Part shown: positions 1 through 64,000 of the stretch, one piece after another | How positions within the stretch are numbered: position 1 is the first letter of the stretch | Layout of the letters: the number at the start of each line of letters is the position of its first letter | From: Gemmatimonadota bacterium | GTDB lineage: Bacteria > Gemmatimonadota > Gemmatimonadetes > Longimicrobiales > Gaopeijiaceae | Assembly: GCA_040905325.1 (NCBI GenBank) | Contig: JBBDRS010000038.1 | Coordinates: forward strand, 68,801-132,800 | Reading direction: 5' to 3' | DNA: 64,000 bases | Translations under genes and position numbers: made by a program | Notes under the pieces: generated by a model | Database searches by the model: none | Told to the model about the DNA's origin: nothing | The model's input: only the letters and a program-made list of their open reading frames with translations

Positions 1-282
1 CTCAAGCGCCAAGAGGAGCCGGGTCGCGTGCCCGAGCGCCGCATCACAACTGCTGCGGTCCACCGGGAAATCTTGAATCCACATCGCCGAGCGGTTCACG
101 TCCGCGAGGGGGATGGCATCGAGTGAGGCCATGGATTCGGCCGGGATGATCTGCGGGGGAACTGATCCACCCATGTCTACCCACCTGGTATTGGTTGGCA
201 CGACCGCGCTCGCGAGGCCGCCCGGGCCGACGCCGATCAGCGCCGTCGCAAGAAACACCAACGTGCTACGCACTGCTCCCAT
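1..282 (-). CDS. hypothetical secreted protein, N-terminal part (gene runs off the window start)
   Basis: Own minus-strand translation from ATG at 282-280 gives MGAVRSTLVFLATALIGVGPGG..., a signal-peptide-like N-terminus. GAGGAG lies 6 nt upstream, third codon positions are GC-rich, and the frame is open to position 1. It is absent from the ORF track because it is truncated. Confidence 0.4.
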   Translation of the reverse strand, partial: MGAVRSTLVFLATALIGVGPGGLASAVVPTNTRWVDMGGSVPPQIIPAESMASLDAIPLADVNRSAMWIQDFPVDRSSCDAALGHATRLLLALE

Positions 283-315
283 CGTGAACTCCTCAACCGG
301 ATAATGTCCCCGCAG

Positions 316-555
316 TTACTCCCCGCCCGTCGGGTCGAGCTCACCGTCCAGAATCGCTCTTGCGACCTCCGGTCTCGAGTCGGCGAGATAGACCTCCAGT
401 GCCTGGAGCCACCAGGATATGAGAGTGAGTGGGCTCAGGCCACTCCGGTCGTCGGTCAGATCGAACTCGGCTCGCTTTACCAAAGCCTCGCATGCGTTGC
501 TCCCGTCCGAGCGCCTTCGCAGCTCGGCGAGGACCCAAGAAGTTGCAAAGCGCAT
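316..555 (-). CDS. hypothetical protein (79 aa)
   Basis: ORF-track ORF with GC-rich third positions. It ends 33 nt upstream of the next minus-strand start at 282, which suggests an operon. No recognisable motif. Confidence 0.35.
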   Translation of the reverse strand: MRFATSWVLAELRRRSDGSNACEALVKRAEFDLTDDRSGLSPLTLISWWLQALEVYLADSRPEVARAILDGELDPTGGE

Positions 556-576
556 TATCTCTTCCGTAGCAGACCT

Positions 577-816
577 TCAACCGCAGCCGGGCCGGGCTTG
601 CAGGCCGCCACCCGCGGCACCTACTAGGCCATAGAACGGGATCGTCTCGCCCGTCGAGTTGTCGACCGGCAACCAAACGCTGCCCCCTTCCGGAACGTAA
701 CAGGAGAGCACCGGGCGGTTAGTGAGGTTCCCAGCAGCGAACGGGAGGTCGTGGGAGGCGGAGCCGCTGGAAACCGTGCCACTGAAGGTGACCCGTGTGC
801 TACCTACCTCTCCTCG
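577..816 (-). pseudogene. 5'-truncated coding remnant (no usable start codon)
   Basis: Own translation gives ...GSTRVTFSGTVSSGSASHDLPFAAGNLTNRPVLSCYVPEGGSVWLPVDNSTGETIPFYGLVGAAGGGLQARPGCG*. Third positions are strongly GC-rich, but an in-frame TGA lies immediately upstream (817-819) and there is no ATG. It sits between a G-rich non-coding stretch and the IS. Confidence 0.3.
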
Positions 817-1015
817 TCAGCCCATCCCCCCGATCGCCGAGGGGCCATCCTCCGGAAAATGGGGAGGGGGTGGGGGCATCCCCGTCCGTGCTCGGGCGCG
901 ACTCTCCCGGGATACCGGCGCTGCGGGGCTTGCTGTGTACCTCCATGGAGGCTCGGTAATGCCGGGGGGGGGGTGGGGGGTGGAGGTCCTATCGGTGGGG
1001 CGGGTACGGACCGGG

Positions 1016-1054
1016 CACATGGGTAACAGGATGATCCGAGCACATGGGTAACAC
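1016..1054. repeat. left terminal repeat block of the IS (two direct copies of CACATGGGTAAC)
   Basis: Read directly: cacatgggtaacagg at 1016-1030 and cacatgggtaacac at 1041-1054. Confidence 0.7.
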
Positions 1055-1093
1055 TCAACGCAAACTGAGGCACCTTCAGCCAAGGGGTGCCCG

Positions 1094-2272
1094 ATGCCGT
1101 GGAGTGAGACGTGTCGAATGGAAGAACGGATGCGGTTCGTCCTGGAGGCCCTGGAGGGCTGGGACTCGATGAGCGAGCTGTGCGCCCGGTGCGGGATCAG
1201 CCGTCGGGTGGGCTACAAGTGGATCGATCGATACGAGCGCGAGGGCCTCGAGGGGCTGGCGGATCGGTCGCGGGCTCCGCATCGCCAGCGCGCGGCGACG
1301 CCGCCGGAGGTGGTGGAGGCGATCGTAGCCCTTCGGAAGGACCATCCCACCTGGGGGCCTCGGAAGCTGAAGGCGTGGCTGGAGCGGGCCAAGCCGCGAA
1401 CGCGGTGGCCGTCCTGCAGCACGATCGGCGCGATCCTGAAGCGGGAGGGTCTCACGCGCCCGCGCCGGCGCCGAACGCTCAAGCCGGGTGTGTGGCGCCC
1501 AGCTCGAACGGGGCCGGACGTGCCGAACCGGGTGTGGACGGCCGACTTCAAGGGCGAGTTCCGCCTCGGGTCCGGCCGCTTGTGCTACCCGCTCACCGTG
1601 CTGGACGCTCACAGCCGGTTCCTGCTCGAGTGTCGTGGGCTCCCGAGCACGGCGAACGCCGGCGCCCGCGCGGGGTTCGAGCGCGTCTTCCGGGGCTACG
1701 GGCTCCCGGAGGTCATCCGCACGGACAACGGCGTGCCGTTCAGCACGCAAGCCGTGGCCGGGCTGTCGCAGCTCGCGGTGTGGTGGATCCGGCTGGGCAT
1801 CCGGCTCGAGCGGGGCCGGCCGCGACATCCGGAAGACAACGGCGCCCACGAGCGCATGCACCGGACCCTGAAGGCCGAGGCGACTCGCGCGCCCGCCCGA
1901 ACTCGGGCGCTTCAGTAGCGGAGGTTCAACCACTTCCGCGAGATCTACAACGAGCAGCGGCCGCACGAGGCACTCGGGCAGGAGACGCCGGCCAGCCTCT
2001 ACTCGCCGTCGGAGCGATCGATGCCAAAGAAGCCGGAAGCGCTTTGCTATCCGGACCGCTTCGAGACGCGCCGCGTGAACAACCACGGCCAGGTCCGCTG
2101 GCGAGGTGAACAATACTTCGTGAGTGAGACCCTACGCGGCCAGCCCCTGGGCCTCGACTTCCAGGACTGCGGTGATTGGAATATCTACTTCGGTCCGTGT
2201 CTCGTCGCCGTTCTCGACGAGCAACACGGCCGTCTCCGGAGGATCGGTGCACGAGCTCGGAGACGACGTTAA
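1094..2272 (+). pseudogene. IS481-family DDE transposase interrupted by one in-frame TAG (1916-1918)
   Basis: ORFs 1094-1918 and 2021-2272 share a frame. The N-terminal part has an HTH region (ELCARCGISRRVGYKWIDRYEREG) and the core has rve-like motifs (VWTADFKG..., IRTDNGVPF). Read-through gives ...ALQ*RRFNHFREIYNEQRPHEALG..., the conserved integrase-core tail. Confidence 0.85.
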
Positions 2273-2286
2273 TGTCTCCTTTCGCC

Positions 2287-2320
2287 GTTACCCATGTGGT
2301 CGGTCAGAAGTGTTACCCAT
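2287..2320. repeat. right terminal repeat block of the IS (inverted copies GTTACCCATGTG / GTGTTACCCAT)
   Basis: Read directly: gttacccatgtg at 2287-2298 and gtgttacccat at 2310-2320. These are reverse complements of the left-end motif. Confidence 0.7.
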
Positions 2321-2591
2321 CTGCCAGTCCGGTCCGCGCCTGCCCAGCTCCCCTCCCGACTCCGTCCACGCATCTCGAGGACCAGAGCACCGGCTCGTCT
2401 GCGAATCGCGCAGCCTGTGACGCGCCCCCGGTCACGCCTTGGGACGTGGCGTCCCGGCGAACCGCAGCCGCCTCGTGCCTCCGGTACCCCGTGCCGCTCC
2501 TTCCATACGAGGGTGGCGCCGGGTTCCAGCTACGGACGGCCATGGCCGGTCCGCGGCGGGCGCGGTGCGGGCAAGAAGGAAGGGCGCGCGG

Positions 2592-3050
2592 TCACACCAC
2601 ATGGAGCCTCCCTGCCCGCTCGGCCTCCGTGCTCTCCATTCTCCCGCCCACCACCACCTCCTCCCGGTCGCGGATCCACGCGCGGAGTTCGCCTGCCGTG
2701 AACACGAGCGTGCCGTCCAACTTCCGGTGTGGGATCGGCTCGCCCTCGATCGCCCTGCCCGTCCTTCCGTAGACGAAGCTCTTCGGTCTCCCGAGGGCCT
2801 CCGCTACCTCGGCCACTCCGATCCGGGTCTCCGCCGGCACGAGCCACAGGCGCTCCCGCCATGTCCAGGGAGGTGACCCCTCCCGCTCCTCCTCTTGCGG
2901 CCCCCCTTCCCCGCCCTGGCCCTCCTCCTCGGCAATCGCCGTCAGGCACCGTGCCACCTCGGCAGCGTCAAGCGCGGTCCCCGGAGGCGCCGCCTGGCAC
3001 CAGGTGAGGAACTCGGCGAGGGTTGGGACGACCGGGGACGCCGTGTCCAT
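2592..3050 (-). CDS. excisionase/AlpA-like helix-turn-helix DNA-binding protein
   Basis: The C-terminal part RIGVAEVAEALGRPKSFVYGRT...IPHRKLDGTLVFTAGELRAWI matches the HTH_17/excisionase-type pattern. The ORF-track ORF runs to 3077; ATG at 3050 (MDTASP...) is taken as the start. Confidence 0.55.
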   Translation of the reverse strand: MDTASPVVPTLAEFLTWCQAAPPGTALDAAEVARCLTAIAEEEGQGGEGGPQEEEREGSPPWTWRERLWLVPAETRIGVAEVAEALGRPKSFVYGRTGRAIEGEPIPHRKLDGTLVFTAGELRAWIRDREEVVVGGRMESTEAERAGRLHVV

Positions 3051-3185
3051 TACGTGTCCACGACTCCGCAAGACCAATAACGGCGCGGCTTTCTGAAAGG
3101 CTGAGAATGCGTCATTATCTGCCCTACCCCCTCTCGGTCGTCCGACTCGATGCCGAGCGGGTCGGCGGGAGTCCGCGTCATCGGG

Positions 3186-3992
3186 CTACAGCTCCTCGGG
3201 GCGGACATGCCCACCGTCGCCGCCGGGGAAGGTCGGCTCGTCGCGCTCCTCCTGGACGAGCTCGCCGGGCCGGGGGGGCTTCCGATGCGTACCGCCGGTC
3301 TGCTCCGGGAGCGCCAAGCGCACCTTTTCCGCGTCCTCGCCGCCGTCCGCAATGATCGAGGCCAGGACCGCCTGCGGGTCCTCGCCGGCCGCAATTCGGG
3401 CCACCGCCACGTCCGGGAGCTTGGTGAAATCAACCTTTGCCACCACCGACCGAATGTCGACACGCCGGCTGTATCTGTTCGGGGCGTGCGACTCAGCCAA
3501 GCGCTCAAGGAGTCGGTCGGAATGTTCGCGCTCGGTGTAGATCCTCGGGAGAAAACCTTCACAATCGCGCTGCGGACTCGGGCCAGGCTCGCCCTCGGGG
3601 GTGAGAGGATGGTCCTCTCGGGCGCCGCCGCAGCGTTCGCACCAGCGAGGGTCGCGGGATGGTAGGCCGCTTTTCTTATCGAACCGGACACGCTCCACGC
3701 CGTGAACTCCACGCTCGATCATCGCGGCCTCGAGTACGTCGCCGTACATCTCCCGGGCCAGCTCAAGGGCCTCCTGGAACTCGGGGTCGAACCGCCACCC
3801 GGAGTTGTAGAGCGAATCGACGTGCAGCCCGCTCGCCCTTGCGGCCTCCCCCTTTTTTCCGCAAAGCGCGTAGGCTCTCAGGAAACCCCTCTTCCTTGGA
3901 TTCTCGATGTGCCGGAAGGCACTCTCCACCATCTCTTCCGCGCCTGCGGGCGTGGGGCTCCTGTCTGATCCGCTCACCCTCCCTCCTCCCAT
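3186..3992 (-). CDS. phage terminase small-subunit-like HTH protein
   Basis: The N-terminal pattern FLRAYALCGKKGEAARASGLHVDSLYNSGWRFDPEFQEALELAREMYGDVLEAAMIERGVHG followed by ...HSDRLLERLAESHAPNRYSRR resembles the common TerS layout (HTH, then E..RRA..G, then SD.LL..LLKA..P.KY). A Cys-containing insertion (CERCGG...) sits between them. The start could be ATG 3932. Confidence 0.45.
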   Translation of the reverse strand: MGGGRVSGSDRSPTPAGAEEMVESAFRHIENPRKRGFLRAYALCGKKGEAARASGLHVDSLYNSGWRFDPEFQEALELAREMYGDVLEAAMIERGVHGVERVRFDKKSGLPSRDPRWCERCGGAREDHPLTPEGEPGPSPQRDCEGFLPRIYTEREHSDRLLERLAESHAPNRYSRRVDIRSVVAKVDFTKLPDVAVARIAAGEDPQAVLASIIADGGEDAEKVRLALPEQTGGTHRKPPRPGELVQEERDEPTFPGGDGGHVRPEEL

Positions 3993-4099
3993 GCCTGGCG
4001 TTTGTTGTTACGGACACCGTCGTCCTGCGGCACGAGGGGCCACAGCCGGGCGGGCGCTGGGCGGGCGCAGCCAAGCATGAGGCGACCCTTCCGAACCCC

Positions 4100-4400
4100 G
4101 GATAGGGGTGCTTCCAATAGCACCCCCCCTATAGGGGGGTAGAGAGCACCCATAGCACCCGGCCTACTCTCCCAACGGTTTTCTATGGGTGTTTGTCGGA
4201 ATCCAGGACACCCATACTTTACCCCTCTCCCGCAACGGCTTTCTATGGGTGCCCGGTTGTTCACCCGGCCCACCCGGTCCACCCAGTCAGGGGCCTTTCC
4301 CTTGTCGCACAACGGATTTCTATGGGTGCGACCCCTAAACACCCGTACTTTTGCCTTGTGGCACAACGGGTTTCGAGGGATACGGGTGAAATGCGATACA
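4100..4400. repeat. iteron array / putative replication origin of the island
   Basis: Direct repeats of CAACGGnTTTCTATGGGTG occur at 4169-4191, 4227-4251 and 4304-4328, with a degenerate copy at 4358-4388. A companion motif ACACCCrTACTTT occurs at 4208-4221 and 4339-4352. Also present: an inverted half-site GCACCCATAG at 4146-4155, a hairpin GGGGTGC/GCACCCC at 4104-4125, and the 16-bp palindrome CCCCCCTATAGGGGGG at 4124-4139. Confidence 0.6.
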
Positions 4401-4425
4401 CCCGGGTACCCGGTCCCTGGCACTC

Positions 4426-5760
4426 TCATGATTCCCCCCCCGGCACGAGGAGCCCCCCGTCCAGTTCGTCGAGATCTCCCTCGCGCAGGCCCCGCTCGAT
4501 CACCGACCTCACAGTCTGGTCCCCGGCGCCCAGGACACCCAAGACCCCGCAGTACTTCTTGCGGATGGCGTAGCGGGTCAGTGAGCCCTTCTCCTTGAGG
4601 AGTTGCTGGATCCGGCCCACGATGACCACGTACTCCCGCTGCGCTTTTAGGTCCGCGTCCGCCGTGCTTGTTTTCTCGAGGGCAGCCGGCACGAGCACCC
4701 CGCCGGCCTCCCGTCGGAGCCACATCCCCGAGAAGGGCGGCGAGTAGTTCGATTTCGGGATCTCGAACCGGAGGTATCGGCTCGCCTCGTCCTCCTGGAG
4801 GCCGTAATCCTTCGCTTGGTCACGCCGGAGCCTCTGGAGGGTGGCGACCCAGCGCACGCCGTCGACGAGGGCGGTGGAGCCTCTGACGATTTCCTGACCG
4901 CCACCCTCCCGGATCCCCGTCTGTGAAATGTGGTGCAGGCCCAAGACCGTCGCGCCGGTTTCCCGTCGGATTACCTCGAGGGCTTCGACGAACCGAGTCG
5001 CATCTTCTTCCGTGTTTGCGCGGCCGCCACGCGAACGACTGATGGGATCGACGACGATGGCGCGTAGGTCGGGGATCTGCTGCGCGGTCGCGATCATGCG
5101 TCGGACGAGGTGCGTGTGGCGCACCTCCCCGTCGTGTCCCGCGCGGGTAAGCAGATTGTCCTCGGCGACCCGCGAAGCGATGTAGAGGCGTTCGGCCACC
5201 AGGGCACGCGGGAACGGCTCGCCGACTAGACGAGCCAGTCCCTCGTAGTGGGTGAGAAGCGTGCGCCCCCGTCGATGCAACTCGGCGTCGTCGTCCTCAG
5301 CAGCCAAATAAAGGAAGGAACCCGGCTCGCCCACCTGCATCCCGAGGAAGGGGATGCCTGCGGCAACGGAGAAGCCCAACTGAAGGGCCAAATTGGATTT
5401 CCCGGCACCGCCCATGGCAGCGAGGAGCCCGACCACGTCCAGTGGGAACACACCGTCGTCGCCGGCCCGTAGGAGCCAGCGGCGCGGCGGAGGATCCGAA
5501 GCCAAGTACCGCCCGAACCGGACTGATGCCGGGTCGAATAACGGTCTCGGCTCCGCGATCGCCTCCTGTACGAGCCGAGCCGCGTTAGGCACGCCGCGGT
5601 CCTCGAGCGCGCGCTGTGCGGCCGCGCCGAGTTCGGTCAGCATCGACCGCGCCGGTCGGTCTCCGTTGCGCGCGAGTTCCGCGAGGGCCTGAACCGCCTC
5701 GTCGGGGGGCCGCGTGCCAAAGCCCAACTCGTCCAGCGCCGCGCTGATCTCGTCTCTCAC
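4426..5760 (-). CDS. RecA-fold AAA_25/RepA-like replicative helicase with C-terminal winged-helix-like domain
   Basis: Walker A LLAAMGGAGKSNLALQL; Walker B-like LRAIVVDPISR. The LGLHHISQTG and STALVDGVRW motifs are typical of AAA_25 proteins of mobile elements. GTG start overlaps the Prim-Pol stop (GTGA). Confidence 0.75.
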   Translation of the reverse strand: MRDEISAALDELGFGTRPPDEAVQALAELARNGDRPARSMLTELGAAAQRALEDRGVPNAARLVQEAIAEPRPLFDPASVRFGRYLASDPPPRRWLLRAGDDGVFPLDVVGLLAAMGGAGKSNLALQLGFSVAAGIPFLGMQVGEPGSFLYLAAEDDDAELHRRGRTLLTHYEGLARLVGEPFPRALVAERLYIASRVAEDNLLTRAGHDGEVRHTHLVRRMIATAQQIPDLRAIVVDPISRSRGGRANTEEDATRFVEALEVIRRETGATVLGLHHISQTGIREGGGQEIVRGSTALVDGVRWVATLQRLRRDQAKDYGLQEDEASRYLRFEIPKSNYSPPFSGMWLRREAGGVLVPAALEKTSTADADLKAQREYVVIVGRIQQLLKEKGSLTRYAIRKKYCGVLGVLGAGDQTVRSVIERGLREGDLDELDGGLLVPGGES

Positions 5761-6758
5761 GATGCCTCCGCGAGGATGGCCCGCGCGCGCTTCGCGCGGG
5801 TCCGGGGGCCGATGTCCATCCCAAGCACACGGCGGGCGCTCCGTGCGGCCTCCCGAACGTCACCCCCGTGTTCGAGGATGGTCATGACCGAGAACGAATC
5901 GTGCGCGTGCCCGTCACCGAGAGGGCAAGAAGCGTGATGCGAGTAAGCACGACCGTCCAAGATCACAACACCGGGGTCACCGGTGGTCGAGCCAGGCGCC
6001 AGCCAGCGGTCACCCCGCTCCTGGTAGCCGTTCCGCGTGAGCACCGCACTGACGGGCACCCTCGCGTTCCAGGTATCGATGACCGATGGTCCGTCACCCC
6101 CACGCCGCGGCGTCGGGACCGAGGGTGCTTGTGCGGGCTCGGGCTCCGGGGGCGCCCATGGGCAGGCGCCCTCCATCGCGGGGCGGAGCGAGTCCCAGTC
6201 GACCCACAGCCGCAGCAGCGAGTCCGGAAGGAGGGGAATCTCTGCCCGGCTCGCCGGGGGGTCGCCGCCGAAACGGTACGGCATCCGTGTGCCTGGGTGC
6301 ATCGAGTAGGGGAGCACATCTTGGACGGCTCCAGCGCGGAGCTCGAAGATTGTCTCCAGCGCGCCAGATCCGTCCCGGGCCGGCCACCTAAGGGCGCGGT
6401 GGGAGAGGTCATGACCCTCGGGTACGCGACAGAAAAGCTTGGCCGGCTTCGCCGGATTGCCGACGACGGCCAGGCCGTCCCGCTCGAGGAGTGCCGTGTA
6501 ATCGATCCCTACCGAAGCGAAGGCGAGAACGATAAGGTCCGCGTCGGTGTCTCCGTCCACAGCACCCGTGCCGCTGAGTCCGTGGACGGCGCCAAGTCCA
6601 TAGCCCTGCCGCACGTATTCGTCCAAATCCTTGCCGGAGATCCGCCGGTGCTGCCACCCGCGAAGAAAGGCCCCCTTCCCTCGAACGGGCGTCAGAAAGA
6701 GGCCCAGCTCCGAGAAGTATCGACGAGCCCCGAGCAGGCGAGCGACGCGCCCCCTCAT
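5757..6758 (-). CDS. bifunctional DNA primase/polymerase (Prim-Pol) domain protein
   Basis: The N-terminal LFLTPVRGKGAFLRGWQHR...GLGAVHGLSG..VDGDTD pattern fits the Prim-Pol N-terminal domain. It lies directly upstream of, and is translationally coupled to, the helicase. Confidence 0.65.
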   Translation of the reverse strand: MRGRVARLLGARRYFSELGLFLTPVRGKGAFLRGWQHRRISGKDLDEYVRQGYGLGAVHGLSGTGAVDGDTDADLIVLAFASVGIDYTALLERDGLAVVGNPAKPAKLFCRVPEGHDLSHRALRWPARDGSGALETIFELRAGAVQDVLPYSMHPGTRMPYRFGGDPPASRAEIPLLPDSLLRLWVDWDSLRPAMEGACPWAPPEPEPAQAPSVPTPRRGGDGPSVIDTWNARVPVSAVLTRNGYQERGDRWLAPGSTTGDPGVVILDGRAYSHHASCPLGDGHAHDSFSVMTILEHGGDVREAARSARRVLGMDIGPRTRAKRARAILAEAS

Positions 6759-6829
6759 CGCCCGCCCTTGATGAGCCAGGCCAACCAGGCGAAGACGACC
6801 CGGATGCGAAAGCGGAGGGCCCGGAGCAT

Positions 6830-7195
6830 CTACAGATCCTCCCCGAGGTCTACGACCGGCCGGACCTCTCGCAGGGTGTATCCGGGATCGGCATTACTGC
6901 CGAGGCAGTGTGCTACCCGATGCCCATCCCCGTACCCAACCGGCGACCCCGGAGGGCCGGCGCCGTGCGTGTGCGGGCGGCCGCAGTAGGGGCAGGAGTC
7001 GATGCGTAGATAATCGTACTCTGGTCTCGGGATCCGGCGGGCCTCCACCACCGGAGGCCGGTCGAGCTCTGCGGCGATGTCGCGGAGGCGGGTCGCTGCG
7101 GTCGTGCGGGAAGTGACGCGCACCACGAACGGCTCGGCCAGGATCCCGGGGATCTCGACGCGGAGGGTTGTCGGTTCGGTCGTCGGCCGGATCAT
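6830..7195 (-). CDS. hypothetical protein with Cys/His cluster (CPYCGRPHTHG...HRVAHC)
   Basis: ORF-track ORF. Its ATG overlaps the RHH stop (ATGA). A possible zinc-ribbon-like motif is present but no family is recognised. Confidence 0.45.
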   Translation of the reverse strand: MIRPTTEPTTLRVEIPGILAEPFVVRVTSRTTAATRLRDIAAELDRPPVVEARRIPRPEYDYLRIDSCPYCGRPHTHGAGPPGSPVGYGDGHRVAHCLGSNADPGYTLREVRPVVDLGEDL

Positions 7196-7395
7196 CGGAC
7201 CCCGGCCGGGAGATCGAGAGTCTCGTCCGCGACCAGCTCCGCCCGGGCCGCGCGGAGGGCCGCCCCTCGGACATACGTCGACAGAGGAACCCCTCTCTGG
7301 CCCGCAGCCGCCTCGAGTAGGCGACGTTCATCGCTCCCCAAGCGGAGGGTCCACACCGGACGAGGCTCCCGATTCGTGATTTCTCTCCGTCCCAT
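7192..7395 (-). CDS. ribbon-helix-helix (CopG/MobC-like) small DNA-binding protein
   Basis: WTLRLGSDERRLLEAAAGQRGVPLSTYVRGAAL fits a beta-strand/helix/helix RHH pattern. ATG at 7395 is preceded by AAGGAG; the ORF track starts at TTG 7401. Confidence 0.5.
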   Translation of the reverse strand: MGRREITNREPRPVWTLRLGSDERRLLEAAAGQRGVPLSTYVRGAALRAARAELVADETLDLPAGVR

Positions 7396-7503
7396 TTGCA
7401 ACTCCTTGCGTATTGCGTTTCTCAGCGCACCGCGCTATGATGAGAACGTAAGGCACAGCGCATTGCCGCGCAAGTCATCGTCTATTGCACTTTCGGAGAA
7501 GCC
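7396..7503. promoter_or_regulatory. divergent control region between RHH and XRE genes with TTGC/ATTGC repeats
   Basis: GC is locally lower. TTGC occurs six times (7396-7417, 7462-7466, 7484-7488), including the palindrome TTGCcgcGCAA at 7463-7473. TATGAT at 7435-7440 is a possible -10. Confidence 0.35.
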
Positions 7504-8334
7504 ATGCACACCGACACGGCGGGCTACGGAGCCCGGATCGCCCGAGCGCTCGAACGGGGTCCGCGGCCGATGAGCGCCCGAGAGCTCGCCCGCAGGGTGG
7601 GGGAGCTCTACCCGGATCTCAGGGGCACGAGCTACGGCGGGATTCGCCAGTACGCAGAGGGGAATATCCAGAGACCGCGCGTTGATCTCCTGCGGGCAAT
7701 CGCGGACGTGCTCGGCGTGCGCGCCGAGTGGTTGGCGTTCGACGAGGACGAGATGACCGAGGACCTGCAGCGCGCACGGGAGGCGCGCGAGGCGGGCGAG
7801 GAGCCGGATCCCGGTGCAACCTGGGGCGCTGAGGACTTCCTGCGCGTGGTCGGCGGGGAGCTCGGGGACGGCCGCCTCCTCGTTGACCACCCAGCCGAAC
7901 CCTTCCTCCTGGAGGGGTGGGCGCGCCTCCTGGATGCCGGGATCTCACCCGCGCATTCAGAGGAGGCCACCCCGGAGACCACAAGGGAGGAGGGCCTACA
8001 GGGGATCGGCCGGGCGGCACTTGGCCAGCCTCGCCCGATCGAGTTCGACCCCATCGTGATTCCACCGGATGTGCCGAGGGATTCTCGGCACCATTACGCG
8101 ATCGCCGTGCATGTCGGACAGATGCTACGCGTGGGGTTGGCCGGGATCTTCCCCTACGCGCGAGACCTCGGCGAGGCGGAGTTGACCGACTACGTGGCGT
8201 CGACGCTCCAGGCCCTCCACCGCGTTGCTGACGCCGCGCGTCGCCGAGCACCAGAGTTCGAGTTCCCCACGCCCTCCCCGGACGAGCCGGCCGAGGGCGA
8301 TTCCCCTTCCACGGAGCACGATCATGGCACGTAA
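7504..8334 (+). CDS. XRE-family HTH transcriptional regulator (repressor-like) with uncharacterised C-terminal domain
   Basis: N-terminal YGARIARALERGPRPMSARELARRVG...GIRQYAEGNIQRPRVDLLRAIADVLGV matches the HTH_3/Cro-CI pattern. About 190 further residues have no recognisable motif. Confidence 0.7.
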   Translation: MHTDTAGYGARIARALERGPRPMSARELARRVGELYPDLRGTSYGGIRQYAEGNIQRPRVDLLRAIADVLGVRAEWLAFDEDEMTEDLQRAREAREAGEEPDPGATWGAEDFLRVVGGELGDGRLLVDHPAEPFLLEGWARLLDAGISPAHSEEATPETTREEGLQGIGRAALGQPRPIEFDPIVIPPDVPRDSRHHYAIAVHVGQMLRVGLAGIFPYARDLGEAELTDYVASTLQALHRVADAARRRAPEFEFPTPSPDEPAEGDSPSTEHDHGT

Positions 8335-9502
8335 CCACCCAGGATCTATCGACCGGCACGGCGACCGCTGGAGAATCCGCCTGTCCGTCGCCGGCCAGCG
8401 CCACACCTTCTACATGGAGGGGGACACCGACAAGCACGATGTGCAACAGTATGCCCGCGAGAAGGACACGGAGCTCCGTGGTCGGGCCGGTCGAGGTCTG
8501 CCCAACACCCGGTCGGCCTTCTCCGAACTCCTGCAACGCTACAAGGCCGCTGGGGTGCCCGGAGCCAAGAAGAAGGGCAACATCGCCAAGCGGACCCGGA
8601 GGAGCTACTCCACGTCCCTGAAGGCGTTCGAAGCCTTCTTCGTGCGAGAGAGCGGGGACCCCCAGGTGCGCGAGGTGAACGAAGGACACGTGAACCTCTT
8701 CCTCGACTGGCGCGAGCACCGTTCACCCACGGGGCAGCGGCGGAAGAAGGCGCTATCTGCCCGATCCATCCAGAAGGAGCGGGTCGCCCTCCATGTCCTC
8801 TTCGAGTATGCCCGCCGGATCGGGCTCGTGGACACAAACCCCGTGACCGACAAAACGAAGGCCCCGGAGGGGGACCAGCGGGAGCCGGTGATCCTGACCA
8901 CGGATCAGTACGAAGCACTACTCCGGGCGTGCGAGGGGCGGGACATGCTCCGGCTCTACACCCTCGTGCTGGGGGAAACGGGCGTCCGGTGCGACTCGGA
9001 AGCCCTCTGGCTCCGGTGGTCCGACGTGGACCTCGAGCGCGGCTTCTTGACCATTGAGAGCGCCAGGTCAAAGGGGCAGCGCACCAAGAGCGGGAAGAGC
9101 CGGAAGGTCCCCATGACGCGCCGTCTGCGGGAGGCGATCCGGGAGCACATGGCGACGTACCGTTTCAGGACGTACCGAGACGAGCGCACCCGGTGGGTGT
9201 TCCACCACGAACTCGACCGACGCCACGCGAAGGCGGGGGCACGGCTTGGGAGTCTCAGGCGGGCGTTCTACGCGGCGGCGAAGCGGGCAGGGCTCCCCGC
9301 CGATCTACGCCAGCACGATCTCCGGCACCGGCGGGTCACCGAATGGCTCCGCGACGGGCACCCCGCCCACAAGGTCCGGAAGGCGATGGGCCACTCGGAT
9401 CTGCGGACCACCCTGGCCTACGAGCACATGGTGGAGGACGATCTCTTGTCCTTGGTCCAGGAATCCACCGAGGACGAACGTCGGGCGATTGCCCGAGGGT
9501 AG
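8324..9502 (+). CDS. tyrosine-type site-specific recombinase (phage integrase family)
   Basis: SAM-like N-terminal domain, then catalytic residues in ...GVRCDSEAL..., HDLRHRRVTEWL, and GHSDLRTTLAYEH (R..HxxR..Y). ATG 8324 (MARNHPGSIDRHGDRWRIR) overlaps the XRE stop by 11 nt. Confidence 0.9.
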   Translation: MARNHPGSIDRHGDRWRIRLSVAGQRHTFYMEGDTDKHDVQQYAREKDTELRGRAGRGLPNTRSAFSELLQRYKAAGVPGAKKKGNIAKRTRRSYSTSLKAFEAFFVRESGDPQVREVNEGHVNLFLDWREHRSPTGQRRKKALSARSIQKERVALHVLFEYARRIGLVDTNPVTDKTKAPEGDQREPVILTTDQYEALLRACEGRDMLRLYTLVLGETGVRCDSEALWLRWSDVDLERGFLTIESARSKGQRTKSGKSRKVPMTRRLREAIREHMATYRFRTYRDERTRWVFHHELDRRHAKAGARLGSLRRAFYAAAKRAGLPADLRQHDLRHRRVTEWLRDGHPAHKVRKAMGHSDLRTTLAYEHMVEDDLLSLVQESTEDERRAIARG

Positions 9503-9522
9503 GCCACGGCCAACACAGAAGA

Positions 9523-9560
9523 AGCCCCCAGGGCGATCCTTGCCGCTCTGGGGGCTATCT
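9523..9560 (+). terminator. hairpin downstream of the integrase (weak U-tail)
   Basis: AGCCCCCA (9523-9530) pairs with TGGGGGCT (9549-9556), followed by ATCTT. Confidence 0.35.
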
Positions 9561-9610
9561 TGTGTCCACGGCGTGTCCACGAGCAGTGTGGAAAACTCCG
9601 TAAGTCCAAG

Positions 9611-9681
9611 AGGCGCCGCCCGGATTCGAACCGGGGATGAAGGATTTGCAGTCCTCTGCCTTACCACTTGGCCACGGCGCC
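9611..9681 (-). tRNA. tRNA-Cys (anticodon GCA)
   Basis: Hand-folded cloverleaf: acceptor GGCGCCG/CGGCGCC, anticodon loop CUGCAAA, T-arm CCCGG-TTCGAAT-CCGGG, discriminator U. CCA is not encoded. Confidence 0.9.
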
Positions 9682-9739
9682 GAAATACGATGGGGAGGCC
9701 CCGCGCGGGGTCCGCGACGAGCCTCCCCTTCGATGGAAG

Positions 9740-9812
<73 letters not shown>

Positions 9813-10082
9813 AACTTCGGACGCCCTACTTCCGTTGGGTCATCCGACAGAGCAACCTACCCGTGAACACGACTGGTGTCAACGGCTTGAGGGGCCGTCC
9901 AGCCGGTCCGTGCGGAGGCTGTCCGTGTCCCGGGCCCGCCTCGGCCCTGCGGTGAGAGTGCTCCCGATGCCCTACCGCGTCGACCAGGGGGCCACGATGT
10001 CGGAAGGCAGACATGGACCCACCTCCCGAAGGGTGTGTATCTTGCGCCGGCCATCCTGAGCGCTCCCTCCAACGCCCCCCCA

Positions 10083-11717
10083 ATGCCTACCCGCTGCCCA
10101 TCACACCTTTGCGCTGCTCTTGCCTCGGTCCTGATCCTGGGTACGAGCCCCTGGGGAGCGCCCCCCCCGCTTGCTGGTCAGGACGCCGGTGCCGGAGAGG
10201 CCGCGGCGATCAACTCCTGGACCGCGGACCCCCTGGTTCCACGGGGGCGGATCTTCTTCGGAATCTCACCGTATAGCACCAGCATTTCCGGCCTGCATGG
10301 GGACGAGGGAGACGGCTCGCTGGCCGCAGGATTCTTCCTCTCCGAGTTCGGCCCCACTCAGGCTCCGGAACTCGCCGACGCGGCCCAGCGCCTGAGCGCC
10401 CTCATGGGGGAGGACCCGCCCGCGTGGTCCCTCCGTCTCGGCTCCGTTGGGGGGCATGTGCACGCGGAGGAGCAGGTGCTTCCGGTGCACGTCGGATATG
10501 GGCTCCATGACCGCTTGACCGTGGGCGTGACCCTCCCCTTTGTGCGACGGAGGGTGGATTCCCGGGTCACGCTCGCCGGGACGGGCGCAACGGTGGGTGA
10601 GAACCCACTCTCCGGCGATCCGGCCGCCGTCTCCGACTTCTTTGCCGGGGCCGAGGAGGCGCTCACCGGCCTTCAGGAGTTCCTGGACACCGAGTGCAAC
10701 GGCGAGGGGGAGGAGGGGGACGGGGACGGCTCGACCGGGGGTCTCGTGAGCTGCGAGGAGGGCGAGGACCTCCTCGTCCGGGCAGGCGCCTTCCTCTCCG
10801 AGCTCGAGACTGCCTATCAGGAGGAGACGGTCTTCCCACTGCGGGGCTCGATCGGGGCGATGGCGATCCAGGGACGATGGGACGACGTGCGCCCCGCCCT
10901 CGAGGAACTGGGCCTGGTACCTCCCGAAACGGTCCCCGTTGCGAACCTCCCGCTCTCGGACGCCACCTTCGCCGAACGCTTCGTGGACCCGATCTGGGGG
11001 ACCGACGGATTCCCCAGGGCCAGCCCCGAGGCCTTTCTGGAGATGGGCGACGTAGAGCTGCACCTGGTGCTGGGCTTGCTGCAGCCTGGGCCCGGCTCGG
11101 GCTCATCCGACGATGCCATACGGGTCCGGTCCACGCTGGTCGCGTCCCTCCGCCTGCCCACCGGAACTGCGGATTCGCTTCAAGCGGTGGCACCATTCGC
11201 TACGCCGCGGGGGGTTGGTGGAGCCGGAGCCAAGCTGGTCACGGACGTGCTCCTGCCTGGCAGGTTCGGCGCGCTCGCGGTCGTGGAGGGGTGGTGGCAC
11301 GGGGAGGCGGAAACCTCCCTCGTCGCTCCCGATCCCGCCAATCTGCTTGGAGTGGGGGCCCTGGCCCGCACCCCCGCCACATGGAGACCCGGCGCGACCC
11401 TTCGCCTCCTTGCCATTCCCCGCTTTCATGTGGTGGCCCCGATCTCCCTGGGCGCCGGCTACGAACTCGATCACCGCAGGCCGCACTCGTATACTCTTCC
11501 CGACCTGCCGGGGACGGTGCCTCCAGGCGCACGCGGGAATTCCACCGTTCACCGGATGCACGCCGAGGTCCGGTTCCACGGGACGGAAGGCGCCGAAGCC
11601 ATGGGGCTTCCCTTCCCATTCGAAGGCGTCGTCACCTACTCCAGGAGCCTGTGGGGGAGTGGCCCATTCGCCCCGACCGACCGCACCGTTCGCGTCGTGA
11701 TCCGGGTTCTGCGGTAG
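10083..11717 (+). CDS. hypothetical secreted / outer-membrane protein
   Basis: Signal-like start MPTRCPSHLCAALASVLILGTSPWGAPPPLAGQ, an acidic low-complexity insert, and alternating beta-strand-like C-terminal segments. No family recognised. The start is taken at ATG 10083 rather than 10035. Confidence 0.55.
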   Translation: MPTRCPSHLCAALASVLILGTSPWGAPPPLAGQDAGAGEAAAINSWTADPLVPRGRIFFGISPYSTSISGLHGDEGDGSLAAGFFLSEFGPTQAPELADAAQRLSALMGEDPPAWSLRLGSVGGHVHAEEQVLPVHVGYGLHDRLTVGVTLPFVRRRVDSRVTLAGTGATVGENPLSGDPAAVSDFFAGAEEALTGLQEFLDTECNGEGEEGDGDGSTGGLVSCEEGEDLLVRAGAFLSELETAYQEETVFPLRGSIGAMAIQGRWDDVRPALEELGLVPPETVPVANLPLSDATFAERFVDPIWGTDGFPRASPEAFLEMGDVELHLVLGLLQPGPGSGSSDDAIRVRSTLVASLRLPTGTADSLQAVAPFATPRGVGGAGAKLVTDVLLPGRFGALAVVEGWWHGEAETSLVAPDPANLLGVGALARTPATWRPGATLRLLAIPRFHVVAPISLGAGYELDHRRPHSYTLPDLPGTVPPGARGNSTVHRMHAEVRFHGTEGAEAMGLPFPFEGVVTYSRSLWGSGPFAPTDRTVRVVIRVLR

Positions 11718-11739
11718 CCACGCTCACTCCGCCCGACGG

Positions 11740-13401
11740 TCAACGCACGCCGAGAAGCTCCTTCGCGTGTTCGCGGGAAGCGCTGGACTCCGGATCACCA
11801 CCCAGCATCCTCGCGATCTCGCGCACCCGCTCCTCTCCAGAGAGGGGACTCACATCGGCCGCGGCGACCCCGTCTCTCGTGGCCTTCACCACTCTCAGGT
11901 GCCGGGCCCCGAGCGAGGCGACCTGTGCCAGGTGGGTGATCACCAGAACCTGGTGCGTCCTCGCCACCTCGCCCAGCTTCGCGGCCACTGCATTCGCCAC
12001 CTGGCCCCCGATTCCGGCGTCGATCTCGTCGAAGACCAGGGTGGGAACCCGGTCCGCACGGCTCAGAATGGACTTCAGGGCGAGCATCACCCGCGAGAGC
12101 TCCCCCCCGGATGCGATTCGAGACAGGGGGCGCGGCGGAAATCCGGGATTGAGGGAGGCGAGAAAGGTGACACGCTCGGCTCCATGCCGACCGGGCTCTT
12201 CGAGTGCCTCGATCGCCACCTCCATCACCGCCCCCTCGAACCCCAGCGCGGGGAGCACGCCTTCTACCTCCCGAGCCAGGGCACGCGCAGACGTTCTCCG
12301 CTTCTCCGAGAGACGGTCCGCGGCGTCGGTCAACTCCTGGCGTGCGACGTGAATCCTGCGCTCCAGCTCGTCGAGGGAGAGGGTTCCGCCGTCCAGCTCG
12401 TCCAACTCCCGCCGGAACCGATCCCGCGTTTCAAGTACGTCCGTGAGATCAGGTCCATACTTTCGCTTGAGGCGTGACAGGGCGTGGAGACGACTCCGCA
12501 ACCCCTCCGCGCGCCGGGGGTCCACTTCGACCCCTGAGGCGTAGCTCCCCAGGGTCCTGCCTGCCTCCGTAATCTGGTGGTAGGCGCCGTCCAGCTCCGA
12601 CGCGAGCCCCGCCAGGGACGGGTCCACCTCTGCAAGCCTCCGGAGAAGTGCCCGGGCGGCGGCCACCTGCTCGGAAGCCGATCCCTCGTCGCCGTAGAGC
12701 AGGCCGTGCGCCTGCGTCGCCTTGGTGGCGAGTTCCTCGGCGTGGTCCAGCCGGGAGAGCTCCCGCTCCGCCTCCTCGTCCTCGCCCTGGCGCGGAGTGG
12801 CCTCCGAAATTTCGCTCAGCTGGAAGCGCAGGAAATCGGCACGGCTCTCGAGCTCTCGGTGCCTCTCCGCCCGCTGCGCCCGTTCCTCCTGCAGCGCGAC
12901 CAGGATCCCATGTCGGTCGGCGACTTCCGCCGCCAACTCCCCCGCTTCGGCAAACCGATCCAGGATTGCGCGCTGCTCCTCGGGGTGCAGGAGGGTCTGG
13001 TGCTCATGCTGCCCGTGCATGTCCACGAGCGCTCGCCCGAAGGCGCCCACGGCGGCCGCGGTGGCCGGGGATCCGTTGATCCAGGCGCGGTTGCGACCCT
13101 CCGCATGAACTTCCCTCCGAAGGATCAGAAGCTCTCCCTCCCGGGGAAACCCGAATTCCTCGAGGCGCGTCAGGAGCTCCGGGTGGGCGGCGAGTTCGAA
13201 GACCCCCTCGATGATGGCCCGATCCGCGCCCGCCCGCACTGTTTCCGAGAGCGCACGTTCCCCGAGGAGGAGGGAGAGCGCGCCGATGAGGATCGACTTC
13301 CCTGCCCCGGTCTCGCCGGAGAGCACATTCAGCCCGGGACCCAGCTCCATCGAGAGGTCCCGAATGACGGCGAAATCCCGAATTCGGAGTTCCAAGAGCA
13401 T
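11740..13401 (-). CDS. recN: DNA repair protein RecN
   Basis: MLLELRIRDFAVIRDL...LNVLSGETGAGKS (Walker A), a long coiled-coil middle, and C-terminal SGGELSRVMLALK...LVFDEIDAGIGG. The conserved N-terminus begins at ATG 13401; the ORF track extends to 13500. Confidence 0.9.
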   Translation of the reverse strand: MLLELRIRDFAVIRDLSMELGPGLNVLSGETGAGKSILIGALSLLLGERALSETVRAGADRAIIEGVFELAAHPELLTRLEEFGFPREGELLILRREVHAEGRNRAWINGSPATAAAVGAFGRALVDMHGQHEHQTLLHPEEQRAILDRFAEAGELAAEVADRHGILVALQEERAQRAERHRELESRADFLRFQLSEISEATPRQGEDEEAERELSRLDHAEELATKATQAHGLLYGDEGSASEQVAAARALLRRLAEVDPSLAGLASELDGAYHQITEAGRTLGSYASGVEVDPRRAEGLRSRLHALSRLKRKYGPDLTDVLETRDRFRRELDELDGGTLSLDELERRIHVARQELTDAADRLSEKRRTSARALAREVEGVLPALGFEGAVMEVAIEALEEPGRHGAERVTFLASLNPGFPPRPLSRIASGGELSRVMLALKSILSRADRVPTLVFDEIDAGIGGQVANAVAAKLGEVARTHQVLVITHLAQVASLGARHLRVVKATRDGVAAADVSPLSGEERVREIARMLGGDPESSASREHAKELLGVR

Positions 13402-13515
13402 GGAGGAAGATATGCGAGCGGCCAGGGGTCTCTCAATGCTCCGATGGGTCAAGGGATGCCCGGGATCGCCTCGCCGCGGGTCGGATCCTGACAGGGCCAC
13501 TTCACGTGGCGGGGC

Positions 13516-14409
13516 TCAAAGGGCCCAGTTCAGCTTCCGACGGAGGGTATCGAAGAAGGTCTGTCCGGGGAAGCGGACGAGGGCGATCCCCTTTCCGCCC
13601 GGCCGCACCTCGAGCCGGTCCCCGGAATCCATGGGAATCCCCGTCTGTCCGTCGGCGGTGACCACGAGATCGTCATCGCGGTCCACGGCCCGCACGGTCA
13701 CGGTTCCGTGCGCGGGCAGCACGAGGGGACGCATGGCGAGTGTGTGGGGGGAGATGGGGGTCACGACGAGCGAGGTCATGTCCGGCGCCAGGATCGGTCC
13801 CCCGGCCGAGAGCGAGTAGGCGGTGGAGCCCGTGGGGGTGGCGACGATCACGCCGTCCCCCGAGAATCGTCCTATCTCTTCTCGCCCCCCGTCCCATCCG
13901 ACACTCAGGTCGAGGCGCACCACCCGCGCCACCCCTCCCTTGTGGAGCACCAGGTCGTTCAGGGCCCAGAGCCTGGCGCTCGTCCCGTCGTGCTCCCGGG
14001 CAATGGTCCCTTCGATGGTGGTCCGGAGGTCCAGCCAGCCCTGGCCGGAGCGGAGCATCCGGAGCCCGTGCTCCAGATCGGCGGCTCCCAGCGAGGTGAG
14101 AAACCCGAGGTGACCGAGGTTCACGCCGAGGATGGGCGTACCGCGGGCTACCGCCCGGGTCCCCCTGAGGAGGGTCCCGTCGCCTCCCAGGGTCAGGAGG
14201 AGGTCCGGCGGGACTTCTGAGTCCTCCAGGCTCCGGCGGCCGTCGAAGCCCCCCTCGCAAAAGGATTTCTCGGGGAAGACCTCGAAGCCGAGCTCATCCG
14301 AGAGCTCCAGGACTTCCCGCAGGACCGTGTTCACCCCCTTGGTCCGGGAGCGGCAGACGACCCCTACGCGTCGAAAATCCGAAGGGAGTGATGGGGGCAC
14401 CGTTTTCAT
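13516..14409 (-). CDS. nadK: NAD(+) kinase
   Basis: TLGGDGTLLRG (GGDGT motif) and ...GDGVIVATPTGSTAYSLSAGGPI..., the NAD kinase signature. Confidence 0.9.
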   Translation of the reverse strand: MKTVPPSLPSDFRRVGVVCRSRTKGVNTVLREVLELSDELGFEVFPEKSFCEGGFDGRRSLEDSEVPPDLLLTLGGDGTLLRGTRAVARGTPILGVNLGHLGFLTSLGAADLEHGLRMLRSGQGWLDLRTTIEGTIAREHDGTSARLWALNDLVLHKGGVARVVRLDLSVGWDGGREEIGRFSGDGVIVATPTGSTAYSLSAGGPILAPDMTSLVVTPISPHTLAMRPLVLPAHGTVTVRAVDRDDDLVVTADGQTGIPMDSGDRLEVRPGGKGIALVRFPGQTFFDTLRRKLNWAL

Positions 14410-14420
14410 CCGGGCGGAGT

Positions 14421-16337
14421 TCAGATGGATTCGTGGACCGCAGACGCCCCGCGCCGCGCCATCCGAAGCGCGCGCTCCCGGATGCCGTCCGCGTCCAGCC
14501 CGAGCTCCCGGAGGAGCACCGCGCGGGGCCCGTGGTCGAGGAACCGGTCGGGGATCCCGTGGGTCTCCGTCACAAGGGGAGTGGGGAGCCCGGGGTCGTC
14601 CTGGATCTCACGAGAAATGAAGGCACCGAACCCATTGACCACGGCACCTTCCTCCACCGTGAGGACCGATCGGTGCTCCGCGAGGACCTCCCCCAGGACC
14701 CTCCGGTCGTAGGGCTTCAAGAATCGGCAGTTGACCACCGTGGCCTCCACCCCGTCCGCAGCCAGTGCTTCGGCCGCTTCGAGGGACTGGTGGACCATCG
14801 TCCCCACCGCCAGAATGGCCAGGTCCCCGCCTTTCCTCAGGACCTCCCAGCTCCCGTGCTCCACCGGCGGCACGTCCGCGAGTCCGGGAACCTCCCCGGG
14901 AACGGCCGCCCGGGGCCACCGAATGGAGAAGGGGCCGTCGTCGTGGGCCACCCCGAGGCGCAGGAGCGCGAGCATCTCCGAGCCGTCCTTGGGTGCCGTC
15001 ACCGTCATCCCGGGAACGGCGAGCATGTAGTTGATGTCGAAGGCACCGTGGTGGGTCGGACCGTCCTCACCGGCAATTCCCGCCCGGTCCATACAGAACA
15101 CCACCGGGAGGTCCTGCAGGGCCACGTCGTGGATGATCCCGTCATAGGCGCGCTGGAGGAAGGTGGAGTAGATGGCCACCACGGGCTTCACTCCCCGGCT
15201 GGCGAGCCCCGCCGCGAAGGTCACCGCATGTCCTTCCGCGATTCCCACGTCGAAGAACCGGTCCGGGAAAGCCGCAGCGAAGGCATCGGTGCTCGTTCCC
15301 CCGGGCATGGCGGCGGTGATGGTCACGACCCTCGAGTTCTCCCTCCCAATTTCGACGAGTCCCTGGCCGAACACCTTCTGATAGCGCGGTAGCCCACCCG
15401 CCTTCTTCTTCCCGAGACCGGAAATTTTGTCGAAGGGTGAGGCGGCGTGCCACTTCACCGGATTCTCCTCCGCCGGTCCGTACCCCTTGCCCTTCTGCGT
15501 GAGCACATGGACCAGAATCGGCCCCTTCATCTCCCGAACCCCGGAAAAGGTATCCAGGAGCGTGTCCATGTCATGCCCATCCACCGGCCCGACGTAGCGG
15601 AAGCCCATCTCCTCGAAGATGACCCCGGGCACGAGGAGGTGCTTCACCCCTTCCTCCATCTTACCGGCGACCGATTCCATGATTCCCCCGAGGGAACGGG
15701 GAGCCTTGTGGAGGAGAGACTTCACTTCCGCCCGCATCCGATTGTAGACCGGATTCGTGATCATCGTGGTGAGATAACGGTTCATGGCGCCCACGTTGGG
15801 CGCGATGGACATGTCATTGTCGTTCAGAACCACGATGAGGTCCGTCTCGGCCGCACCGGCATTGTTCAACGCTTCGTAGGCGAGGCCGCAGCTCATGGCT
15901 CCGTCACCGATGATGGCCACGACGCTCTCGTCCCGCTCCAGGAGATCGCGGGCGGTCGCCATCCCCATGGCTGCCGAGATGGAAGTGGCCGCGTGGCCCG
16001 CGCCGAAGGTATCGTACTCGGACTCCCTCCGGCTCAGGAACGGGGTCAGACCCCCGTGCTGGCGGATGGTGGGAAAGCGGTCGTTTCGCCCCGTGAGGAT
16101 CTTGTGGATGTACGCCTGGTGGCCGGTGTCCCAGACCAGGAGATCCCGCGGTGTGTCGAAGACGCGGTGAAGGGCTACCGTGAGATCCGCCACGCCCAGG
16201 GTGGCGCCGAAGTGCCCACCGAACTCGGAGACCACATCGATGTGGCGTTCCCGGAGGTCGTGGGCGAGCTGGGCGAGTTCCTTTCGGGAGAGGGCCCGCA
16301 GGTCGGCGGGCCAGTTCACGCGGTCGAGAAGAGACAC
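14421..16337 (-). CDS. dxs: 1-deoxy-D-xylulose-5-phosphate synthase
   Basis: LLDRVNWPADLRALSRKELAQLAHDLR N-terminus, GHQAYIHKILTGR, TPP-binding GDGAMSCGLAYEALNNAG, and a transketolase-like C-terminal half. GTG 16337 is preferred as the start because third-position GC drops upstream; ATG 16430 is possible. Confidence 0.9.
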   Translation of the reverse strand: MSLLDRVNWPADLRALSRKELAQLAHDLRERHIDVVSEFGGHFGATLGVADLTVALHRVFDTPRDLLVWDTGHQAYIHKILTGRNDRFPTIRQHGGLTPFLSRRESEYDTFGAGHAATSISAAMGMATARDLLERDESVVAIIGDGAMSCGLAYEALNNAGAAETDLIVVLNDNDMSIAPNVGAMNRYLTTMITNPVYNRMRAEVKSLLHKAPRSLGGIMESVAGKMEEGVKHLLVPGVIFEEMGFRYVGPVDGHDMDTLLDTFSGVREMKGPILVHVLTQKGKGYGPAEENPVKWHAASPFDKISGLGKKKAGGLPRYQKVFGQGLVEIGRENSRVVTITAAMPGGTSTDAFAAAFPDRFFDVGIAEGHAVTFAAGLASRGVKPVVAIYSTFLQRAYDGIIHDVALQDLPVVFCMDRAGIAGEDGPTHHGAFDINYMLAVPGMTVTAPKDGSEMLALLRLGVAHDDGPFSIRWPRAAVPGEVPGLADVPPVEHGSWEVLRKGGDLAILAVGTMVHQSLEAAEALAADGVEATVVNCRFLKPYDRRVLGEVLAEHRSVLTVEEGAVVNGFGAFISREIQDDPGLPTPLVTETHGIPDRFLDHGPRAVLLRELGLDADGIRERALRMARRGASAVHESI

Positions 16338-16461
16338 CTGCCTGGGCTCCCTGGGAAGAGATTCGAAACGGCTGGTCGAACGAAGACGCTCGGGTGGAGG
16401 ATCGGTCCAGAGAAAGATAGCAGGGGGCATCCCCCAACCCCAACCCACACCCCCGCCGACC

Positions 16462-17379
16462 TCAGTGTGCCCGGTCCACGGTGTAGCGGGCCAGCGCTTC
16501 CAGGGCCTGGCTCGAGATCCCCGCTGCCCCGAGCGCCGCGAGCGCCTTCTGCACCAGATCGTCGGCAACGGCACGCGCGGGTTCGACCCCCAGGAGGGAT
16601 ACGTAGGTGGATTTCGCAAGGTCGGCGTCGGAGGGCTCTTTTCCCAGCGCCCCGGCGTCGGAGGTCGCGTCGAGGATGTCGTCCGTCACCTGGAAGGCGA
16701 GGCCGATGGCGTGCCCGTACTCGACCAGGGCACCAAGGGTCGCCGGAGAGGCCTCGGCTGCGAGGGCTCCGATCCGGAGTGAGGCGGTGAGGAGCGCGCC
16801 CGTCTTCATCGCGTGGAGGCGGTCGAGTTCCTCCAGCTCGAGCTCCACACCCTCGCCCAGGAGGTCCAGGACCTGGCCTCCCACCATCCCCTCCCCTCCC
16901 GATGCGGCTGCCAGCGCCCGGACCACCTGTCGGCCCACACTCTCGTCCAGCCCCATCCGGGCGCACGCGCGCCAGGCATGGAAGTGCGCGGCGGGGATGA
17001 GGGTGGCGCCCCCGAGCATGGTCGCTTCCTCCCCATGGAGGGTGTGGGGGGTCGGACGGCCCCGTCTCAGGGGGGCATCGTCCATACAGGGGAGGTCGTC
17101 GTGCATGAGGGAGTAGGCGTGGATGAGCTCCAGGGAGGCGGCGAGACGCATGGCGCCCGACGGATCCCTCCCACCTGAGGCCACATAGGCGCTGACACAG
17201 AGGACGGGGCGCAGCCGTTTCCCACCGGTGGTCACACCGTGGCGTACCGCTTCCCGGGTGGCCCCCGGGAATTCAGGGAGGAGCTCGTCGAGAGCCTCTG
17301 CGAGGGCCTCCTCCACCCTCCTGCGCTCTCTCTCCAGAAACGCGTCGAGGGCGAAGGATACCCCGCCTGGAGCGGTCAT
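16462..17379 (-). CDS. ispA: polyprenyl (farnesyl/geranylgeranyl) diphosphate synthase
   Basis: First Asp-rich motif LMHDDLPCMDD and second FQVTDDILD. ATG 17379 overlaps the xseB stop (ATGA). The upstream R/G-rich extension in the ORF track was rejected. Confidence 0.85.
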   Translation of the reverse strand: MTAPGGVSFALDAFLERERRRVEEALAEALDELLPEFPGATREAVRHGVTTGGKRLRPVLCVSAYVASGGRDPSGAMRLAASLELIHAYSLMHDDLPCMDDAPLRRGRPTPHTLHGEEATMLGGATLIPAAHFHAWRACARMGLDESVGRQVVRALAAASGGEGMVGGQVLDLLGEGVELELEELDRLHAMKTGALLTASLRIGALAAEASPATLGALVEYGHAIGLAFQVTDDILDATSDAGALGKEPSDADLAKSTYVSLLGVEPARAVADDLVQKALAALGAAGISSQALEALARYTVDRAH

Positions 17380-17666
17380 CCACCGTCCTCCCCGAAGGGC
17401 TGGGCTCCGAGGGCATCTCCCTCCCCCAGGAGCTCCTCGACTCGGAGCTCGGCCTCCGCGAGGATGCCTTCCGCTCGCCGGATGTGGCGGACTCCCTCCT
17501 CGAAGAGCTCGAGCCCGACCTCCAGCTCCACGTCGCCTCCCTCGAGCCCCGCGACGATCTCGTCCAGGCGGTTGAGGCGCTCCTCGAGGGTCATTCCCGC
17601 GTCCGCATTTTCCCCCACCGCCTCCTCCCGGGGGGCGCTGCCTTCCCCAGCTTCTTCTTGCGTCAT
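17376..17666 (-). CDS. xseB: exodeoxyribonuclease VII small subunit
   Basis: LEERLNRLDEIVAGLEGGDVELEVGLELFEEGVRHIRRAEGIL helical-hairpin pattern, plus conserved xseB-ispA-dxs synteny. Confidence 0.8.
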   Translation of the reverse strand: MTQEEAGEGSAPREEAVGENADAGMTLEERLNRLDEIVAGLEGGDVELEVGLELFEEGVRHIRRAEGILAEAELRVEELLGEGDALGAQPFGEDGG

Positions 17667-19057
17667 CCGACGACCTCCTCCCGTTCGATACGCTTCGTCG
17701 TACAGTCAATCCGTCCGTCCGCGACACGGAGGGTGAAGTCCTCTCCCTTCGAAAACGCCCTCACACTGCGCAGCACGTGTCCCTGACCGTCGAGGGGCAC
17801 CGCGTAGCCGCGACGGAGCGTCGAGAGCGGAGACAGCGCCTCCACTCTACCCGCGGCCAGTCCCAGCCTTCTGCGTCGGTCCCCGACGAGGGTGCGCGCC
17901 GCTGAGGCGAGGCGTTCCCCTCCCCGCTCGGCCCTGAGCCGTCGCGGAGCAAGGAAGGCCCGACCTGCCGGTCCGAGCCGGTCGCGAGTGCGCGCCAGAC
18001 GTGACCGCCGGGGGTCCAGGAGTCGCCGCACGCCGCCACCCAACCGGGACTTCCGGCGTTCCAGTTGCACCCTCCTCCGTTCGGCAAGGGTCCGAAGCCC
18101 CCGAGCAAGGCGCGGCCGGATCCGCTGGAGAAGTCCCAGGAGAGCCGTTCCATCCTGTACCGCCGCCTCGGCCCCCGCAGAGGGCGTGGGCGCCCGCAGG
18201 TCCGCCACCAGGTCGCTGACGGTCACATCGGTTTCGTGGCCGACCGCCGAGATCACCGGAACCGGGCAGTCGGCGATGGCCCGAGCTACCGGCTCCTCGT
18301 TGAAGGCCCAGAGGTCCTCAATGGATCCGCCACCCCGCGCGACGATCACCACGTCGACCAGGCCCGATCCACCGAGGACCCCGATGGCGTGGGCTACTTC
18401 GGCGGCCGCTCCCTCTCCCTGCACACGGGCGCCGCGGAGGAGCACTCTCGTCCAGGGTGCCCGTCGCCGCAGGACGGAGAGGATGTCCCGCAGCGCGGCC
18501 CCGGTGGGCGAGGTCACGACGCCGACGGTTCGGGGGAACCTGGGGACGGGGCGTCGTCGCGCAGGATCCAGGAGTCCTTCCGACTCGAGTGTTCGCCGGA
18601 GTCGCTCGAAGGCGATCTTCCAGAGCCCTTCCCCTCCCTCGTCCAGCACCTCGCGAACCTGGATCTGGAGCTCGCCCCGGGCCTCGTAAAGGGTCACGCG
18701 ACCGTGCACGCGGAGCGACATCCCCTCCTCGGGCTCCAGCGGGAGGCGCACTGCATCCCGACGCCACATCACGCAGCGGAGTTGCGAGCTCTCGTCCTTG
18801 ATTGTGAAGTAACAGTGGCCGGATCGGGCACGGGTCCAGTTCGCGATCTCTCCGGAGACCCTCACCTCGTGGAAAGCCCCCTCCAGGAGGGTGCGAAGGG
18901 CGAGGTTCAGCTCCGAGACACTCCAGACGGGGGGCTCGGGAGCAGGATCCGACTGTGGGCCCTGCCCCGGCCCCGGAGCCTCGCCTTCGAGTCCCGCCGC
19001 GGGCTCGGCCTCCACCCCGGCGAAGAGATCCAGCGGATCTTCCGGGGACCCGCTCAC
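17663..19057 (-). CDS. xseA: exodeoxyribonuclease VII large subunit
   Basis: OB-fold VRVSGEIANWTRARSGHCYFTIKDESSQLRCVMW, catalytic region IISAVGHETDVTVSDLVADLRAPTPSAGAE, and a long helical C-terminus. GTG start overlaps the folD stop. Confidence 0.9.
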   Translation of the reverse strand: MSGSPEDPLDLFAGVEAEPAAGLEGEAPGPGQGPQSDPAPEPPVWSVSELNLALRTLLEGAFHEVRVSGEIANWTRARSGHCYFTIKDESSQLRCVMWRRDAVRLPLEPEEGMSLRVHGRVTLYEARGELQIQVREVLDEGGEGLWKIAFERLRRTLESEGLLDPARRRPVPRFPRTVGVVTSPTGAALRDILSVLRRRAPWTRVLLRGARVQGEGAAAEVAHAIGVLGGSGLVDVVIVARGGGSIEDLWAFNEEPVARAIADCPVPVISAVGHETDVTVSDLVADLRAPTPSAGAEAAVQDGTALLGLLQRIRPRLARGLRTLAERRRVQLERRKSRLGGGVRRLLDPRRSRLARTRDRLGPAGRAFLAPRRLRAERGGERLASAARTLVGDRRRRLGLAAGRVEALSPLSTLRRGYAVPLDGQGHVLRSVRAFSKGEDFTLRVADGRIDCTTKRIEREEVVG

Positions 19058-19962
19058 CGTTCCCCGGTGGTCGATTCGCCGGCGGCCTGAAGGACGTTGC
19101 GGAGGAGCATGGCGATCGTCATGGGGCCCACCCCTCCGGGCACCGGCGTGATGGCGGCGGCGACCTCTGATACCTCTTCGAACGCCACGTCGCCCGTGAG
19201 TCGGTAGCCCCGCTCCCGGGAAGAGTCGTCCACGCGGTTGACCCCCACGTCGATCACCACGGCACCGGGCCGCACCATATCAGCGGTCACCATCTCCGGC
19301 ACGCCCACCGCGGCGATGAGGATCTCACCCATGCGGGTGACGGAGGGGAGATCAGCAGTGCGTGAGTGCGCCACGGTGACGGTGGCGTTTCCGCCCAGGC
19401 CTCGCCCCAGGAGGAGGGCCGCCATGGGTTTTCCGACGATGTTGGATCGCCCGACGACCACCACGTGTCTCCCTGCCGGGTCGTGTCCGGTGCGTAGCAG
19501 AAGCTCGATGATGCCCCTGGGTGTGCAGGGCGCGAGGACGTCCGGGTCCCCTGCCTGAAGCCTTCCGACGTTCACGGGATGGAACCCGTCCACGTCCTTG
19601 GCGGGGTGGATCGCCTCCAGCACGAGGCCTTCCCGGATGTGCTTCGGAAGGGGGAGCTGCACCAGGATGCCGTGGATCTCCGGGTCCGCGTTGAGGCCTT
19701 CGACGCATCCGAGGAGCTCATCCTCACTCACGTCGGCGGACAGGTCGATCTGCCGCGAGCGGATCCCGACCTCGGCCGCGGCCCGGTTCTTCATCCCCAC
19801 GTAGGCGCGACTCGCCGGGTCCTCGCCCACGAGCACCGTAGCCAGTCCGGGCACCGTTCGCTCCTCCGCCACCAGGGCCTCGACCTCACCTTGGATCTCC
19901 GCTCGGATCGTTGCAGCCACCTCGGTACCGGAGATGATATCCGCTCCCATGTCCGACCTCAT
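19054..19962 (-). CDS. folD: bifunctional methylene-THF dehydrogenase / methenyl-THF cyclohydrolase
   Basis: YVGMKNRAAAEVGI, VVVVGRSNIVGKPMAALL and PVPGGVGPMTIAMLL signatures. The start may be ATG 19950. Confidence 0.9.
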   Translation of the reverse strand: MRSDMGADIISGTEVAATIRAEIQGEVEALVAEERTVPGLATVLVGEDPASRAYVGMKNRAAAEVGIRSRQIDLSADVSEDELLGCVEGLNADPEIHGILVQLPLPKHIREGLVLEAIHPAKDVDGFHPVNVGRLQAGDPDVLAPCTPRGIIELLLRTGHDPAGRHVVVVGRSNIVGKPMAALLLGRGLGGNATVTVAHSRTADLPSVTRMGEILIAAVGVPEMVTADMVRPGAVVIDVGVNRVDDSSRERGYRLTGDVAFEEVSEVAAAITPVPGGVGPMTIAMLLRNVLQAAGESTTGER

Positions 19963-20040
19963 TCCCCCTGAACGATTGGAAAGGCTTCCCGCTGGTTCTG
20001 ACGGGGATGGTTCACCCCGGGCACCATCCGACGTTCCCCC

Positions 20041-21621
20041 TCAACGAGCGAAATCGACGGTGCGTTTCTCGCGGATGACCACCACCTTGATCTGCCCGGG
20101 GTACTGCAGCTCCTCCTCGAAGCGTCGTGCCACCTGCTCCGAAATCCGCGACATCTCGTCGTCGGATACCTCCTCCGGCTCCACCATCACTCGCACCTCC
20201 CGCCCTGCCTGAACGGCGAAGCAGCGTTCCACTCCGGGGAACTCCATCGCGATCCCTTCCAGGCGTTCGAGGCGCTTCACATACGTCTCGAACATCTCCC
20301 GGCGAGCGCCCGGACGAGCCCCGGAGATGGCGTCGGCCGCAGTGACCAGGAAGGCCTCCGGGTACCGATGAGGTTCCTCGTCGTGGTGGGCACGGATGGA
20401 GTTCAGGACGAGGTCGGTCTCCTCGTAGCGCGTGCAGAGGGCGTGACCCAGCTCCACATGGGTTCCCTCGTGCTCGTGGGTCATCCCCTTGCCGATGTCG
20501 TGGAGGAGGCCTGCACGTTTCGCCCCCTGGGCGTCCAGTCCCATTTCCTGCGCCATCATTCCGGCGAGACGCGCCACCTCCACCGAGTGCCGAAGCTGGT
20601 TCTGGCCGTAGGAGGAACGGAACTTGAGGCGCCCGAGAACCTTCACGATCTCGGGGTGCAGGTTGTGGAGGCCAAGGTCGTAGAGGGCCTGCTCGGCCGC
20701 TTCCCGCATCCCCTCGCCCACCTCCTCCGTGCTCTTCTCCACCATCTCCTCGATGCGCCCCGGGTGGATGCGGCCATCCTCGATGAGCTTTTCCATGGCG
20801 ATCCGGGCCACCTCTCGGCGCACCGGGTCGAACCCGGAGAGAACCACTGCTTCGGGGGTGTCGTCGATGATGACATCGATCCCGGTAGCTTGCTCGAAGG
20901 CGCGGATATTTCGACCTTCCCGCCCGATGATACGCCCCTTCATGTCGTCCGAAGGGAGTTGAACCACTGACACGGTGGACTGCATCGATTCGTCGGCGGC
21001 CATGCGCTGGATGGCCAAGGCGATGACCTGTTTTGCCTCCCTGGTGGCATCGCGCTCCGCCGCCTCACGGATCTCCCGGAGGTGCTGGGCCGCCTCGGCA
21101 CGCGCCTCCTCCTCCAATTCCGAGACGAGACGGGCCCGCGCCTCCTCCGCGGTCATTCCCGCGAGAGCTTCCAGGCGCCGCTGGGCCTCGGCGAGGGTGA
21201 CCTGGGCCTCTTGCGAGCGGGCCTCTGCGGCGAGTTCGTCCTCCCGTAGCTTCACCGCCCGCGCTTCCTGGGCGGTGTCCCGCTCGTTCAGGAGGTCGAA
21301 CTTCCGATCGAGGGAGTCGGAACGTTCCGAAAGCCGGCGCTCCAGCTTCTCGATCTCCTCGCGCCGGCGGGCTTCCTCCTGTTCCCATTCGTCCCGCAGC
21401 TGGAAGGCGGCCTCTCGCCCCTCGAGTCGCGCGGCTTGTTTGAGGTTCTCCGCCTCCTCGCGGGCGCGGGTGAGTATGCGGCTCGCCTCATCCTCGGCCC
21501 GAGCGCGCTCCGCATCCTGACGGGCACGCTCGCGACCTCGTCCCAGCGCGATGCCTAGCCCCAGTGCGATGAGCGCAAGGAAGCCGGCCGCCACCAGGAC
21601 AATGGCCTGGGGGGATTCCAT
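20041..21621 (-). CDS. rny: ribonuclease Y
   Basis: N-terminal TM helix, charged coiled coil, KH domain ([19 protein letters not shown]) and HD domain ([13 protein letters not shown]...LLHDIGK). Confidence 0.9.
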
Positions 21622-21777
21622 ATATCTAGACTCCGGACAGCGGGGAGCGACGTCCCCGCATGAAGGACATGGTGCGACGCCCCGACGTGCCGCCCGAGCG
21701 GGCGGGGGGAGCCTCGATCATTCCGGGGTAGAATAGGAATCGCGGCGGCAGGGCCGCAAGTCGAGGCGACCGGGTGG

Positions 21778-22080
21778 TCAGGGCCCCCGGTCGAGCTCCT
21801 CTTCGATGCGAATGGCGAGATTACGCGAACGGGAGGCCAGTTCCCGGCGCAGACGTTCCAGCTCGTCGCGATCGCGGAAGTACTCGTCGGTAATGGAGAG
21901 GGCGGCCAGAATGACCGCCCGGTGCCCTTCTACCAGGCCGGAGCGATCCCGGATCTGCCGGATCCGTCGGTCGAGGAAGGCTGCGCAATCCCGGGTATAG
22001 TCCGAATCAGCGGCGGAGCGGAGAGTGTGTTCCTCCCCGGCGATCCGCACGGTGACGGTGTTCTTCCTCTCCTCGCTCAT
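21778..22080 (-). CDS. zapA: cell division protein ZapA
   Basis: 100-aa product: VTVRIAGEEHTLRSAADSDYTRDCAAFLDRRIRQI...ILAALSITDEY plus a coiled-coil tail. ATG at 22080. Confidence 0.75.
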   Translation of the reverse strand: MSEERKNTVTVRIAGEEHTLRSAADSDYTRDCAAFLDRRIRQIRDRSGLVEGHRAVILAALSITDEYFRDRDELERLRRELASRSRNLAIRIEEELDRGP

Positions 22081-22391
22081 TGCGACTCCTCCAGGAACTG
22101 GATGCGTGCCAGGAGTCGCTCCACCGACTCCCGACCTCCGTCCAGGCGCTCCCTGAGTTCGGCGTTCTCCCGCTGGAGCGTCTCGAGCCGAGACCGCCAC
22201 TCCGCGGGATCCTCGTCACCGGTGGTGAAGCGCCTCAGGAGCGCCTCCACGTCACGAATCCGCGCCTCCGCCCTGGACGCCCTCGCCACGAGCTGCTTTC
22301 GCTCGGCCAGGAGCTTCCCCACCGCGCGCTCCAGCCGGGCGAAATCCTCCCGCTCGTCGACGACCCCGTTACGATCCCCGGATTCCGACAC
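22077..22391 (-). CDS. coiled-coil protein (ZapB-like / DUF904-like), upstream of zapA
   Basis: Heptad-rich sequence (LERAVGKLLAERKQLVARASRAEARIRDVEALL...LQRENAELRERL). GTG start overlaps the pheT 3' end by 23 nt; the stop overlaps the zapA start. Confidence 0.45.
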   Translation of the reverse strand: MSESGDRNGVVDEREDFARLERAVGKLLAERKQLVARASRAEARIRDVEALLRRFTTGDEDPAEWRSRLETLQRENAELRERLDGGRESVERLLARIQFLEESQ

Positions 22392-24843
22392 CCATTTCCT
22401 CCTCCAGCTTGCGGACGAGATGTGCCACGGCCCGGTCCACCTCCTCGTCCTTCAGGGTCCGGTCCGCAGCACGGTAACGAACCCGAATCGCCACGGAAAT
22501 CTTTCCATCGGGGATCCCCTTCCCTTCGTAGAGATCGAACACCTCGACGCCCTCGAGCTGAGCGCCAGCCTCCGACTCGATCAGGGCCAGCACATTCCCG
22601 ACGGGGCAATTCCTGTCGACCAGGAGGGCGAGGTCCCGTTCCACGGACGGGTGCGCCGGCATCGGGGAGAACACCGTCTCCGCTGCCGGAAGGCCCGTCG
22701 CGGGAAGCTCCACCTCCAGTACCCAGACCGGGCTCGCCCATGGCGGGAGCTCCACCTCATCGTCCTCCGCTGGCCCCGCACGCCCTCGGACGAGCCCTTC
22801 CCGGTCCACCACGAGGTAGCCTCCGTCCCTCGATTCCGCCAGGCGGGGCGTCGTCGGCGACGCCGGCTCCGGCGCACCTTCGTCTGGTAGGTTCAACACG
22901 GGACGAACCTCCCAGGCCGCGCCCCCGGCGGTCGCCGCGACCACCTCCGCGCACCCTCGCAGATCCCAGAGGTCGAGGGCGGCCCCGTCGTCTCCCCAGT
23001 GCCGCGGCGAACGGAGGCCGTGGAGGACGAGTGCCAGGTGCGTCCCCTCCCGAGGGAGCTCACCTTTGGGCCCTTCCCGGAATACCGTTCCGATCTCGAA
23101 GAGGCGGACGTCCCGGTTGCCGCGGGCGAGGTTGTATTCAAGGCGGCGCAGGAGTCCGGGCACGAGGGAGGTACGGAGGAATCGCTCCTCGGTGGAGACA
23201 GGGTTGGCGATTTCCACCTCGCCCTCGCCCTTGGGCGCGAAGGCCAGGGTGTGCGCCTCGAAAAGGCCCCGGGCGACGAGCTCCGTGCGAAGGCGGTCTT
23301 CCAGGTCGAAGAGGGGATCCTCCGGAACCGTGCCGGGGCGGAAGGCTCCCAGCGTCTCCGGGAACTCGTCGTACCCGTGTCGGCGGGCGATCTCCTCCAC
23401 CAGATCCACCTCACGCGTCACGTCCCAGGACCGGAAGCCCGGGATCTCCACCCTAATCGAGCCGTTTTCCTCCTCTCCGGTCCGGAATCCCAGTGGGACG
23501 AGAATCTCCCGAATCCGGGCAGGCTCGAATGGCACCCCGAGAATCTGCTCGATGCGGGCGGGCCGCAGCTCCACCTCCGTCCGCGCGAAGGGCTGCGGGC
23601 GCACCTCGAGCAGGGGCCCCCGGATGTGCCCTCCCCCAGTGGCCAGGATCAGCTCGGCGGCACGGAGGATCGCCTCCTGGAGGCCCTCCGGATCCACTCC
23701 ACGCTCGAAGCGGTAGGAGGCGTCGGTGGAGAGCCCGAGGGCCTTTCTGGTCGCCCGGATGGGGCCGGGCTTGAAGAGGGCGCATTCGAGGAGGATCTCG
23801 GTGGTATCCGCCCGGACCTCGGAGTCTTCGCCTCCGATCACCCCAGCCACCGCGATGGGTCGCTCCCCGTCGCAGATGGCGAGCATCTCTTCGTTCAACT
23901 TCCGGTCCTCGCCGTCCAGCGTCCGGATCGGTTCCCCAGGCGCTGCGCGACGCACCACGACGGTCCGGTCCACGACCCGCTCGAGGTCAAAGGCGTGAAG
24001 CGGGTGCCCCATCTCGAGAAGCACGTAATTCGTGGCGTCCACGACATTGTTGATGGGGCGGGCGCCGGCGGCCCTCAGGCGGGTCTGGAGCCAGTGTGGG
24101 GACGGCCCGACGGACACCCCGGACACCACCAGGCCGAGGTAGGCGGGGCACCGGTCGGGAGCCTCGATCCGGATGGTGACGCCTCCCTCGTCGGGTGGGG
24201 ATGACACCTCGAACCCACTGGTAACCATGGGCACGGCCGCGAGGGTGTCCGTGCCGGGGCTTCCGGGAACCGGCGGGAGGAGGAGTCCGTCCTCCCCGTC
24301 GGGCGCCACTTCCCGCGCGATACCCCGGTGGGAGAGGAGATCCGGACGGTTCGAGGTGATCTCTACATCCATCCGGACGTCGTTCAGGCCAAGGGCATCG
24401 ACAAGTGGCGCCCCCGCGGTGAAGTCCCCCGTCAACTCCATGAGGCCCGATTCGTCGCGTCCGAGCCCCAGTTCGCGTTCCGAGCAGAGCATCCCGTGCG
24501 AGAGTTGGCCCCGGAGCTTCGCCTTCCCGATCCGCATCCCGCCGGGGAGGGTGGCGCCCACCGGTGCGAGCGGGTACCAACCCCCGGGCTGGACGTTGGG
24601 TGCTCCGCACACCACCTGCACCCCTCCTGCTCCGTCGTCCACCTCGCACACCACCAGGCGGTCCGCGTCCGGGTGTGGGTGCACGGCGCGAACGCGGGCC
24701 ACGACCATGTCCCCCAGCGCCTCCGACAGTTGCACTGAGCCCTCCACCGGATAGCCGAGTCCGGCCAGGCGCTCGGCGACTTCCTCCGGGGTGTCCCGGA
24801 GATCGGGAGCGAGGGCGCGGAGCCAGCGATAGGACACGTTCAT
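22369..24843 (-). CDS. pheT: phenylalanine--tRNA ligase beta subunit
   Basis: MNVSYRWLRALAPDL N-terminus, tRNA-binding domain, B3/4 and B5 domains, and a C-terminal FDX-ACB-like end (SVAIRVRYRAADRTL). ATG 24843 overlaps the pheS stop. Confidence 0.9.
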   Translation of the reverse strand: MNVSYRWLRALAPDLRDTPEEVAERLAGLGYPVEGSVQLSEALGDMVVARVRAVHPHPDADRLVVCEVDDGAGGVQVVCGAPNVQPGGWYPLAPVGATLPGGMRIGKAKLRGQLSHGMLCSERELGLGRDESGLMELTGDFTAGAPLVDALGLNDVRMDVEITSNRPDLLSHRGIAREVAPDGEDGLLLPPVPGSPGTDTLAAVPMVTSGFEVSSPPDEGGVTIRIEAPDRCPAYLGLVVSGVSVGPSPHWLQTRLRAAGARPINNVVDATNYVLLEMGHPLHAFDLERVVDRTVVVRRAAPGEPIRTLDGEDRKLNEEMLAICDGERPIAVAGVIGGEDSEVRADTTEILLECALFKPGPIRATRKALGLSTDASYRFERGVDPEGLQEAILRAAELILATGGGHIRGPLLEVRPQPFARTEVELRPARIEQILGVPFEPARIREILVPLGFRTGEEENGSIRVEIPGFRSWDVTREVDLVEEIARRHGYDEFPETLGAFRPGTVPEDPLFDLEDRLRTELVARGLFEAHTLAFAPKGEGEVEIANPVSTEERFLRTSLVPGLLRRLEYNLARGNRDVRLFEIGTVFREGPKGELPREGTHLALVLHGLRSPRHWGDDGAALDLWDLRGCAEVVAATAGGAAWEVRPVLNLPDEGAPEPASPTTPRLAESRDGGYLVVDREGLVRGRAGPAEDDEVELPPWASPVWVLEVELPATGLPAAETVFSPMPAHPSVERDLALLVDRNCPVGNVLALIESEAGAQLEGVEVFDLYEGKGIPDGKISVAIRVRYRAADRTLKDEEVDRAVAHLVRKLEEEMGVGIRGS

Positions 24844-25877
24844 GGGCGGGAGAACTGCTGCAGGAAGCGGATGTCGTTGTTCAGGTAATGTCGGAGGTCC
24901 GGGATGCCGTATTTGAGGAGCCCGATCCGGCCTGGCCCCATCCCGAAGGCGAAGCCGGTGTAGCGCTCTGGATCGATTCCCGCCGCGTCCAGAACGGCCG
25001 GATCGACCATTCCCGCGCCCATGATCTCGAGCCAGTCGCTCTCCTCTTCCCGACCGTCGGGCCCGCGGATCACACGCTTCACATCCACCTCGGCGGAGGG
25101 TTCGGTAAAGGGGAAGAAGGAGGGTCGGAAGCGGACCCGGGCGGAGGGCCCCCAATAGCGGCGCGCGAACTCGGCAAGGGTCGCCTTGAGGTCCACGAAG
25201 GTGATGCCCTCGTCCACCGCCAAACCTTCAAGTTGCGCGAACCCCGGGGTGTGGGTGGCATCGTAGGAGTCGCGCCGGTACACCATGCCCGGTGCCAGGA
25301 CCCGGATCGGGGGGCGATGCTGTTGCATCACCCGGACCTGCACCGGGGAGGTGTGGCTTCTCAGGAGGTGTCCGCCCTTGAGGTAGAGCGTGTCCTGCTC
25401 GTCGGCGGCCGGGTGGTCGAGGGGCGTGTTCAGGGCCTCGAAGTTGTACCACTCGGTCTCCGCCTCGGGGCCGCGGGCCCGGACAAAGCCCAGGCCCCGG
25501 AAGATTTGGACGATCTCGTCCACGACCCGTGTGACGGGGTGAGCGCCGCCCTGCCAGGGGTGTCGGGCCGGGAGCGTCGCGTCCACCGCGGGGGCGTCAC
25601 CGGCCCCCTCCCCCTCCTCGAGGGCGGCGCTCCGTTCATCGAGTGCTCCCTGAAGCCGCTGTTTGACGCGGTTGGCCTCTGCCCCGACCCGGGGCCGGTC
25701 CTCCGGATCCAGCTCACCCAGCCGGCGCAGCATCCCGGAGATCCGGCCTTCCTTCCTTCCCAGAAAGGCGATCTTGACCGCCTGGATGTCGGCTTCGCGG
25801 GTGGCGGAATCGACTGCGGAGAGAGCCTCGCGCTCGAGCTCCCGCAACTCGTCGACGAGAGAAGGGTTCGGGCTCAT
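24840..25877 (-). CDS. pheS: phenylalanine--tRNA ligase alpha subunit
   Basis: Class II motifs: ...LRSHTSPVQVR..., FRPSFFPFTEPSAEVDV and GAGMVDPAVL. ATG at 25877 (MSPNPSLVDELRELE). Confidence 0.9.
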   Translation of the reverse strand: MSPNPSLVDELRELEREALSAVDSATREADIQAVKIAFLGRKEGRISGMLRRLGELDPEDRPRVGAEANRVKQRLQGALDERSAALEEGEGAGDAPAVDATLPARHPWQGGAHPVTRVVDEIVQIFRGLGFVRARGPEAETEWYNFEALNTPLDHPAADEQDTLYLKGGHLLRSHTSPVQVRVMQQHRPPIRVLAPGMVYRRDSYDATHTPGFAQLEGLAVDEGITFVDLKATLAEFARRYWGPSARVRFRPSFFPFTEPSAEVDVKRVIRGPDGREEESDWLEIMGAGMVDPAVLDAAGIDPERYTGFAFGMGPGRIGLLKYGIPDLRHYLNNDIRFLQQFSRP

Positions 25878-26100
25878 GTAGAGTGGCAGTGTGGGAGTGG
25901 GGATGGGGGGGTGTTTCAGCGCCTGCCTCGGCCTTCCACGCAGGCGGAAGGCTGCGGGGGCGGCGATCCAGTCACCGCTCCCGCAGCTTGCCAACCTGAA
26001 TGGGGGTGGGAAGGGAGAGCAGCGCGCCGAGTAATCTCTGGCGCCCACGTCTCCGCCTCCCGGTCCGACACTCCGGGAATCCGGCCCCGGAGGGAGATGC

Positions 26101-26463
26101 TCAGACCTTCTGGAGCGCGTCCCGTGCCTGGGCAGCGAGCGCCCCGAAAGCGTCCGGGTCGCGTACGGCGATGTCCGCCAGCGCCTTCCTGTCCAGCTCC
26201 ACCCCGCACTCCTTCAGGCCGTTGATGAAGCGGGAGTAAGAGAGGTCGTGTTGCCTGGCGGCGGCATTGATGCGCGTGATCCAGAGCCTGCGGAAGTTCC
26301 GCTTCTTCTTGCGCCGGTCGCGGTAGGCGTGCTCCCACCCCTTCTCGACGGCGTCCTTGGCGGTACGGTAGAGCTTCTTCCTTCCTCCGAAGTAGCCCTT
26401 CGCTTCCTTCAGGATCTTCTTCTTGCGTTCCCGGCGAGCCGGGGATCCGGTAGTGCGTGGCAT
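26101..26463 (-). CDS. rplT: 50S ribosomal protein L20
   Basis: [39 protein letters not shown]...[11 protein letters not shown] is an unmistakable L20 sequence. Confidence 0.95.
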
Positions 26464-26478
26464 ATCTGGAACTCCTCT

Positions 26479-26676
26479 CTACGAACCGGGAAGGAGGCGG
26501 TTCATCCGCCTCTCGTCGGCCTTGTCCACCAGGGTGGCCTGGCGCAGACGCCGCTTCCGCTTCGTAGACTTCTTGGTCAGGATGTGGCTCTTGTTGGCGC
26601 GGTGCCGGCGCAGCTTGCCGCTGGCGGTGCGCTTCAGGCGCTTTGCAGCAGCCCGGTTCGTCTTCATCTTCGGCAT
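26479..26676 (-). CDS. rpmI: 50S ribosomal protein L35
   Basis: [47 protein letters not shown] at 26676. Confidence 0.9.
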
Positions 26677-26800
26677 CTCTCGCTCCCTGCAGTCCGGCAC
26701 GCCTCGCTCAACTCATACCAGAGCCTTGCGCGGGGCACCGAGTTCCATGAACACGGGTGGGGAGGCGATCCCCGTCCCGCAATTTGCCTTGTCGAGGTGC

Positions 26801-27310
26801 TTATCTGGGTGCCAGGACCATGATCATGGTCCTGCCCTCCCGGACGGGCTGGCTCTCGATTTTTCCGATGTCCTCCACGGCTTCCACGACCCGCTCGAGG
26901 ACATCGAGCCCGAGCTTCGGATGGGACATCTGCCGGCCACGGAACATCATGGTGACCTTCACCTTGTCGCCTTCCTCCAGGAAGCGTCGTACGTGACGCG
27001 TCTTGAACTCGTAGTCGTGGTCCTCGATCCCGGGGCGGTACTTCACCTCCTTGATCTGGACCGTGTGCTGCTTCTTCCTGGCCTCTCGCGCCTTCCGCGC
27101 CTCCTCGTACTTGTACTTGCCGTAGTCCATCAGGCGGCAGACGGGAGGGCGGGCGTCCGCGGCGACCTCCACCAGGTCGAGTCCCGCATCGACGGCGCGC
27201 TGCTTGGCATCGTCCAGGGCAACGATCCCGACTTGTTCCCCATCGGCGTCGATGAGGCGGATGGGGCTGATCCGGATCTGATCGTTGACGCGGACCCTTG
27301 GATCCTTGAT
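26801..27310 (-). CDS. infC: translation initiation factor IF-3 (non-canonical ATC start)
   Basis: Own translation upstream of the track ORF gives IKDPRVRVNDQIRISPIRLIDADGEQVGIVALDDAKQRAVDAGLDLVEV... The only plausible initiator after the in-frame TAA is ATC (27310-27308), 8 nt after GGAGG. Confidence 0.85.
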   Translation of the reverse strand: MKDPRVRVNDQIRISPIRLIDADGEQVGIVALDDAKQRAVDAGLDLVEVAADARPPVCRLMDYGKYKYEEARKAREARKKQHTVQIKEVKYRPGIEDHDYEFKTRHVRRFLEEGDKVKVTMMFRGRQMSHPKLGLDVLERVVEAVEDIGKIESQPVREGRTMIMVLAPR

Positions 27311-27627
27311 GGCTCCTTCCTCCAGTGTTTACGGAACGCCCGCGGCGTCCCGGAAAAAGAACGGCCCGGCGGGAAGCCGGGCCGAGGAAGACCACAGAGC
27401 CGCCCCCAAAGGGTGAGCGGTCCGCTCCGTCTCATCGAACCCGGCGGCGCCTCCACTCCCCTCGACCTGAACCGCAACGGCGGCCCTGTCCGGTGGGCGA
27501 GCGGGCCGAAAGGTGGAGGGCATATCCCTCGCTTCCGTCCTTTTCAACTTCCTGCGCGTACAACCCCTTCAAAGGTAGGTATCGGAGGCCATCCGTCAAG
27601 CGGCGCGCGACCCTTGAACTCCCGCGA
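27311..27627 (-). promoter_or_regulatory. long thrS-infC spacer: candidate ribosomal-protein (L20-type) leader with attenuator
   Basis: 317 nt of non-coding sequence. A possible TTGACG...TACCTT promoter lies near the thrS stop, several hairpins follow, and a strong terminator sits 44 nt before the infC start. Confidence 0.35.
27354..27384 (-). terminator. intrinsic terminator/attenuator upstream of infC
   Basis: Minus-strand RNA GGCCCGGC-UUCCC-GCCGGGCC followed by GUUCUUUUU: an 8-bp all-GC stem plus a U-tract. Confidence 0.65.
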
Positions 27628-29547
27628 TCAGGAGATGGTCCGGCTCCGGATCTCGCTCTGCACGCGCTCGACGAACTCCCCCCGGGGCATGACCTCCTGC
27701 TTCTTTCCGTCTCCGCGCTTCCGTACGGCCACCGTTCCCTCTTCGATCTCCCGTTCCCCGATTACTCCCATGTACGGGATTTTTCGCATCTCGGCCTCGC
27801 GGATTCGATATCCCAGACTCTCGCGCTCGGCGAGCTCCGCCCGGATTCCGGCGGCGCGCAGCTGCTGCACGAACGCTCCTCCTTCTTCGGCGAACTGCTC
27901 GGAAATCGGGAGAACCCGGACCTGCTCGGGTGCCAGCCAGAGGGGGAAGGCGCCCGCATAGTGCTCGATGAGTCCCCCGACGAACCGCTCCATGGACCCG
28001 ATGAGCACCCGGTGGAGCATGACCGGGCGGTGCCGCTCGTTGTCCGCACCGATGTACTCGATCTCGAAGCGGTCCGGCAGGTTGAAGTCGAGCTGGACGG
28101 TGGGACCCTGCCAGCGCCTACCGATGGCGTCGATGAGCTGGAAGTCCAGCTTGGGGCCGTAGAAGGCGCCGCCCCCCTCGTCGATGGTGTAGTCCACCCC
28201 TCGCTCCTCCAGGACCTGCCGGAGCGCCCCGATGGCTCGGTTCCAGACTTCCTCGGATCCGAGCGCCTTCTCGGGACGGGTGGCGAGGGCGACCGTATAG
28301 GGGTAGCCGAAGGTGGCGAGCATCTCCTCCACCAGATCCAGGAGCGCCGCGATCTCGGAGGGCACCTGCTCCTCGGTGCAGAAAACGTGGGCGTCGTCCT
28401 GCGTGAACCCGCGCACCCGCAACATCCCGTGCAGCACCCCGCTCCGCTCGTACCGGTAGACCGTCCCGAATTCCGCATAGCGGATGGGGAGGTCCCGGTA
28501 CGACCGCTGGTGGGCCTGGTACACGCAGATGTGACCCGGGCAATTCATGGGCTTCGCGCGGTATCTCGCTCCCTCCACCTCCATGGCCCCGAACATGCCG
28601 TCGCGGAAGTTCTCCAGGTGCCCGGAGATCTCGAAGATCCGCTCGCTCATGACATGCGGTGTGTAGACGATGTCGTATCCGTGCCGGCGGATGAGATCCT
28701 TCTCGTACTCCTCGATTTCGTTCCGGACGATGGCGCCCGCGGGCTGCCAGAGAATGAGCCCTGGGCCGACCCGTTGATCCACGGCGAAGAGATCCAGTTG
28801 ACGTCCGAGGATGCGATGGTCGCGCTTCTTCGCCTCCTCGAGGCGCTCGAGGTGCTCGTCCAGCTCCTTCTGCTTGAAGAAGGCGGTCCCGTAGATGCGC
28901 TGTAGCATCTGGCGCCGTTCGTCGCCCCGCCAGTACGCACCGGCGGCGGAGAGGAGCTTGTAGTGGCGCAGGCGGCCGGTGGAGGGGACGTGAGGCCCCT
29001 TGCAGAGGTCCAGGAAAGGGCCGTCGCGGTATACAGTGATCACCTCGTCATCGGCGAACTCCTCGAGGCGCTCGAGCTTCAGGGGATCGTCCTGGAAGAG
29101 CTCCCGGGCCTCCTCCTTCGTAACCTGCCGCCGCTCGAAGGGAAGGTTTGCCGCGATCACCTCCTCGATGGTCTTCTCGAAGGTCTCGAGGTCCTCGGGG
29201 GTGAAGGGCTCGTCGACGCCGAAGTCGTAGTAGAACCCCTCGTCGATGGCCGGCCCGAACCCTATCTCCGCCCCGGGATGGTGTTTCCGGACGGCCGTGG
29301 CAAGGACGTGGGCCGCGGAGTGCCGGAGGAGCCCGAGCGCCTCGGGATCCCGCTCCGTGACGAGGCGGAGACGGCAGTCGCCGGGGAGGGGACGGTGGAG
29401 ATCCACCATCTCGCCGTCCACCTCGCCGGCGAGCGCAGCACGGGCGAGGCCGGGGCCGATCTCGGAGGCGACGTCGTGAGAGGTGGAGCCTTCGGGCACT
29501 TCGAGAACCTTCCCGTCGGGAAGGGTAACCTGGATCGTACCGGCCAT
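27628..29547 (-). CDS. thrS: threonine--tRNA ligase
   Basis: TGS N-terminus (IQVTLPDGKVLEV), editing HSAAHVLA, class II core YRDLPIRYAEFGTVYRYERSG, and an anticodon-binding C-terminus. ATG at 29547. Confidence 0.9.
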   Translation of the reverse strand: MAGTIQVTLPDGKVLEVPEGSTSHDVASEIGPGLARAALAGEVDGEMVDLHRPLPGDCRLRLVTERDPEALGLLRHSAAHVLATAVRKHHPGAEIGFGPAIDEGFYYDFGVDEPFTPEDLETFEKTIEEVIAANLPFERRQVTKEEARELFQDDPLKLERLEEFADDEVITVYRDGPFLDLCKGPHVPSTGRLRHYKLLSAAGAYWRGDERRQMLQRIYGTAFFKQKELDEHLERLEEAKKRDHRILGRQLDLFAVDQRVGPGLILWQPAGAIVRNEIEEYEKDLIRRHGYDIVYTPHVMSERIFEISGHLENFRDGMFGAMEVEGARYRAKPMNCPGHICVYQAHQRSYRDLPIRYAEFGTVYRYERSGVLHGMLRVRGFTQDDAHVFCTEEQVPSEIAALLDLVEEMLATFGYPYTVALATRPEKALGSEEVWNRAIGALRQVLEERGVDYTIDEGGGAFYGPKLDFQLIDAIGRRWQGPTVQLDFNLPDRFEIEYIGADNERHRPVMLHRVLIGSMERFVGGLIEHYAGAFPLWLAPEQVRVLPISEQFAEEGGAFVQQLRAAGIRAELAERESLGYRIREAEMRKIPYMGVIGEREIEEGTVAVRKRGDGKKQEVMPRGEFVERVQSEIRSRTIS

Positions 29548-29745
29548 CGGGATGTCGGGGCATGGCGAGGAAGGATGCGCGAGCGAGGCTACCGTCCCCG
29601 GCTGCGCGCCGTGGCCGGAGATTAATGCCCCCGGGTGGCAGGGGTCAACGGGCCACGCACGAGGCCCCTTTCGGGATCCCATCGCGGGCGGGTATGCTTC
29701 GCTTGAGACCCCGCATCATCGAGCCCACTCCAGCCCCCGTCGACC

Positions 29746-30243
29746 ATGCCCGTGTCCCTTGCTCCCCTGCTGTGCCTTCTCCTTCTCCTGGGCGGGTCCT
29801 TCGCGGGCCCCCTCCTCGCTGCGCAGGAGACCGGATCCGCCCAGTCGACCCAGGAGGATGCCGTGATGGCCACCGTGAACCGCCTCTTCGACGGAATGCG
29901 GGCCCGGGATGGAGAGGTGGTGGCCTCGGTGTTCCACCCGGAGGCCCGCCTCGTGACCACAGCCGTGACACCGGACGGGACGCCCAGCGCCTCGGTCCAG
30001 CCAATCGAAGGGTTCGTAGCCGCCGTGGGGCAGGAGGGGGCTCCCTGGGACGAACCCCTCTTCGAGACCGAGGTGCGGGTGGATGGGCCCCTCGCCGATG
30101 TCTGGACCTTCTACCGTTTCTACCGCGGCGAGGAGTTCAGCCATTGCGGCCACAACTCGATCCAGCTCGTGCGGACCTCCGAGGGGTGGCGGATCATCTC
30201 CATCGCGGACACCCGCCGGACGGAGAACTGCGACGCCCCGTAG
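29746..30243 (+). CDS. secreted NTF2-like (SnoaL/DUF4440-like) fold protein
   Basis: Signal peptide MPVSLAPLLCLLLLLGGSFAG, then AVMATVNRLFDGMRARDGEVVASVFHPEARLV...DVWTFYRFY...HCGHNSIQLVRTSEGWRI, a cone-like alpha+beta pattern. Confidence 0.5.
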   Translation: MPVSLAPLLCLLLLLGGSFAGPLLAAQETGSAQSTQEDAVMATVNRLFDGMRARDGEVVASVFHPEARLVTTAVTPDGTPSASVQPIEGFVAAVGQEGAPWDEPLFETEVRVDGPLADVWTFYRFYRGEEFSHCGHNSIQLVRTSEGWRIISIADTRRTENCDAP

Positions 30244-30273
30244 GCCCTCGGAAGGGCGGCCCGTACGTTCTCG

Positions 30274-31050
30274 CTAACGCGCCTCCTCCACCGAATCCAA
30301 GCGGTCGAGGCGGACCTCCTGGCCGGACGCGCTCCTTAGGAACTCCTCCGCGCCTCGCGTGAAGACGTCCACGATGCGGTCCACAAGTTCCACCGCCTCG
30401 CCCTCATCCGTTCGGAACGCGATTCGGCACCGGGTCTGCAGGGTGGCGAAGGCTTCGAGGCGGTCATGGACTGAACAGTCGATGGGGCTATAAGGCGGTT
30501 GGTCGGTCATGGCGAACGCTTGGCTCAAGGGGGTCCGGGTGGTCTCAGGTGCCCGTCGGATGTACTCGAAGGCAACGTCCCGCGTGGCTCCCCGCAGTCC
30601 GTTCAGATAGGAGAGACCTCTCGTCACCGAGAAAGGGGCGCCGGTTACCGTAGCGAACCGGGTTGGGAGAGCGGTCCAGATGGCGGCCCGGAACCCACCC
30701 GCCCTGAACCAGTTCGCGAGCGGCTCGAGGTGGGTCGGGAGAGGTGAGGATGACTGGTTTGCCCCGTTGCCGGTCTCCCTTCGGACGATCCCGATGTGCT
30801 CGATGGCGCAGGCCTCTCGCTCCGCCAGGTTTCGCCTCGCGTCGTCCGGAGGGAGGGGGGAGCGTGCGACCCAGGTCTGGACCGCCACCCCGTCCACCGG
30901 ATCCACCACCAGGGTCAGGCGTCCGTCCGTCGTCACCCGCGAGAATTCGATGGGGAGGCGAGGGCCGGTGGGTTCCCAGCGGCCGGTGACCCTCAAGTTG
31001 CGGGGGGACCAGAGGAGCGATCCCCACGCGATCACGGCGGTGTGGCTCAT
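30274..31050 (-). CDS. two-domain protein: N-terminal ChaC/GGCT-like region fused to C-terminal Rof (Rho antiterminator)-like domain
   Basis: The N-terminus AVIAWGSLLWSPRNL...GPRLPIEFSRVTTDGRLTLVV resembles the ChaC-type YGSLxW start. The C-terminal YSPIDCSVHDRLEAFATLQTRCRIAFRTDEGEAVELVDRIVDVFTRGAEEFLRSASGQEVRLDRLDSVE aligns by eye with E. coli Rof (YQPINCDDYDNLELAC...EYLVV...RELRLDKITSF). Confidence 0.55.
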   Translation of the reverse strand: MSHTAVIAWGSLLWSPRNLRVTGRWEPTGPRLPIEFSRVTTDGRLTLVVDPVDGVAVQTWVARSPLPPDDARRNLAEREACAIEHIGIVRRETGNGANQSSSPLPTHLEPLANWFRAGGFRAAIWTALPTRFATVTGAPFSVTRGLSYLNGLRGATRDVAFEYIRRAPETTRTPLSQAFAMTDQPPYSPIDCSVHDRLEAFATLQTRCRIAFRTDEGEAVELVDRIVDVFTRGAEEFLRSASGQEVRLDRLDSVEEAR

Positions 31051-31105
31051 GCTTCCCTACCTTCCGAGCACCCGGTGAAGGCCCGTGGATCTCGTTGGGG
31101 GGAGG

Positions 31106-32257
31106 TCACGGAGCCTCCCGGATCAGCGTCGCGTAAAAGAGGGCGGCATCCCTGATCTGCTGGATCGGACAGGCTTCGTCCCGCGCGTGAGCCACGGCAG
31201 GGTCGCCGGGTCCGAACCCGATAGTGGGGATCCCAAGGGCGACCGGAGTGACGGCGTTGGTGCTGAAGTCCCAGAACCCGAAGGGACGCGACTCGTGTGA
31301 GAAGACGCTCCAGAAGGCTCGCTCGCAAGCCGTGGTGAGCGGGTGGTCCTCAGCGAGGGACCAGGAGTCGTGGACAGGATAGTATTCCACCGGCATCCCG
31401 GTCCAGCTCGTTCGCCGGACGGGGGCGACCTCCCAGGAGGCGTCCTTTCCCTCGGTGAGCGCCACCATCTCTCTCTCCACCAGTGCCTGGTCCTCCCCGG
31501 GCCCGAGCCTCCGGTCGATGTGGATCTCGCATTCGCTGGGTACGGCGTTGAGCGACGCTCCCATGCTCTCGATGCGGGTGACCACGGCCGTGCCTCTCCT
31601 TCCCTTCGTTGCCGCGAGGCGCCGGTCCAGGGCCTCTACCCGCTGGAGGATGTCGGCCATCTCGGAGATCGCGTTCCTGCCCCGTTCCGGAGTGGCTCCG
31701 TGGGCGGAGGTCCCCCGGGTTCGCACCGTGACCAGCGCCTTTCCCTTGTGTCCCAGGACGATTCGATTGTTCGAAGGCTCGCAGACCACGACTGCGTCAG
31801 GCCGAATCCCGGTCTCCTGCAGGAGGTGCTTCAGGTTCTCTCCGTCGCAGTCCTCCTCCATGACGGTGGCAGACACGTACACGGTCCTACCCTCGAGCCA
31901 GCCCCTGCGCTTCGCCATGGCCGCACCGTGGAGTGAGGCCGCCAGTGCCGCCTTCATGTCCGCGGAGCCCCGCCCGTGGAGGAGGCCGTCCTGGATTCTG
32001 CCCTCGAAGGGGGGGATCCGCCATGCCTCCTCGTCCGGAACCTCCACGGTGTCCATGTGCGAATCGAGGAGGAGCACACGCTCCCCATCGCCGACGCGGC
32101 CCAGCACGTTGCCCATCCCGTCCAGCAGCACCTCGTCGAAGCCGAGCGCCTCCATGCGGGCCACGACGTACCGTGCCACCTCGGCCTCCTGACCGGAGTA
32201 GCTCTGGATGCGGACCAGCTCCCGCGCGCAGGAGACGACCTCCCGTTCTACGTCCAT
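31106..32257 (-). CDS. M20-family metallohydrolase (ArgE/DapE/YgeY-like)
   Basis: ELVRIQSYSGQEAEVARYV...VLLLDSHMDTVEV, ...GRGSADMKAALA... and the EEDCDGEN motif fit the M20 metal sites. The start is ATG 32257 (or GTG 32266). Confidence 0.8.
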   Translation of the reverse strand: MDVEREVVSCARELVRIQSYSGQEAEVARYVVARMEALGFDEVLLDGMGNVLGRVGDGERVLLLDSHMDTVEVPDEEAWRIPPFEGRIQDGLLHGRGSADMKAALAASLHGAAMAKRRGWLEGRTVYVSATVMEEDCDGENLKHLLQETGIRPDAVVVCEPSNNRIVLGHKGKALVTVRTRGTSAHGATPERGRNAISEMADILQRVEALDRRLAATKGRRGTAVVTRIESMGASLNAVPSECEIHIDRRLGPGEDQALVEREMVALTEGKDASWEVAPVRRTSWTGMPVEYYPVHDSWSLAEDHPLTTACERAFWSVFSHESRPFGFWDFSTNAVTPVALGIPTIGFGPGDPAVAHARDEACPIQQIRDAALFYATLIREAP

Positions 32258-32258
32258 G

Positions 32259-32685
32259 TCACTCACCCCAGCGATATCGCCCGCTCACCTTCATCTCACC
32301 CCCAAGGAATTCCACCACCTGTTCCCGGGCCACCGGCATCCCATCGGAGTTCAGCCAGAGGGTCGCGCGCCCGTCCGGCTGATTCTGTACGAAGATCCGG
32401 AATGCGATGCCGCGCTCGCCCTTCCAACGTCAGCTCGTTCCCATCGAGCAACTCCAGGCGGCCCTGGATCGAGGCCTGGCACGCCCCCTCGGCGGTCACC
32501 TCGAACGCCACCTCCCGTCCCCGCGCCGAGAGCAGCTGCTCCTCAAGCGTGCTGAGGACCTCCTCTGGGCTCGGCCGATCCGAAGTACCGCTATCCGATG
32601 CGTCAACCCGGGGTGGTGTCCCGCCCGAACACCCCGTGACCCGTATCGTTGCCAGGAGCGGAGCAACCCTCGTGATTCTGTGCAT
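32259..32685 (-). pseudogene. lipoprotein gene with apparent +1/-2 frameshift near 32405-32430
   Basis: The N-terminal frame (MHRITRVAPLLATIRVTGCSGG, lipobox VTGC) loses third-position GC bias after ~32430. An adjacent frame (KGERGIAFRIFVQNQPDGRATLWLNSDGMPVAREQVVEFLGGEMKVSGRYRWGE*) has strong bias and ends at 32259, 1 nt before the M20 ATG. Confidence 0.5.
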
Positions 32686-32871
32686 GCGTTCCTCAACTCA
32701 AGGACCCGGGACCAAACGACCGCCGAATGCGCACCTGCGCCGCACCCTTGTCCGTCGAGTGGAGTCCTGCACCGAAGTGCTCCATGTCCACCACGGCGAA
32801 GCGCGATGCCGTGCCGGAGGTCGCGAGGAGCATCTCCCGTGGGGGCTTCTCCGTACACCCTCCCCCCGCGA

Positions 32872-34197
32872 TCAGAAGAACCCGCCGCGGAATCTACGGG
32901 TGGTGAAGCGGTTGTTCACCACGTTGTTGTAGATCGAGCCGAACTCGTAGGAGAGACCCATGGAGAGTTCATAGGTGAAGTCGGTGGGGCGCTGGAACCG
33001 GCCGAGCAGGATCTCCTCGTCGGTGAGGCCTTCCCGCGAGATGAAGAGCTGATCTTCGATGAAGGCCACCCCGCCCCGCACGTCCAGGTTGAGTCCGCGG
33101 AGAATCCGGAACTCCAAACCGCCCGAGAGGGACACGCTCCAGCGCTCCAGATCATGCAGAAACTGGCTCGCGTCGAGGGACAGCCGCGACTCCCCCCACG
33201 GCTGACGCTGAAACAGCTCCAGTCGGAGCCGTTGTTGGGGTCGCGTCTCGGCCGTCTTGAAGTAGATCGTCTCCTCCTCCCATTCGAAGTGCTGCACTCG
33301 GAGGTCGTAACGGGCAGTCAGCGACTGGCGGGGCGCTTCCTCGTAGGGGAAGAAGCTGTATTCAATGGCGGCAGCGGCGTCGGCACCGAAGCGCTGGTTC
33401 CGGCTCGTGGAGGCTCCCGCTCCCGCAATGAACCCGAGCGACCAGTGCTCGGCGAGGGTGTACGCCAGGAGGACGTCCGTGCCCCAGTCCGTGCGTTCGT
33501 CCACGATCGTCTCGCCGCTTCCAAGCTCCCGCTCGTCGCGGCGCTGGCTCCCGTCGGCCTCGAATTCGAACTTCCACATGGGCGTCGTACGGGAGGCCTC
33601 GAACGAGGCGGAATATCTCCGCTCGCTTTCCGTTTCTTCGCCTTCGATATCGAAGTCGCCCCCCACCTCGAACACCCAGAAGTTCCACGGATCGTCCACC
33701 TGGTCGGTGCCCGCGAGCCGGGCGGGATCCGGCCCGTCCGACCCCGCGATGCCAGTGATCTCGAAGACAGCCGGACGCCCGATGGCCGCCGAGTACCGTG
33801 CGAGCCCTGCGGCGATGGTGCTCGTGAGCGCCCGCACCACCTCATCGTCCGTGTCGGTGGAGGCCGTGGTCAGCCGGAGCTGGTCGTCGTCGTCGTCCAG
33901 ATCGCCCTGCCCGATGAACTCGAGGGTGAAGACGGATCCACCACCCCCGGTCTGGGTGCTGGTCACGATGAGGTGGATCTGCGCCAGAGTGCGGTCCCGT
34001 ACCCAGTTCACCCAGTCGATCTCGGTGCGGAAGTAGGTGGAGTCGCACCGGAAGGTATTGCAGTCCAGGAAGACCCGCAGGGCGCCTCCTCGACCGGCAT
34101 CCTGGGCGGCGGCCCCCGATGGCGAGAGCCAAAGGGAAAAGATGAGCGCCGCGGCGGTCGCGGTCATGGATGCGAGCGTAGGCCTCTTATCGTTCAC
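32872..34197 (-). CDS. predicted outer-membrane beta-barrel protein, paralog A
   Basis: Signal peptide (...MTATAAALIFSLWLSPSGAAAQ), N-terminal domain RVFLDCNTFRCDSTYFRTEIDWVNWVRDR...IHLIVTS, and an alternating beta-strand C-terminal half ending ...VVNNRFTTRRFRGGFF (aromatic terminus). The start is GTG 34197 or ATG 34167. Paralog of 42768-44108. Confidence 0.6.
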   Translation of the reverse strand: MNDKRPTLASMTATAAALIFSLWLSPSGAAAQDAGRGGALRVFLDCNTFRCDSTYFRTEIDWVNWVRDRTLAQIHLIVTSTQTGGGGSVFTLEFIGQGDLDDDDDQLRLTTASTDTDDEVVRALTSTIAAGLARYSAAIGRPAVFEITGIAGSDGPDPARLAGTDQVDDPWNFWVFEVGGDFDIEGEETESERRYSASFEASRTTPMWKFEFEADGSQRRDERELGSGETIVDERTDWGTDVLLAYTLAEHWSLGFIAGAGASTSRNQRFGADAAAAIEYSFFPYEEAPRQSLTARYDLRVQHFEWEEETIYFKTAETRPQQRLRLELFQRQPWGESRLSLDASQFLHDLERWSVSLSGGLEFRILRGLNLDVRGGVAFIEDQLFISREGLTDEEILLGRFQRPTDFTYELSMGLSYEFGSIYNNVVNNRFTTRRFRGGFF

Positions 34198-34429
34198 AGG
34201 GTATCCCCCAATGGGATGGTCGGGTTCGAATGCATCTCCCAAAGTTAACGACGCACAAGGTCGAGTCAGGGGCCAGCCATGTACGAAATGCGTAAGAACG
34301 CTGTCGGAATAGGAGGCGCCCTCGCCTGCGGGATCGATGCACCGTACGTTCGGTTCGTGCGGCTTCTGCGTCTCGAGGGGCCGCATGTCTCCAACGCGCC
34401 GGATTCAACGGGCCTTGCCCGGGAAACGC

Positions 34430-36307
34430 ATGCCACGACTCGCCTCCCACTCGCACCGATCTCCTCGCTTCCTTTTCCGGGCCTTCGGCGGCGGCGTCAC
34501 TCCGTTCCGTTTCGCCGGGTCGCTCCGGGCGTGCGTTCTCCTCGCCCTCCCCGCATGCGCGCCAGACCCCGACGCTCCATCCGAACCCCCTCCGACGGCG
34601 GATGTCCAGGTGGAGGCGATCATCGAGGGGGCCTATGTGAGTCCGGTCACGAACACCCCCTACGGCGGGAGCCATGTCCGGCAGTACCCGGGACAACCGA
34701 GCGGCACGGTCACCACGCACGGGGAGGTGATCGTCCTCGAGCTCGACGAGGGAGTCGTGTCGGAGGAGAACCTCTTCGACCTGGACGGACGGACCCTTCG
34801 CTTCACCCCAGAGGGGGAGGGATTTCGCGTGGAGAACCTTGCTCTCGAGTGGGTGGAGGAGCGAGGCGAGGTCCTCCGTGGGCAGGCACTCGAGCTCGCC
34901 ACCCCCTTCCCCTTTTCGGGTTCGACCTGGACCTCGGCGGTGGTCGACAACATGGGTCTCATCACCTTCGGGGGAGGCTACGACGACTTCGGCCTCGGGC
35001 GCTTCGTGCACTACGAGCTCGCGGGACCGTCGATGGTGGGGAAGGTGCCGGCCATTGTTCCGTTCCTGAAGCATCGGATGCGGGGAGAGCGCTATGTCCA
35101 CGAGACCCCGGATCGGGTCGTGATCACCTGGGATCAGACGGAGCCGGCGGGGGGTCAGCAGGACTTCACCTTCGAGCCTACTCCCCACCTCTACCAGGCT
35201 GTCCTCCACTCGGATGGGCGCATCGACCTCTCCTACCAGGAGATGACTGCTCGGGACGCCATCGTGGGCGTCTTCGCCGTACCGTCGGAGAACCTGCCGC
35301 CGACACAGGCGGTCGACCTTTCGGCGATGGACCCGTCGGCCGAGCCCGCTCCCGCGGTGTTCGAGGGGTTCCATCGCTACGGTCTCCCCCGCGCGGAGAA
35401 CCTGGCCTGCACCGTCATCGACGCGTTCGGAGATCGCTTCGACTTCATGGTCTGGTATTCCGACTTTCGGATGGACGACCAGGAGGCAGGGACGCGGAGC
35501 GATGGGGACATTTCCCAGGAGGTCGAGGGGATCGGCGATCGGATGGACATCGGCCGGCGACCGGAGGACTACTGCTCCGACGGACGCCTCCAGGTGACCT
35601 GGCATCAGCCGGTCTGGGTGGGCGCCGTCCAGGCCCAGGAATCGTCCCCGGACCGATCCTGGAACCGGTATGATCGGGCGATGGCCCAGATCGCCCACGA
35701 GCACGGCCACCGATGGTCGACCCGGACACAGGCCATCGTGAACGGGGACACGGTCGATCTGCGCGGGACGCACGTGCCCTGGGCGATGTCGGGGGCGGGG
35801 CACTGGCCGGGTGGCTTGCACACCCCCTCGCCCTTCCCCTATGGGGACGGCGAGCACGAGGGGTCGGTCATGGGGGGCGCGGTCTACCAGGACAATGAGG
35901 ACGGAACCTTCACCGTCCTGGACCGCGGCACCATGCATCCGGCTTCGGGCTTTTCATACCTCGAGCTCTACCTGATCGGGGTGCTTCCTCCCGAGGAGGT
36001 TCCCCCCTTCTTCCTCCTTCAGGACACGGAGACGGTCGGGCGCGACGAGGCCGGCCGACAGGTCATCGAGGCCGACAAGATCGACATTACCCTGGCGGAC
36101 GTGATCGCGCACAACGGCCCCCGCGTGCCTTCCGTCGAAGAGGCTCCGAAGGACTTTACGAGCGCATTCGTGGCGGTCGTGCTCCCTGGGCAGTCGCCGA
36201 GCCCGGAGCTTCTGGAGGGCACGGAAGGAATCCGCCGCCAGTGGATCGAGTACTGGGAGCGGATCACCGGTGGGCGATCGACGATGAGTACGGACCCGGA
36301 GGGATGA
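34430..36307 (+). CDS. putative secreted/lipoprotein zinc metalloprotease (HExxH)
   Basis: Signal with a possible lipobox (ACVLLALPAC), and a single HEHGH motif in ...RAMAQIAHEHGHRWSTR... No other family motif recognised. The start is uncertain (34385 or 34430). Confidence 0.5.
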   Translation: MPRLASHSHRSPRFLFRAFGGGVTPFRFAGSLRACVLLALPACAPDPDAPSEPPPTADVQVEAIIEGAYVSPVTNTPYGGSHVRQYPGQPSGTVTTHGEVIVLELDEGVVSEENLFDLDGRTLRFTPEGEGFRVENLALEWVEERGEVLRGQALELATPFPFSGSTWTSAVVDNMGLITFGGGYDDFGLGRFVHYELAGPSMVGKVPAIVPFLKHRMRGERYVHETPDRVVITWDQTEPAGGQQDFTFEPTPHLYQAVLHSDGRIDLSYQEMTARDAIVGVFAVPSENLPPTQAVDLSAMDPSAEPAPAVFEGFHRYGLPRAENLACTVIDAFGDRFDFMVWYSDFRMDDQEAGTRSDGDISQEVEGIGDRMDIGRRPEDYCSDGRLQVTWHQPVWVGAVQAQESSPDRSWNRYDRAMAQIAHEHGHRWSTRTQAIVNGDTVDLRGTHVPWAMSGAGHWPGGLHTPSPFPYGDGEHEGSVMGGAVYQDNEDGTFTVLDRGTMHPASGFSYLELYLIGVLPPEEVPPFFLLQDTETVGRDEAGRQVIEADKIDITLADVIAHNGPRVPSVEEAPKDFTSAFVAVVLPGQSPSPELLEGTEGIRRQWIEYWERITGGRSTMSTDPEG

Positions 36308-36358
36308 GGGGGGCCGAGACCGGAGGCGCGCTTCCCATGTCAGCTCGATGAGGCGCCC

Positions 36359-36994
36359 ATGAGGCGGAGGACCTTCCTCGCGGCATTCGCGGCCGCGGCT
36401 GCGGCGCCCCTGCTGCTCCGCGCGCCCCCCACCCGGAGCGGGGATCCCTCCATCATCACCCTCTCGGGATCGGGCCCCGAGGGACGCTGGTTCGCGGAAA
36501 CGTCGCTCTTCGGGAAGATCCTGACCCGCGAGATCCCGGGCCTGACCGTGAACGGCGTCATCGGAAAAGGGGTGTCGATCGGGAACATCCGGCGCATCGC
36601 CGCGGGGGCGGTGGAGGGCGGGCGCTTCTACCTCTTCGATCTCCAGGGCGCCCATGCCGGGGAGGGCACGGTCTGTTACTCGGGCGACAGCGGGCCGTGC
36701 GAGGAACTCATCGAGCTGGCACATGGGTGCGACCTCCTGATCCACATGAACCATCACTTCAGTGGAACCGAGCCAACCCCGGCCTACCGAGCGGCTTGTG
36801 GGAACCACCGAGACAATGCGATCGTCGCGCGGCGGGCGGGGGTGAAGGCACTCGTCCTCACGCACCTGCTCCCCGAGATCGATCGGCCGGGAGTGCGGGA
36901 GCGGATCGTCCGCGAGATCCAGGAGGAGTTCGACGGGCTCGTGATCTGGGGGGAGGACCTGATGGAGCTCACCGTGCCGGTGGCGGGGGTGTGA
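36359..36994 (+). CDS. chimeric ORF: TAXI-type TRAP solute-receptor N-terminus fused to MBL-fold hydrolase C-terminus (probable deletion fusion)
   Basis: Residues 1-100 carry a Tat/Sec-like signal (MRRRTFLAAFAAAAAAPLL) plus IITLSGSGPEGRWFAETSLFGKILTREIPGLTV..GKGVSIGNIRRIAAG...FDLQGAHAGEG, a TAXI-like pattern. Residues ~103-211 read VCYSGDSGPCEELIELAHGCDLLIHMN...AGVKALVLTHLLPE...LVIWGEDLMEL, an MBL-fold C-terminal pattern. Confidence 0.45.
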   Translation: MRRRTFLAAFAAAAAAPLLLRAPPTRSGDPSIITLSGSGPEGRWFAETSLFGKILTREIPGLTVNGVIGKGVSIGNIRRIAAGAVEGGRFYLFDLQGAHAGEGTVCYSGDSGPCEELIELAHGCDLLIHMNHHFSGTEPTPAYRAACGNHRDNAIVARRAGVKALVLTHLLPEIDRPGVRERIVREIQEEFDGLVIWGEDLMELTVPVAGV

Positions 36995-37072
36995 ACCAGG
37001 GGCGCGCTCCCGTCGGCCAGAACCTCATCGGGGAGACGTCGGCGCTCCAGAGGGATTGCGGCGGCGGATCGG

Positions 37073-37936
37073 ATGCCTCAGGATCCGGACCGTTCTCTCT
37101 CCTTCTGCCCCCGGGCAGCTCATCCATCTCCAGGACCCCCCACGCCGGTGACCGCACTCGAAGCCATCTTCCTCGGATTCCTCCAGGGAGCCACCGAATT
37201 CCTCCCCGTCTCATCTTCGGGGCACCTGGTGATGGGGCAGGAGCTCCTCGGGATCACTCTCTTCGGCATCACCTTCGAGGTCGTGGTGCACGTAGCCACG
37301 CTCATATCGGTGCTGGTGGTATATCGGGAGCGCCTGGTCGATCTTACCCGTCGGACTATGATAGAGCGGCAGGGGGAGGCCTGGCGGTACGTGGGGCTAC
37401 TGGCGGTGGGCACGCTCCCCGTCATGGTCGTGGGCCTTACGCAGGGAGATCGGGTGGAGACGCTCTTCAACACTCCGGCCACGGTCGGCTTCGCGCTCCT
37501 CTTTACCGGGACCTTCCTCGTGAGCACCTGGTGGGCCCTGAAGCGGAAGCTCGAGGACCGATTCGGATTCAGGGTGGCCCTCCTAATCGGCCTGGCCCAA
37601 TGCCTGGCCCTGATCCCCGGGGTCTCCCGCTCCGGAGTCACCGTCACCACCGCCCTGTGGCTAGGTGTGTCGCCATTGGAAGCTGCGGCCTTCTCCTTCC
37701 TCCTCTCCATCCCGGCCATCGCCGGCGCGGCGATCCTTCAACTTCCGGAGCTGACGGACGGAACGCTCGCGATCGCCCCCCTGCCCCTCGGCCTGGCTTT
37801 CGTCAGCGCCGCGGTGACGGGGGTCCTTGCGATCCGGCTCTTCGTGACGATGCTCAGAAACCGCTCGTTTCCCGCGTTCGCAGGGTATTGCTGGTTCGCC
37901 GGGCTCGGTTTTCTGACGTGGCTGGCGCTGGGCTGA
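37073..37936 (+). CDS. uppP: undecaprenyl-diphosphate phosphatase
   Basis: LEAIFLGFLQGATEFLPVSSSGHLV and IPGVSRSGVTVTTALWLG are conserved BacA/UppP motifs. The true start may be GTG 37148. Confidence 0.85.
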   Translation: MPQDPDRSLSFCPRAAHPSPGPPTPVTALEAIFLGFLQGATEFLPVSSSGHLVMGQELLGITLFGITFEVVVHVATLISVLVVYRERLVDLTRRTMIERQGEAWRYVGLLAVGTLPVMVVGLTQGDRVETLFNTPATVGFALLFTGTFLVSTWWALKRKLEDRFGFRVALLIGLAQCLALIPGVSRSGVTVTTALWLGVSPLEAAAFSFLLSIPAIAGAAILQLPELTDGTLAIAPLPLGLAFVSAAVTGVLAIRLFVTMLRNRSFPAFAGYCWFAGLGFLTWLALG

Positions 37937-37940
37937 CCGA

Positions 37941-38666
37941 CTATCCGCCCTGCATCCGCCTTGGGCCGAGGTATTCCCTTCTGAACTGGTGATGGGCCCG
38001 AGCCTCCTGCGGCCCACCGATCCAGTGCGTCGTGCCCGCCGTCACCCAGATGATCTCGTCGCTTACCGCGAAGAGGTCATCCACGTCATGACCGGTGACC
38101 AGGATCGCCGCACCCCGACCGCGAAGGGCGCGGAGCCCTTCCCGGATCAGCGAGCGATCCAGAGGAGCGACCCCGGCGAATGGCTCGTCCATGAGGAGGC
38201 ATTCAGGATCTCGAATCATTGCCAGCGCAAGGGACACCCTCTGCTTTTCTCCGCCTGAGATGTCCGGTGGCCGTCGACCCAGAACTTCCCCGAGCCTCAA
38301 CTGTTCTATCGCCTCCTCGACTCGGCCTCGGCCGTCGTAGATCTGGCCCACAGATTCCAGATGGTGCCGCACGGTGAAGAGTCCGGTCAGAGCGGAGCCC
38401 TGAGCCACGTACATCAGCCCTTCCTGGGCCAACTTCCAGAGTATGGGCCGTTCAATGAACCGGCCGTTGTAGACGATCCGGCCCCATTCCGGTCGGACCC
38501 GCCCTACCACGATCCGGAGCATGGTGGTCTTCCCTGCCCCGTTCCTGCCCATGAGAGCCGTCACCCGTCCCCGGTGAACGCTGAAGGCCGCAGACTTGAG
38601 GACCACTTGTCTGCCAAAGCTCTTTCCAAGCCCGTCGGCTTCGAGGATCGGGTGCTCTCCCGTCAT
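37941..38666 (-). CDS. ABC transporter ATP-binding protein (LptB/LivF-like size, no cognate permease nearby)
   Basis: Walker A GRNGAGKTT, signature ISGGEKQRV, Walker B LLMDEPFAGV, H-loop TGHD. Confidence 0.85.
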   Translation of the reverse strand: MTGEHPILEADGLGKSFGRQVVLKSAAFSVHRGRVTALMGRNGAGKTTMLRIVVGRVRPEWGRIVYNGRFIERPILWKLAQEGLMYVAQGSALTGLFTVRHHLESVGQIYDGRGRVEEAIEQLRLGEVLGRRPPDISGGEKQRVSLALAMIRDPECLLMDEPFAGVAPLDRSLIREGLRALRGRGAAILVTGHDVDDLFAVSDEIIWVTAGTTHWIGGPQEARAHHQFRREYLGPRRMQGG

Positions 38667-38941
38667 CGGAGCACGATCTCCATCAAGATCGGAAAGGGGA
38701 GTGCGTTGACACCGATCGCAAAACGGGGAATGCCGAGATTCCCGAGGAAAAGGTCCTCATCCCGCCTCCGAGCATCGAGGTATACCACCGCTGCCGCGAG
38801 GCCGACGATCCAGATCTGCTGGAGCAGGTTCGGACTGGTGATCTCGACCCCCGCCGCGAGGACCCTGATGCCAACCCATGCGATCAGTCCGCGGGCGAGG
38901 AATGCGTTCCGGAAGGGGCCGAGTCTCAGCAGACGAATCAT
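38663..38941 (-). CDS. small hydrophobic membrane protein (92 aa) coupled to the ABC ATPase
   Basis: Two to three hydrophobic segments (GLIAWVGIRVLAAGV, IWIVGLAAAVVYL, FAIGVNALPFPILMEIV). The stop overlaps the ABC ATG (ATGA). Confidence 0.45.
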   Translation of the reverse strand: MIRLLRLGPFRNAFLARGLIAWVGIRVLAAGVEITSPNLLQQIWIVGLAAAVVYLDARRRDEDLFLGNLGIPRFAIGVNALPFPILMEIVLR

Positions 38942-39027
38942 CTGGTCCGACCCATGGGTCCTGCGCGCTTCTTCATGCTCGAATCCTGGAGAGAGGAGCA
39001 GCCAGGACTGCGCGATGTGGCATGATG

Positions 39028-40206
39028 CTACTGCGCGCTTCGCGTGATCCGCGCGGCTACTACGTCGACCTCGTCGAACTCCCCGATCCTGAAGGCCCAG
39101 ATCGTATCACCTCGTGCCTCCTGAAACCGAAGGCCATCCGGGAGTTGCATCCTCGCCACCAGGTCTCCGTCGGGGGACAACACGTCAAGATGAGCACCCG
39201 CCACTCCATAAACCAGATCGAAGGTCGAGTCGAGCCTTGGGAGTTCCCGTTGGATCCAGAGGCGTCCGTCGTGATCGAGATGGAGTCTTGAGAACAGTGC
39301 CTTCGTCTCCGACCGGGGAAGCCCCCCCACCTCCTCGACCACCTCGGCACCGACCTCCGCACGCGCACCGCCGTAACCGAAGAGCTCACGGTCGGTAATA
39401 CAAGTGTGCGACTTGGCCTCGTCGCCCCGGCCGTATACGATCACCTCGTAGCGATCGGATCGAGGCGCCACCGCCCAACGATCCACCCCTACGGCGAGCA
39501 GCGTACGAGGCCATTCGGGACGCGCGAGCCGATCATACGCCGGGACCAGCCCATCGGGATACTCCGCCTCCCAGATCACGGAGCGCTCCCTATCTCCCGG
39601 CGCCGCGCGGGCGTACGTAACCGTCCCGTCTTCCGAAGCAGAAGAAGGCAACTCCACAAACACCGCGCCATCTCCTCGCATTCCAAACCACCCGACCTGG
39701 CCTGACGCAAACACGGGCGCCAGAAGGTCGGAGGGCATGCTCAGAGTCTCCGAGCCGCCGGACTCGATGTCGTAGCGTTCCAACTTGGACTGGGACGCAT
39801 CCAGCGCGAGCAACTCACCATCAGGAGTCCAGGCCGTGGAAAGCGGGTTCAGTAATTCACCGGGCCCCTGGCCTCGTCCCGCCACAGGGTCCATCCACCT
39901 CCCGTCGACGTTCACCAACCACACGTCACCGCTGCCGAAATCGGCGATCGCCAGCGTGCCATCCGCCCGAACTCGGGCAGATGTGGGCATCATCAACTCA
40001 GCTCCGTCCTCCTCCAATCCCCCGGCGCGCCAGAGTTCGACCGCTCCCCATTGCTCCACCTCCGCCACCTCATCGGCTGTGACCTGGACGACGGGACCTT
40101 CAGGATCCGGCACCTCGCAGACCCATGTCTCCTCGCTCCCGCAACCGACCAAGACGAACAACAAGGGAAGCGGAACTGCCCTCCAAGGAGAGGATCGGGA
40201 TTCCAC
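39028..40206 (-). CDS. lipoprotein with beta-propeller-like repeats
   Basis: Lipobox LLFVLVGCGS. Repeated DG-x-hydrophobic-strand units occur (DGTLAIADFGSGDVWLV, DGELLALDASQSKLERYD, DGRLWIQRE, DGDLVARMQLPDG). The propeller assignment is inference only. Confidence 0.45.
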   Translation of the reverse strand: MESRSSPWRAVPLPLLFVLVGCGSEETWVCEVPDPEGPVVQVTADEVAEVEQWGAVELWRAGGLEEDGAELMMPTSARVRADGTLAIADFGSGDVWLVNVDGRWMDPVAGRGQGPGELLNPLSTAWTPDGELLALDASQSKLERYDIESGGSETLSMPSDLLAPVFASGQVGWFGMRGDGAVFVELPSSASEDGTVTYARAAPGDRERSVIWEAEYPDGLVPAYDRLARPEWPRTLLAVGVDRWAVAPRSDRYEVIVYGRGDEAKSHTCITDRELFGYGGARAEVGAEVVEEVGGLPRSETKALFSRLHLDHDGRLWIQRELPRLDSTFDLVYGVAGAHLDVLSPDGDLVARMQLPDGLRFQEARGDTIWAFRIGEFDEVDVVAARITRSAQ

Positions 40207-40336
40207 CTTATAACCAACCTTTCAAGGGTGTCATCTCGCGAGGGTCTCAATAGAGGCGCGCAGCGCCGGAATCGGCAACCCGTGGCCAAGCGCTGCGGTA
40301 AAACCCACCTGTCTCACCGGCGATTGAAACCCCGTT

Positions 40337-41107
40337 TCATTGCGAATCGACGGCTTCCAGGAGATCGAGGACGGCTTGGGTCATGATCGCACGCTGCTCA
40401 GCGGCTGGTATTCGCGGCCGTCTGTCCATTGGCTGAAAGCCATACCAACCGAACTGCGAGTGATTCCCGCCTTCCACCCATACCCACCGCGTCTGGGCTG
40501 GGAGAAGACTAGCGTTCTGCTCGACTTCTGCAGGCGACGCGAGTCCGTCCCGTGTACCGACGACCTTCGTGACGGGTATATCGAGGCTGCTCAGGTCCAC
40601 GTCTCTGGGGTGAGACGTACCGATCAGGACAAGGCCGGCGAGCCGCGGCTCCTGGGCGGAGATTGCTGAAGCCACCACGGCGCCGCGCGAGTGACCCCCG
40701 ACGACGACTGCTCGCTGTTCAGGAACTGACGCCAGCGCTGCTGCAATCCGAATCCGAAGCTCCCGGGATTCGGCACCCCCGAAGGCGCCGCGGCTCGGGA
40801 GCTCTATCAGGAGAACGTGGTACCCTGCCTCTGCTACAGAACGGGCGAGTGGGGCGTACGCTCTAGGATCTACCAGGGCTCCCGGGAAGAAGACGAGTGT
40901 CGATGACCTCGGACCTGTGGCAGGGTTGAACCGCCAAATCCCTTCGGCGTATGCGACCGCGACCGTGTGATCAGCCACCGTGGCTGCTCGACCCTCGGAA
41001 TTCGATCGGTACGCGATGAGGGACCACGCGACGAACACGGCCGTCGCGGTAAGGCCCACGGCCATCCAGATCCGTCGAATGACCGGCCAATGCCTGCGGA
41101 TTCCCAC
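40337..41107 (-). CDS. alpha/beta hydrolase
   Basis: N-terminal TM anchor, nucleophile elbow VVGGHSRGA, and C-terminal ...GGNHSQF... (His). Confidence 0.7.
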   Translation of the reverse strand: MGIRRHWPVIRRIWMAVGLTATAVFVAWSLIAYRSNSEGRAATVADHTVAVAYAEGIWRFNPATGPRSSTLVFFPGALVDPRAYAPLARSVAEAGYHVLLIELPSRGAFGGAESRELRIRIAAALASVPEQRAVVVGGHSRGAVVASAISAQEPRLAGLVLIGTSHPRDVDLSSLDIPVTKVVGTRDGLASPAEVEQNASLLPAQTRWVWVEGGNHSQFGWYGFQPMDRRPRIPAAEQRAIMTQAVLDLLEAVDSQ

Positions 41108-41130
41108 GATAGGTTCTGGGTGCGAGTTCT

Positions 41131-41625
41131 CTACCCGCGCTTCGCTGCGTCGTTGATGCTGCCTTCCGCAAGCTTGTCGAGCTTATTGTCCGCCGCGTAC
41201 TCCTGGTCGAGGATCTGGTTCAGGACTTTGGCGTCCGCTTCCCGGCCGAGAGCGCGTGCGTAGGCCCGTGCCGTGCCATATCCCGAGATTTCGTAATGCT
41301 CCACACGCTGAGCGGCGGCGATCAGGAAGGCGTCCCGCACTGCGGGCGACGCCTTTTCGTCGATCGCGTCCCCGGCCTCCTCCAGCAGGCCTTCCATGCC
41401 CTTGCACTTCGTGCTGCCAGGGTTCTCGTCCAGGTTTTGCAGAAGTTGGTGAACCTTCTCGAAGTGCTGCTCGGATTCCTTCAGGTGGCTTGCGAACGCT
41501 TCTCGCAGTTGAGGCGAGTTGGCCGCTTTCACCATTTCGGGCAACGCTTCGCTCAGCTGCTTCTCGGCACTGTACAGGTCCTTCAACTCGTGCACGTAGA
41601 GATCCTCGAGAGTCTTCAGTGACAT
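41131..41625 (-). CDS. ferritin-like DUF892 (YciE/YciF-type) stress protein
   Basis: MSLKTLEDLYVHELKDLYSAEKQLSEALPEMV...VEHYEISGYGTARAYA is the typical DUF892 signature. ATG at 41625. Confidence 0.8.
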   Translation of the reverse strand: MSLKTLEDLYVHELKDLYSAEKQLSEALPEMVKAANSPQLREAFASHLKESEQHFEKVHQLLQNLDENPGSTKCKGMEGLLEEAGDAIDEKASPAVRDAFLIAAAQRVEHYEISGYGTARAYARALGREADAKVLNQILDQEYAADNKLDKLAEGSINDAAKRG

Positions 41626-41892
41626 GTCCGTTTCCCGGTGTCTGGTGAACAGTTCTGGACTCGCCCGGAGAAGCAGGTCCGATGCCAGATGCTCCTCAAT
41701 GGCGGGGGCGACTGCGTGAGCGGCCCCACTAGCATTCTGCGGGTCCCTGATGGCACCCGAACGTCCCCCCATTCCGAAAGCTAATGGCTGGGGTCCCCGC
41801 CCGCATCACTTTTCTATCCGGCCTGGGCCGGCCGCAGGGAGCCGCATGAGATGGAGGCCTCGGCCGCAAAACACCACGCTCCCAGCCTTGCT

Positions 41893-42435
41893 CTACCTCG
41901 AGGCCCTCACCTCCATGGGCTGAAGCACGTCGACCGGAGCCGGAGCCTGTGCGTCTGGCAACCACCGGTACCACAGCGTTCCCGCCACCGCGACCAACAC
42001 GTCATCCACGCAGGCATCACCTGATCCCTCCGCGAGCCCCGCCTCCGTTACCCGTCCCTCCCATCCCACCTTCAACTTTACGGTGGCCCGGCTGCCTTCC
42101 AGATCTGCGCGCCTCGCCCAGTGGCACTCCGGCTCCAAGGGAATCCCCGCGATGTTCACCGCTCGCGCCTCGAGCACTCGTTCCGGGGGTTCCTGGCGCT
42201 CCACCCCGTCTCCCAAGAGGATCCTCGGCGGGCCGAACGTAACATCGACCCATCTCACCTCCCCCTCTTCGCCACCCACCACCTTGGGGGGCACGGAGGA
42301 CCGGTCGGGAAGGACAGTCCGGAACTCAGGGGAAAACCAGAACAATCCCGCGTGTAGGAGCACTGCAACGCCGAGTGACCACCCAAAGGTCCGGCGGTGC
42401 GTTCTCCGCAACTCCTCCGATCGACGCCCCATCAC
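41893..42435 (-). CDS. TonB-like / energy-transducer C-terminal-like membrane-anchored protein
   Basis: Single N-terminal TM (FGWSLGVAVLLHAGLFWF), a linker, then a ~80-aa C-terminal domain (ATVKLKVGWEGRVTEAGLAEGSGDACVDDVLVAV). Weak resemblance only. Confidence 0.35.
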   Translation of the reverse strand: MMGRRSEELRRTHRRTFGWSLGVAVLLHAGLFWFSPEFRTVLPDRSSVPPKVVGGEEGEVRWVDVTFGPPRILLGDGVERQEPPERVLEARAVNIAGIPLEPECHWARRADLEGSRATVKLKVGWEGRVTEAGLAEGSGDACVDDVLVAVAGTLWYRWLPDAQAPAPVDVLQPMEVRASR

Positions 42436-42470
42436 ATCTCCAGTCGAATCCCGGGCGCAGTGGTGCTACC

Positions 42471-42771
42471 CTAGAAGGCCGTTGAAGAAGTAGCGGGGCC
42501 ACCGTTGGGAGCGCCGGACCACCGCTGACGCGGTGGTGCCCCCCGAATCGTAGGCGGCTCGTCGACGGCATAGCCGTGGCTACGTCGAGGCGAGCCAACG
42601 ACCGAGGCGGGTCCCTGCCGCCCCAACCCGCAGGGCGAAGGGGGGTTGCGGCCCTGGATCGTCGTTGGAGCCCCTCCCCGATGCTACCGCATCGCCTTCG
42701 GCGCTCCGCCTCGACCAGGAACCGCAAGACCCCTTCGCGGTGGCCCCGCTACTTCTTCAACGGCCTTCTAG
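42471..42771. mobile_element. MITE-like element: 301 bp, perfect 34-bp terminal inverted repeats, TACC flanking duplication
   Basis: ctagaaggccgttgaagaagtagcggggccaccg at 42471-42504 is the exact reverse complement of 42738-42771. TACC occurs at 42467-42470 and 42772-42775. The interior is rich in hairpins. An alternative reading is a structured ncRNA. Confidence 0.55.
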
Positions 42772-44108
42772 TACCGGACCGAACCGGGAAACCGGTTGTT
42801 CACCACGTTCGCGAAAGTCGATCCCCAGCGGTAGTTGAAACCGAGGGACGCCTGGTGCTGATAGGAGGAGGGGAGTGACCGGCGGCCGAGGAGGATGTCC
42901 TCATCGTCGATCCCGCCCAGCGGAGTGTGAATGTTGTCGTTCACGAACGCCGTCTCCGCCGACACGTTGACCTCGAGTCCGCGGGTGATCCGGTAGCTCA
43001 CGTCGCCGCTCAGGTTGAGTGAGTACAATGCAGTGTCGTGGAGGTACTGCGAGGTGCTGACACCGACTCCCGCATTCCCCCATTCCTCCTGGGCCCGGTA
43101 CTGGATTCCGACACGGTGCTGCGGAAGCATGTCGGTGGTGACGCCATAGAGCGTCTGTTCGTGATACGAGGAGTACTCCCCTCCGATCGCGTAGTGGGCA
43201 ATCATCTGCCGGCGGTTGGCCTGCTCGTAGGGGTAGTAGTTGTACTCCACCGCGGGGGCGATATTCAGGCGGAGTTCCTGATTGTTTTGCACCGAATTGT
43301 TGGCGGACACGTCGAATCCGACGGACACGTGCGGGGTCACGCTCCTGACGACGAGCGCGGATGCCCGGTAGAAGTTGATGTCGTTGTCCAGCCAACGGCC
43401 GTCGGAAAGCTGGCGACGATCGGTTCGGAGGTTGACGAACCCACTCACCTGAACCTTCCATTCTTCGGTAACCCGACCCGCGCTGAGACTCGGGTTGATC
43501 CTGGAACTGCGCTGCGTCTCTCGAAGATCCAGGTTTCCGGAGAGGCCGAAGCGGAAGGTCCAGTAATTCCAGGGGTCGTAGAGCGCCGACTCGGACCCGT
43601 TCGCAAGAGCGTCTTCCTCGCTTTCGGCACCGGCCGCCGGGCCGGTGAATCCGATTTCGAAGTCGCCTCCCATCCCGGACTGCACCGCGTAGCGGAGCAG
43701 CCCGATCCGGAGGGCATGGGTCAGGCCGTCCATGACCTCTGCCCTTACGTCCGTCCCCGCAGACGTGTAGGTCAGCGCGTCGGAGATCCCGGACGCTGGA
43801 CCTCGACCGATGAAATCGAACGTGTACTGCAAGCCATCGCCACCGACGCCGGTACTCGTAAGGATTACGTGCACATCCGAGTCCGCCCTATCGCGGACCC
43901 AGTTGACGAACTGGATTTCGGTGCGGAAGTGATCGTCGTCGCAGTTGCGCCGGGTCTGACAGTCCAGGAATACCCTCGGCACCTCACGAGCGGTGGCTCG
44001 GCTCTCGGAGTGAAGCTGAGCCCCGGCCGGGGAAGCCCCCAGCAGGAGGAGCGCACCCGCAAGGCCGAGGGCGGACGTGCTGGTCCCCTTCCATCGCGTC
44101 CTGTTCAT
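42768..44108 (-). CDS. predicted outer-membrane beta-barrel protein, paralog B
   Basis: Signal MNRTRWKGTSTSALGLAGALLLLGASPAGAQ, then RVFLDCQTRRNCDDDHFRTEIQFVNWVRDR...VHVILTS, DPWNYWTF, VEYNYYPYEQA, ITRGLEVNV and ANVVNNRF. This is collinear with 32872-34197. Confidence 0.6.
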   Translation of the reverse strand: MNRTRWKGTSTSALGLAGALLLLGASPAGAQLHSESRATAREVPRVFLDCQTRRNCDDDHFRTEIQFVNWVRDRADSDVHVILTSTGVGGDGLQYTFDFIGRGPASGISDALTYTSAGTDVRAEVMDGLTHALRIGLLRYAVQSGMGGDFEIGFTGPAAGAESEEDALANGSESALYDPWNYWTFRFGLSGNLDLRETQRSSRINPSLSAGRVTEEWKVQVSGFVNLRTDRRQLSDGRWLDNDINFYRASALVVRSVTPHVSVGFDVSANNSVQNNQELRLNIAPAVEYNYYPYEQANRRQMIAHYAIGGEYSSYHEQTLYGVTTDMLPQHRVGIQYRAQEEWGNAGVGVSTSQYLHDTALYSLNLSGDVSYRITRGLEVNVSAETAFVNDNIHTPLGGIDDEDILLGRRSLPSSYQHQASLGFNYRWGSTFANVVNNRFPGSVRY

Positions 44109-44415
44109 CGATGTTGCAATCCGGCTCGAGAATGTATAGTAAGCGCCCCGAGGGGCGGCACATATCGAGGTGCGTCGGGCGACCCTCGGCTCACAGTGTA
44201 CAGCCAACGTACATGCTATGTCAACTCTGCGTATACCGCAGCGCAGGCGATCTACCCGTACCCTCTGGCCACGAACGCAATGCCGCGCGGTGGGCGGGCG
44301 CTACGACGTCAAATGTTTCCTCGGCTAAGATACCCATGGCTCCCGCAAGGGACCAGTACCCCACCAGTACCCCATCTGAGATGCGGGGCGGCCGTTTCGT
44401 TAAGTTCGGCAGTGC

Positions 44416-47400
44416 TCATCGCCTTTCCCCTCCGGCCCCCACGGGCTCAGCCTCCACCGAGGTCGCACCACGCTCCCCCTCACCGTCCAACTCGCCCGCG
44501 GTCGCAATCACCGGCACCGCTTCTCGGCCGTCGCCCACGTACGTTCTCTGAACCCAGTCCGACGCGTCGTCCACCAGGGAGTACATGACCGGCACCACCA
44601 GCAGCGTCAGCACGGTGGCAAAGATGATTCCGACGATGACGGCGATGGCCATGGGGCCCCACCAGGCCGCCTGCTCCCCTCCCCAGTAGAGGTCGGGATC
44701 GAGCTGGGTGAAGAGGCCGGAAAAGTTGAAGTTGAGCCCGATGGCCAGAGGAACGAGTCCGAGAGCCGTCGTCACCGCGGTGAGAACCACCGGACGAAAC
44801 CGGGTCATCCCTCCCTGGACGAGGGCCTCGCGCCGATCCATCCCGTCTCGGTCCCGGAGGATGTCGATGTAGTCGATGAGGACGATGGCGTTGTTCACGA
44901 CGATCCCCGCCAGGGATATGATCCCGACCCCGGTCATGATGATGACGAAGGGCATCTGGAAGACAATGAGCCCCAGGAAGACCCCCACCGTCGACATGAT
45001 CACGGAGGTGAGGATGATCAGCGGCTTGACCACTGAGTTGAACTGGCTGATGAGGATGAACCCGATCAGCATGAGAGCGATGGCGAATGCCATGGTGAGG
45101 AACTCCTGCGCATCCGTCTGATCTTCCAGCTGACCGGTGTACCGAAGCTGGTATCCAGGCGGGACCCGCTCCGCCGCGAAGATCGCGAGCGTCTCCTGCA
45201 CCTCCATGATCACGGCATTCTGGTTGTAGCCGGCACGTACCTCCGAGGAAACCGTCGCCACCCGGTCCATGTCCTTTCGTCGGATGGAGCCGAGCCCCTC
45301 GCCCACCTCCCAGCTGGCCACCGAGAGGAGGGGCACCTGATCCCCGGTCTCCGTGACCACCACCATGTCTTCCAGGGACGAGAGCTGGTCCCGAAAGCGA
45401 GGTGCCAACCGCACGGTGATATCGAACTCGTCGTTCCCTGTCCGATAGCGCGCAGCCTCGACCCCCTGGATCGCGCCCCGAATCGTGCTACCGACATCCG
45501 TGGTGGAGAGACCGAACAAGGCCGCCCGCTCCCGGTCCACGTGGACGGAGAGCTCGGGGCGGGCGTCGTCGAGATCGCTTGCCATCCCCACCAGCCGGTT
45601 CGACACGGGGGCGCTCCGCAGGATGGACAGCACCTCGTCGGCCAACTCCTTCAAGACGGCGGGGTCGTCGCCCGCGATCTCGATATTCACCGGTGCCCCG
45701 GTGGGCGGCCCCATGCTCGGCATGTCCGCGCGTACCTCGATCCCCGCCAGCCGCTGCCCCACTTCCTCCTGGATCACCGCCAGCGTCCGAAATGAGTCCT
45801 GTCCCCGGACTTCGTAGTCGACCATGGAGAGCATTATGCGCGCCTGGTTCTCAGCAGTGGCCCCGCCGGTGAACATGTTCCCCTCCCCGGCACCCACAGT
45901 GGCTACGACGGATTCCACATCGTCGAAGCCGCGCACTCCGCGTAGTTCCTCTTCGAGCCCTCTTGTCACCTCGTCGGTGACGGAGGCCCGGCTCCCCACC
46001 GGTGCCTCGACGTCGACCCAGAGCTGTGCGGGCGGCACGCCTTCGGGGAAGAACTCCACCCCGTGGTTCAGAGGGATGAATACAGCGAAGGTGCCCACGA
46101 ACACGACCGCGCAGAGTCCCAGGATCACGGCCCGATGGTCCAGCGCCCAGCGGAGGCTCCCTTCGTAGCTGCGGACCACGCGAGGCATCCCCTTCTTCTG
46201 GAAGCGCCTGCCCACCCGGTCCAGGACGAACCGGTGCACCAGGTAGAGGAAAACCCCCGTAAGGGTGAGCGACACCGCGGCCACCAAGTTCGCCAGTGCC
46301 ACGACGAGGAAGAGGGCCACGGCCCCCCCCACGAGCGTGCGGCGCGCAGCGCGAGTCATGGAACTACGCGGTCCCCCCTCCACCCGCATGAAGAGGGCGC
46401 AGAGTACCGGGAGGATGACGAGCGCCACGAAGAGCGAGCTCGAGAGGGTGATGATGAGGGTGAGAGGGAGGAACCGCATGAACTCGCCCACCACGTCCGG
46501 CCAGAACATGAGGGGAAGGAAGGCACCGAGAGTAGTAGCCGTGGCCGCGATGACCGGCATCGCAACTTCACCAGTGGCCTTCCGGGCCGCCATGGTGGAG
46601 CTCCAACCCTCCTCCATGTACCGGTAGATGTTCTCTACCACCACGATGGCGTTGTCCACCAGCATCCCCAGCGCCAGGATGAGGCTGAAGAGGACGACCA
46701 TGTTCATCGTGATCCCCATGGCCGAGAGGACCACGAAGGAGAGGAGCATCGAGGTGGGGATGGCGAGCGCGACGAAGACCGAGGTGCGGACTCCGAGGAA
46801 GAAGAGGAGCACGGCGATGATGAGGAGGAGCCCGGAGATGATGTTGTTTTCCAGCGAACTCACCATCATGTGGATGTCGCGTGACTGATCAGAGGTGACG
46901 GAGATCGCGGTTGTGGGGGGGAGGCCGGGCTCTGCCTCCGCCAGGATCGCTTTCACCCGCTCTGCCGCCTCGATGATGTTCTCTCCTGCACGCTTCACCA
47001 CGTCGAGGGTCACGACGGGCGCCCCGTTCAGTCGCGCGAAGGAGGTGCGGTCCGCAAACCCGAACTCCACGCTGGCAATGTCCCGGACGTAGACGGCGCG
47101 TCCGTCGAAAGTGCCCACCACCAACTCTTCGATGATGGAGGGATCCACGAACTCCCCGTCCACTCGAACCAGGTAGTTGACGGAGCCCACCTCGATGGAT
47201 CCGCCGGGGATGTTCACGTTCTCGTTGCGGATCGCGTCCACGACGTCGTTCAGAGCGAGGCCATAGTACTTGAGCCGGGAGAGATCCACGTCGACCTGTA
47301 CCTCGCGGTCGAGCCCTCCCCTCAGGTCTACCCGCAGGATCCCCGGTACCTGCTCCATACGGTCCTGGAGGTCCTCAGCAATCTCCTTCAGGCGAACCAG

Positions 47401-47982
47401 GCCATACTCCCCGGCCAGGTTCACCTGCATGATGGGCGCCTCGGAGACGTCGATCTCGACGATCGAGGGATCTTCGGCGTCCGAAGGGAGCTCCGGGCGC
47501 GCCAGGTCCACCTTCTCCCTCACCTGCTGCAGGGCGTCATTCATGTCCACCGACGTAGCGAACTCCACGGTGATGGACGAATAGCCCTCGACGGAGGTGG
47601 AAAGCATCTCCTGAACGTCCGAGATGGTGTTGAGCTCGTCCTCCAGTGGCCGGGTCACCAGCGTCTCGATGTCGGCCGGCGACACCCCGGGGTAGATGGT
47701 GTTGACCACCAACATGGGGATGGCGACCTGGGGCGCGCTCTCCTTCGGGATGTTCACGTACGCCACGAACCCGGCGATGGCAATGAGGACAAAAAGCATT
47801 ACCACGCTGGTGAGGTGCCGCAGCGCAAAGCTCGTGAGCCTGAACTCCTTGAAACGCGCCAGGAAGTCGGGATCGTCCTCGGGAATGCGCCCCGGGGTCC
47901 CGGGAAGATCCAGGGAAGAAGGCGTCCCCCGGGGGTGCGAACGTTCTTCCGTCGGGCGCTCCTTTCCGGACTCCTCAGTCAT
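44416..47982 (-). CDS. RND efflux transporter permease (AcrB/HAE1-type)
   Basis: ~1188 aa. 12-TM architecture with two large periplasmic loops and typical segments (PQVAIPMLVVNTIYPGVSPADIE..., ...ALGMLVDNAIVVVENI..., ...IVVNNAIVLIDY...). Confidence 0.9.
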   Translation of the reverse strand: MTEESGKERPTEERSHPRGTPSSLDLPGTPGRIPEDDPDFLARFKEFRLTSFALRHLTSVVMLFVLIAIAGFVAYVNIPKESAPQVAIPMLVVNTIYPGVSPADIETLVTRPLEDELNTISDVQEMLSTSVEGYSSITVEFATSVDMNDALQQVREKVDLARPELPSDAEDPSIVEIDVSEAPIMQVNLAGEYGLVRLKEIAEDLQDRMEQVPGILRVDLRGGLDREVQVDVDLSRLKYYGLALNDVVDAIRNENVNIPGGSIEVGSVNYLVRVDGEFVDPSIIEELVVGTFDGRAVYVRDIASVEFGFADRTSFARLNGAPVVTLDVVKRAGENIIEAAERVKAILAEAEPGLPPTTAISVTSDQSRDIHMMVSSLENNIISGLLLIIAVLLFFLGVRTSVFVALAIPTSMLLSFVVLSAMGITMNMVVLFSLILALGMLVDNAIVVVENIYRYMEEGWSSTMAARKATGEVAMPVIAATATTLGAFLPLMFWPDVVGEFMRFLPLTLIITLSSSLFVALVILPVLCALFMRVEGGPRSSMTRAARRTLVGGAVALFLVVALANLVAAVSLTLTGVFLYLVHRFVLDRVGRRFQKKGMPRVVRSYEGSLRWALDHRAVILGLCAVVFVGTFAVFIPLNHGVEFFPEGVPPAQLWVDVEAPVGSRASVTDEVTRGLEEELRGVRGFDDVESVVATVGAGEGNMFTGGATAENQARIMLSMVDYEVRGQDSFRTLAVIQEEVGQRLAGIEVRADMPSMGPPTGAPVNIEIAGDDPAVLKELADEVLSILRSAPVSNRLVGMASDLDDARPELSVHVDRERAALFGLSTTDVGSTIRGAIQGVEAARYRTGNDEFDITVRLAPRFRDQLSSLEDMVVVTETGDQVPLLSVASWEVGEGLGSIRRKDMDRVATVSSEVRAGYNQNAVIMEVQETLAIFAAERVPPGYQLRYTGQLEDQTDAQEFLTMAFAIALMLIGFILISQFNSVVKPLIILTSVIMSTVGVFLGLIVFQMPFVIIMTGVGIISLAGIVVNNAIVLIDYIDILRDRDGMDRREALVQGGMTRFRPVVLTAVTTALGLVPLAIGLNFNFSGLFTQLDPDLYWGGEQAAWWGPMAIAVIVGIIFATVLTLLVVPVMYSLVDDASDWVQRTYVGDGREAVPVIATAGELDGEGERGATSVEAEPVGAGGERR

Positions 47983-49192
47983 CCGGCTGCTCCCGTGTTC
48001 CTACGACCTGGATCCGATCCCCGTTCGCCACCTGGCTCTGCCCGGCCACGATCAGACGATCTCCAGCGGCAAGGCCATTTTCCACCACGACCCGGTTCGC
48101 CTGCGATCCGGAGAGGGATAGCCGGCGCACCTCAGCGAACTCACTCCCGTCGCGCTCGACGGCGACAAAGGCCACGAACCCCTCCTCGACCCGCACCACG
48201 GCCTCCTGGGGGATGACCACCACCTCGTTCCGCACGTTCCGGATGATCTCGAGGTTCGCGACCATCTCCGGCTTGATGACATTGTTCCGGTTGGGAACCC
48301 GCAACTCCACCGGAAAGGTGCGGTTGGCAGGATTGACCGTGGCACCGACGAAGGTGAGTGGGCCCTCAAACTCCTGGTCCGGGAGAACGTCGAAGGTGAC
48401 TCGGGCGCTGGAACCGGTACGAATCTCAGCGGCGAACCTCTCGGGAACACCTCCGGTGACCTTCACGGGATCCACCTGAACCACGCGGGCGACGGGGGTT
48501 CCGGGGGACACCATCGTCCCCTCCTCCACCAAACGCTCCTCCACGATCCCGGCGATGGGAGCCCGGACCACTGTGCGGTCGAGCCTCTCCTGAAGGGCAT
48601 CCAGAGCGGCCCCGGACTGCTCCGCCTGCGACCGGGCCTCGAGGTAGGCGAGCTCGGATCCGACGCTGTCGTCTTCGTAGAGCCGGCGTCGGCGCTCCCA
48701 GGTCTCTCGCGCCAGATCCGCACGGGCCCTGGCCTCTCGCACCTGGGCTTGAAGGGTGCCGTCATCGATCCGCGCGAGGACGTCCCCCGCCTGGACCGAC
48801 GAGCCCTGTGCCACGGGCAAGTCGCGTATGACGCCTCCCTCCTCGGCCGCCACGAGTACATCGCGTTCCGCTTGCACGGTGCCGGAGATCCGAGCGGTCT
48901 CTGTGAAGGAACTGGTACGGAGCTCCTGCACTTCGACATTGATTACGCGCTCGTAGGCCCCCTCGGCCTGTCCATCGGCCTCCCCGTCCGCCTGCGCGTC
49001 GGTCCCGCACGCGACCACGAGCACGAAGGGCATGGGCAGCAGGGCTCGAATCACTCCACCCCACCCCCTCGGCATCCGACTTTTCCCTGACATTCGCAAC
49101 ATCCTCTGGTCATCCTTTTGGTTCGGGACGGGATCTTCCGCGCGATGCTCCATCCGGGGTCCGTCAGCGTCCGGGAAGCGGAACCTCCCCAA
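47975..49192 (-). CDS. RND efflux periplasmic adaptor (MFP/HlyD family)
   Basis: Lipobox-like VLVVACG, a lipoyl-like segment (VQAGDVLARIDDGTLQAQV), a coiled-coil hairpin and beta-barrel segments. The start is probably internal (ATG 49153 or 49102), given the TolC stop at 49164. Confidence 0.85.
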   Translation of the reverse strand: MGRFRFPDADGPRMEHRAEDPVPNQKDDQRMLRMSGKSRMPRGWGGVIRALLPMPFVLVVACGTDAQADGEADGQAEGAYERVINVEVQELRTSSFTETARISGTVQAERDVLVAAEEGGVIRDLPVAQGSSVQAGDVLARIDDGTLQAQVREARARADLARETWERRRRLYEDDSVGSELAYLEARSQAEQSGAALDALQERLDRTVVRAPIAGIVEERLVEEGTMVSPGTPVARVVQVDPVKVTGGVPERFAAEIRTGSSARVTFDVLPDQEFEGPLTFVGATVNPANRTFPVELRVPNRNNVIKPEMVANLEIIRNVRNEVVVIPQEAVVRVEEGFVAFVAVERDGSEFAEVRRLSLSGSQANRVVVENGLAAGDRLIVAGQSQVANGDRIQVVGTREQPDD

Positions 49193-50651
49193 CCAGCTCG
49201 TCCAACTCGGCCCTCGCCTGGAGATAGTCGTAGACCGCCTCCGCGTAGTTGAATTCGCTCTGGCGGAGCGCCACCTCTGCGTCGGTGAGCTCGAGATGGC
49301 CGCTCAGCCCCTCGCGGTACTGCGCGGAGACGATCTCGAATCCCCGCGTGGCCTGTTGGACGGCGAGCCGCTGCCCACGGCTGCGCAGTCGGGCCTCCTC
49401 GATCCGGTTGAGGACGTTTCGCAACTCGTCTCGGATCAGGTCGTGGGCGGTCTCGACCTGAAGGTCCGCAATGCGCAGAGCCGAACGGCCCTGGTCGATG
49501 CGCGCCAGCCGCTGACGCCCCGAGAAGATGGGGACGGTGACCTGCACACCGATCAGGCGCCCGTATCCGCGCTGCCCACCGAAGAAAGCAGGTCCGCCGT
49601 CCTGCTGGGCCTGGATCTGGTAGTTACCGAAGAGCGACACGGTCGGAAGCAGCTCCGCCTGGCTGGCGCGCAGTTCGGCGTGGCGCAGCTCCCGGTTCAA
49701 CCCCGCCTGCTGCATGGAGGAACTGTTGACGCGGGCTCGCTCGAGGAGTTCCGTGAGGGCGGCGGGATCGGCGTCGTCCGCGAGATCCACCCTGTTCATC
49801 TCCAGGAGCGCCTGATTCTCGGGCGAGTTCGCCCCAGGCTGGTCCAGATGGAGTTCCGCGAGGTGACCCACCACCCGCAGCCGGGTGCCCTCGGGCAGAT
49901 CAAGGCTGGACACGAGGTCGCGTTCGGTGCGGAGCGCCTCGTTGGCGGCCCGCCGAAGCTGAGGTTCCAGGTTCGCGAGCTCCACCTCCAGTCGCAGCAC
50001 GTCGTAGGCCGAGACGAGGCCTGCGCGCTCCAGGGCCCGGGTCTCCTCGAGCGATTCCACGACCCTCCGGACGGACCGATCGATGAGGCGAGCCTGTTCC
50101 TCGGCCAGGAGGAGCTCGTAGTAGCTGACCCGGACCTCGGTGATCACCTGGTGGATCCGGCCTCGTAGCTCCTCGTCCTGGAGCGCCTCGAAACGACTCG
50201 CGGCCCCGACCCCGACGAAGGCCCTGGCCTCAAAAAGGGGCTGCTCGAAGGAGAGGTTCGAACTCCAGGCGTTGTCGCGCCCGAAGGCGACCGGGACGAG
50301 GTCGTCGGGATCGCGGTCGGGGTCGAAGAAGACGGCGGGAAGGAAGGTGACCGGCGGCGAGATGTTCCGGGTCCACGACGCATTCAGGTCGATGCGGGGG
50401 AAAACCTCGCCCCAGGCCTCCGAAACCTGTCCTGCCGCCTGCTCCACCTGGAGGCGTGCCTCGCGCACGTCCCGGTTCCGCTCGAGAGCCGTGGCGATGG
50501 CCTCGTCCAGGGGCAGGACCACGGGATCGATCCCCTCCAACCCCAGGAGCTGCTCGAGGCTCGTGATCTCCTGGGTGGCAAGGGGAGACACGCCTGCCAA
50601 GAGGCCCATGAGCACCAGCGCCGCGGTCCGCCTGACCTGCCGAAGGTTCAT
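49164..50651 (-). CDS. TolC-family outer-membrane efflux channel
   Basis: Signal MNLRQVRRTAALVLMGLLAGVSPLATQ and two OEP-type repeats (...LEQLLGLEG...ALERNRDVREARLQVEQA...). ATG 50651 overlaps the TetR stop. Confidence 0.85.
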   Translation of the reverse strand: MNLRQVRRTAALVLMGLLAGVSPLATQEITSLEQLLGLEGIDPVVLPLDEAIATALERNRDVREARLQVEQAAGQVSEAWGEVFPRIDLNASWTRNISPPVTFLPAVFFDPDRDPDDLVPVAFGRDNAWSSNLSFEQPLFEARAFVGVGAASRFEALQDEELRGRIHQVITEVRVSYYELLLAEEQARLIDRSVRRVVESLEETRALERAGLVSAYDVLRLEVELANLEPQLRRAANEALRTERDLVSSLDLPEGTRLRVVGHLAELHLDQPGANSPENQALLEMNRVDLADDADPAALTELLERARVNSSSMQQAGLNRELRHAELRASQAELLPTVSLFGNYQIQAQQDGGPAFFGGQRGYGRLIGVQVTVPIFSGRQRLARIDQGRSALRIADLQVETAHDLIRDELRNVLNRIEEARLRSRGQRLAVQQATRGFEIVSAQYREGLSGHLELTDAEVALRQSEFNYAEAVYDYLQARAELDELVGEVPLPGR

Positions 50652-51289
50652 GCCTGCACCTCCTCGTCGGACGCCGCCGACCTCCGGGCATCGATTCTCT
50701 CCACCAGAAGGTCGCCACCGAGGCCGCAGAGAACGCGCTCGAACGAGTCGTGGTACAGGGTGCGAAATACCTCCTCTGAGACGCTCAGGAGACCCAACAG
50801 GTATAGGGAGATGAGCCCGAAGGCGTGCGACCAGAGGGTCAGACCGATGGCTTCGGGGGCGTCCCGTCGCAGGACCCCGGCTTCCACACACTCCCGAACC
50901 CTGTCGTCCCAGAACCGCTGGACGGCACAACTCCGCTCGGCGAGTTCCTCGGGCATCTCGTCCAGCCCCATGAACTCGGCGAAGGTGGACATCACCTGGA
51001 AGTAACGCGGGTGGTCCAACGCGAAATCCAGGTACGCCGTCCCGGCGCGCTGGAAACGGTCGTGGGGGGTGGCTCCCTCCAACGAGGTGTGCAGGTATTG
51101 TCCGAGCACGTTGTGGGCCTCCCCAACCACATCCATGAGGAGGTGCTCCTTGCTCTCGTAATGCCGATAGAGCGCGGGCGCGGTGACGCCCACGGAGCGG
51201 GCCACCTTTCGCATGGAGAACCCCTCGAAGCCGTCTTCGAGGTAGAGTTCGCAGGCGCAGTCGAGGATGCGGGCGCGGGATTCAGACAT
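50648..51289 (-). CDS. TetR/AcrR-family transcriptional regulator
   Basis: HTH FSMRKVARSVGVTAPALYRHYESKEHLL. First gene of the efflux operon. ATG at 51289. Confidence 0.85.
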   Translation of the reverse strand: MSESRARILDCACELYLEDGFEGFSMRKVARSVGVTAPALYRHYESKEHLLMDVVGEAHNVLGQYLHTSLEGATPHDRFQRAGTAYLDFALDHPRYFQVMSTFAEFMGLDEMPEELAERSCAVQRFWDDRVRECVEAGVLRRDAPEAIGLTLWSHAFGLISLYLLGLLSVSEEVFRTLYHDSFERVLCGLGGDLLVERIDARRSAASDEEVQA

Positions 51290-51421
51290 GGTGAACAGCG
51301 TAAACAAGCTCGGTGGGGCCGTCAAGTCCCGAGTTGTCGTACCGTACGTTTGATCCGGAACACCGTTCACAACGGCCTACGTCAGCGGGACGGCCCGGGA
51401 CGCGACCGGCGCCCGCTGATC

Positions 51422-51964
51422 CTACCCTTTCCCGGGGACCATCAGTCGCGCGTGCCAGGAGTTTCGGGCGGGCCGTTCCCACCGTCCCTCCCGGAGCTCT
51501 CCCACCCGGGTCAGGGCAAGGTCGAATACGATGGTCTCCGGCCCCACGACCCCTTCCCGGGCCGCCGTCTTGAACTCGGCTCGGCTGACCCGGCGAACCC
51601 CACCATCCCCGCCTCCCTGTCGGAACCAGACGGGGCCCCCACCGACCATCTCCATCCCGAGATCCTGCTCCAGTTCGCGAAGGCCGCGCACCAGGGCATC
51701 GATGGAGCACCCCGAAGGCGGGGTGATACGATCGTCGGTGGCCACGAGCAGGAACCGCCCCTCCCGCCAATCACGGGATGCGGCCAGCGGGTGGCCGTGG
51801 GCCTTCCACCCCGCCAGGAAACGGTCTACCGCGTCCAGGAGGCGTCCCTCTTCATCCGGTTCCAGCTCACGGCTCACTCCGAAACACCAGAGTCGGGCCG
51901 TGTCGGGGAGGGCGGCGAAAGGGTCCTGCGGACGAGGGGTCGAATCGGTAGCCTGGGTAGTCAT
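51422..51964 (-). CDS. conserved hypothetical protein (180 aa)
   Basis: MTTQATDS...RLWCFGVSRELEPDEEGRLLDAVDRFLAGWKAHGHPLAASRDWREGRFLLVATDD...SGCSIDALVRGLRELE. Third-position GC bias is strong. It resembles a family often mis-labelled as ABC transporter ATPase. The long track ORF 51422-53203 is a shadow beyond 51964. Confidence 0.55.
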   Translation of the reverse strand: MTTQATDSTPRPQDPFAALPDTARLWCFGVSRELEPDEEGRLLDAVDRFLAGWKAHGHPLAASRDWREGRFLLVATDDRITPPSGCSIDALVRGLRELEQDLGMEMVGGGPVWFRQGGGDGGVRRVSRAEFKTAAREGVVGPETIVFDLALTRVGELREGRWERPARNSWHARLMVPGKG

Positions 51965-52020
51965 ACCCTGAAGCTCATCGGGGTCCCGGGGGGCGTCAAC
52001 CGCCCACCCTTCCGGCCGGG

Positions 52021-53196
52021 TCAGACCGCGTCGTCGGGCTCCACCGGCACCGGGCCGGGAACCCTCGACGCAATGGCAGCCGGCTCCCGGGGCACCTCCT
52101 TGTCCAGCAGTATCGCGATCCAGCGGAGGTCTTCCGTGTTCGCAAGCATGATCTTCATGACCATGGTGAGGGGAACTGCGAGGAGGGCTCCCACCGGTCC
52201 CCACACCCATGCCCAGAAGATGAGGGAAAGGATCACCACGAGAGTCGAGAGCCCGAGTCGGCGCCCCAGCAGGTGCGGCTCGAGGAGGTTCCCGAAGATG
52301 ATGTTGATCACAAGGTAGCCCGCGGCGACCGCCAGGATCGGGCCGATCCCACCCATCTGGATCATGGCGAGGAGCACGGCGGGAATCGCCGCCAGAATCG
52401 AGCCGATGGTGGGCACGTAGTTGAGCGCGAAGCCGATGAGCCCGAGGAGAATCGGAAAATCGAGGCCCATCACCCAGGCCCACACCCCGATGCATAGCCC
52501 CGTCCCCAGGCTCACCGCGGTCTTGATGACCAGGTAGTCGAGGACCTCTCCCGTGATCTTGGTGAACCGCCCCAGGTCCTCCTCTCCGGCGCCCAGGACC
52601 GCTCGGAACTTGGCCGGAAAGATCGAGGCTTCCGCGAGAATGAAGACCATGATGAGGACCACGATGAATACCGCGGAGAGGAAGGTCGCACCCCAGGTCA
52701 CGAGCGTCCGCACCTGGTCTATGATGGCGGCAGCGCTGATGATCTCCTGGAGCTGCCCCGTCAGATATTGGGAGGCCGGAATGCCGCGCTCCTGGAGCGC
52801 GTCGATCCAGGACTGATAGATGGCGTTGAAGCGCGACGCGTACCCGGGCAGACGGTCCTGCAGGTCGGCGAGCGATTGCGTAGCCAGGAGGACGACGACG
52901 CCGAGGATGGCCAGGTCCAGGAGAACGGCGAGCGCGATGGCGAAGGGGGTGGGCAACCCCTTCTCCCTCAGCCAGAGCATTACGGGGAGGGAGAGAATGG
53001 CCAGGAAGAAAGCGAGGAAGAACGGAACCAGGATGGGAGCGCCCGCGCGGAGCCCCGCGACGACGATGACCGCCGCAGCCATCAAGACGAGGAAACGACC
53101 CCCGGGCCCCACCTCGGCGTTGATCCCTTTCACTTGATTTCCCTTCCCCGAATTTGCGAATCCGGAACTGCCGGCATTTCTCGGTGTGCAGAACAC
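52021..53196 (-). CDS. AI-2E family (PerM/YhhT-like) transporter
   Basis: Multi-TM protein with [17 protein letters not shown]..., ...[16 protein letters not shown]... and ...[19 protein letters not shown]..., the typical AI-2E C-terminal motif. The start is uncertain. Confidence 0.8.
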
Positions 53197-53258
53197 GGGA
53201 CACCCACCTCTACCGACTTCGTTCCGACGGTGCCCCGACCCCGCACGCCTCCGCGCCC

Positions 53259-53636
53259 ATGGCAGAAGCCGACAGCTCCAGGACGACCCACCCGAACATT
53301 CCGTCGGACGACGACGCCCTCCTCGGCCAGTGCCGGGTCGACACCTTTCGCTCGGGTGGAAAGGGAGGTCAGCACCAGAATACCACGGAGAGCGGGGTTC
53401 GCCTCACCCATCGGCCCACCGGCGTGGTGGTGACGGCCAGGGACGAGCGCAGCCAGCACAGAAACCGCCAGATCGCCCTGGAGCGGCTTCGAGCGCGCCT
53501 GCGCGAACGATACCGACCGCGAAAGAAGCGCAAGCGGACCCGGATTCCGAAGCGGGAGAAGCGGAAGCGGCTCGAGGCGAAGCGTCGGCGCGCCCGAAAG
53601 AAGGCCCTCCGCCAAAAACCCCGCCGCGACGACTGA
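53259..53636 (+). CDS. arfB: alternative ribosome-rescue factor ArfB (peptidyl-tRNA hydrolase, RF-1 domain)
   Basis: GGQ motif in [21 protein letters not shown]...[19 protein letters not shown], followed by a basic C-terminal tail. Confidence 0.8.
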
Positions 53637-53672
53637 AGCCGCCGCCCCGCCTCCAAGAGAGCAGGTAACGGT

Positions 53673-54449
53673 TCATCCGTTCCGGCTCACGCGCGCCATG
53701 AACGCCCGTTCCTGGATGTCCAGGGAGCGGACGCCGGCGCTCTCCGCCTTCCTGAGAATCCGCTCGTACTCCTCCCGGTTCAGGGGATGCAGTCTGGAAG
53801 CGTCCACCTTCTTCCAGCGCTGGAGCTCGCGCTCGGTCGGAGCCGAGCTCCCCACCTGCGCCACCTCCACCTTCCTCTTGAACCGCTCCGCGGCTGAGTT
53901 GCGCTCCAGGAGCTTCAGGTAGATCCATCCCCCGACGAACCCCCCAAGGTGGGCGAAGTGCGCCACCCCTCCTCCTGTGCCCCCGAAGCCGGCCCAAACC
54001 GAGATGACCGCGAGGCCGATCACCAGGAGCCGGGCGCGGATCGGGACGACGCCCCAGATGTAGATGCGTTCGTCGGGCCAATAGCGGGCAAAACCCAGGA
54101 GGACCCCGAAGACCGCACCCGACGCCCCCACGATGAGGCCGTACGGGGTGAGGAAGGAGAGAATTCCCCCCATGGTGCCGCTCAGGAGGTACATGCCGAG
54201 GAAGTGTTTCCCCCCGATCCGGTCCTCGAGCCTCGGTCCGAAAAAGAAGAGGCCGACCATGTTGAAAAGGAGGTGCAAAAAACCCGCGTGCAGGAACTGA
54301 TAGGTGATGATGGTCCAGGGGCGCTGGAGGCCCTGCGCCGGAATCCACCCGAAGTTGTTGAAAACCCAGGTGGTGGCGCCCGCGCTGATGAAGTACACCA
54401 GCACGTTGGCGATGAGCAGCCGGGTTACCCAGGGGGTCATGGAATACAA
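53673..54449 (-). CDS. rhomboid-family intramembrane serine protease
   Basis: FLHAGFLHLLFNM, catalytic GASGAVFG and AHLGGFVGG, plus a C-terminal cytoplasmic extension. Confidence 0.85.
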   Translation of the reverse strand: MYSMTPWVTRLLIANVLVYFISAGATTWVFNNFGWIPAQGLQRPWTIITYQFLHAGFLHLLFNMVGLFFFGPRLEDRIGGKHFLGMYLLSGTMGGILSFLTPYGLIVGASGAVFGVLLGFARYWPDERIYIWGVVPIRARLLVIGLAVISVWAGFGGTGGGVAHFAHLGGFVGGWIYLKLLERNSAAERFKRKVEVAQVGSSAPTERELQRWKKVDASRLHPLNREEYERILRKAESAGVRSLDIQERAFMARVSRNG

Positions 54450-54522
54450 TGGAGACAGTCCGCTGTGCGTGGGAAGGACAGATTATCGCCCGAGCGGTGG
54501 GCACGGGCAACGCCGCGCGGCC

Positions 54523-55374
54523 TCAAAGCAGTTCCTCGATGGAGCGGAGCACGTCCGCGGGCCGCCGCTCTCCCAGGTTGCACACGTACACCTTCTCCAC
54601 GCCTCGAGATCTGAGACTACGGATCGTCCGGGCACAGACCTCCTCGGGCGGGACGCCTTCTTCGAACTCCGAAAGGAGCTCCTCGACGGGGACCGGAAAG
54701 AATCGCGCGAGGCGCCGAAGGGTCTCCGGATTGCCGCTCCGGTAATAGAAGACCCCGAAGAGCCCGGGAAGAGTGAGTCCCCCTGCCGAGGCGGCCTCGA
54801 GGAATCCGTCCACCGGCTCCAGCGTGTGGTGCGACACGATCTGCGTGAGGAAGTAGTCCGCATGCACCTCCTGCTCCACCAGAAATCCCATCTGCTCCCC
54901 GGGGTCGCGGTACGGGTTCACCCAGGTGCCCAGGGGAAGGCCCGGCGTCCCCTGCCGAATCCTGTCGCGGAGGTCGCGGGACCGCGGGAGGCAGCGCGGG
55001 GGGCCGACCTCGGTGTCTCCCCCTGTCACCGTCACCGCACCGAGTCCATACGACGCCGCCCTGCGCGCGAAGAGGAGGCAGTACTCCAGCGAGTGCTTCA
55101 GGGTGAGGAATGGGATGACACGGGAGAGATCTGCAGTGGGCCCGAGGTTTGTGGTGAGGAGGCGAAGGCTCTCCTCCTCCCGATCCCCCACCGCGTCGTC
55201 GGTGTAGAGGACGTAGCGGCCCTGGTCTAGGAGCCGCTTCAGCCCATGATGCGACTCGATCCAGGCGTCGAGCGAACGGCTGGCGTCCATCCCGGAGCGG
55301 GGAGGGCGAAGCTCCACCGCGTGGAGGGGCCCTGGAGCGCGGAGCACGTCGAGGAAGGGAGTCCCGCCGCTCAC
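54523..55374 (-). CDS. methylenetetrahydrofolate reductase-like protein (stand-alone)
   Basis: TIM-barrel MTHFR-like pattern (VELRPPRSG..., ...VTVTGGD..., ...TQIVSHHTLEPV..., ...GVFYYRS...). GTG start overlaps the upstream stop (GTGA). Confidence 0.55.
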   Translation of the reverse strand: MSGGTPFLDVLRAPGPLHAVELRPPRSGMDASRSLDAWIESHHGLKRLLDQGRYVLYTDDAVGDREEESLRLLTTNLGPTADLSRVIPFLTLKHSLEYCLLFARRAASYGLGAVTVTGGDTEVGPPRCLPRSRDLRDRIRQGTPGLPLGTWVNPYRDPGEQMGFLVEQEVHADYFLTQIVSHHTLEPVDGFLEAASAGGLTLPGLFGVFYYRSGNPETLRRLARFFPVPVEELLSEFEEGVPPEEVCARTIRSLRSRGVEKVYVCNLGERRPADVLRSIEELL

Positions 55375-57341
55375 CGGACACCTCTGCCCACCGGAAGCTC
55401 CCGGGACCCCCGCAGGTCCTGTACGATCCGGAGGGCGAGCTCCATCCCGCCCCTGGCCGTGTAGAGGTGCACCCCCTGCACGCCCGCGCCCAGCGACCCG
55501 ATGGTCTCGAGGGCGATGCGCACCCCTTCCTCCTTCGCCTCGTCCCCTCCGCGGGCCTCGGCATTGGCCATCCGCTCCCTCACTTGGGCGGGCACGTCGA
55601 TCCCGGGCATTTCATTGTGAAGGAACTCGGCGCTTTCCAGCGAGTCCAGAGGCCAGATGCCGGCCAGGACCGGAATGGATGCACCCTCGTGCTCCTGCAG
55701 GAAGCCGTCCAGGATCTCGGGGTCGAAAATGGGGCGGGTGACCGCGAAGTCGGCTCCGGCCTCGACCTTCCACCGGAACCGTCGATGCTCACGCTCCGGG
55801 TCGGGCGCGCTCGGATTGAGTGCCACACCCACGACGAACCGGGTGGGAGGATCGAGGGGATGCCCCCCGGGGTCCGCGCCCCGGTTGAGTCTCGCCAGGA
55901 CGTTGGTGAGGCCGATGGAGTCGATGTCGTAGATGGCGGTCCGGTCGGCGTAGGGTCCCTGCCGATGGGGCTCTCCGCTCACCACCAGGAGGTTCCGGAC
56001 CCCGACGGCGGCGGCGCCCATGAGGTCCGAGATCATTCCCAGCATGTTGCGGTCGCGGCAGGTGTAGTTCGGAAGGACCTCCACCCCGGTCTCCCTCGCC
56101 ACGAGCTCCGCCGCGGGGAGGGCCGCCATCCGGACGACGCCGCGGGGAGTATCGGGAATGCTCATGAAGTCCACCCCTGCTCGGGCCGCGGCGGCCGCAC
56201 CCTCCCGGAGCGCCGCAGCGTCCCAGCCGCGTGGAGGGACCAGCTCGATCCCGGTGACCCAGGCACCCTCGGCGAGCTTCTTTCCCAGGGGGGAACGCTC
56301 CGCCAGAGGCGCGGGGTCACCCCCGCCGACACCCGCCTCCGGGCCTGCGCCATGCGCCGGCCTCCGGACCATCAGCGATCCCGCAGGCGCGCCGGTTGCC
56401 GTGCCCCGGTCTCGTGCCGACTCCCGCTCCCCCGCCTCGATCTCGGAGATCACCTGGGCCATGGCCCTGATGTGGTCCGGGGTGGTCCCGCAGCAGCCCC
56501 CGAGAAAGCGGACACCGACCTCCACCATCCGGCGGGCATATCGGGCCATGTACTCCGGGCTCGCCATGTAGATCTTCCGTCCTTCCACCGCCCGCGGCAG
56601 CCCCGCGTTTGGCTGTGCCGAGACGGGCAGGTCGGTGAACTCGGCCATCCGCTCCACCCCCTCCAGAATCTCAACCGGCCCCACGGAGCAGTTCAGGCCG
56701 ATGGCGTCGACCCCCCACGCCTCCAGGTCGTGGACCGCAGCCTCGATCCCCGTTCCATAGGCGGTACGCCCTCCCTCCTCCACCGTGAACTGGGCCATCA
56801 CCGGGAGGGAGGAGCGTTCTCGGATCGCCCGGAGCGCCTGGTGCAGCTCCCCGAGGTCCTGGAAGGTCTCCAGCAGGAAGCCGTCCACGCCACCTGCCAG
56901 GAGCCCGTCCACCTGGCGCCCGAAGTAGCCTCTGGCCTCCTCCTCGGAGGTGGGGCCCCACGGCTCGATCCGGATTCCCAGGGGCCCGAAGGCTCCGAGC
57001 ACCAGCACGCCGGGGATCCCCGCCCGCCGGATGCCCGCCCGCGCACGCTCCACCGCAGCCTGGTTCACTTCCTCCGTCCGGTCGGACCATCCGTGTGCCG
57101 AAAGCTTCACGGGGTTCGCACCGAAGGCATTGGTGGAAAGGATGCGGGCTCCCGCCCGGACGTACTCGGCGTGGACTTCCTCCACCAACTCGGGCTCGGT
57201 AAGGTTCAGCGCGTCGTAGCAGACGTTCACGAAGAAGCCGCGCTCGTAGAGAAGGGTCCCCATGGCCCCGTCCATCAGGTGGATGCGGCCGTCCCGCAAC
57301 CGGTGCCGAAGGGGAGCCCCCGGATCGAGCTCGGGGTTCAC
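55371..57341 (-). CDS. bifunctional homocysteine S-methyltransferase / methylenetetrahydrofolate reductase (YitJ-like)
   Basis: N-terminal Hcy-binding domain ([36 protein letters not shown]) and a C-terminal MTHFR domain (...[11 protein letters not shown]..., ...LVVSGEP...). GTG 57341 overlaps the metH stop (GTGA). Confidence 0.8.
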
Positions 57342-60300
57342 CGGCCCTCTCCGGATGCGGGTGTTTGGGGGCCCCCGGCACCCGCCTCGACCCGCTGCGC
57401 CGGGCTTGCGGGGTCGTACGCCAGGTTCGGAGACAGCCAGCGCTCTGCCTCTTCCAGCGTCATTCCCTTCCGCGCCGCGTAGTCCTCCACCTGGTCCCGC
57501 CCGATTCGACCCACCCCGAAATAACGTGCCTCCGGGTGGGCGAAGTACCACCCACTCACCGAGGCCCCGGGCCACATGGCGCAGCTCTCCGTGAGGCTCA
57601 CCCCAATGCGACGCTCGGCGTCCAGGAGCCGGAAGAGGGTACGCTTCTCGGTGTGCTCGGGGCAGGCGGGATACCCGGGGGCGGGCCGGATCCCCCGGTA
57701 GGCCTCGGCGATAAGCTCCGTGTTTTCCAGCCCTTCGTCGGGGGCGTAACCCCAGAGTCGCCGGCGAACCTCCGCGTGCATCCGCTCGGCGAATGCTTCT
57801 GCCAGGCGGTCGGCCAGCGATTTCGCCAGGATGCTCCGGTAATCGTCATGACGCGCCTCGAACTCCTGCACCAGCGCCTCGAGGCCGACCCCGGCGGTGA
57901 CCACGAAGGCCCCGGCAAAGTCGGCCACACCACTCTCTCTCGGCGCCACGAAGTCCGCCAGGGCCAGGTTGTCGGGGCGCCCACGCTTGTCGAACTGCTG
58001 GCGGATGGTATGCACGCGCCCGACCACCCGCTCCCGCTCCGGACCCGCGTACAACTCCACGTCGTCTCCCACCGCGTTCGCGGGGAAGAGTTGCACCGCG
58101 GCCCGTGCCTCCAGGAGCTCATCGGCCACGATCCTGTCCAGGAGCGTCCGGGCGTCGGCCAGGAGGCTCCGAGCCTGCTCCCCCACCACGGGATCTTCCA
58201 GGATGTCGGGGTACTTCCCCCGGAGCTCCCAGGTCTGGAAGAAGGGGGTCCAGTCGATGTACTCGACGAGCTCCGGGAGGGGGTACTTTTCCGCGATCCA
58301 GGGTTCGAGGGTGGACGGTATGGGTGGGGTGTACGCCTCCCAATCCAGGCGTACCCGGCGCTCCCGAGCCTCCTCGAGGGAGAGGAGAACCCGGGTCTCC
58401 TCCCGTGCCGCCCTCCGCTCCCGCAGGCTGGCGTGGGCCGCCTCTACCTCCTTCACGTACCCGTCACGCCGGCGCCGGTCCAGGAGGCTCCCCACCACAC
58501 CCACGCTCCGGGACGCATCCAGCACGTGCACGACCGGCCCATGGTACGCCCCGTCGATTTTCACTGCGGTGTGTGTGGGGGAGGTGGTGGCCCCCCCGAT
58601 GAGGAGGGGGAGCTCGAACCCTTGCCGTTCCATTTCGCGCGCCACGTGGACCATCTGGTCCAGCGAGGGAGTGATGAGCCCGGAGAGACCGATGATATCC
58701 GCCCGCTCCTCCCGGGCCCGCTCCAGGATCCGCTCCGCGGGAACCATGACCCCCAGATCCACCACGTCGTAGTTGTTGCACTGCAGAACCACGCCCACGA
58801 TGTTCTTTCCGATGTCGTGGACGTCGCCCTTCACGGTGGCGAGAAGCACCTTCCCCTTCGCCTCCGCCTCGACCCCGTCCTCCCTCTTTTCCGCCTCGAT
58901 GAAGGGGATGAGGTACGCCACGGCCCGCTTCATGACCCGGGCACTCTTCACCACCTGCGGGAGGAACATCCGCCCGTCCCCGAAGAGGTCGCCCACCACG
59001 TTCATCCCCCGCATGAGAGGCCCCTCGATGACCTCGATGGCCCGGTCGAAGCGCTGTCGAGCCTCCTCCGCGTCCTCCTCGATCCAGTCGGTGATCCCCT
59101 TCACCAGAGCATGCTCGATCCGGGACTCCACCTCCTCCTCGCGCCAGGAGAGGTCCTCCTCCAGTTCGGTCCCCTTCCCCTGGTACCGTCCGGCCAGTTC
59201 GGTGAGGCGCTCGGTGGCCTCCCCGGTCCGGGCGAAGAGGACGTCCTCCACCGCCGTGAGGAGCTCCTCGGGAATCTCGTCGTAGACGGGGAGCGCGCCG
59301 GCGTTCACGATGGCCATGTCCATCCCGCGCTTGATCGCATGGTACAGGAAGGCGGCATGCATGGCCTCCCTCACCTGCGGGCTCCCCCGGAAGGAGAAGG
59401 AGACGTTGCTCACCCCGCCGCTCACGTTCACGTGCGGACAGCTCCGCTTGATCTCCTCCACCGCCTCCAGGTACTCGATGCCGTAGCGGTCGTGCTCCTC
59501 GATGCCCGTGGCCACCGCGAAGATGTTGGGATCGAAGATGATGTCCTCGGGGGGGAAGCCCACCTCCTCGGTGAGGATGCGGTAGGCGCGCCGGCAGATC
59601 TCCACCTTCCGATGTGACGTGTCGGCCTGCCCCTCCTCGTCGAAGGCCATGACCACCACGGCAGCCCCATACCGGCGCACGAGGCCGGCCTGCCGCCGGA
59701 ACTCCTCTTCCCCCTCCTTCAGGGAGATGGAGTTCACCACCCCCTTTCCCTGGAGGCGCTTGAGCCCCGCCTCCAGGACATCCCACCGCGAGGAGTCCAC
59801 CATGACGGGGATGCGGGCGATGTCCGGCTCTGCCGCCATCAGGTTCAGGAAGCGGACCATGGCGGCCTCCGAGTCCAGGAGCCCCTCGTCCATGTTCACG
59901 TCGATGATCTGCGCCCCTCCCTGCACCTGGTGGCGCGCCACATCCAGGGCGGTCTCGTAGTCCTCCGCCGTAATGAGCTCGCGGAAGCGTCGGGAGCCGG
60001 TGACGTTCGTGCGCTCGCCCACGTTCACGAATCCCACCGTATCGTCCATGGTGAGGGGCTCGAGCCCAGAGAGGCGACACCAGGGCTCCAGACCTGGGAC
60101 TTTCCTCGGGGGGAGGTCGCGGACGGCCTCCGAAATGGCGCGAATATGCTCCGGCGTCGTCCCGCAGCAGCCGCCAGCGACGTTCAGGAAACCGGATTCC
60201 GCAAATTCCCGGACCGCCGCCGCCATCTCCTCGGGTCCCTCCTCGTATTCCCCGAACTCGTTGGGGAGTCCCGCATTGGGGTGGCAGCTCACACGGGTGT

Positions 60301-61138
60301 CCGCCGCCTCGGCCAGCGCCTCCACATAGGGACGCAGCTGGTCGGCCCCGAGGGCGCAGTTCAGCCCGATGGAGAAAAGCCCCGCGTGGCGGACGGAGTG
60401 AAGGAAGGCCTCCGTGGTCTGACCCGAAAGGGTGCGTCCCGACTGGTCGGTGATGGTCCCGGAGACCATGATCGGCACCTCCTCGTCCTCCCGCTCCTCC
60501 AGCACCTCCCGGATGGCGAAGAGGGCCGCCTTCGCATTCAGGGTGTCGAAGACGGTCTCGACCATCAGGAGATCCGCGCCGCCGTCCAGGAGGGCGCGGG
60601 TCTGCTCCGCGTAGGTGGCCCTCAGCTCGTCGAAAGAGACGGCCCGGAAGCCGGGGTCGTTCACGTCGGGCGAGAGGGAGGCGGTCCGGTTCGTGGGCCC
60701 CAGGATCCCGGCCACGAAGCGGGGGCGAGTGGGGTCCTCCGCGGTCACTTCGTCGGCCACACGTCGCGCCAGCTCGGCCGACACCCAATTCAGGTGGTAG
60801 ACCTCCTCCTCGAGCCCGTAGTCCGCCAGCGACACGCTGTTGGCGTTGAAGGTGTTCGTCTCGAGAATGTCGGCGCCGGCCTGGAGGAAGGCCCGGTGGA
60901 TCTCGCCGATGACGTCCGGGCGGGTTTCGCTCAGAAGGTCGTTGGCACCCTGGAGCTCACCGGGACGGTCGGCATAACGCTCTCCCCGGAAATCCTCCTC
61001 CTGGAGACCGTAGCCCTGAATCATGGTCCCCATGGCCCCGTCGAGGACGAGGATCCTGTGGGAGGCCGCATCCAGAAGGGCTCGCCGGCGGCGGGCAGGG
61101 GAATCGTCCGAGCGGACGGTGGATCTGTGTTCGGTCAC
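57338..61138 (-). CDS. metH: cobalamin-dependent methionine synthase
   Basis: Hcy domain ([26 protein letters not shown]), pterin-binding domain, B12-binding DxHxxG ([11 protein letters not shown]), and an AdoMet-activation domain (...[14 protein letters not shown]...). The start is GTG 61138 or ATG 61171. Confidence 0.9.
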
Positions 61139-61226
61139 GCGAATACTGCTCCTTGCATTCCACCCCGGCATGGTCCGCCCCCTGCGGACGGGGGCCGGTT
61201 TCAGCGGCTGCTCCAACGGGGGGAAA

Positions 61227-61257
61227 GAAAAAACCCGCCGCAAGGAGCACGCCGGGG
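61227..61257 (-). terminator. intrinsic terminator inside the metH leader
   Basis: Minus-strand RNA CCCGGCG-UGCUCCUUG-CGGCGGG (7 bp, one G.G mismatch) followed by UUUUUUC, about 90 nt upstream of the metH start. Confidence 0.5.
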
Positions 61258-61380
61258 AGGAGCTTTTTAGCGGTTCGGTTTCCCGGGTCGCAATACGCCG
61301 CAAATCACCCCGAGCTCAAGAGCTCACGCACAAGAATAGAACTCCGCCGCGGCGAATGCCACCCCCGGTGGTGCTGACGC

Positions 61381-61409
61381 TTGACTCTCCGGTGCGCCCC
61401 GGGTAGCGT
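61381..61409 (+). promoter_or_regulatory. possible sigma70-type promoter for the plus-strand operon
   Basis: TTGACT (61381-61386), 17-nt spacer, TAGCGT (61404-61409). The -10 is weak. Confidence 0.25.
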
Positions 61410-61571
61410 TTCACACATGATGACAGACCCATCCAGCCTGTTTCGGACCCGCTGCGACCGCACCGCATCCTGTACACCGTCAACCGCGGTGGAGGGCGAG
61501 GCGAGTATTCCGGACCGGGCGCAGGGCGCCTGATCGACGTCCCCCCGGGACGATGGTCCCGGACGAGGGAA

Positions 61572-61608
61572 CCCCCGGCCTCCTCTCCTCCGAGAGGGGG
61601 CTTTTTTG
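61572..61608 (+). terminator. intrinsic terminator in the 5' leader of the ATP-grasp operon
   Basis: CCUCUC-CUCC-GAGAGG, extended by flanking C/G runs and followed by GGGCUUUUUUG. It lies 61 nt upstream of ATG 61669. Confidence 0.55.
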
Positions 61609-61668
61609 ATTCGCGGCGGCACAGCTGGTACAACAGGACGCGCACCCAGGCACGAGGTAGACCACTAG

Positions 61669-62718
61669 ATGGCACACGAGGCGAGCAACGCCCCTGCCCC
61701 GCTCGGAATCTTCTACGAGCACCCCGACTGGTTCCGTCCGCTCTTTCGGGAGCTGGACAGCCGCGGTGTGAGGTACGAGAAGATCCATGCCAGGGGCCAT
61801 CACTTCGACCCTGGCGAAGCGCAGCCCCCCCACCCTGTGGTGTTCAATCGGATGAGCCCCTCGGCGTACCTCCGGGGAGAGGGGGACGCGGTCTTCTACA
61901 CCTCCGCGTACCTCGCCCACCTGGAGCGGCGGGGAAGCCGCGTAATCAATGGCTCCCAGGCCTGGGCCACCGAGATTTCGAAGGCCATGCAGGTGTCCCT
62001 CCTGGCGGAGCTGGGCCTGCCGTGCCCCCGGACCCGGGTCATCCACGACCCCTCTGCTGCGGCGGCGGCCGGTGAGGGGATGCGCTTTCCGGTGGTGGTG
62101 AAACCGAACGTGGGAGGGAGTGGTGCCGGGGTCATCCGTTTCGAGACCCGGGAAGGGCTGGCGGCGGGCGCCGCGGAGGGACGGCTCGACTTCGGGATCG
62201 ATGGGACCGCCCTGGTCCAGGAGTTCATCCCCGCCCGGGAGGGAAGGATCGTTCGGGTCGAGGTCCTGGAGGGGCGGTTTCTCTACGCCATCCGGATCTA
62301 TACTCCGGGGGACAGCTTCAACCTCTGCCCCGCCGACGTCTGCCGGAGTGTGGACGGAGCCGAGCTGGAACGGGCTGCCTGTCCGGCGGACGCGCCCCGC
62401 AACGAGCTGCGGGTAGAGGGCTACGAGCCGCCCGGCGAGGTGCGGGGCCAGGTGGAGCGGATCATGGCGCGGGCCGGCATCGAAGTGGGGGGCGTCGAGT
62501 ACCTCATCGACGACCGGGACGGGCGACTCTACTACTACGACGTGAATGCGCTCTCCAACTTCGTGGCGGAGGGCCCGCGGGTGGTGGGCTTCGATCCGTT
62601 CGTGCGGCTGGCGGACTGGCTCGAACGCGAGCTCATGGCTGCCAGTCGCCAGGGATCCGGCCGATCTCCCACGAACCTTCCCCCCTCCCCATCTCCCTTT
62701 ATCGGAGAAACGGTCTGA
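61669..62718 (+). CDS. ATP-grasp domain protein (RimK/glutathione-synthetase-like ligase)
   Basis: ...SKAMQVSLLAELGLPCPRT...FPVVVKPNVGGSGAGV...LVQEFIP...VRVEVLEGRFLYAIRI...GVEYLIDDRDGRLYYYDVNALSNF is the typical ATP-grasp core. Confidence 0.75.
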   Translation: MAHEASNAPAPLGIFYEHPDWFRPLFRELDSRGVRYEKIHARGHHFDPGEAQPPHPVVFNRMSPSAYLRGEGDAVFYTSAYLAHLERRGSRVINGSQAWATEISKAMQVSLLAELGLPCPRTRVIHDPSAAAAAGEGMRFPVVVKPNVGGSGAGVIRFETREGLAAGAAEGRLDFGIDGTALVQEFIPAREGRIVRVEVLEGRFLYAIRIYTPGDSFNLCPADVCRSVDGAELERAACPADAPRNELRVEGYEPPGEVRGQVERIMARAGIEVGGVEYLIDDRDGRLYYYDVNALSNFVAEGPRVVGFDPFVRLADWLERELMAASRQGSGRSPTNLPPSPSPFIGETV

Positions 62719-63767
62719 TGCGTTTTGGATTCTGGCTCCCCATGTTCGGCGGGTGGCTCCGTAACCTCGACGACGAGGGGATGCCCGCCACCTGGGAATA
62801 CGTGAGCCGCCTGGCACGTCGCGCCGAGGAGATCGGGTTCGACCTGACCCTTCTGGCAGAGCTCAACCTCAACGACATCAAAGGTCCTGAGGCGCCCTCC
62901 CTCGACGCCTGGAGCACGGCGGCGGCGCTCGCGGCGGTCACGAAGCGACTCGAACTCATGGTGGCAGTGCGCCCCACCTTCCACCAGCCGGCCCTCCTGG
63001 CCAAGCAGGCGGCGAACATCGATCGCATCAGCGGGGGCCGCCTCTCCTTGAACGTTGTCTCGTCCTGGTGGGCGACGGAGGCGCGCAAGTACGGCGTTCA
63101 GTTCGACGAACACGACGACCGCTACGCCCGGACCGGCGAGTGGCTCGCCGTGGTGGACGGGATGTGGAAGGAGCCGGTCTTCTCGTACGAGGGGAAGTAC
63201 TACCAAGTGGAGGAGGCGATCCTCGAGCCCAAGCCGGTTCAGCGCCCCCGCCCCACCATCTACGCAGGAGGTGAATCCCCGGCCGGAAAGGACCTCATCG
63301 CCCGGTCGGCCGACGCCTGGCTGACCCACGGGGACCCCCCCGAGCTGATCGGCCCGAAGGTGGCCGAGATGGCAGCCCGCCGAGAGGCGCTCGACCTCCC
63401 GCCCATGAGCTACGGCGCGGCGGGATATGTGGTGGTGCGTGACACACCCGAAGAGGCCCGGCGGGAGGTGGAGCGCATCACGGACGTCCGCCAGAGCGCG
63501 CGAGGGTTCGCGAACTACCGCGACTGGACCGAAAACACCCGCCTGGAGCGGCGCATGAGCCTCCAGGACTACTCGGTCTCCAATCGGGGGCTCCGATCGG
63601 GGCTCGTGGGGACTCCAGAGGAGGTCGCCGAACGCATCCTCGAGTTCGAGAGGTGCGGCCTCGACCTCCTCCTTCTCCAGTTCAGCCCGCAGCTCGAGGA
63701 GATGGAGCGTTTTGCCGAAGAGGTCATCCCCCTGGTCCGCGAGCGCTCGGAGGAGGGAGTAGCGTGA
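62718..63767 (+). CDS. LLM-class (luciferase-like) flavin-dependent oxidoreductase
   Basis: [16 protein letters not shown]...[10 protein letters not shown]...[15 protein letters not shown]...[31 protein letters not shown]...DLLLLQFSP is the LLM signature. The start overlaps the previous stop (TGATG). Confidence 0.85.
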
Positions 63768-64000
63768 CGGACCCTGCCCCCCCGGTGGTCGACGACTTCA
63801 TCGGTCACACTCCGCTCGTCCGGCTCCGCCGCGTCGTGGAACCGGGGATGGCGGAGGTCTGGGTGAAGCTCGAGGCGGCGAACCCCGGAGGGTCCATCAA
63901 GGACCGGACGGCGCTCGCCATGGTCCTCGATGCGGAGGAGCGGGGCCTCCTCTCCCCCGGAGACACGATCGTGGAGCCCACCTCCGGGAACACCGGGATC
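63764..64000 (+). CDS. cysteine synthase / cystathionine beta-synthase-family PLP enzyme (partial, runs off the window end)
   Basis: Own translation from GTG 63764 gives [25 protein letters not shown]...[23 protein letters not shown]...[11 protein letters not shown] (PLP-lysine motif and TSGNTG loop). GTGA overlap with the LLM stop. Confidence 0.8.

Follow-up and report, generated by a model that had tools for sequence, protein, structure and literature searches.

Beside the tRNA-Cys gene of an uncultured Gemmatimonadota bacterium, a 64,000-nucleotide stretch of DNA (the window, taken at its full length) carries an island whose visible genes provide for integration and replication and include a small-terminase (TerS) homologue, with no virion genes, and because these features occur together the island is probably a phage satellite. 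We give an even chance to the reading that it belongs to a family of Gemmatimonadota islands which integrate at the 3' end of tRNA-Cys, replicate themselves and follow the logic of PICI type B and of VEIMEs. The original prediction had described a compact satellite of about 7 kb, expected to be flanked by attachment (att) repeats and new in its taxonomic setting; its gene set, origin, TerS, tRNA site and lack of virion genes have stood up to analysis, while the att repeat, the size and the novelty have not.

Starting at the tRNA-Cys 3' end and moving left, one meets genes for a tyrosine integrase, an XRE protein, a divergently read RHH protein, a Cys/His protein, Prim-Pol and an AAA_25 helicase, then an iteron array, and finally the genes for TerS and an HTH_17 protein (Table 1). 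The genes lie where they had been predicted, and the probable ninth gene is a 43-aa ORF whose C-terminus resembles ORFs that precede the HTH_17 gene in two related loci (L016 and L023), a resemblance that may be a mere reflection of a conserved DNA repeat. The GC3 of the island genes, 0.77-0.85, is of coding type. By their coordinates, genes overlap by 4 nt at 5757-5760 and 7192-7195 (TCAT on the plus strand, that is, ATGA), and the XRE and integrase genes overlap by 11 nt at 8324-8334. The claimed lack of capsid, portal, tail, large-terminase (TerL) and lysis genes holds for the interval of 2.3-9.6 kb, in which no virion gene lies, and extends to the whole window and to 2.2 kb further left. 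Structural and lysis families, which are “forbidden” components of a PICI, had zero matches in Pfam and PHROGs between 2341 and 9609, though relatives do carry TerL; nothing related to TerL or portal turned up across the whole 64 kb.

Table 1. Features of the island and its borders (window coordinates; strand left empty where none applies).
Feature	Coordinates	Strand	Evidence and remarks
IS481-family insertion sequence	999..2340	+	Inverted repeats; LZ_Tnp_IS481, rve and rve_3 domains
Gap between last island gene and IS, 250 bp	2341..2591		Without att or TerL remnant
Terminator-like hairpin	2583-2598		In gap past HTH_17 gene
HTH_17 (MerR/excisionase-type) protein, 152 aa, conserved chassis gene	2592..3050	-	HTH_17 E 0.005, below Pfam cut-off
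Internal arm-repeat copy	3043..3077	+	GTGTCCA pair and ACTCCGCAAGACCAA; overlaps HTH_17 start codon
43-aa ORF, probable gene	3050..3181	-	Called on Logan contig; TAATG overlap couples it to HTH_17 gene
Small-terminase (TerS) homologue	3186..3992	-	phrog_4044 4.9e-17
Iteron array, presumed replication origin	4100..4400		Repeat counts; local GC dip to 0.63
AAA_25 RecA-fold replicative helicase, 444 aa	4426..5760	-	Pfam 1.3e-37
Prim-Pol primase/polymerase, 333 aa	5757..6758	-	Pfam 1e-6; phrog_1156 DNA primase 4.6e-11
Cys/His protein, 121 aa, putative zinc ribbon	6830..7195	-	No family match
Small ribbon-helix-helix (RHH) protein	7192..7401	-	Weak TacA1, NikA-like and MbpA matches; first gene of leftward operon
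Putative divergent control region, XRE/RHH intergenic	7402..7503		Relatively AT-rich; CTTGCG...CGCAAG inverted motifs
XRE-type HTH regulator, 276 aa, putative repressor	7504..8334	+	phrog_4 and phrog_8 repressor families; HTH_3 5.9e-4, below cut-off
Tyrosine integrase, 392 aa	8324..9502	+	Pfam Phage_integrase 2.9e-26; SAM-like N-terminal domain; phrog_1 1.5e-44
Terminator-like hairpin past integrase gene, 13-pair stem	9523..9556	+	Hairpin in sequence
Island-side arm	9562..9608	+	GTGTCCA-N4-GTGTCCA tandem pair then ACTCCGTAAGTCCAA; adjoins tRNA; composite pair count
Presumed attachment core, 17 nt	9609..9625		AGAGGCGCCGCCCGGAT; 3' acceptor strand and T-arm end of tRNA-Cys
tRNA-Cys(GCA)	9610..9681	-	ARAGORN; Rfam 68.4 bits; 3' end faces island and forms its right boundary

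The product of 3186-3992 is a true homologue of the phage small terminase, as four independent lines of evidence agree, and its placement in a packaging family upholds the call on which the original prediction had staked its own refutation. The phrog_4044 match is the first of these lines. The second is gene context: relatives of the protein sit immediately 5' of Terminase_3 or Terminase_6N proteins, with TerL and portal coming right after them in L005, L006 and L007; in Ruegeria phage Tedan a relative lies close to TerL. No TerL follows the island TerS itself. Third, hhalign comparison with the proteins upstream of TerL in phage contigs gave 99% (E 4.8e-18, 113 columns), the homology taking in the oligomerisation region of phage TerS as well as its HTH, and fourth, BFVD fold matches to annotated TerS range from E 3e-6 to 1e-3. 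The island protein differs from phage TerS in a CxxC...H...C insertion, with conserved Cys/His columns, and in a long C-terminal tail. Its close relatives (46-63% identical) in L003, L009 and L010 adjoin replication genes, with a DUF5906-type primase; in L003 and L009 an HTH_17 gene and non-structural cargo come after TerS, and no TerL appears over 3.5-4.4 kb.

The iteron array predicted directly after the helicase gene is borne out by repeats far beyond chance: CAACGGNTTTCTATGGGTG occurs in 3 exact copies against 0.01 expected, and 7 of the 10 TAYGGGTG sites in the 64-kb window lie inside 4147-4388. Other iterons (GGTCCGCGAT, several copies) occupy the same position in L003. The helicase shares 63% identity with the L022/L023 PriCT_2-AAA_25 protein. 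Prim-Pol, AAA_25 and the iterons together correspond to the primase-replicase with adjacent origin of a PICI, in families unlike SaPI Pri/Rep.

The regulatory genes, which may form a PICI regulation module (Stl/AlpA-type), are laid out divergently; the XRE protein matches the phrog_4 repressor at 9e-7 and the HTH_3 and HTH_17 matches both lie below the Pfam cut-off; such weak HTH matches suggest regulator and excisionase roles for the XRE and HTH_17 proteins. The C-terminal half of the XRE protein, which is 44% identical to its L017 counterpart, has no Pfam match. The region at 7402-7503, in which no sigma-70 consensus was found, may serve as promoter and operator. RHH homologues hold the same position in L016 and L017, and L021 has a NikA-like RHH (Pfam) there, while the C-terminal 65 aa of the Cys/His protein share 51-56% identity with ORFs that immediately precede the TerS gene in L003 and L010. 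The HTH_17 protein is 48-62% identical to homologues in L016, L017, L021 and L023, and all five of the five family members match HTH_17 weakly. The similarity behind the predicted excisionase-like protein is thus present, if weak, but the excisionase role itself is only one option among others, because the gene lies just upstream of TerL in two relatives.

The proposal that tRNA-Cys is the attachment site is supported by the closest relative locus (L019/L020, RecN 86% identical), whose match to the window runs as far as 9609, the tRNA 3' end, and then gives way to divergent sequence. Related integrases with other cargo sit at the same tRNA-Cys, among them those of L015 and L022, which share the chromosomal locus, and the site is an insertion hotspot, variable between close relatives. 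The cargo of L015 is defence only (AAA_21/AAA_15 with UvrD, DUF499 and an AAA_11/12 helicase), without replication or packaging genes. The integrase, whose stop lies 107 nt from the tRNA 3' end, has more than 548 homologues, those with a named source being mostly from Gemmatimonadota. The 17-nt core is identical in L015, L017, L018 and L021, and downstream of tRNA-Cys it occurs in 3 copies in L019 and at least 2 in the shorter contig L020. In the present locus the core is single-copy: no second copy with up to 3 mismatches was found in window positions 1-9600 or 2.2 kb further left (about 11.8 kb), so that the direct repeat expected to define attL and attR did not appear, and of the flanking att repeat that belongs to the functional definition of a phage satellite there is one core copy only. 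Searches for an att remnant gave nothing significant at 2337-2600, at 1-1000 or in L008, and no sequence matched an empty tRNA-Cys site. Breaks in the Logan contig fall at the tRNAs and the IS, which makes it uninformative. Neither a helper phage nor a circular junction, an excess of coverage or a copy derived from virions was found.

Adjoining the core is a repeat of 35-48 nt, with one copy next to the tRNA and another at the HTH_17 start codon. The composite GTGTCCA pair occurs twice in 64 kb against 0.08 expected, and alignment of 3043-3077 to 9562-9609 scores 39, compared with 13.5 +/- 2.7 for shuffles. The tRNA-side arm, which is kept in every related island, probably belongs to the recombination site as an arm for protein binding. 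The two-copy arrangement recurs in L016, L023 and L021, and both L021 copies read GTGCCCA; this co-variation points to a single binding protein shared by the two copies. The dual-function excisionase-regulators Apl of coliphage 186 and Cox of P2 offer a possible parallel, in that short direct repeats 11 bp apart (about one helical turn) are found next to the island's attachment site as well as at a point of gene control. In contrast to these systems, the island's HTH_17 protein, one candidate for the binder, is larger (152 aa), with the HTH in the C-terminal half, and its internal site covers a start codon within an operon rather than a mapped promoter.

The left limit of 2444 given in the original prediction matches no sequence feature, and the “minimalist” size of about 7 kb depends on an undefined left end beside the IS481 element. 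This element, which had been missed, abuts the island outside the chassis and bears on the missing left end; its transposase domains are split by an in-frame TAG at 1916-1918, and it has no obvious target duplication. With the core in single copy, the IS481 element 250 bp off and TerL present in two relatives, a compact and intact island of 7 kb is unproven, and since the distal end was not found, the present copy may be immobilised or larger than 7 kb.

These observations give rise to a serious, if somewhat unlikely, rival to the satellite reading, in which the island is what truncation has left, now immobile, of a larger element with a terminase, either a phage or something phage-like. The original map of that element would have run int, regulators, replication, TerS, HTH_17, TerL, late genes, attL, with TerS the element's own, and an IS481-associated deletion would have removed everything past HTH_17, including attL. 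A TerL homologue of 600 aa (phrog_9 3e-12; tblastn against S-CBS4 terL 1e-13) comes directly after the HTH_17 homologue of L016, which is 62% identical, and in L022/L023 HTH_17 and a 136-aa gene are followed by a 493-aa TerL (phrog_2 4.6e-35), so that the ancestor of the present copy may have had TerL. Typical temperate phages, too, have int, replication and TerS in this order, as the left half of their map, and the nearness of the IS481 element to the HTH_17 gene and the lack of an attL core within 11.8 kb are consistent with such a deletion. However, the 250 bp past the HTH_17 gene show no remains of the 136-aa gene or TerL and include a hairpin resembling a terminator, and the chassis of L021 (HTH_17, 132 aa, PD-(D/E)xK) is without TerL, which makes TerL an optional insert. 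Moreover, no portal-sized or capsid gene follows within 4-6 kb of TerL in L016 or L022/L023, where PDDEXK, SSB and small unknown genes are found instead, and L003 and L009 have the zinc-type TerS but no TerL.

A phage-independent integrative replicative island (plasmid-like, conjugatively mobilisable or a defence chassis), in which the TerS-like and HTH_17 proteins are DNA-binding regulators only, would suit the pure defence cargo of the same integrase lineage in L015, the weak NikA/MbpA (relaxosome accessory) matches of the RHH proteins and the fact that replicons with Prim-Pol and a RecA-fold helicase are common in plasmids, but is very unlikely, given that relaxase, coupling protein and FtsK-like translocase had no match in Pfam, PHROGs or NCBIfam, that the TerS homology is not confined to the HTH, and that TerL, for which no role other than DNA packaging is known, is carried by relatives with this chassis.

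For the satellite reading, the nearest counterparts are the PICIs which SatelliteFinder classes as type B, namely SaPI-like islands without a capsid-morphogenesis gene (PMC10085698), and the VEIMEs (virion-encapsidated integrative mobile elements), which are TerS-bearing and capsid-less and occur in marine bacteria of many phyla, with TerS genes closest to those of environmental phages (PMC9618062). As in PICI type B, the integrase lies at one end by the att site, a divergent regulatory pair is present, the primase-replicase has its origin just downstream, TerS is the only packaging gene, and genes for structure or lysis are lacking. Of the five PICI core components four can be counted, the regulation module tentatively, by sub-cut-off HTH matches; integrase and small terminase are present, and a capsid-morphogenesis gene has no match in Pfam, PHROGs or NCBIfam, an absence that corresponds to type B. 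In contrast to the PICIs, the replicase is Prim-Pol with AAA_25, TerS belongs to another family with a zinc-ribbon insertion, neither a flanking att repeat nor a helper phage was found, the proteins showed no sequence relationship to those of SaPI or EcCI, and the host phylum is outside the reported range (PMC10085698). With VEIMEs as described, the island shares its small integrative form, tyrosine integrase, primase/helicase, AlpA- or excisionase-type HTH protein, TerS homologue and lack of capsid genes; VEIMEs themselves are defined by their recovery as concatemers from virus particles (PMC9618062). The predicted taxonomic novelty was overstated, since capsid-less TerS satellites are known in many marine phyla (PMC9618062) and some satellites are reported from Actinobacteria (PMC10085698); the island is probably a new member of the PICI-type-B / VEIME kind, none of which was found described in Gemmatimonadota. 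Its relatives L016 and L022/L023 resemble cfPICIs in carrying a large terminase, but the capsid, portal and head-tail connectors that cfPICIs encode (PMC10085698) are found neither in the window nor in the visible parts of the relatives.

Several other identities were considered and are not supported. PICMIs combine int, AlpA and a DUF3987/DUF5906 primase next to fis, without TerS (PMC10803314). The minimal set of int, HTH_17/AlpA-type protein and primase is common to the island, PICMI and P4, and DUF5906, present in the TerS relatives L003, L009 and L010, is among the profiles that define the PICMI primase, but the Prim-Pol/AAA_25 replicase, TerS and the tRNA-Cys site, with no fis gene seen nearby, rule out a PICMI. 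A P4-like element is ruled out, since psu-delta-sid, epsilon and the alpha primase match no ORF (Pfam, PHROGs, NCBIfam). Against an ICE, IME or AICE stands the lack of any relaxase or FtsK-like translocase match in the same three libraries, with only the weak NikA/MbpA-like RHH similarity, and against a temperate prophage the lack of large-terminase, portal, capsid, tail and lysis genes in the window and the 2.2 kb further left.

If the satellite reading is correct, the XRE protein would silence the leftward operon until a helper phage or stress lifted the repression. Int would then excise the island at the tRNA core, aided by the GTGTCCA binder, which might be the N-terminus of Int or the HTH_17 protein and which would provide feedback by also occupying the copy at the HTH_17 start codon. 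Prim-Pol and the helicase would replicate the island circle from the iterons, and TerS would draw the helper's large terminase onto island DNA, allowing exit in helper capsids.

A wider generalization, which we consider unlikely, is that a single Gemmatimonadota tRNA-Cys chassis (int, XRE/RHH, replicase and HTH_17) accepts interchangeable single packaging genes: the zinc-ribbon TerS here, TerL in two relatives and neither in one. If true, there would be satellites with one terminase subunit each, including a TerL-carrying, capsid-less type of which we know of no description, and one co-evolving protein-binding module of 35-48 nt would couple excision from the tRNA to expression of HTH_17.

The island beside tRNA-Cys is best explained, if a single explanation is sought, as a phage satellite, a reading which has roughly an even chance of being correct. 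It draws on the homology of one gene product to phage small terminases (TerS), on the tRNA-Cys site and on the absence of virion genes; against it, no pair of attachment (att) repeats, no helper phage and no sign of packaging was found. The genes listed in the original prediction are present leftward of tRNA-Cys, and each has coding-type GC3 in a window of about 68% GC that derives from a 263-kb contig of a Gemmatimonadota MAG. Gene overlaps within the island measure 4, 4 and 11 nt. Between the helicase and TerS genes sits an iteron array, in which an exact 19-mer occurs three times against 0.01 expected and which holds, in both orientations, seven of the ten TAYGGGTG sites of the whole window. 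The predicted lack of structural genes also stands, since family searches matched no virion or lysis family among the island genes, and the large terminase (TerL) and portal proteins of related phages, used as queries, found no match across the 64 kb.

Features of the window and terminase-region features of related islands (coordinates are those of the window unless a contig is named)
Feature	Location	Strand	Evidence or remarks
IS481-family element	~999-2340		transposase 1094-2272, in-frame TAG at 1916-1918
HTH_17 protein, 152 aa	2592-3050	-	HTH_17 E 0.005, weaker than cut-off
43-aa ORF	3050-3181	-	gene call on Logan contig
TerS-like protein	3186-3992	-	phrog_4044 4.9e-17
AAA_25 helicase	4426-5760	-	Pfam 1.3e-37
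Prim-Pol	5757-6758	-	Pfam 1e-6
121-aa Cys/His protein	6830-7195	-	no family match
RHH protein	7192-7401	-	weak TacA1/NikA-like matches
XRE-type HTH protein	7504-8334	+	repressor PHROGs 9e-7; C-terminal half without family match
Tyrosine integrase (Int)	8324-9502	+	Phage_integrase 2.9e-26
tRNA-Cys(GCA)	9610-9681	-	ARAGORN and Rfam
tRNA-Gly(GCC)	9739-9812	-	ARAGORN and Rfam
L016: 600-aa TerL homologue directly after HTH_17	L016 4079-5881		phrog_9 3e-12
L022/L023: HTH_17, 136-aa gene, 493-aa TerL	L023 3833-5314		phrog_2 4.6e-35
L021: HTH_17, 132-aa gene, PD-(D/E)xK			TerL absent

The identity of the TerS-like protein, on which the original prediction had made its own case depend, is upheld by the match to phrog_4044 (“terminase small subunit”), by the position of distant relatives in phages, by profile alignment and by predicted fold. 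The relatives lie directly 5' of genes for Terminase_3 or Terminase_6N proteins, together with portal-sized genes, in three settings: L006, which is a phage contig from IMG/VR; L007, also a viral contig; and L005, a prophage of Ardenticatenaceae. In Ruegeria phage Tedan, the relative and TerL have one small gene between them. A profile of the island proteins aligns with one of these phage proteins at 99% probability (E 4.8e-18), and the best named BFVD matches of its AlphaFold model (pLDDT 69) are annotated phage TerS proteins. Compared with phage TerS, the island protein has an extra conserved CxxC...H...C insertion at residues ~112-150 and an additional tail of roughly 90 residues. An exhaustive profile search recovered 48 cluster representatives of this long form at E below 1e-30, which therefore constitutes a modest family, and a scan with TerS of a genome collection that does not hold the source genome returned one distant prophage only. 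PDB sequence searches gave no match for TerS, for the HTH_17 protein (single sequence and profile) or for the TerL of the related island L016, and comparing the fold of the TerS model with PDB entries gave none either; a single-sequence structure model of the HTH_17 protein was set aside at pLDDT 45.

The strongest argument that this zinc-type TerS may work in elements without a TerL of their own is that its close relatives recur in that way on other contigs. Relatives 46-63% identical are found on four of these, adjoining replication genes of other types (D5_N/DUF5906 or DnaG-Toprim-DUF5906 primase-helicases). On two of them, L003 and L009, an HTH_17 gene comes next after TerS, and non-structural cargo (an AAA_13 ATPase in L009) after that, with no TerL for 3.5-4.4 kb; L003 also has its own iterons immediately after the replicase, and the TerS element of L010 adjoins tRNA-Lys. 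In L003 (1753-1953) and L010 (9544-9747) the gene immediately upstream of TerS encodes a homologue of the 121-aa Cys/His protein, unlike in the window, where the gene for that protein lies upstream of Prim-Pol; this adjacency hints that the Cys/His (zinc) protein and TerS could act together. Past the cargo genes of L003, on the minus strand at 5620-5665, is a tRNA 3' fragment (T arm and acceptor strand, ...GGTCGCCGGTTCGAGCCCGGCTGGATCCA), which is not oriented as a simple repeat of the element's att site would be.

The role of tRNA-Cys as the insertion site is confirmed by the closest relative locus (L019/L020, with a RecN 86% identical), which shares 78% DNA identity with the window from 14000 to 9609, the exact 3' end of tRNA-Cys, and diverges beyond. 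In two further Gemmatimonadota loci, L015 and L022, the same chromosomal setting of tRNA-Cys, tRNA-Gly, a 520-545-aa protein and RecN accompanies integrases 61-62% identical to that of the window and wholly different cargo. The island genes are thus not shared at this locus by all relatives, as the original prediction had allowed they might be, and the island was acquired. Int has more than 548 homologues, whose named sources are mostly Gemmatimonadota. The cargo of L015 (1-9900) looks like defence, with an AAA_21/AAA_15 ATPase and UvrD helicase (Gabija-like), DUF499 and an AAA_11/AAA_12 helicase, and lacks genes for replication or packaging. To the right the chromosome is conserved: a 544-aa protein (10083-11717; apparent signal peptide, no Pfam match) comes first and RecN (11740-13500) next, followed in the relatives by NAD kinase and DXP synthase.

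The tRNA's final 17 nt, ATCCGGGCGGCGCCTCT, form a plausible recombination core, because direct copies of them follow tRNA-Cys in L019/L020, separated by 113-nt units. L019 has three copies, with two tandem units at 6757-7060 that each end in the 17-mer, and L020 has at least two, its contig running at 5261-5488 through the first unit and the second core copy and ending inside the second unit. These tandem units look like the trace left by several rounds of integration and excision. Past them L019 carries a GGACAC pair and then a 306-aa integrase unlike that of the window, in which the 113-nt unit has no match anywhere.

The expected compact element of about 7 kb, bounded by an att direct repeat, is not established. 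The core (as a string for leftward look-up on the source contig, AGAGGCGCCGCCCGGAT) occurs once in the whole window, and at up to three mismatches it is absent from 1-9600 and from the further 2.2 kb that the Logan contig L008 adds to the left of the window. Local alignment of the tRNA 3' half with 2337-2600 scores at the null mean, and seeded search, shuffled local alignments, short-word BLAST (L008 and relatives) and fuzzy core matching found no significant att repeat. Three islands of the same integrase lineage (L015, L016 and L017) likewise have no core copy within 10-11 kb. Because the left end lacks a core copy, the island either extends beyond ~11.8 kb and includes cargo or has lost its distal end; the copy in the window may be decayed. 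A 13/14 match to the tRNA at 2984-2997, 46 nt from a GTGTCCA pair, was rejected as an att site: it lies inside conserved HTH_17 coding sequence, the homologous L016 codons do not match the tRNA, and matches with four mismatches arise about eight times in the window. The Logan contig ends at 2306 and 9636 were also rejected as signs of att sites or excision, since a neighbouring contig breaks in tRNA-Gly and the other end falls in an IS, and neither the 7.3-kb nor the 7.5-kb contig has the end overlap of a circular form.

That IS, the IS481-family element to the left of the HTH_17 gene, was overlooked in the original prediction. It has doubled subterminal CACATGGGTAACA motifs on both sides, no second copy in the window and no visible target duplication, its ends being only approximately defined. 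In L017/L018, an island with the same set of core genes, an IS3-family element (L017 5989-7238, L018 156-1341) is inserted beside the AAA_25 helicase gene; IS insertion into islands of this tRNA-Cys type is therefore recurrent. Just left of the IS481 element are G-rich tracts at 861-876 (GGGGAGGGGGTGGGGG) and 961-985 (GGGGGGGGGGTGGGGGGTGGAGG), within the second of which, at 972, the left-flank Logan contig stops. Farther left (window 1-750) are small genes of no recognised kind at 62-64% GC, and a gene of L008 at 1884-3104, lying 2.2 kb outside the window on its left side, specifies a 406-aa product whose PD-(D/E)xK-like motif reads DVLVVCDPDVVIFSVK and which matches phrog_18195 (function unassigned there) at 3e-24; this protein may be island cargo.

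A lost distal end is also the premise of the second-placed reading, that the island is a truncated terminase-bearing element, which is rather unlikely and nevertheless a serious rival. The arrangement int - XRE | RHH - (Prim-Pol) - helicase - small ORF - HTH_17 recurs in L016, L017/L018, L021 and L022/L023 (HTH_17 proteins 48-62% identical, the L023 AAA_25 protein 63%), and two of these relatives, L016 and L022/L023, the latter from the sample that also yielded the Logan contig of the window, encode TerL after HTH_17; that of L016 matches Synechococcus phage S-CBS4 terL by tblastn at 1e-13. However, the 250 bp past the HTH_17 gene in the window show a hairpin resembling a terminator, and neither the 136-aa gene nor TerL has left a remnant there; moreover, TerL is an optional insert of a largely non-structural element, because the content after HTH_17 differs among the relatives, L021 being without it. 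Downstream of TerL in L023 come genes for a 220-aa protein, PDDEXK_15 and SSB in place of portal or capsid genes, and no gene of portal or capsid size occurs in the 4-6 kb past the L016 and L023 TerL genes. A phage-independent island is a distinctly improbable third reading, set against the TerS homology that favours the satellite.

A repeat module links the attachment side of the island to its interior. With 0.08 occurrences expected, the window has just two tandem GTGTCCA-N4-GTGTCCA pairs, one (9562-9579) located in the stretch from the integrase terminator to the tRNA, the other (3043-3060) spanning the start codon of HTH_17. The similarity of the two copies covers 35-48 nt (score 39 versus 13.5 +/- 2.7 for shuffles). 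The tRNA-side copy is kept in every related island, and the internal copy is found in L016, L023 and L021. Because all four half-sites of L021, in both places, read GTGCCCA, this co-variation indicates that a single protein would recognise both sites. The binder could be the N-terminal 84 residues of Int, which have no domain match, or the HTH_17 protein; L015 retains the pair with no HTH_17 homologue detected, and Int is therefore favoured. In its 11-bp phasing, and in having one site beside att and another at a gene start, the module would resemble the sites of Apl/Cox-type excisionase-regulators. Tandem islands were rejected as the cause of the internal repeat (3043-3077), since no core follows it and the arrangement is kept inside four elements.

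The PICI core recognised by SatelliteFinder consists of integrase, regulator, primase-replicase, capsid morphogenesis and TerS, four of the five defining type B (PMC10085698), and by function the island has four of these five components, the regulator among them being a putative one. VEIMEs are small capsid-less integrative elements with integrases, primase/helicases, AlpA- or excisionase-type proteins and TerS homologues, and they span many marine phyla (PMC9618062); PICMI lacks TerS and is inserted beside fis (PMC10803314). The marker genes of P4 are missing from the island. The literature searched contains no paper that mentions both phage satellites and Gemmatimonadota, a phylum that is widespread in soil and sediment and has few cultivated representatives. 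The satellite system is a well-supported prediction, not a demonstration, and a chassis that swaps single terminase subunits is a possibility of greater novelty. Two features offer testable handles, namely the tRNA-Cys hotspot, where the 17-nt core lies, and the GTGTCCA module, whose copies co-vary. If this family of islands is helper-dependent, then parasitism on phages of the kind practised by PICI and VEIMEs reaches Gemmatimonadota, and the related islands would have swapped their packaging gene among TerS, TerL and none, which would make them useful for the study of how satellites capture helper terminases.

What the first reader, a model, noticed from the sequence alone, without database searches (positions are those of the whole stretch)
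4100..4400. Iteron array with a TATA-centred palindrome directly downstream of the helicase gene: putative island origin of replication
The 433-bp non-coding gap holds three near-perfect and one degenerate direct copy of CAACGGnTTTCTATGGGTG, with CAACGG starts at 4173, 4233, 4310 and 4364 (spacings 60, 77, 54 bp). Three of the copies are followed 12-18 nt later by ACACCCrTAC(TTT) (4208, 4339, ~4396). Upstream lie an inverted half-site GCACCCATAG (4146-4155), a GGGGTGC/GCACCCC hairpin (4104-4125) and the 16-bp perfect palindrome CCCCCCTATAGGGGGG (4124-4139). That palindrome is the only AT-containing core in a very GC-rich stretch and could be an unwinding nucleus. In SaPIs the ori, built of iterons flanking an AT-rich spacer, lies immediately 3' of rep, exactly as here. 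The helicase C-terminus (…GSLTRYAIRKKY…TVRSVIERGLREG) looks like a DNA-binding winged helix that could read these repeats.
Basis: seen in the sequence. Interest (0 to 1): 0.66.

Follow-up and report, generated by a model that had tools for sequence, protein, structure and literature searches.

The report
Replication origin of a Gemmatimonadota island
The repeat-filled gap after the helicase gene is most likely the replication origin of a small integrated mobile element: it holds 14 copies of a short DNA word whose sequence changes from island to island together with the DNA-reading tail of the neighbouring helicase.

Summary
The 19-mer is a composite: an island-specific word (core GGGTG/CACCC, 14 copies in 336 bp against 1.5 expected) joined to an element that is conserved across the family.

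Nineteen related loci from Gemmatimonadota and Proteobacteria carry similar arrays right after the helicase stop codon. Each has many copies of a word in both orientations, and 17 of the 19 also have a CCCCCTAnnGGGGG-type palindrome followed by an inverted word pair. The word differs between islands and tracks the helicase's C-terminal winged helix, not its ATPase core (nearest-neighbour agreement 12/16 against 5/16; permutation p = 2e-4). Words I predicted from the recognition helix matched in five of five new loci.

The ATPase core matches the RSF1010 RepA ring helicase. The downstream gene varies, and the window's terS-like gene has no homolog in the relatives, so a packaging-site reading is unlikely.

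Best reading: the origin of a PICI-like island, read by a self-loading RepA-type helicase with its own origin-binding domain. It works like SaPI and P4 origins but is built on a different helicase superfamily and has a GC-clamped palindrome where they have an AT-rich spacer. Binding and replication are untested.

The parts
4105..4414 (-). Whole repeat array, the putative origin. It begins 12 bp after the helicase stop codon when read on the minus strand.
   Evidence: 14 CACCC/GGGTG words against 1.48 expected. Similar arrays follow the helicase stop in 19 related loci.
4124..4139 (.). Perfect 16-bp palindrome CCCCCCTATAGGGGGG, the conserved centre of the array.
   Evidence: Read directly. A CCCCCTAnnGGGGG-type palindrome (or CCCTACTACGTAGGG; CCCTACCTATCGGTAGGG in L166, seen by eye) occupies the same position in 18 of 20 arrays.
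4105..4126 (.). Inverted word pair GGGGTGC (4105-4111) and GCACCCC (4120-4126) on the helicase-distal side of the palindrome.
   Evidence: An inverted word pair follows the palindrome in most related loci.
4146..4162 (-). Two tandem words 9 bp apart (GCACCCATA, GCACCCGG) on the helicase-proximal side of the palindrome.
   Evidence: Two tandem words sit in the same place in most related loci, e.g. L001, L004, L161, L162, L167.
4173..4191 (-). 19-mer copy 1: family-conserved element CAACGGTTTTC plus word TATGGGTG.
4208..4217 (-). Inverted word ACACCCATAC, paired with the word of 19-mer 1.
   Evidence: (I15).
4233..4251 (-). 19-mer copy 2.
4262..4286 (-). Three tandem words at 9-bp spacing (CACCCGG, CACCCGG, CACCCAG).
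   Evidence: Same-orientation neighbouring words are mostly 7-10 bp apart across the family.
4310..4328 (-). 19-mer copy 3.
4339..4348 (-). Inverted word ACACCCGTAC.
4364..4388 (-). Degenerate 19-mer copy 4 (conserved element intact, word decayed), followed by the word TACGGGTG (4381-4388).
4398..4409 (-). Word ACACCCGGGTAC, the copy nearest the helicase stop.
4426..5760 (-). Helicase of 444 aa: RepA-like RecA-fold ATPase (Pfam AAA_25) with a C-terminal winged helix.
   Evidence: Pfam AAA_25, E = 1.3e-37. AF2 model with pLDDT 91.9. Best Foldseek match is RSF1010 RepA 1nlf_A, E = 1.3e-19, TM 0.86.
4441..4587 (-). Winged-helix domain (residues 392-440). The predicted recognition helix is residues 414-427 (4480-4521).
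   Evidence: Secondary structure H-S-H-H-wing. Foldseek hits are almost all winged-helix domains, though weak. Residues 415, 422 and 396 best predict the word.
5757..6758 (-). Prim-Pol primase gene, overlapping the helicase start by 4 nt.
   Evidence: Pfam Prim-Pol, E = 1e-6; phrog_1156 DNA primase.
3186..3992 (-). terS-like gene downstream of the array. It is part of the island but not tied to the array.
   Evidence: phrog_4044 terminase small subunit, E = 4.9e-17. No homolog in any related locus.
2592..3077 (-). HTH_17-like gene (AlpA/excisionase type). In relatives it directly follows the array.
   Evidence: Weak Pfam HTH_17 match, below the gathering cut-off. Homologs sit right after the array in L004 and L163.
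8225..9502 (+). Tyrosine integrase next to the 3' end of tRNA-Cys (9610-9681, minus strand). It marks the right end of the island.

Best explanation
Window 4105-4414 is the vegetative replication origin of a roughly 7-kb integrated element at tRNA-Cys. The element's gene order is PICI-like: int, xre-type regulator, RHH gene, Prim-Pol, helicase, array, terS-like gene, HTH_17 gene.

The array is a set of binding sites for the winged helix at the C-terminus of the adjacent RepA-like helicase. That domain reads a 7-8 bp word, YRYGGGTG with core GGGTG. There are 14 copies in both orientations, often 9 bp apart. Four of them are each joined to a family-conserved element (GAAAnCCGTTG on the helicase-sense strand) that may be a bending-protein site.

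Proposed steps after excision, all inferred:
1. Helicase protomers dock on the words through their winged helices.
2. They assemble on both sides of the conserved palindrome CCCCCCTATAGGGGGG.
3. The duplex opens at or beside the palindrome and the short T-rich stretch next to it.
4. The ring helicase loads without a separate loader or initiator.
5. The co-translated Prim-Pol makes the first primers and the host replisome takes over.

Shown here by computation: the anatomy, its conservation, the co-variation of word and winged helix, and the fold assignments. Inferred: binding, melting, loading, priming and autonomous replication.
For: 1. The repeats are real, far above chance and confined to the gap.

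2. In 19 related loci the DNA right after the helicase stop codon carries an array of the same kind. Each has many copies of a short word in both orientations. Most have one to four copies of the AA-N4-TTG element. Seventeen have a palindrome (CCCCCTAnnGGGGG, CCCTACTACGTAGGG or CCCTACCTATCGGTAGGG) followed in most by an inverted word pair; none is seen in L085, and L101's match rests on only the C-terminal third of its helicase. Each word is concentrated in its own array and not in the rest of its locus.

3. The word differs between islands: CCGGGTG, GGGGCA, GTGGCA, CCGGCA, GCGGCA, ACTGCGC, GGGACAG and GGGACGG. It follows the winged helix rather than the ATPase core. The nearest neighbour by winged-helix sequence shares the word in 12 of 16 cases, against 5 of 16 by ATPase core. 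Same-word pairs have excess winged-helix identity after regressing on core identity (permutation p = 2e-4). L081 is 64% identical to the window helicase overall, yet carries the winged-helix signature and the word of loci that are only 37-43% identical.

4. I named words from the recognition helix before looking at the DNA. D-K predicted CCGGGTG, confirmed in L161, L166 and L167. D-H predicted GGGGCA, confirmed in L164 and L169.

5. The columns that best predict the word are residues 415, 422 and 396, all in the winged helix. Ten of the top 25 columns lie in the 13% of columns that make up that domain.

6. The ATPase core matches the hexameric replicative helicase RepA of RSF1010. A Prim-Pol gene overlaps the helicase start. 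In relatives the primase is often fused to the helicase.

7. The downstream gene varies: terS-like here, an HTH_17 gene in L004, L162 and L164, host genes in L167. So the array travels with the helicase.

8. The layout matches experimentally studied SaPI and PICI origins (PMC9371898, PMC6092414).
Against: - There is no experimental evidence of binding, melting or replication for any member of this family.
- No AT-rich unwinding element of the usual size is present. The centre is a GC-clamped palindrome with a 4-bp TATA core.
- Its hairpin energy is not exceptional (z = -1.8).
- Most words lie on the helicase-proximal side of the palindrome rather than in two balanced sets.
- The co-variation is imperfect. 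L004 has a D-H helix but the word GTGGCA, and L165 has an E-R helix with that same word.
- The sequences are phylogenetically related, so the statistics are not fully independent.
- The left end of the island and its att repeat were not found. An IS481-type transposase abuts the left side, so the element may no longer be mobile.
- The array could also serve as a copy-control or autoregulatory site.
Confidence: 0.75

Rival explanations
1. Packaging (pac/cos) site. The repeats would be binding sites for the terS-like protein encoded immediately downstream, as the R sites and IHF site of lambda cosB lie upstream of Nu1.
For: A terS-like gene (phrog_4044, E = 4.9e-17) starts at the edge of the gap. 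L005 appears by eye to carry a terS-type gene after its array (not scanned, and not homologous to the window's). In the more distant 'type B' relatives a Terminase_2-like terS gene converges on the same spacer.
Against: The window's terS-like protein has no homolog in any related locus, yet the array is kept. In L001, L002, L004, L162, L164 and L168 the next gene is an HTH-type gene, and in L167 it is a host gene. The word co-varies with the helicase winged helix.
Confidence: 0.05
2. Purely regulatory array. The words would be operators through which the helicase winged helix, or another island regulator, controls the downstream or upstream operon, or copy number by handcuffing, without acting as the start site of replication.
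For: The array lies between co-oriented genes, and iteron-binding initiators commonly autoregulate. The co-variation shows binding specificity, not function.
Against: No sigma-70-like promoter or terminator is detected, though Gemmatimonadota promoters are poorly known. The fixed position at the 3' end of a replicative-type helicase gene, the conserved palindrome flanked by oppositely oriented words, and the match to tested SaPI/PICI origins all favour an origin (PMC9371898, PMC6092414). No other candidate origin or second word cluster exists in the island.
Confidence: 0.12
3. Generic dispersed repeat (REP-like element), or chance repeats in GC-rich non-coding DNA with no function specific to the island.
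For: None beyond the general abundance of GC-rich words in such genomes.
Against: The 19-mer occurs only in the gap. The best 300-bp stretch elsewhere in the 64 kb has 3 extended words against 12 here. The same concentration holds in all 20 arrays. The architecture is conserved across phyla.
Confidence: 0.02
4. Recombination site. The repeats would be arm-type sites of the integrase or sites for the excisionase-like HTH_17 protein.
For: An HTH_17 gene often follows the array.
Against: The array is about 4 kb from int and from the tRNA junction. It is kept in L167, which has no integrase nearby. The HTH_17 proteins of the window, L004 and L163 are 48-58% identical while their words are unrelated. 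The co-variation is with the helicase.
Confidence: 0.03

Closest known systems
SaPI / PICI replication origins with Rep or Pri-Rep (Staphylococcus aureus SaPI1, SaPI5, SaPIbov1; E. coli EcCICFT073)
   Same: The ori lies immediately 3' of the helicase-initiator gene. It has 6-12 short iterons read by a C-terminal winged helix, with iterons on both sides of a central region in opposite orientations. The primase is adjacent or fused, the gene order is pri-rep-ori-(terS), and specificity differs between islands (PMC9371898, PMC6092414).
   Different: SaPI Reps are SF3/AAA+ helicases that move 3'-5'. This one has a RecA-fold ATPase closest to RSF1010 RepA, a 5'-3' helicase (PMC8965321). The centre here is a GC-clamped palindrome conserved across the family, not an AT-rich spacer. 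A second, family-conserved element accompanies the words. The hosts are Gemmatimonadota and Proteobacteria.
Satellite phage P4 ori and crr with the alpha protein
   Same: From my own knowledge, not checked here: short octamer iterons (TGTTCACC) in direct and inverted orientation are read by a C-terminal DNA-binding domain of a primase-helicase that initiates without host DnaA, DnaB or DnaC.
   Different: P4 alpha is an SF3 helicase fused to a primase. P4 also needs a second iteron cluster (crr) several kb away, and no second cluster exists here.
IncQ plasmid RSF1010 oriV with RepA, RepB' and RepC
   Same: The helicase core is the closest structural relative (1nlf_A, 26% identity, TM 0.86). In PLSDB, IncQ-type RepA genes make up nearly all listed matches, at about 32% identity over residues 121-363. 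The origin is also built of direct repeats plus palindromic elements.
   Different: In IncQ a separate protein, RepC, binds the iterons and opens the origin, and RepA has no DNA-recognition domain. Here a winged helix is fused to the helicase and no RepC is present. The primase is Prim-Pol, not RepB'.
Archaeal plasmid pRN1 (ORF904 primase-helicase)
   Same: A Prim-Pol-type primase works with a helicase, and an essential cis region lies directly downstream of the replication gene (PMC4234260).
   Different: The helicase superfamily and the host domain differ, and no iteron array of this type is described there.

Membership tests
PICI/SaPI-type rep-ori module | Origin lies immediately 3' of the helicase-initiator gene | tested here: met
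   The array starts 12 bp after the stop codon. The same position holds in 19 related loci.
PICI/SaPI-type rep-ori module | Multiple short iterons, with at least two on each side of the centre pointing in opposite directions | tested here: met
   14 words. Two tandem words lie on one side of the palindrome and an inverted pair on the other. The distribution is lopsided towards the helicase side.
PICI/SaPI-type rep-ori module | AT-rich central region as the melting site | tested here: not met
   The centre is CCCCCCTATAGGGGGG. Local GC is 50-60% against about 67% for the window, and there is no extended AT tract.
PICI/SaPI-type rep-ori module | Initiator is an SF3/AAA+ helicase | tested here: not met
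   Pfam AAA_25. The best structural match is the RecA-fold helicase RepA of RSF1010, followed by DnaB.
PICI/SaPI-type rep-ori module | C-terminal winged helix that determines iteron specificity | tested here: met
   The winged helix is predicted at pLDDT 91. Word and winged helix co-vary, and five of five predictions held. Physical binding was not tested.
PICI/SaPI-type rep-ori module | The rep-ori fragment replicates autonomously | not testable with these tools
   Needs a plasmid maintenance assay.
PICI (island as a whole) | Integrase, divergent regulator, pri-rep-ori, optional terS, size around 7-15 kb, specific att site, helper-phage induction | tested here: inconclusive
   The gene order fits and tRNA-Cys is adjacent. 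But no att repeat was found, the left flank holds an IS481-type transposase, and no helper phage is known.
IncQ (RSF1010-type) replicon | RepA-type hexameric helicase | tested here: met
   Foldseek 1nlf_A, E = 1.3e-19; tblastn to IncQ repA genes.
IncQ (RSF1010-type) replicon | Separate iteron-binding initiator RepC and primase RepB' | tested here: not met
   The named island genes are int, xre-type, RHH, Prim-Pol, helicase, terS-like and HTH_17, plus an unassigned 121-aa ORF. The DNA-binding domain is fused to the helicase. None of 796 plasmid matches covers 80% of the query, and the listed ones end near residue 363.
P4-type ori/crr | Second cis-acting iteron cluster (crr) distant from ori | tested here: not met
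   Only one cluster in the window. The next best 300-bp stretch has 3 words against 12.
REP-like dispersed repeats | Same repeat scattered through intergenic regions of the genome | tested here: not met
   Only 64 kb of this genome could be examined.
Phage pac/cos site | Repeats linked to, and co-varying with, a terminase small subunit gene | tested here: not met
   The terS-like gene is absent from the related loci that keep the array.

The most novel reading that the evidence does not exclude
This would be an undescribed class of bacterial origin and initiator. An IncQ-RepA-type (SF4, RecA-fold, 5'-3') ring helicase has acquired its own origin-recognition winged helix, so it acts as initiator, loader and helicase in one protein. 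That solution was previously documented for SF3 enzymes (SaPI Rep, P4 alpha, viral E1 and large T antigen).

The family spans Gemmatimonadota and Proteobacteria. Its members share an origin core: a bending-site-like element, two tandem words, a C5-TA-G5 palindrome and an inverted word pair. A few recognition-helix positions (415, 422) appear to encode the word, which would allow origin specificity to be predicted and re-engineered.
Probability: 0.45. Interest if true: 0.7.

Novelty: new variant of a known kind. Interest (0 to 1): 0.55.

Why it matters
Pfam AAA_25 proteins were described as having no known function as recently as 2022 (PMC8965321). This locus and its relatives give one branch of that family a concrete, testable role as the initiator-helicase of small integrated elements. 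They also provide a defined DNA target.

Ring helicases of the DnaB/RepA type normally need a separate initiator and loader. A natural fusion with an origin-binding domain would be a compact model for how such a ring is placed on double-stranded DNA.

The word and recognition-helix pairs from 20 arrays form a ready-made specificity table for experiments. In practice, the array marks the replication module of mobile elements in a poorly studied phylum. It also explains the spurious ORFs that gene callers place over these spacers.

Tried and rejected
- Island ends: I searched for a direct repeat of the tRNA-Cys 3' end by exact seeds and by local alignment. Nothing exceeded shuffled controls.
- Structured RNA: no Rfam match in the gap even at E = 1. 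Only the two tRNAs match in the whole window.
- Promoter or terminator: no consensus site in 3900-4500.
- Stable hairpin or cruciform: the DNA folding energies of the palindrome and of two conserved elements are only 1.3-1.8 sd below shuffles.
- P4-like second cluster (crr): none.
- IHF consensus WATCARNNNNTTR: absent from the 10 type-A arrays scanned, the window's included. The family-conserved element only resembles its AA-N4-TTG part, so calling it a bending-protein site is a guess.
- Helper phage carrying the same 19-mer: none in IMG/VR.
- Annotated plasmids or phages with the fused helicase and winged helix: none. Only IncQ-type RepA cores and a few weak phage hits.
- NCBIfam names for the four island proteins: none.
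- Specific structural relative for the C-terminal domain: Foldseek gives only generic winged-helix hits at E = 0.02-0.1.
- Packaging-site and integrase-site readings were considered and rejected, as set out under the rival explanations.
Full report
**What is in the sequence**

The window is about 67% GC. The 100% protein match labels it as a Gemmatimonadota metagenome-assembled genome. Genes around the finding run on the minus strand. In order of decreasing coordinate they are:
- tRNA-Gly and tRNA-Cys (9739-9812 and 9610-9681)
- a tyrosine integrase (8225-9502, plus strand)
- an XRE-type regulator (7504-8334, plus strand)
- a small RHH-like gene (7192-7401) and a 121-aa ORF (6830-7195)
- a Prim-Pol primase (5757-6758)
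- an AAA_25 helicase (4426-5760)
- the 433-bp gap
- a gene matching a phage small-terminase family (3186-3992, phrog_4044, E = 4.9e-17)
- an HTH_17-like gene (2592-3077, a weak match below Pfam's cut-off)
- an IS481-type transposase (1094-1918)

This is the gene order of a phage-inducible chromosomal island as described in PMC6092414: int, divergent regulator, pri, rep, ori, and sometimes terS.

**Checking the observation**

- The 19-mer CAACGGNTTTCTATGGGTG matches exactly at 4173, 4233 and 4310. Chance expectation is 0.01, and there is no other match in 64 kb even with three mismatches allowed.
- A fourth, degenerate copy starts at 4364. The spacings are 60, 77 and 54 bp.
- The palindrome CCCCCCTATAGGGGGG is exact at 4124-4139.
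- The inverted half-site, the flanking GGGGTGC/GCACCCC pair (one base off the stated coordinates) and the ACACCCRTAC copies are all there.
- One statement is overstated. The palindrome is not the only AT-containing spot. The whole gap is 50-60% GC, and its lowest stretch is 4170-4229.

**The real repeating unit**

The word CACCC/GGGTG occurs 14 times in 4090-4425 against 1.48 expected, and the richest stretch of the same length elsewhere has 6. The extended form CACCC[AG][TG] occurs 12 times against 0.32 expected. Seven of the window's ten CACCCRTA copies lie in the gap. No second cluster exists in the window.

On the helicase-sense strand the order is F R F R F F F R F R F F, then the palindrome, then F R, where F is GGGTG and R is CACCC. 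Tandem words are 9 bp apart. Each of the four R words between the helicase stop and the palindrome is directly followed by GAAAnCCGTTG.

**Related loci**

The helicase has 67 homologs at E <= 1e-20. Scans of genome and metagenome collections, plus look-ups of individual homologs, gave 33 loci with DNA beyond the helicase stop codon.

In 19 of them, from Gemmatimonadota and from Salinisphaera, Marinobacter, Magnetococcales and unnamed metagenomes, the 150-330 bp after the stop codon carry an array of the same kind as the window's:
- a run of short words, often starting within a few bases of the stop;
- words in both orientations (forward copies only in L163);
- in most loci, one to four copies of an element of the form AA-N4-TTG-Y-G, spaced 54-77 bp apart where there are several;
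- in 17 of the 19, a short T-rich stretch and a palindrome. The palindrome is CCCCCTAnnGGGGG, or CCCTACTACGTAGGG in L163 and L168, or CCCTACCTATCGGTAGGG in L166. None is seen in L085;
- in most, two tandem words before the palindrome and an inverted word pair after it.

L101's assignment rests on only the C-terminal third of its helicase. The window and L001 can be aligned base by base through this core.

The word itself differs between loci:
- CCGGGTG: window, L001, L082, L101, L161, L166, L167
- GGGGCA: L002, L164, L169
- GTGGCA: L004, L165
- CCGGCA: L081, L003, L007, L162
- GCGGCA: L085
- ACTGCGC: L163
- GGGACAG: L168
- GGGACGG: L005

In all 20 arrays the word is concentrated in its own array and rare in the rest of the locus.

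**Co-variation with the helicase C-terminus**

The AlphaFold model of the helicase is confident (pLDDT 91.9). After the ATPase it shows a long helix followed by a strand, helix 396-403, helix 414-427 and a two-stranded wing, which is a winged helix.

A separate model of residues 360-444 gives the same fold (pLDDT 91.0). Foldseek finds only weak matches for it (E = 0.02-0.1), but nearly all are winged-helix domains: Rpa2, cullin WHB, CAP, MntR/IdeR, SelB and Z-alpha.

The start of helix 414-427 sorts with the word:
- D-[Q/K]-T-V-R goes with CCGGGTG.
- D-H goes with G(G/T)GGCA.
- [Q/H/E]-K goes with CCGGCA or GCGGCA.
- K-D, K-E and V-G go with the three unique words.

I used this to name the word before looking at the DNA in five further loci. 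All five were right: L161, L166 and L167 for D-K, and L164 and L169 for D-H. L169 is only 43% identical to the window helicase, and L166 only 51%.

The numbers agree.
- The nearest neighbour by winged-helix sequence shares the word in 12 of 16 cases, against 5 of 16 by ATPase core.
- Same-word pairs have 58% winged-helix identity against 44% for different-word pairs, at nearly equal core identity (55% and 52%).
- The excess survives regression on core identity (label permutation p = 2e-4).
- The alignment columns most informative about the word relative to their own variability are residues 415, 422 and 396, all in the winged helix.
- Ten of the 25 most informative columns fall in that domain, which makes up 13% of the columns.

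The clearest single case is L081. It is 64% identical to the window helicase overall, yet it has the winged-helix signature and the word of L003, L007 and L162, which are 37-43% identical.

There are two caveats. The sequences are related by descent, so these tests are not fully independent. The rule is also imperfect: L004 has D-H with GTGGCA, and L165 has E-R with the same word.

**What the helicase is**

Pfam places it in AAA_25 (E = 1.3e-37). The best structural match is the hexameric replicative helicase RepA of plasmid RSF1010 (1nlf_A, E = 1.3e-19, target TM-score 0.86, 26% identity), followed by DnaB helicases.

Against PLSDB plasmids, nearly all listed matches are IncQ-type repA genes. 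They match at about 32% identity over residues 121-363 and stop short of the C-terminal domain. The phage collection has five weak hits.

A profile of the C-terminal domain finds only 149 cluster representatives among 1.84 billion proteins. Nearly all full-length hits (380-780 residues) carry it at the extreme C-terminus; shorter hits are probably fragments. This fits helicases alone or fused to a primase. In homologs the N-terminus carries PriCT, Toprim, zinc-finger primase, DnaB-N or Prim-Pol domains. In the window the Prim-Pol gene overlaps the helicase start by four bases.

**Rival readings**

*Packaging site.* This is worth weighing because a terS-like gene begins at the edge of the gap. 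However:
- That protein has no homolog in any related locus.
- In L004 and L163 the homolog of the window's HTH_17 gene follows the array directly.
- In L162, L164 and L168 the next gene is also an HTH_17 gene.
- In L167 the helicase and its array sit alone among host genes.

So the array travels with the helicase.

*Promoter, terminator or RNA.* No sigma-70-like promoter or intrinsic terminator is detected, and there is no Rfam family. A purely regulatory role for helicase binding cannot be excluded by computation. It would not explain the conserved palindrome flanked by oppositely oriented words, nor the match to tested origins.

*Integrase or excisionase sites.* These are unlikely. The array is about 4 kb from int, it is kept in L167 where no integrase is nearby, and it co-varies with the helicase.

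**Mechanism proposed**

The layout matches what is established for SaPI Rep proteins. A C-terminal winged helix reads 5-6 nt iterons. Six to twelve of them lie immediately downstream of rep, with at least two on each side of the centre pointing in opposite directions. The helicase loads itself without a separate loader (PMC9371898). Gram-negative PICIs have the same organisation, and their rep-ori segment drives plasmid replication (PMC6092414).

I therefore propose the following. After excision, helicase protomers dock on the words through their winged helices and assemble on both sides of the palindrome. They open the duplex there and load as rings. Prim-Pol then primes. All of these steps are inferred.

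**How it differs from the known systems**

- The motor belongs to a different superfamily. It is RecA-fold and RepA-like, and RSF1010 RepA is a 5'-3' helicase according to PMC8965321. SaPI Rep and P4 alpha are SF3-type 3'-5' helicases.
- In IncQ plasmids the iterons are bound by a separate protein, RepC. Here the binding domain is fused to the helicase.
- The centre is a GC-clamped palindrome conserved across phyla rather than an AT-rich tract. Its hairpin energy is unremarkable.
- A second conserved element accompanies the words. Its function is unknown.

**The second conserved element**

The pattern AA-N-Y-Y-N-TTG-B gives 20 sense-strand hits in 12 of 20 arrays against 0.64 expected. The pattern was derived from these same data, so that figure is inflated.

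In a more distant set of 13 loci ('type B') the same place holds matches to the IHF consensus WATCARNNNNTTR. Ten loci have at least one match, and eight have two in the same orientation, 56-57 bp apart (19 matches against 0.23 expected). A bending-protein site is therefore a reasonable guess for the type-A element. But the type-A arrays scanned contain no match to that consensus.

**Verdict**

It works like a SaPI, PICI or P4 origin. It is not a member of those families by helicase type or by an AT-rich centre. It is related to IncQ RepA only in the motor.

I found no description of this fused architecture or its origin in the searchable literature. AAA_25 was called functionally undescribed in 2022 (PMC8965321). 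I rate it a new variant of a known kind, of moderate interest. Binding and replication remain untested.

Noticed in passing
L006, L008, L009, L087-L092, L094-L096, L099 (first ~200 bp after the helicase stop): A second 'type B' spacer architecture in more distant helicase relatives (31-42% identity). Most have two same-orientation matches to the IHF consensus WATCARNNNNTTR 56-57 bp apart (19 matches against 0.23 expected). The second lies about 13 nt before a CCCTATATAGA-like box, followed by a GC hairpin. In at least 10 of these loci a convergent Terminase_2-like terS gene follows.
   Followed up: partly
window 4173-4183, 4233-4243, 4310-4320, 4364-4374, and the corresponding sites in 11 related loci: A family-conserved element (helicase-sense GAAAnCCGTTG, general form AA-N4-TTG-Y-G) directly follows an inverted word and is spaced 54-77 bp apart. 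It is conserved across islands whose words differ. Its partner (host bending protein, primase or other) is unknown. In some copies it forms a small inverted repeat, CyTTG-N5-CAArG.
   Followed up: partly
L161 7308-8087; L164 4536-4802; L166 2442-2702; L168 3487-3996: Public gene calls place ORFs of 86-259 aa across the repeat arrays. Given the word-array structure of the DNA, these are probably spurious.
   Followed up: no
L167 6001-7350: A helicase homolog with its word array and palindrome sits alone among host genes (OsmC, DUF420, an ECF sigma factor). There is no integrase or primase nearby. It is probably a decayed island remnant.
   Followed up: no
window 1011-1053 and 1094-2300: An IS481-type transposase ORF (274 aa, rve domain cut short) abuts the left side of the island. 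An 18-nt direct repeat (CCGGGCACATGGGTAACA, two copies 25 bp apart) lies just upstream of it. No att repeat of the tRNA-Cys end was found, so the island's left end may have been disrupted.
   Followed up: partly
window 3186-3992: The terS-like gene (phrog_4044) has no homolog in any of the related loci fetched. It looks like a cargo or module insertion between the array and the HTH_17 gene. In L004 and L163 the HTH_17 homolog follows the array directly.
   Followed up: partly
L162 5537-9818; L165 5760-7152: The same helicase-array module sits in larger elements that carry a prohead protease (Peptidase_S78) or a large terminase (Terminase_6N/6C). So the replicon is shared between minimal islands and capsid-encoding elements or prophages.
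   Followed up: no
window 6830-7195 and L082 2554-2766: The 121-aa ORF upstream of the Prim-Pol gene in the window has a homolog (54% identity over 71 aa) located downstream of the array in L082. This points to gene-order shuffling around the replication module.
   Followed up: no

What the first reader, a model, noticed from the sequence alone, without database searches (positions are those of the whole stretch)
42467..42775. 301-bp element with perfect 34-bp terminal inverted repeats and TACC flanking duplication, inserted at a gene's stop codon
The sequence ctagaaggccgttgaagaagtagcggggccaccg (42471-42504) is matched 34/34 by its reverse complement at 42738-42771. TACC flanks both ends. The 233-nt interior is packed with further hairpins: accaccgc/gcggtggt at 42520-42538; ggctcgtcgacg…cgtcgaggcgagcc at about 42556-42595; ccaacgac…gtcgttgg at about 42596-42678. 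There is no ORF. The outer CTAG of the right repeat supplies the stop codon, and the last base of the final Tyr codon, of OM paralog B. Removing the element plus one TACC would still leave an in-frame TAG, so the protein would end …GSVR* instead of …GSVRY*. Perfect long TIRs plus a TSD argue for a recently mobile MITE. The alternative is a novel, highly structured ncRNA closed by a 34-bp helix.
Basis: seen in the sequence. Interest (0 to 1): 0.6.

Follow-up and report, generated by a model that had tools for sequence, protein, structure and literature searches.

The report
Mobile MITE inserted at a stop codon
This is a 293-bp non-coding jumping element (a MITE) of a previously undescribed family from Gemmatimonadota; it landed in the CTAG that holds a gene's stop codon without changing the protein, so it is ordinary in kind but has an unusually conserved folded interior.

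Summary
The 34/34 inverted repeat and the TACC flanks are real, but the anatomy needs correcting. The outer CTAG of each "repeat" is the target-site duplication, the true terminal repeats are 30 bp, and TACC is a coincidence.

A related metagenome contig (flanks 91-92% identical in DNA) carries the empty site ...GGTA-CTAG-GGTA.... The protein therefore ends ...GSVRY* with or without the element.

The element is highly multicopy in Gemmatimonadota. One degenerate core pattern gave 87 stretches, about 29 of them in a single MAG, and read depth over the element is 10- to 100-fold that of its flanks.

Of 41 complete elements, 18 have identical flanking 4-mers: CTAG x13, TTAG x2, CTAA x2, CTTG x1.

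Its termini and CTAG duplication match 1.5-kb insertion sequences with DUF772 + DDE_Tnp_1 transposases (IS5/IS1182 type). These occur in Longimicrobiales and on a Mesorhizobium plasmid.

There is no Rfam match, no conserved ORF and no strand or orientation bias, so a one-strand ncRNA gene is not supported.

The interior remains unexplained. It consists of two inverted copies of a roughly 110-130-nt folded domain with strong compensatory changes, and the same domain occurs with at least five different terminal-repeat types.

Verdict: a new MITE family of a known kind.

The parts
42471..42474 (.). Left copy of the 4-bp target-site duplication, CTAG.
   Evidence: The empty site in L198 has a single CTAG that aligns to both 42471-42474 and 42768-42771. 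Identical flanking 4-mers occur in 18 of 41 elements.
42475..42504 (+). Left terminal inverted repeat, 30 bp (AAGGCCGTTGAAGAAGTAGCGGGGCCACCG). The outer ~18 bp are conserved in sequence. The inner ~12 bp are conserved only as a helix.
   Evidence: It is 17/20 identical to the right end of the 1505-bp Longimicrobiales IS.
42500..42629 (+). Left structured domain. It has a closing helix GTTGGG/CCCAAC, a subfamily-specific extra hairpin at 42518-42537 and a conserved hairpin at 42556-42595, flanked by the motifs AGGCGG and CCAACGAC.
   Evidence: Covariance model R1 scores 100 bits over its full length. Covariation of helices 2-6 is shown.
42633..42742 (-). Right structured domain, a diverged inverted copy of the left domain. 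Its hairpin core is GATGC-TACC-GCATC at 42680-42693.
   Evidence: R1 scores 56.1 bits, E 5.5e-9, over its full length on the minus strand. nhmmer gives E 1.9e-5. The motif lies ~56 nt from both ends in most copies.
42738..42767 (-). Right terminal inverted repeat, 30 bp.
42768..42771 (.). Right copy of the CTAG duplication. On the minus strand, 42768-42770 is the TAG stop codon of the upstream gene.
42768..44207 (-). Gene whose stop codon lies in the target. It is a conserved hypothetical protein and the last gene after the membrane-fusion protein (47978-49192) and an AcrB-type pump (44419-47982). It is possibly an outer-membrane beta-barrel. Homologues are ~446 aa, so the true start may be later than 44207.
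   Evidence: Pfam finds nothing for it, while AcrB and HlyD families match its neighbours. It has 340 homologues, all unnamed or called hypothetical, the few organism labels being Gemmatimonadota. There is a weak match to the TP0733 outer-membrane barrel family, E 3.6e-4, below the cutoff. No PDB relative was found.
41893..42435 (-). Next gene downstream on the same strand (180 aa, weak TonB C-terminal match). The insertion widened the spacer before it from 36 nt to 332 nt.
   Evidence: Gene calls in L198 place the stop at 2129 and the next start at 2166.

Best explanation
The element is a non-autonomous DNA transposon (a MITE) of a new family that is widespread in Gemmatimonadota.

Shown:
- It is an insertion relative to a closely related genome.
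- It duplicated the 4-bp target CTAG.
- It belongs to a multicopy family with conserved termini (CTAG|AAGGCYGTTGAAGAAGTA...).
- 1.5-kb insertion sequences encoding DUF772 + DDE_Tnp_1 transposases (IS5/IS1182 type) have nearly the same termini and the same CTAG duplication. They occur in the same phylum.

Inferred:
- Such a transposase binds the outer ~18 bp of the repeats in trans.
- It then moves the element into CTAG (more loosely YTAR) sites with a 4-bp staggered cut.

CTAG is about 16-fold depleted in this GC-rich genome, and each such site contains a TAG on both strands. Surviving insertions therefore often sit exactly on stop codons, as this one does. The duplication rebuilds the stop codon, so the protein is unchanged.

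The local consequence is about 297 extra base pairs in the operon. The spacer grows from 36 to 332 nt, and any read-through transcript would fold into a long stem.

The interior is two inverted copies of one folded domain. It is most likely an end-associated module that acts at the DNA level, as a hairpin or cruciform or as a protein-binding site that helps mobilisation or persistence. This last step is the least certain.
For: Empty site:
- L198 1-2129 aligns to window 44914-42768 and L198 2126-2718 aligns to 42474-41880. The shared CTAG is used twice.

Copy number:
- Word depth in run X1 is ~14 in the flanks against 135-1465 over the element. The element is also present in soda-lake and rhizosphere runs.
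- One core pattern hit 87 stretches, all in Gemmatimonadota MAGs, including ~26 full-length copies.

Target-site duplication:
- 18 of 41 elements have identical 4-mers on both sides. Five of these are non-palindromic direct repeats (TTAG/TTAG, CTAA/CTAA, CTTG/CTTG). None shows the mirror pattern expected if the 4-mer were part of the inverted repeat.

Short derivatives:
- Elements of 50-250 bp that share the termini but lack the full two-domain interior also have CTAG/CTAG flanks. The termini therefore appear sufficient for mobility.

Autonomous relatives:
- A 1504-bp IS on a Mesorhizobium plasmid has CTAG|CAGGCTGTTGAAGAAGTATC termini and an annotated IS5-family transposase.
- 1505-bp ISs in Longimicrobiales show CTAG/CTAG duplications in 8 of 9 copies. 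Their right end is 17/20 identical to the MITE end.
- The transposase matches Pfam DUF772 + DDE_Tnp_1, and its best NCBIfam matches are IS1182 and IS5.
- E. coli IS5 duplicates 5'-YTAR-3' (PMC5009759).

Target scarcity and stop codons:
- CTAG occurs 12 times in 64 kb against 195 expected.
- Of 24 flanks with a GC3-rich inward-facing ORF, 13 stop exactly in the duplication.
Against: - No autonomous element with exactly these termini was found in the window, in the MITE-rich MAGs or in ~1.2 Mb of their loci. Short-read MAGs may simply fail to assemble ISs.
- The MITE interior has no similarity to the interior of the related ISs, so it is not a simple deletion derivative.
- The interior is better conserved than the termini across orders (84-90% identity) and shows strong compensatory change. 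A purely selfish, decaying MITE does not require that.
- Mobilisation by the proposed transposase is untested.
Confidence: 0.85

Rival explanations
1. The element is a mobile MITE, but its ~110-130-nt folded domain is a functional cargo in its own right. It could be an RNA or single-stranded-DNA structure with a role for the host or for the transposon, such as transcript processing or stabilisation in either orientation, or recruitment of a host factor. This would explain why it is kept while the termini are exchanged.
For: - 47 of 82 predicted pairs show double compensatory changes. 96% of cells are paired, against 85% in shuffles and 37-50% when partners are slid.
- The same domain occurs with at least five terminal-repeat classes, including one with a 3-bp TNA duplication.
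- Interiors of a class-1 copy and a class-3 copy from one MAG are 91.9% identical.
- One-domain and two-domain versions both exist.
- There are weak full-length model hits inside TIR-flanked elements in Terriglobia.
- The two-fold symmetry would present one sense domain in a transcript of either direction.
Against: - There is no Rfam match, no promoter- or terminator-like site and no RNA run holding the sequence.
- Both strands fold equally well (-103.5 against -102.4 kcal/mol), and G-U against A-C on shared pairs is 28 against 21.
- Insertion orientation relative to inward-facing genes is 9 against 5 (my tally).
- Elements lacking the full two-domain interior also carry intact duplications.
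- Arm-to-arm correction in hairpins, or selection of master copies, could mimic covariation.
Confidence: 0.12
2. The element is a single-copy, highly structured non-coding RNA gene closed by a 34-bp helix.
For: The fold is very stable (z -13) and covariation is present.
Against: - The element is multicopy and found at unrelated loci.
- It is absent from the orthologous site in L198.
- It is flanked by a target-site duplication.
- It has no Rfam family and no strand asymmetry.
Confidence: 0.02
3. The element moves by a different mechanism, for example single-strand transposition of the IS200/IS605 type (a PATE) or REP/RAYT-type spread, in which hairpins rather than terminal repeats are recognised.
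For: Local hairpins are conserved by compensatory change. No exact autonomous partner was found.
Against: - Those systems make no target duplication and have no long terminal inverted repeats. This element has both.
- The termini and the duplication match DDE-type ISs.
Confidence: 0.01

Closest known systems
IS5 / IS1182-type insertion sequences (DUF772 + DDE_Tnp_1 transposases), e.g. E. coli IS5, the 1504-bp IS on Mesorhizobium pMspAR07c and the 1505-bp IS of Longimicrobiales MAGs
   Same: - 4-bp duplication of CTAG/YTAR.
- Terminal sequence CAGGCYGTKGAAGAAGT against AAGGCYGTTGAAGAAGT: 17/20 to the Longimicrobiales IS and 17/18 consensus to the Mesorhizobium IS.
- The Longimicrobiales IS is in the same phylum.
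   Different: - The element has no transposase gene.
- It is 293 bp rather than 1.5 kb.
- Its repeats extend to 30 bp.
- Its interior is unrelated to the IS interior.
- An exact-match partner was not found.
Bacterial MITEs that fold into long hairpins, such as Correia/NEMIS of Neisseria and ERIC of enterobacteria (from my own knowledge, not tested here)
   Same: - Small, non-coding, multicopy elements with terminal inverted repeats and short target duplications.
- Often found at gene ends and co-transcribed.
- Able to fold as RNA.
   Different: - Different termini, target (TA for Correia) and host phylum.
- This family has a two-domain, multi-helix interior that is shared between several terminal-repeat classes.
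Tourist-type MITEs of PIF/Harbinger, the eukaryotic relatives of IS5 (from my own knowledge)
   Same: - Non-autonomous partners of IS5-like DDE transposases.
- They share only termini with their partners.
- T-A-centred short target duplication.
   Different: - Eukaryotic elements with a 3-bp TWA duplication.
- No conserved structured interior is known.

Membership tests
MITE (miniature inverted-repeat transposable element) | Small size (under about 600 bp) with no coding capacity. | tested here: met
   The element is 293 bp. The longest open frames differ in frame and strand among 31 copies, and indels are not multiples of three.
MITE (miniature inverted-repeat transposable element) | Terminal inverted repeats. 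| tested here: met
   The 30-bp repeats are perfect in this copy. They are conserved across copies, with 97% of helix 1 cells paired.
MITE (miniature inverted-repeat transposable element) | Target-site duplication, shown against an empty site. | tested here: met
   The duplication is CTAG. The empty site in L198 has one CTAG. Identical flanking 4-mers occur in 18 of 41 elements.
MITE (miniature inverted-repeat transposable element) | Many dispersed copies. | tested here: met
   87 stretches match an exact core pattern, about 29 of them in MAG PLM2.Bin16. Depth over the element is 10- to 100-fold that of the flanks. There is only one copy in this 64-kb window.
MITE (miniature inverted-repeat transposable element) | An autonomous partner with the same termini. 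| tested here: inconclusive
   Related ISs with 17/20 identical ends and the same duplication occur in Longimicrobiales and Mesorhizobium. None with exact ends was seen in the MITE-rich genomes.
IS5 / IS1182 superfamily (as the mobilising system) | 4-bp duplication at YTAR/CTAG. | tested here: met
   The IS5 YTAR target is reported in PMC5009759. DR = 4 bp for the IS5 group and IS1182 is reported in PMC3281130.
IS5 / IS1182 superfamily (as the mobilising system) | Termini shared with elements that encode a DDE_Tnp_1-type transposase. | tested here: met
   Pfam finds DUF772 + DDE_Tnp_1. NCBIfam gives IS1182 at 192.6 bits and IS5_4 at 92.6 bits, both below their curated cutoffs. Ends are compared.
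IS5 / IS1182 superfamily (as the mobilising system) | Actual binding and mobilisation of the element by that transposase. | not testable with these tools
   This needs a transposition or binding assay.
Structured non-coding RNA gene | Match to a described RNA family. | tested here: not met
   Rfam 15 gives no match at E up to 1 on the window region. No match reaches the gathering score within the element copies of five other loci; the only match was a tRNA elsewhere in L079.
Structured non-coding RNA gene | Compensatory base changes that support a fold. | tested here: met
   47 of 82 pairs show double changes. The covariation score is 0.295, against 0.10 in shuffles and 0.04-0.06 when partners are slid.
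Structured non-coding RNA gene | One functional strand (G-U tolerated, A-C not) and an orientation bias. | tested here: not met
   Both strands fold equally well. G-U against A-C on shared pairs is 28 against 21. Orientation is 9 against 5.
Structured non-coding RNA gene | Evidence of a discrete transcript. | not testable with these tools
   No RNA run holds the sequence.
IS200/IS605-derived PATE or REP/REPIN | No target duplication and no long terminal inverted repeats. | tested here: not met
   This element has both features.

The most novel reading that the evidence does not exclude
The ~110-130-nt folded domain is an independent functional nucleic-acid module. It is present once or twice per element and conserved by compensatory change across Gemmatimonadales and Longimicrobiales, possibly also Terriglobia. 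It has been repeatedly repackaged between the ends of different IS5/IS1182-type transposons, with at least five terminal-repeat classes and both 4-bp CTAG and 3-bp TNA duplications. In other words, it is a structured cargo that uses MITE shells to spread, or that MITEs need in order to spread.
Probability: 0.15. Interest if true: 0.65.

Novelty: new member of a known kind. Interest (0 to 1): 0.35.

Why it matters
For annotation:
- It defines a previously undescribed, abundant repeat family that breaks Gemmatimonadota metagenome assemblies. Many copies lie at contig ends.
- It can be mistaken for an RNA gene.

For biology:
- A CTAG-targeting transposon in a GC-rich genome, where CTAG is 16-fold depleted, ends up on stop codons and rebuilds them. 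Such insertions are nearly harmless to the protein.

Open point:
- The folded interior domain is kept while the termini change. This is not expected of a simple MITE and can be tested directly with transposition assays and transcriptomes.

Tried and rejected
TACC as the duplication:
- Rejected by the empty site and by 40 other elements without matching outer flanks.

CTAG as part of the inverted repeat:
- Rejected by the direct, non-palindromic pairs TTAG/TTAG, CTAA/CTAA and CTTG/CTTG, with no mirror pairs.

A 2-bp TA or a 6-bp NCTAGN duplication:
- Considered and rejected on the same flank data.

Searches for the parent element that led nowhere:
- An exact 22-mer of this copy's repeat in GTDB genomes gave 0 hits.
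- Inverted pairs of the repeat 600-4000 bp apart in 196 loci gave nothing plausible.
- tblastn with E. coli InsH against the loci and the window found nothing.
- Long ORFs next to solo repeats or half elements are ordinary genes by the look of their translations (BioB/BioA-, GlpD-, MutS2- and sirtuin-like).
- The class-3 repeat occurs in only one MAG and has no IS.
- The transposase relic in L091 has no clear ends.

RNA evidence:
- No RNA runs hold the sequence.

Other checks:
- 'ccaacgac/gtcgttgg' as a helix has no covariation.
- No promoter- or terminator-like sites were found.
- Literature searches found nothing on MITEs in Gemmatimonadetes.
Full report
OBSERVATION

The arms 42471-42504 and 42738-42771 are 34/34 complementary. 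No dinucleotide-preserving shuffle of the window produces such a match, and there is no other copy in the 64 kb. TACC flanks both arms. The 301 nt fold far better than shuffles on both strands (z -13.2 and -12.1). The minus-strand ORF 42768-44207 ends ...GSVRY-TAG, with the TAG and the last base of the Tyr codon inside the right arm.

CONTEXT

The ORF is the last gene of a minus-strand RND efflux cluster. A HlyD-type fusion protein lies at 47978-49192 and an AcrB-type pump at 44419-47982. The ORF has no Pfam family and 340 homologues, all unnamed or called hypothetical; the few organism labels are Gemmatimonadota. It shows only a weak, sub-threshold likeness to an outer-membrane barrel family and has no PDB relative. 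The next gene on the same strand (41893-42435) has a weak TonB C-terminal match.

THE ELEMENT IS REPEATED AND MOBILE

- Contigs of public sediment and soda-lake runs laid on the region have word depth ~14 in the flanks but 135-1465 over the element. Similarity of the other copies stops at 42470/71 and 42771/72.
- A degenerate 29-nt core pattern hits 87 stretches in the one-genome-per-species collection. All are Gemmatimonadota MAGs and about 29 come from a single MAG. Many lie at contig ends.
- About 26 copies are full length, 276-355 bp and 71-88% identical to this one.

THE DECISIVE RESULT: AN EMPTY SITE

Protein P0001 is 94% identical to the ORF. Its contig, L198, reads ...ccggctcggtccggtaCTAGggtagcaccgctccgcccggg.... 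This is exactly the window's two flanks joined through one CTAG.

- BLAST aligns L198 1-2129 to window 44914-42768 (90.6% identity).
- It aligns L198 2126-2718 to window 42474-41880 (92.3% identity).
- The four bases 2126-2129 are used twice.

The target-site duplication is therefore CTAG, the repeats are 30 bp and the element proper is 293 bp (42475-42767). The protein ends ...GSVRY* in both alleles. The two TACC (GGTA on the gene's strand) were already present around the target.

A more distant orthologue, L199 (82% identical), ends ...GSVR*, has no CTAG there and carries no element.

FAMILY-WIDE CHECK OF THE DUPLICATION

Among 41 non-redundant complete elements that share the termini, 18 have identical 4-mers on both sides: CTAG x13, TTAG x2, CTAA x2, CTTG x1. 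The five non-palindromic pairs are direct repeats. No element shows the TTAG/CTAA mirror pattern expected if these bases belonged to the inverted repeat. Bases outside the 4-mer match only in the window copy, as expected by chance.

Elements of 50-250 bp with the same termini but without the full two-domain interior (some are deletion derivatives) also carry CTAG/CTAG. The termini therefore appear to be the part that matters for movement.

WHICH TRANSPOSON SYSTEM

E. coli IS5 is known to duplicate 5'-YTAR-3' (PMC5009759). Four-base duplications are typical of the IS5 group and of IS1182 (PMC3281130).

- A BLAST of the repeat against plasmids found a 1504-bp IS on Mesorhizobium pMspAR07c (locus L206, 3005-4508). 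It is flanked by CTAG on both sides, has ends CAGGCTGTTGAAGAAGTATC... and carries an annotated IS5-family transposase.
- Its protein found a transposase relic in a Longimicrobiales contig that also carries the MITE-type repeat.
- Searching with that relic found multicopy 1505-bp ISs in long-read Longimicrobiales genomes. Eight of nine examined copies have CTAG/CTAG. The right end, CAGGCCGTGGAAGAAGTGGC, is 17/20 identical to the MITE end AAGGCCGTTGAAGAAGTAGC.
- The 472-aa transposase has DUF772 + DDE_Tnp_1. Its best NCBIfam models are IS1182 and IS5, both below their curated cutoffs.
- The IS interior is unrelated to the MITE interior. The MITE shares only termini with its presumed partners.
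- An IS with exactly the MITE's ends was not found.

WHY A STOP CODON

- CTAG occurs 12 times in the window, two of them being this duplication, against 195 expected from base composition. All four YTAR words together occur 28 times against ~435 expected.
- Every CTAG contains TAG on both strands.
- Of 24 element flanks with a GC3-rich ORF reading towards the element, 13 stop exactly in the duplication, 6 stop 11-75 nt before it and 5 stop inside the repeat.
- In this copy the repeat also carries stops in the other two frames (TGA at +12, TAG at +20).

The stop-codon position is thus a consequence of the target word plus survival of harmless insertions. The only local effect that can be read from the sequence is that the spacer to the next gene grew from 36 to 332 nt.

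THE INTERIOR

An alignment of 31 full copies (A1) gives a consensus fold in which 47 of 82 pairs have double compensatory changes.

| Measure | Observed | Column shuffles | Partners slid |
|---|---|---|---|
| Cells paired | 96% | 85% | 37-50% |
| Pairs with double changes | 47 | 24.7 | 9-19 |

The outer ~18 bp of the repeat are conserved in sequence, while the inner ~12 bp are conserved only as a helix.

The fold gives no sign of a single functional strand:
- The reverse strand folds as well (-102.4 against -103.5 kcal/mol).
- On the 67 pairs shared by both strands, G-U and A-C occur 28 and 21 times.
- Each strand has its own conserved wobble positions.
- Orientation relative to inward-facing genes is 9 against 5.
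- There is no Rfam match, no promoter- or terminator-like site, no conserved ORF and no RNA run.

A covariance model built from the left half matches the right half on the opposite strand over its full length:
- 42500-42629 (+), 100 bits.
- 42633-42742 (-), 56 bits, E 5.5e-9 (nhmmer).

The element is therefore [repeat + domain] twice, head to head. This two-fold design fits a DNA-level, end-associated role better than an RNA gene.

WHAT REMAINS ODD

The same domain occurs with several terminal-repeat classes:
- Class 1: CTAG|AAGGCYGTTGAAGAAG, as in the window.
- Class 2: CTAG|CAGGCTGYTGAACTACTGGAGGG, in a Longimicrobiales MAG.
- Class 3: GAGGGTGTTTRCATACTACGAATGGG, in one MAG, with 3-bp duplications (TGA/TGA, TCA/TCA).
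- Class 4: CTAG|GGAAGCTCTGCACAAG. This end is 11/16 identical to the E. coli IS5 end.
- Class 5: CTAG|GAGGGTGATCGGAAAGGGGGG, on a one-domain element 0.8 kb from an IS copy.

Within one MAG, a class-1 interior and a class-3 interior are 91.9% identical. That is closer than class-1 copies of different genomes (77-85%). Interiors from different orders are 84-90% identical. Weak but full-length model hits lie inside repeat-flanked elements in Terriglobia loci fetched for this IS family; the L264 one sits ~90 nt beyond an IS end (29.6 and 24.5 bits).

Three explanations are possible and I could not separate them: interiors are homogenised within genomes, termini are swapped, or the domain is a selected module.

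VERDICT

The element is a real, recently inserted MITE of an undescribed Gemmatimonadota family. It has IS5/IS1182-type termini and a CTAG duplication. No paper on such elements in this phylum was found.

Noticed in passing
whole window: CTAG is about 16-fold under-represented (12 against 195 expected). All YTAR words together are about 15-fold under-represented (28 against ~435 expected). I did not examine whether this reflects restriction-type avoidance, very-short-patch repair or pressure from CTAG-targeting transposons.
   Followed up: partly
L198 2719-3397, against window 41842-41880: The empty-site contig carries ~680 bp that the window lacks. It holds two small called genes, one of which my reading suggests is an RsgA-like C-terminal fragment. 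This is a second indel between the two genomes, 0.6 kb from the MITE site, and it has no MITE-like ends.
   Followed up: partly
L205 3005-3905 (Sinorhizobium meliloti pSymA 1011113-1012013): This is a 901-bp element with ends CTAG|CAGGCTGTTGAAGAAG...CTTTTTCAACACCCTG|CTAG and no annotation in the table. The same 21-mer end occurs in 48 Sinorhizobium plasmid records. It is probably a short or defective relative of the same IS clade.
   Followed up: no
L054 ~1786-1829, L110 4774, L203 7182, L202 6723, L045 3284, L063 2361: These are solo stubs of ~40 nt (terminal repeat plus CCGTTGGGAGCGCC) that break off at about the same internal point and are followed by unrelated sequence. They may be one-ended remnants or recombination products, and are unexplained.
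   Followed up: partly
L202 6760-8000: Next to a solo class-3 end lies a non-coding stretch with tandem CGGGGACGGGGGGAGCACCCGCT-like units and a duplicated AT-richer block (TATTGCACAGTTTTTGTGCATAGG...). Its nature is unknown.
   Followed up: no
window 42768-44207 (-) and 340 homologues: This is a Gemmatimonadota-specific protein family of ~450 aa with no Pfam domain. In the three loci checked (window, L199, L200) it sits after an AcrB-type pump gene. It may be an unrecognised outer-membrane partner of RND pumps. It ends in an aromatic residue here, but in ...GSVR in the orthologue on L199.
   Followed up: partly
L264 3800-4127 and L268 ~3806-4090 (Terriglobia): These are repeat-flanked ~300-bp elements in loci fetched for IS copies of the same family; the L264 one lies ~90 nt beyond an IS end. 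Their interiors weakly match the Gemmatimonadota domain model. The domain may therefore extend to Acidobacteriota.
   Followed up: partly
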